Below are positions 1-32,000 of a stretch of DNA of 32,000 nt, in pieces. The stretch comes from Trichodesmium erythraeum IMS101. GTDB taxonomy: Bacteria; Cyanobacteriota; Cyanobacteriia; Cyanobacteriales; Microcoleaceae. A program made the translations under genes and the position numbers. Under the pieces are notes generated by a model that ran no database searches, was not told the origin of the DNA, and saw only the letters and a program-made list of their open reading frames with translations. How positions within the stretch are numbered: the first letter of the stretch is position 1; every line of letters starts with the position of its first letter. The DNA lies in the NCBI RefSeq assembly GCF_000014265.1, contig NC_008312.1, forward strand, positions 150,001 through 182,000. The letters are read 5' to 3'.

Positions 1-17482: not shown

Positions 17483-20400
17483 TTAAGAGAAATTATGAAA
17501 AATTTTCTTAAAAATAGATGCTACAACAACTGCTGAAAGTTTATCCTTAATACTCTTACAAGCATAATCACCATATTTTTCCCGAACAGAGCGATCGCAC
17601 AGAAATTTCATAAACTCTGCTGCTTGATCCAGATCTGGTTCTGCCCACCGAGTACCTCTGGGATAAGCGCCATAACTCCTATCAGTTTCAATAACCTCAG
17701 CTTCCACCAAAAAAGAATTAGAATTATCCATAAAGTCTAAATTGGCTGAGTATTTGGTAGCAATAACTGGTTTTCCCATTGCCATCGCCTCTGCCAAAGT
17801 CAATCCAAAGCCTTCGGACCTGTGCAAAGAAACATAAACATCTAAACAGTTCATTAGTCTGAGAGTCTTAGCTCGATGGTAAGTTTCCTCTATCCAGATA
17901 ACATTCAAACCATCTGACTCTAATTTTAGCATTTCATAATCATAATTACCGGGGACTGGAGAACTTACCTTTAAAAGCAATACCACATCCTCAGAACTCT
18001 TAAAAGCTTTTTTAAAAGCTTTAATCAGTCCTCGCGGGTTTTTTCTCTCCAGACTACTTTTCTGGTCAAAGAAAAAGCCAAATAATACCTGATCTGTGGG
18101 TAAGTTAAACTCACTACGATCAGAAGTTATAGAATCTAGTGCTGCAAAATCTATAACATGAGGAACTACTCTAACAGGTTTATCTACCTTTTTGCCAATA
18201 GCTGCTGCTGAATATTCACTAGGTGTCCATATTTCATCAAATCCCTTAGCTGCTCTTGCTTGAGAGGTAGGTAACTCTTCTGTTTCCCAAACCCAATAAC
18301 CAATATTTTTTCTACCTTGCCAATAAAAATCTGGTAGAATTTTGTGAACCTGCCCCACGCTATCAGCATTTACTACTGTTATGTTAGCTCCCTTGCCTGG
18401 TAGAGGCCAACCCATCAATAGAAGTTTATTTTCTTTATCAAAAAAGGTATCTTTATCAATGTAGGTATTAGGAACTATTATTTTTGAATAATTAACTTCG
18501 ACTGCCTTGAGAGTATGCTCCATAGACCTAGCAGATTGTCCCATACCTGTAGTAGCGTCGAAATTTCCTGCTACATTAACAACAAAATCGTCCCCATAGG
18601 TTTGAATTTCTGCTTCTAGTTTATCTATCCATTTTATAACTGCTTTACTTTGGGATGGAAGATTATGAATATTGGGGTTTTCCTTGAGGTAATCATGTAG
18701 TTCCTGAAGATTTTCTTTCGATTGAAAAGCATCTGGAAATAAATGTTTTAGCAGTCCTTGACTCCTGTAGAAAGCCTCTAGCTGAGATAAGGGAGTAGGG
18801 GCTTTTTCTGAGGCTAAAAATTCTATAATTGCATTCTTCTCCTCCTGATTTTCTGCCAACTCTAAACTTTTGATAATTTTGTCTATTTCAAATAAATTGG
18901 CAGTACTACCAGTTAATTGTCTTAGATAGGAATTGTACAATAAATTAATGACTGTTAGCTCTTTTTGTTGAACTTCGCAGACTAAATCAAACCACAAACA
19001 TTCATCAATATCTATATTTGGCAAAGAAGTTAAATTAGACTTTAGCCATTCCAGGAATTTCTCACGTACTTTAGGAAGATGAATATTACAAAATGCACTT
19101 TGTAAGTCAGGGCGTAAAAAGTAAAGATTGAGAATTTTTAAATACCCACCACGAGCTTTTTTAAACTTTTCTATTTCTTCTGTTTTTAAATTCTCTTCTC
19201 TAGGGCCAGAATTTTTTAACCAAGCACAAAAGCGATCATAACTTTGAGGGTCACTAACAAAATTTGGATATGCTGTAACTACATCTGTTCTTCTACGGAG
19301 AATTTTCTGTAGATCTTCAATAATGTTTGTTTTAACCCAATATTGTTTAAATTTATGACATAATTCGTCAATATTGTGTTCTGTGGCTCCCCTTTCTTCT
19401 AGCCAATTAATAAATCCTTCATCCAAAAAATTATTAGAAGCATTAGGAAAAGCAGCCGCTACATCAGGTCTAAATTTTAAGAGAGATGTTATGATTGGGG
19501 GAGTATTTTTTCCTGATAAATATGGAGATGGAGTCATCAAAAATTTACAAAACTCATCTGCTTCAAATTTAGGACTAGGAAAGGGTATATTTTTGATAAT
19601 TAGTTGCCTGAGAGTGTAATTAATTAGCTCGCAAGCCTTAATACCATTAGGTAGTTTTCCATAGGCATAAGGAAAATTTTTAGCTTTTGAATAGCCCCAC
19701 TTCAACATTTTATTTGCATACCCGTCACAAAGTTCTTTAACCGTAGGTAGATCATATAAATTATGTCTTGTTTGATGCTTAGATAACTTATTTCTGTTTT
19801 TGGGAGAGTAACCGCTAAAGTGGAAAAAGGCTAAAGGTCTGCCATCAACTAAATATTCATCGCCGATTTTTTCTACAGTGCGATCGTGTAAATTCCAATA
19901 TGCCACATTGTAAGAGGGATCATGAAGAATATAGGTATCTGGAAAATACCCGGGAATCAAATCCATCCATTTTTGATCTACAAAAAGACCATTAGGAATA
20001 TCAACCACACAATCCAAATGTAATTTTTCCATCCACCACTTGAGTAACTCAAGAGAATGTTGATTCTTTTTGAGACCAATAAAACCTAGATTATAAGTTC
20101 CACTTTGTAGAATTTGCACTTCTGAAGGGGAATAATTGTCTCGAAATGGCTTTCGCATATGAGGTATTAAAACTGTCGTGTTAGTTCTTAAAGCATTCCA
20201 AATTGCATCTAGGGGACGAAATATCTGAATATCAGGATCAATGTAAACCAAATTTTCTATATCGTCGTATTTCTCCAACAAATATTTAAGAACGAAAGGT
20301 TTAACAGCCGTATTGAGTTCAAGAATGGTATAATGATAAGGAAAAGTATCGGCGGAAGGCAGAGGAACGTCTTCCATTGTTAATAATTGAAACTGTTCCT

Positions 20401-23400
20401 GAGCTGGCTCAAAATAACCATCTACCTGATCGACTAGCAACACAAAGAAACGAGCTTGGGGATGATGCTCAAGGAAAGTTTCGCATAAAGTTCGTGCTTG
20501 AGGCAAATAATTTTTAGATACCATGGTAATAGCAGCAATTGAAGTATTCCTCACCCTCTCTACTTCATTTCCGTGTGGCAGGTGAATTAAATCTCTTTGA
20601 ATTTCCTGGGTAGAATAGTTACTATTTTCCTCTATTTTTTGCTGCTGGTTTTGTTGGCTATAAGTTTCTTTAAGACCTGTTTGAAGTTCTTGATTTTCTG
20701 GAATTTGCTTCAGTCCCTGTCGATAAACAGAAATAGCTTCTGACCATTTTTGGCCATCCCTGAAAACTTGACCCAAAAGTAAGTAAGCTTCTAAAAAACT
20801 GGGGTTTAAGGCGATCGCTCGGCGATAACAAGTCACAGCTTCTCTGTGCTGCTCTTCTTGTAAAAACTCACTTCCTAAATTAAAATGTTGTTCTGCCGTT
20901 GCCAAACTTGCCTCTAAACTCAAAGCTTTAAACCATGACTCCCTAGCTTCTTTTTCCCTTCCTTTTTCCTGAAAAACTCTAGCTAAGTTTTGGTAAACTT
21001 TTCCCAAGTTAGGATTAATGTCAATTGCTTTTTCGTAACTAGTAATTGCTTGGTCAAATTCCTTTTTTTCTAGCCAAACATTTCCCAACCCAAAATACAA
21101 TTCAGGATTATTTGGTTCTATCTCAATTGCCTTGAAATAGTTCTCTACATTATTTGGTTCTTGTTCAATAGCTCTAAGATAATAATTCAGGACAGACTGC
21201 AAACCAGATTTGACTTTTTGATGTAGAGCATTATCTAACTTTTGTTTGGCTTCCGGCAGCTCTAACTTGAATTCTAAAGCCTGACTATAAGCAATAATAG
21301 CCCCTTCCCAATCTTCCAACTTCACCAACACATCTCCCAAATTATAATAATTCCAAGGAAAATCCGGATTCAACTCAATAGCCTGATGATAAACACCAGC
21401 CGCTTCTGGCCACTTCTCTAACCTAACTAAAACATCCCCCAAATTATTATAAGACCAACAAAAATCAGGATTCAACTCAATAGCCCTACCATAAGCACCA
21501 GCCGCCTCCGACCACTTCTCTAACCTAACTAAAACATCCCCCAAATTATTATAAGACCAACAAAAATCAGGATTCAATTCAATAGATTTCCTATAAGCAT
21601 TAGTAGCTGCTTCTAACTTCTCTGTTTCCTGGAATAAACTACCTAATTTATGATGTACTGTCCATAATTGAGGCTGAATTTCAATAGCTTTTCTATAAAC
21701 CTTTATAGCCTCTTCTTTCTCCCCTTTATTTCTTAAAATATCACCCAAATACTGATAAGCCTCAGCCAAATTGGGGTCGATGAAAATTACTTTCTGGTAA
21801 GCATTTATTGCCTCAGAAAGTTTCCCTGACTTAGCTAATATTTCAGCCAATTTTAAATAAGAAATAGAAGAACTAGGATTTAGTTTTATAGCATAATATA
21901 AAGCCGAAATTCCCTCTGAAAAATTTTCTTGCTCAATTAAAATATTCCCTAAATTATGATAATTTTCCCAGATATTTGGCTGAATTTCAATCAATTTTTT
22001 ATAGATAATTACAGCTTTTTTAAGCTGGTTTTGGTTGACAAAAATATTAGCTAAAGAGTAGTAAGCCTCTGTCAAATATGGATCAATTTCAAGAGCTTTA
22101 TAGTAATAAGTAATAGCCTCTTCTAATTTGCCTGGTAAAAGAGCTAATATATTTCCCATCTCATAATTAGCACCTGAGTCGTTAGGATTTAGTTTCAGTG
22201 CTTGAGCATAACAATTAATAGCATTATCTAATTGATTTTTCTGTTGAAAAGCTTTCCCCATTATCTGATAAGCTTCTGAGTTTTTTTCAACTTTAATTAC
22301 TGAATAGCAGATAGCGATCGCCTCAGAAAACAATCCTTCTAAATAATAAGTCTTAGCTTGTTTTAATAGTTCTTTAACTTCTGCTTTTTGAGAATAATTA
22401 ATCTGATTTGTCACTATCTGATTCAACTGCAGTAATTCACCACTTTTCCGTTCAATTTCTGCTGCACTTAGTTGATGACCATTCTGATATTTATCTTCTA
22501 ATTTTGCTGAGATATTAAAATTCACATCACCCTTTAAACTCTTCTGATTTTGATTTTTATTTTCCCAAACTTTATCTTTAATTTCTGCTGCACTTAGTTG
22601 ATGACCATTCTGATATTTATCTTCTAATTTTGCTGATGTATTAGAATTCACATCACCCTTTAAATTATTCTGATTTTGATTTTTATCTGCCCCAACTTTA
22701 TCTTTAATTTCTGCTGCACTTAGTTGATGAATATTCTGATATTTATCTTCTAATTTTGCTGATATATTAGAATTCACATCACCCTTTAAATTATTCTGAT
22801 TTTGATTTTTATCTGCCCAAATTTCCTTAGCTTTATGGTAATAAATAACTGCTTCATCCCATCTTCCGAGACATTTTAATCCCAAACTAAGATTATAGTA
22901 AACTGTACCCAAATTAGGATTTAACTCTATAGAATTTTGATAACAAGATACTGCCTGAGCAATTTTTCCTTTCTCATACAATTTATTTCCTAAATTAAAA
23001 TGGTCATTAGCAGTTACTTTTTTAGGTTCTAAAGAGTAAGCTTGGTACCAAAAATCTAGAACTCCTAATGTTTCACCTAACTCAGTCAAAACCATCGCTA
23101 ATTTGTAATAATTCTCAGCCACCTTTAGTTTTATTTCTAACGCTTTTTCATAACAATAAATCACCAAATTCAAAATTTTATACTCAACATATAAATTGCC
23201 TAATACTATATAAATTAAACCATAACTTTGCTGAATTTCCAGAGCTGTTTTGTAACTGCTCTCAGCTTGTTTTATTTCCCCAATTTTTTTCTGAGAATCT
23301 CCGATAATTATGTAAGCTGCTGCTACATCTATTTTAAGAGAAATCGCTTGCTGACATTGAGAAATTGCTTTTTCATAAAATCCCTCCTCATAATATTTTT

Positions 23401-26400
23401 GAGCTTCCTGAATATAAACATTAGGAATATTTCTCACACCATTAGATGTCATATCTTTTAAAAGAAACGTTGAATTTATTTGTTTTACCTCATTGACTTT
23501 GGAAATTTCTTTCAGTTTTAAAGTGGAGTGAATAATCTGATTATTATTAGCTTTTTTTGGACTATTCATAACGGTTTTTTCTCCCTCTATATTCCCATAA
23601 ACATTAGTGACATCTGCTTCGATGATTAGAGGTTTATTGGGAGCTAAAGTTTTCGTAATTTCCTTATAGTTTGTAACCCTTTTATCCTGACTATTTTCTA
23701 ACACAGATAAAGATGATTCTAGATAATTAACAGAGTCCGATAAATCACTTTTTAAATCAAAAGTTGATATCACTCTACTAACTCCTTTACTAACAACTCT
23801 TTGAAAATTTTCAGGTTTCTGAATAATATGAATTGTATCATCAGCCCGAACCTGCTGAATTATTCCCTGACTATTTTGGTGATTTTCTCCTATTAGTAAA
23901 TTGAGAGAATTTTCGAGATTTTGCCAATAATTAGGAAACACTTTTGTAGTAGGTTTCTTTGTTCCTTGCAGTTTTAATGCTTCCCCTAAACTTTCATAAG
24001 CTCCTAATAAATTAGGATTTAATTCTATCGCCCGACAATAGCACGATATTGCTTGAGAAATTACCTTTTGTTGCAGCAGACTATTTCCTAATATTAAATG
24101 TTCTTCTGCTGTAGCTTTTCCAGGCTCTAAACTGTAGGCTTGATACAAACAGTTATCACCTTTTGTCTTCTTACCAACTTTTCTCCAAGCTATAGCTAGT
24201 TGACGGTAAGCATCAGCATAATTTGGCTGGATAACCAAAGATTTTTGATAACATTTAATTGCTTCTATCCATTGTTCCTGTTGAGCATATAAACTACCGA
24301 TATTCAGATAAATTTCTGGGTCATTTTTTTCTAAAGAAAGAAATTTTTTATAGGACTGCCAAGCTGCTTCTACTTCCCCTTGAGATTGCAATCTTTTGCC
24401 TAACTTTTTGTAGTATAAAGTTAATTTTATGGCTTGATTTTCTGGAGTTATTTTTTGATTAACAGGTTCTAAATATTCAGCCTTTATCGAAAATTTTTCC
24501 GCCTCAGTATAGCTGCCAATTTTTTGATAAATTCTGGCTAAGTTTCGGTAAACTCCGGCAAATTTTGGTTGAATTTTTAGAGCTTTTTGATAATAACTTA
24601 TTGCTTCTTGCCACTGTTCTTTTTTTACAGATAATGTGCCTAAGTTAGCATAAGCTTCTGCAAAATTTGGCTGATATTCTATAGCTTTTGTATACCAATA
24701 CCAGGCGGTTTCTATTTGACCTTGAGCATAAAAAACATTCCCTAAAGTTTTACAAGCTGGGCTATAATCTGGTTGAGATTTTAAGGCTTGAGTACAGGTA
24801 GTTTTGGCTAATTCTAATTCTTTTTGCTTTAAGTATAATTCTGCTTGTTTATTTAACTGACCAGCTATTTCTTGGGAGTTAACTTTTAATGATATTTTTT
24901 GACCTACCTGTTTCATCGGTAGCTTCTTCTTTTCCTGAGATATTTTTTTCCTAATACCTACTTGTTGTTCTTTCTGAATAGACGCTTTTATCTCACTACT
25001 GAAAACTGTTTCTAGTATTTTTTTCTTCTCAATAATGCCAAGAACTTTTAGAGCTTTTTCTAAAGAATTAAGATTCAGGATAATATCTTCTGTCAGAGGA
25101 TTTTGATACATTAATTTCCGGATGGGAGCACAACCAAAATCTTCTCCTTTTAAATAGTAATGTTCCAGTCCTATTTTTTGGCTAATCCCACAATAATAAT
25201 GTCTAATATAGTTAGGTGATACTAATTCTATAACTTTAGTTCCTCTAGGAGAAAATATAATATTTGTCAGTCCACTACCATGAGCTCCAATAATCACTTT
25301 GGCATGAGAAAATATGGCTATCTGCTCTTTCAAATTCATTGAGTCTGGCTGAATACAAACAAAACCTATTTCACTTAATTTTAAGAGTACTTCTTCTTCA
25401 TTGAAAACTCGTCTATATCGTGAATTATTTCTACTTATATATATCCTTTCTGGATAGAATGAGCTGGTTTTATTTTCTGTAAATATCTCCTGTTTTATTC
25501 TTGATAAAAATACCTGACGGTGAAATTCTAAACTCCAGGATGTTAGCCTACCTAAATCTCCAGGAAATGAGGGAACAATTAATTTTTTAGCTTGGATATA
25601 AGGGTGCTGTTCGCTGGAGATAATTTTATTTTGGGGAATACCTAATACATTCAAACTTTCCCTTTGAAATGGCATCTGATAATTACTAACTAAAAAAAAA
25701 TCTATTTCTTTTAAGTCTATGCCATGAAGCTTTAGAATTTCTAACCTCGGCAATATATCTACCATCCAATGAAAATATACATGGTCATATAATCCTGATA
25801 ATACTGCTACTTTACCATCTATTTTTTCTAATTCTGGTAGTTCTTCTAAGTCAAAAATTTCTTGTTTATTTTCATCAGAATTTTGACATCCTAGCTGACC
25901 TGCTTCGTTCCAGGAAAGCTCTTTTACAAGTTGATTATCTTGATTGATAATTGCTATTGCATTATTAATCATCCCATATTTTTTCTGGGGTACAACCCAT
26001 GCCCTACCTGATAGTAGTTGAGCTACAAATGTTTCTGTTTCTGCTCTTTTTAATGAGTTATTTTGGCTGAGAATATTTGTCGTTGTTTGATTTTCTGAAC
26101 AGCTATAAATTCTACTGCCTAAGTGGAGCATATTAAATTCTTGAAAATTTTGTTCCCACCATGGTCTACTGTTTAATCTTTCACAGGATGATGATAAAAA
26201 TTTCGGCTTTTTCTGAGCTTTTTTTGATTTTGATAAACTCTGCAAATTCTCTAATATTTCGGGATGCTCTGGATAAGTTTCTAATCCTAGATTAGTAATA
26301 ATAATTGCTGAATTTATCAGATTTTGCTTGACTAAACTATTACCTAGCTTGACATAATCTTCTGCTGTTACTTGTTCCAGTTCTAAAGCTTTTTTATAAT

Positions 26401-32000: not shown

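Follow-up and report, generated by a model that had tools for sequence, protein, structure and literature searches.

Single bacterial polypeptides in which several transferases are joined by helical spacers are well known from polysaccharide synthesis. WbbB of Klebsiella pneumoniae O12 and Raoultella terrigena and ORF6 of K. pneumoniae O7 are single-polypeptide O-antigen polymerase-terminators (PMC11231755). Cps3D, Cps7D, Cps1B, and Bcs3 are TPR-containing multi-domain capsule polymerases, in which the TPR domain is non-catalytic, mediates oligomerisation, and touches a catalytic domain, and the catalytic domains fold independently and complement in trans (PMC5974469, PMC11666461, PMC10299916). 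Among eukaryotes, Dictyostelium PgtB unites several GT domains in a single chain, GT4 and GT61-like domains among them; the EOGT crystal structure shows the GT61 family to have a typical GT-B fold, and its characterised animal members, EOGT and POMGNT2, modify proteins or protein-linked glycans and not polysaccharides, whereas plant GT61 enzymes use the polysaccharide xylan as acceptor (PMC13123520).

We analysed a 32,000-nucleotide stretch of the Trichodesmium erythraeum IMS101 genome (hereafter, the window; Table 1), which contains the giant gene Tery_0122 (public records with identical sequence: ABG49619.1 and WP_011610017.1), currently annotated as "glycosyl transferase, group 1". Tery_0122 belongs to a known type of multi-enzyme polysaccharide synthase, within which it is unusually large, and embodies no new principle; an earlier, sequence-only reading had seen in it an assembly line of a sort not usually reported in glycan synthesis, a view that the precedents of WbbB, ORF6, Cps3D, Cps1B, and Bcs3 contradict. 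The protein arose by fusion of two genes, and we consider it probable that it works as a soluble multi-GT synthase whose product is a sulfated or methylated extracellular polysaccharide. A literature search returned nothing relevant on Tery_0122, Trichodesmium TPR glycosyltransferases, or giant genes.

Table 1. Features of the Tery_0122 locus in window coordinates
Feature	Position	Strand	Remarks
Frameshifted DDE transposase	775-1294		gene relic
TnpB fragment	3797-4171		gene relic
Duplicated gene fragment	4499-4750		gene relic
Tery_0115, TPR-GT2-GT4, 892 aa	5085-7763	-	second multi-GT TPR protein of the locus
Tery_0116, TPR-only protein	8094-8963	-	228-314 CPM
Tery_0119, Sulfotransfer_2-like protein	14262-15149	-	
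Tery_0120, sulfotransferase	15274-16119	-	
Tery_0121, SAM-dependent methyltransferase	16446-17447	-	starts 35 bp downstream of Tery_0122 stop
Tery_0122 ORF, 3301 aa plus stop	17483-27388	-	ATG to stop, single frame
GT4 domain (GT-B)	17486-18598	-	aa 2931-3301; PF00534 + PF13692
All-helical region	18599-19693	-	aa 2566-2930; four ~60-aa 'R-x-D-x4-A-F/Y-P-N' modules
GT8-like GT-A domain	19694-20539	-	aa ~2284-2565; AF2 + Foldseek
TPR array 4, about 15 units	20699-22381	-	aa 1670-2230; TPR HMM
Near-identical 102-bp tandem TPR units (x 2.6)	21330-21599		inside TPR array 4
3 x 42-aa tandem repeat	22424-22819	-	aa 1524-1655; TRF
TPR array 3	22820-23398	-	aa 1331-1523; TPR HMM
Polar linker without recognisable domain	23399-24007	-	aa 1128-1330; no Pfam match
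TPR array 2	24008-24856	-	aa ~845-1127; TPR HMM
Lys-rich linker	24857-25033	-	aa 786-844; contains M824
GT61 domain	25034-26071	-	aa ~440-785; GT-B fold, PF04577
TPR array 1, about 9 units	26300-27337	-	aa 18-363; TPR HMM
Symporter relic	27877-28198		gene relic

The intact 9.9-kb frame of 3301 codons reported by the sequence-only reading was confirmed, and its order of four TPR arrays and three GT domains was correct. All of the motifs it had quoted were found (HGSGLTN, aa 701-709; YIDPDIQ, aa 2382-2388; EGFGLTLAE, aa 3192-3200), together with four helical modules of the RPD..AFPN type (aa 2639, 2699, 2758, and 2879), and the linker that it had placed at ~23440-23950 matches the domain-free polar segment. 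At ~33% GC, where ~7% of random codons are stops, the chance of a 3301-codon open frame is ~1e-111 by our own calculation from composition. The transcript was present in seven of seven RNA-seq libraries (33-42 CPM), with low expression per kb (about 4 CPM/kb); the protein had no entry among the rows listed in two proteomics supplements. Tery_0122 is a real, transcribed gene. The Kyte-Doolittle maximum was 1.43, and no hydrophobic segment reached transmembrane level.

The pseudogene-rich surroundings noted earlier are represented by four gene relics in the window. The argument that an intact frame in such a region points to selection was upheld: comparison with MAG_R02, a Trichodesmium congener and the only locus returned by the contig search, gave dN/dS values of 0.13 for the GT-A domain, 0.23 for the GT4 domain, and 0.39-0.59 for the TPRs and linkers, indicating purifying selection on aa 824-3301, and all indels over 2,479 aligned codons were in-frame. 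The GT61 domain, highly conserved among the MAGs that carry it, showed 99.1-99.7% identity among other Trichodesmium MAGs. It is extremely improbable that the frame is an assembly artefact of collapsed TPR repeats or a decaying pseudogene. The gene does contain near-identical repeats (102 bp x 2.6 and 126 bp), gene relics are abundant nearby, and several short-read MAG contigs start or stop in or just past the tandem units of TPR array 4; however, the source is a finished genome (7.75-Mb contig), the MAG_R02 contig runs through the TPR tandem and the junction into the GT-A domain in one frame, P0007 likewise crosses the tandem, and the gene is transcribed, free of frameshifts, and has dN/dS values well below 1. 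On independent MAG contigs, the frame is open from aa 1 to ~2040 or from ~1744 to 3301.

Catalytic motifs were intact in all three GT domains. The N-terminal domain was assigned to GT61 by PF04577 (111-114 bits against a cutoff of 27, E 5e-32), with aa 538-720 spanning the whole profile. Its AF2 model (pLDDT 88, pTM 0.88) had only POMGNT2 chains as strong Foldseek matches (E 7e-10, probability 1.0), and sequence matches in the PDB were POMGNT2 and EOGT. Seven residues were invariant in 81 homologues (Y538, H540, W541, R653, R659, Q689, and H703), and R659 aligns with a POMGNT2 arginine. Judged from the alignment, the invariant Y538 may represent a Y-R-R-type variant of the N-R-R constellation at the UDP site, of a kind known from other GT61 proteins (PMC13123520). 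The fold and the R-R/His/Gln/His residues of the nucleotide site are common to EOGT, POMGNT2, and the Tery_0122 domain.

The middle domain was resolved solely by structure prediction; PDB sequence searches with the region, as a single sequence and as a profile, returned no match. The AF2 model (pLDDT 94.2) matched LARGE1, 3tzt, LgtC, glycogenin, and GlyE (all GT8), as well as XXT1 and GTB, with a Foldseek probability of 1.0 and target-normalised TM scores of 0.5-0.6; the top structural matches were all retaining GT-A enzymes (GT8, GT6, and GT34). Pfam GT8 (PF01501) remained below threshold in Tery_0122 (14.5 bits against a cutoff of 24.3), and only 7 of 39 family members gave a match to it, in each case sub-threshold (best E 0.022). 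On the basis of the model, the middle domain is GT8-like by fold and not a GT8 member by sequence. D2384-P-D2386, H2410, D2471-Q-x-W-x-D2476, and the F-x-H-x-S-G motif (F2521, H2523, S2525, and G2526) were invariant in 80 homologues. The C-terminal GT4 domain was detected by PF00534 Glycos_transf_1 (46-49 bits against a cutoff of 26.4, E 4e-12), retained the E-x7-E motif (EGFGLTLAE, aa 3192-3200), and matched GT4 enzymes in a profile search of the PDB. The sequence-only reading had proposed three unrelated folds; there are two, because GT61 and GT4 are both GT-B and only the middle domain is GT-A, as the structural searches agreed (GT-B with POMGNT2 for GT61, GT-A for the middle region).

The C-terminal 1,030 residues correspond to thousands of stand-alone proteins of ~1,000 aa (about 45% identity, 97% coverage), and an exhaustive search (E <= 1e-30, 50% clustering) yielded 7,632 representatives of this GT-A-helical-GT4 family. 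The first ~650 residues of the family have no Pfam model; the all-helical region of Tery_0122 likewise had no Pfam match, and its modules are conserved across the stand-alone family. No characterised member was found, so the term 'polymerase' is used here by analogy. In P0453, P0403, P0388, and P0363, the module shares its chain with sulfotransferase, methyltransferase, coiled-coil, or TPR domains (methyltransferase in P0388 and P0403), and in an outlier, P0256, the GT-A-like domain is duplicated in tandem. The genomic contexts of stand-alone modules included genes for export and capsule formation (Poly_export, ABC2_membrane, ABC_tran, KpsC/S-type Capsule_synth, and Wzy_C), rml genes, FkbM-type and other methyltransferases, and sulfotransferases; judged by gene content, these loci look like capsule- or O-antigen-like clusters.

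The neighbourhood of Tery_0122 itself contains a methyltransferase, two sulfotransferase-type genes, and further TPR proteins, of which the TPR-only Tery_0116 is a possible scaffold partner. Sulfotransferases have been reported to be abundant in Trichodesmium, with such genes mostly located in EPS clusters (Maeda et al., PMC8205485). In a Desulforhopalus MAG, the sulfotransferase encoded immediately after a stand-alone module shares 45% identity with Tery_0120 (E 2e-75). As a conserved gene pair, this sulfotransferase-module arrangement was specific to the Desulforhopalus locus, the sulfotransferases of L004 and Planktothrix being unrelated to Tery_0120, and the GT2-GT4 proteins beside the module in L005 and L006 were rejected as Tery_0115 orthologues, their similarity being of a generic GT2 kind (25%, E 2e-8). 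No exporter, initiating transferase, or sugar-nucleotide gene was found within the window. An upstream ABC ATPase was dismissed as a sign of an ABC-transporter-dependent pathway, as NCBIfam identified it as UrtE (324 bits against a cutoff of 286), with UrtD alongside, that is, a urea importer. ABC-2 and Wza/Wzc genes are present in the genome, unlinked to the locus. The locus also includes a secreted S8 peptidase that is very highly expressed; it is not syntenic, its place being taken by a different gene in MAG_R02 and by none in Planktothrix.

An alternative is that Tery_0122 is a protein O-glycosyltransferase resembling OGT or EOGT, in which the TPRs bind proteins and the GT61 domain initiates or extends an O-glycan that the GT-A and GT4 domains then lengthen. 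The protein or protein-linked substrates of animal EOGT and POMGNT2 (PMC13123520) agree with this possibility, as do the S8 peptidase and the annotation of one Planktothrix gene A orthologue (see below) as 'putative UDP-GlcNAc--peptide N-acetylglucosaminyltransferase SEC'. In OGT (GT41), too, TPRs precede a GT-B catalytic domain, and they are the part that binds the substrate. OGT, EOGT, and POMGNT2 have a single catalytic domain and act on proteins. However, a GT41 domain was absent among the Pfam matches of Tery_0122, plant GT61 enzymes act on xylan (PMC13123520), and the peptidase is not syntenic in MAG_R02 or Planktothrix. All examined contexts of the C-terminal module were polysaccharide clusters with exporters, rml genes, and sulfotransferases, and we regard protein O-glycosylation as unlikely.

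Between the catalytic domains, TPR arrays were delimited with a TPR HMM trained on the protein's own sequence, giving roughly 34 units in four arrays (>1,100 aa); BLAST self-comparison for internal repeats returned the identity match only. TPR array 1 aligns colinearly with the TPR portion of TPR-GT61 proteins from Microcoleus and Planktothrix. The polar linker was among the least conserved segments (dN/dS 0.59, 63% amino acid identity to MAG_R02). The 3 x 42-aa repeat (TRF: period 126 bp, 2.9 copies, 95% matches) showed only 81% identity among Trichodesmium MAGs. Among Pfam families, none of the coiled-coil type exceeded its curated cutoff in the spacer, the sole such match being STAT_alpha in the polar linker (16.5 bits against 27.5, E 0.0088).

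The origin of this layout was indicated by Planktothrix agardhii, which encodes the same domains in the same order in two genes. Gene A (WP_235752203.1, 1696 aa, TPR-GT61-TPR) is colinear with aa 12-1491 (32% identical), and gene B (WP_235752202.1, 1367 aa, TPR-GT-A-helical-GT4), located 45 bp downstream, is 64% identical to aa 1839-3298. The locus is syntenic: the pair is followed by a sulfotransferase, from a different family than Tery_0120, and by a TPR-GT2-GT4 orthologue of Tery_0115 (61% identical over 813 aa). The Planktothrix pair, also uncharacterised, differs from Tery_0122 in having fewer TPR units and no 3 x 42-aa repeat, which in Tery_0122 sits in the interval matching the boundary between the two genes. 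Sequence comparison thus identifies Tery_0122 as a Trichodesmium-lineage in-frame fusion of two adjacent genes from a polysaccharide locus that is conserved in cyanobacteria. Among the best 120 matches to a concatenated GT61 and GT-A query, no protein from outside Trichodesmium contained both domains. A fusion point at M824, an idea based on a 971-aa Microcoleus TPR-GT61 protein ending right after GT61 and on the start of the MAG_R02 ORF, was rejected in favour of the Planktothrix gene boundary, which corresponds to aa ~1500-1840. The 2464-aa MAG_R02 ORF, whose start codon is the M824 equivalent, lacks the GT61 block, and its start more plausibly reflects a restart following a 2.1-kb deletion that broke the frame.

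In the orthologue survey, the fused frame was kept in several Trichodesmium genomes; the arrangement was split in Planktothrix and GT61-less in MAG_R02. The single chain is therefore not essential, as Planktothrix uses two genes and one Trichodesmium MAG dispenses with GT61. Both observations weigh against an obligate single-chain assembly line, in which domain order would equal sugar order, the glycan would be passed along, and fusion would be needed. Three competent GT domains in fixed order, retention of the fused frame in several genomes, and the precedent of Bcs3, where a multi-enzyme chain can form a protected reaction chamber (PMC10299916), are compatible with such a design, but the C-terminal module is normally free-standing and single-domain Cps mutants complement in trans (PMC5974469), which leaves it very unlikely.

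The preferred reading, a soluble multi-GT polysaccharide synthase, has parallels of layout in the O-antigen and capsule enzymes. In the order of its parts, Tery_0122 resembles WbbB and ORF6, with a modifying or terminating enzyme at the far N-terminus, then a long helical spacer, and then two GT modules at the C-terminus (a likeness of order only, as the activities are predicted here). Like them, it would work in the cytoplasm as a soluble enzyme of polysaccharide synthesis, and its catalytic modules are variably spread over single and multi-module proteins. It differs in size (3,301 aa against about 1,100-1,400 aa), in its spacer (TPR arrays and polar linkers instead of a coiled coil), in its families (GT61, GT8-like, and GT4, against GT99 with other GTs in WbbB and two GT2 in ORF6), and in having no linked exporter, whereas the WbbB and ORF6 genes adjoin wzm/wzt. 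With the Cps and Bcs3 polymerases, it shares a TPR domain and two transferase domains in one chain. However, those enzymes come from the group 2 capsule loci of Gram-negative pathogens, contain a single TPR domain (about 250-400 aa), and include a TagF-like polyol-phosphate transferase, of which no Tery_0122 segment gave a Pfam match. PgtB, likened by description only, is eukaryotic, with no TPR arrays reported.

A more specific form of the same explanation would be a WbbB-like terminator, ruler, and polymerase, in which the C-terminal GTs polymerise, GT61 caps the non-reducing end as soon as the growing chain extends that far, and the intervening ~1,450 aa of TPRs and linkers replace the coiled coil as the ruler of chain length. 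The parts stand in the order seen in WbbB and Klebsiella O7 ORF6, and a Klebsiella O4 terminator has a TPR-like bundle ahead of its coiled coil (PMC11231755); in P0453 and P0388, relatives of the module, a coiled coil or TPR has a sulfotransferase or methyltransferase at its distal end, and the spacers evolve faster than the catalytic domains yet remain in frame. We nevertheless find it rather doubtful, considering that Pfam indicates no coiled coil in Tery_0122, TPR superhelices are not known as rulers, and neither a Wzt with a carbohydrate-binding module nor an ABC exporter of any kind is linked. Moreover, MAG_R02 lacks GT61 while the remainder is still under selection, the two halves are different proteins in Planktothrix, and the methyltransferase and sulfotransferases are equally good terminator candidates. 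It is improbable that the TPR arrays are a molecular ruler of a novel type that doubles as a docking platform, with the GT61 cap ~1,450 residues from the polymerase and sulfo- and methyltransferases recruited, so that one chain sets composition, decoration, and length. If this were true, Tery_0122 would do with TPRs what the WbbB/WbdD systems do with a coiled coil, and its polymerase would belong to a widespread, unclassified GT8-like-helical-GT4 family that also makes sulfated glycans in Proteobacteria.

For the synthase favoured here, we propose that the C-terminal pair (retaining-type GT-A and GT4) would act as a two-module polymerase, building a disaccharide-type backbone on the cytoplasmic side. 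The GT61 domain, by family an inverting, UDP-sugar-dependent GT-B enzyme, would add a third sugar as a branch, adaptor, or chain-end cap. From the gene context, the glycan would then be methylated by Tery_0121 and sulfated by Tery_0120 and Tery_0119. The TPR units and polar linkers would be non-catalytic spacers and docking surfaces, by analogy with the coiled coils and TPR domains of known ABC-transporter-type polymerases; they may keep the catalytic modules apart and recruit Tery_0115 and Tery_0116. For export, the system would rely on components whose genes lie at other genomic positions.

For the oceanic cycles of nitrogen and carbon, Trichodesmium colonies are important, as are the exopolymers they produce and the way they capture iron bound to dust. 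The enzymes of marine cyanobacterial sulfated polymers are almost unknown; the Tery_0122 locus provides a concrete candidate with testable catalytic residues. The GT-A-helical-GT4 family is very large and uncharacterised, and its fusion or linkage with sulfotransferases and methyltransferases recurs, also in Proteobacteria. Bacterial sulfated polysaccharides have been regarded as exclusive to cyanobacteria (PMC8205485), a view with which the proteobacterial links between module and sulfotransferase fit awkwardly. Finally, the three natural states, fused in IMS101, split in Planktothrix, and GT61-less in MAG_R02, offer a ready-made test of whether the product is altered by fusing GT modules.

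Tery_0122 was encoded by one ORF of 3301 codons on the minus strand. At a GC content of ~33%, stops make up ~7% of random codons, and our own arithmetic from composition gave a chance probability of ~1e-111 for an open frame of this length. An exact look-up identified the product as Tery_0122 of Trichodesmium erythraeum IMS101 (ABG49619.1, WP_011610017.1, UniRef Q11A55), annotated as 'glycosyl transferase, group 1' on a finished 7.75-Mb chromosome; a published expression table lists the gene at 167483-177388 (-), so that the window corresponds to chromosome positions 150001-182000. Pfam matched TPR families along the entire protein, and a self-trained TPR HMM resolved ~34 units in four arrays. 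No stretch of Tery_0122 had membrane-helix hydrophobicity. The motifs quoted in the sequence-only reading were all in place, so the domain order that it gave was correct, in agreement with Pfam, the TPR HMM and the repeat finder.

Features of Tery_0122 and its surroundings (aa, residues of the full protein; other positions, nucleotides of the window; dN/dS against MAG_R02, a Trichodesmium MAG with a syntenic locus)
Feature	Position	Evidence or description	dN/dS
Tery_0122	17483-27388 (-)	3301-codon ORF	
TPR array 1	aa 18-363	self-trained TPR HMM	
Glyco_transf_61 (GT61)	aa 538-720	Pfam, E 5e-32	
TPR array 2	aa ~845-1127	self-trained TPR HMM	
Linker, ~200 aa	aa 1128-1330	domain search, no match	0.59
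TPR array 3	aa 1331-1523	self-trained TPR HMM	
3 x 42-aa repeat	aa 1524-1655	Tandem Repeats Finder: 126 bp x 2.9, 95% matches	0.52
TPR array 4	aa 1670-2230	self-trained TPR HMM	
TPR arrays			0.39-0.50
Near-identical TPR units (21330-21599)		Tandem Repeats Finder: 102 bp x 2.6	
GT-A			0.13
Helical region			0.41
Glycos_transf_1 (GT4)	aa 3114-3229	Pfam, E 4e-12	0.23
Block missing from MAG_R02	~24946-27043, aa ~116-814	2.1 kb	
Tery_0121		SAM methyltransferase, begins 35 bp past the Tery_0122 stop codon	
Tery_0120		sulfotransferase, downstream of Tery_0122	
Tery_0119		Sulfotransfer_2-like protein, downstream of Tery_0122	
Tery_0117	9122-13174 (-)	S8 subtilase with SdrD/Cna-B and W_rich_C domains	
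ORF pair	775-1294 (+)	overlapping, different frames; DDE_Tnp_1_5 (E 2e-25), DDE_Tnp_1 (E 8e-10)	
124-aa ORF	3797-4171 (+)	only a Cas12f1-like/TnpB TNB domain, E 7e-24	
Tery_0114 (hypothetical)	4499-4750	252 bp, 97% identical to 14265-14516, the 3' end of sulfotransferase-like Tery_0119	
Sodium:solute symporter relic	27877-28198	322 bp, 87% identical	
Gap between urtE and urtD	31212-31653	442 bp	

The GT61 region matched POMGNT2 and EOGT in sequence searches, and POMGNT2 was the sole strong structure match of its model (pLDDT 88; E 7e-10, probability 1.0). GT61 enzymes have the GT-B fold, with UDP-site residues N-R-R plus His, Gln and His (PMC13123520); H540, R653, R659, Q689 and H703 were invariant in 81 GT61 homologues. 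The GT4 domain, also GT-B, retained E-x7-E (aa 3192-3200). Against Pfam GT8, the GT-A-like region reached 14.5 bits, below the cutoff of 24.3, with sub-threshold GT8 matches in just 7 of 39 family members, and neither a single-sequence nor a profile search of the PDB gave a sequence match. In an 80-sequence alignment of this region, Y2382, D2384-P-D2386, H2410 and D2471-Q-x-W-x-D2476 were invariant, as were F2521, H2523, S2525 and G2526 of F-x-H-x-S-G. The top PDB matches of the AlphaFold2 model of aa 2270-2940 (pLDDT 94.2, pTM 0.87) were all retaining GT-A enzymes, including LARGE1, the GT8 protein 3tzt, LgtC, glycogenin, GlyE, XXT1 and the blood-group GTA/GTB enzymes (probability 1.0, target-normalised TM 0.5-0.6). 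On this predicted structure, the middle domain is a GT-A domain and, by sequence, not a GT8 member. The model was all-helical from the end of the GT-A core to the GT4 domain, a region that includes four ~60-aa modules with the signature R-x-D...A-F/Y-P-N. Judged from their conserved residues, all three GT domains look catalytically competent. The folds numbered two and not three unrelated ones as first proposed, since GT61 and GT4 are both GT-B and the middle domain is GT-A.

Between aa 824 and 3301, the only indels relative to MAG_R02 were in-frame and of 1-6 aa. In the MAGs retaining GT61, this domain was the most conserved segment (99.1-99.7% aa identity), and the linker and the 42-aa repeats were 92 and 81% identical, respectively. 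Transcripts were detected at 33-42 CPM in all seven RNA-seq libraries and were unresponsive to iron; at ~4 CPM per kb, expression was low but consistent. Tery_0122 had no match in the partial tables of two proteomics supplements. The view of three competent-looking GT domains on a TPR-rich chain maintained by selection was upheld.

The MAG_R02 locus was the sole related one among GTDB species representatives. The block missing from it comprised most of TPR array 1 and the entire GT61, leaving two ORFs, a remnant of 122 aa and one of 2464 aa beginning at the equivalent of M824; the absence, with its junction at L003 ~5676-5697, may reflect a genuine deletion or an assembly collapse. Other Trichodesmium MAGs contained open frames covering aa 1 to ~2040 (with GT61) or ~1744/1970 to 3301. 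Several of these fragments start or stop in or just past the near-identical TPR tandem, which explains why the gene as a whole is broken up in short-read assemblies. One homologous protein (P0005, Trichodesmium sp. St16_bin4-tuft) tracked Tery_0122 to the tandem TPR units (~aa 2040) and then continued with different TPR sequence. The switch is due either to recombination with a TPR paralogue or to a chimera at the end of the contig.

The nearest GT61 relatives were stand-alone GT61 or TPR-GT61 proteins of Microcoleus, Planktothrix and Okeania, and aa 1-785 aligned along their entire length with a Microcoleus vaginatus protein of 971 aa, which ends directly after GT61. The C-terminal 1,030 aa were ~45% identical, at 97% coverage, to thousands of free-standing proteins of ~1,000 aa, and 1.84 billion representatives, searched exhaustively, yielded 7,632 matches to this C-terminal module (GT-A-like, helical and GT4 parts) at E <= 1e-30. 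The top match, a 1367-aa Planktothrix agardhii protein with TPRs and the module (P0363, WP_235752202.1), was 64% identical to aa 1839-3298. Its gene lies 45 bp downstream of a 1696-aa TPR-GT61-TPR gene (WP_235752203.1) colinear with aa 12-1491, and is followed by genes for a sulfotransferase and for a TPR-GT2-GT4 protein of 821 aa that is 61% identical to Tery_0115; several P. agardhii strains share the gene pair. The equivalent of the gene boundary (aa ~1500-1840) holds the 3 x 42-aa repeat. This colinear, syntenic two-gene locus shows that Tery_0122 is, by sequence comparison, an in-frame fusion of two adjacent genes from a conserved locus, and the need for a single chain implied by the sequence-only reading was not borne out. 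Of the 120 closest relatives of the C-terminal module, those that are named were all non-cyanobacterial and mostly proteobacterial, and the sole close cyanobacterial relative found was that of Planktothrix. This distribution hints at an old horizontal acquisition of the module, despite which the GC content of the region was not deviant.

Free-standing relatives of the module were located in polysaccharide clusters carrying Poly_export, ABC2_membrane, ABC_tran, KpsC/S-type Capsule_synth, rml genes, Wzy_C and methyltransferases, with sulfotransferases in four of five. In-chain fusions were also present among homologous proteins, with the orders sulfotransferase - coiled coil - GT-A - GT4 (P0453), sulfotransferase - GT-A - GT4 - methyltransferase (P0403) and methyltransferase - TPR - GT-A - GT4 - methyltransferase (P0388), which suggests a functional link of the module to product sulfation and methylation. 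A further homologue of 2437 aa (P0430) combined GT-A with several GT4 domains. The genes downstream of Tery_0122 are all on the same strand, and beyond Tery_0119 come a highly expressed S8 peptidase, a TPR protein and Tery_0115 (TPR-GT2-GT4). In a Desulforhopalus MAG, the gene immediately downstream of the module encodes a sulfotransferase that shares 45% identity with Tery_0120 (E 2e-75); the remaining sulfotransferase pairings were not specific. Sulfotransferases adjoin the GT module in four proteobacterial and metagenomic loci (L001, L002, L004 and L005; Neiella marina, the Desulforhopalus MAG and others). The proteobacterial clusters are at odds with the claim that, among bacteria, only cyanobacteria have sulfated polysaccharides (PMC8205485).

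The upstream ABC genes were ruled out as a glycan exporter, being the urea importer genes urtE/urtD; the genome has ABC-2 and Wza/Wzc genes at other locations. A gap separates urtE and urtD within the expected urtABCDE operon, and the locus tag Tery_0126 is absent from the expression table. The 1.2-kb 'intergenic' stretch upstream of Tery_0122 contained the relic of a sodium:solute symporter that is intact in MAG_R02 (474 aa, contig L003 3477-4901). Tery_0117 was by far the top-expressed gene of the locus (1310-2283 CPM), and the syntenic slot in MAG_R02 (L003 17280-19634) held a cadherin and W_rich_C protein instead of the S8 subtilase; its position looks like a variable slot within the glycan locus. 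The ORF pair at one end of the window looks like a frameshifted IS transposase relic, and the 124-aa ORF, within a 4.9-kb ORF-poor stretch (203-5084), resembles a truncated TnpB from an IS200/605-type element. The Tery_0114 segment is a duplicated gene fragment, ~10 kb from Tery_0119.

The best reading is that Tery_0122 would be a soluble multi-GT synthase of a sulfated or methylated extracellular polysaccharide. Its two-module polymerase would consist of the GT8-like and GT4 domains, GT61 may add a third sugar, and the TPR arrays and linkers would serve as non-catalytic spacers and docking surfaces; the donor sugars and the acceptor, like the roles of GT61 and the TPRs, are ones we infer. By analogy, this layout parallels ABC-transporter-dependent O-antigen assembly systems. 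On one polypeptide, WbbB joins a terminating GT at the N-terminus to two polymerase GTs at the C-terminus, with a coiled-coil ruler in between; in ORF6 of serotype O7, a methyltransferase-kinase is combined with a coiled coil and two GTs, and a TPR-like bundle occurs in the O4 terminator (PMC11231755). The TPR domains of the capsule polymerases Cps1B, Cps3D and Cps7D mediate oligomerisation and touch a catalytic domain (PMC5974469, PMC11666461), and Bcs3 has been described as a multi-enzyme machine (PMC10299916). With WbbB, ORF6, these polymerases and Bcs3 known, the arrangement cannot be called one not normally described for glycan synthesis; Tery_0122 is an unusually large, lineage-specific fusion version of known multi-module polysaccharide synthases. 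The two most useful by-products are a very widespread, uncharacterised GT8-like-helical-GT4 family with sulfotransferase and methyltransferase partners, and a natural series of fused, split and GT61-less forms.
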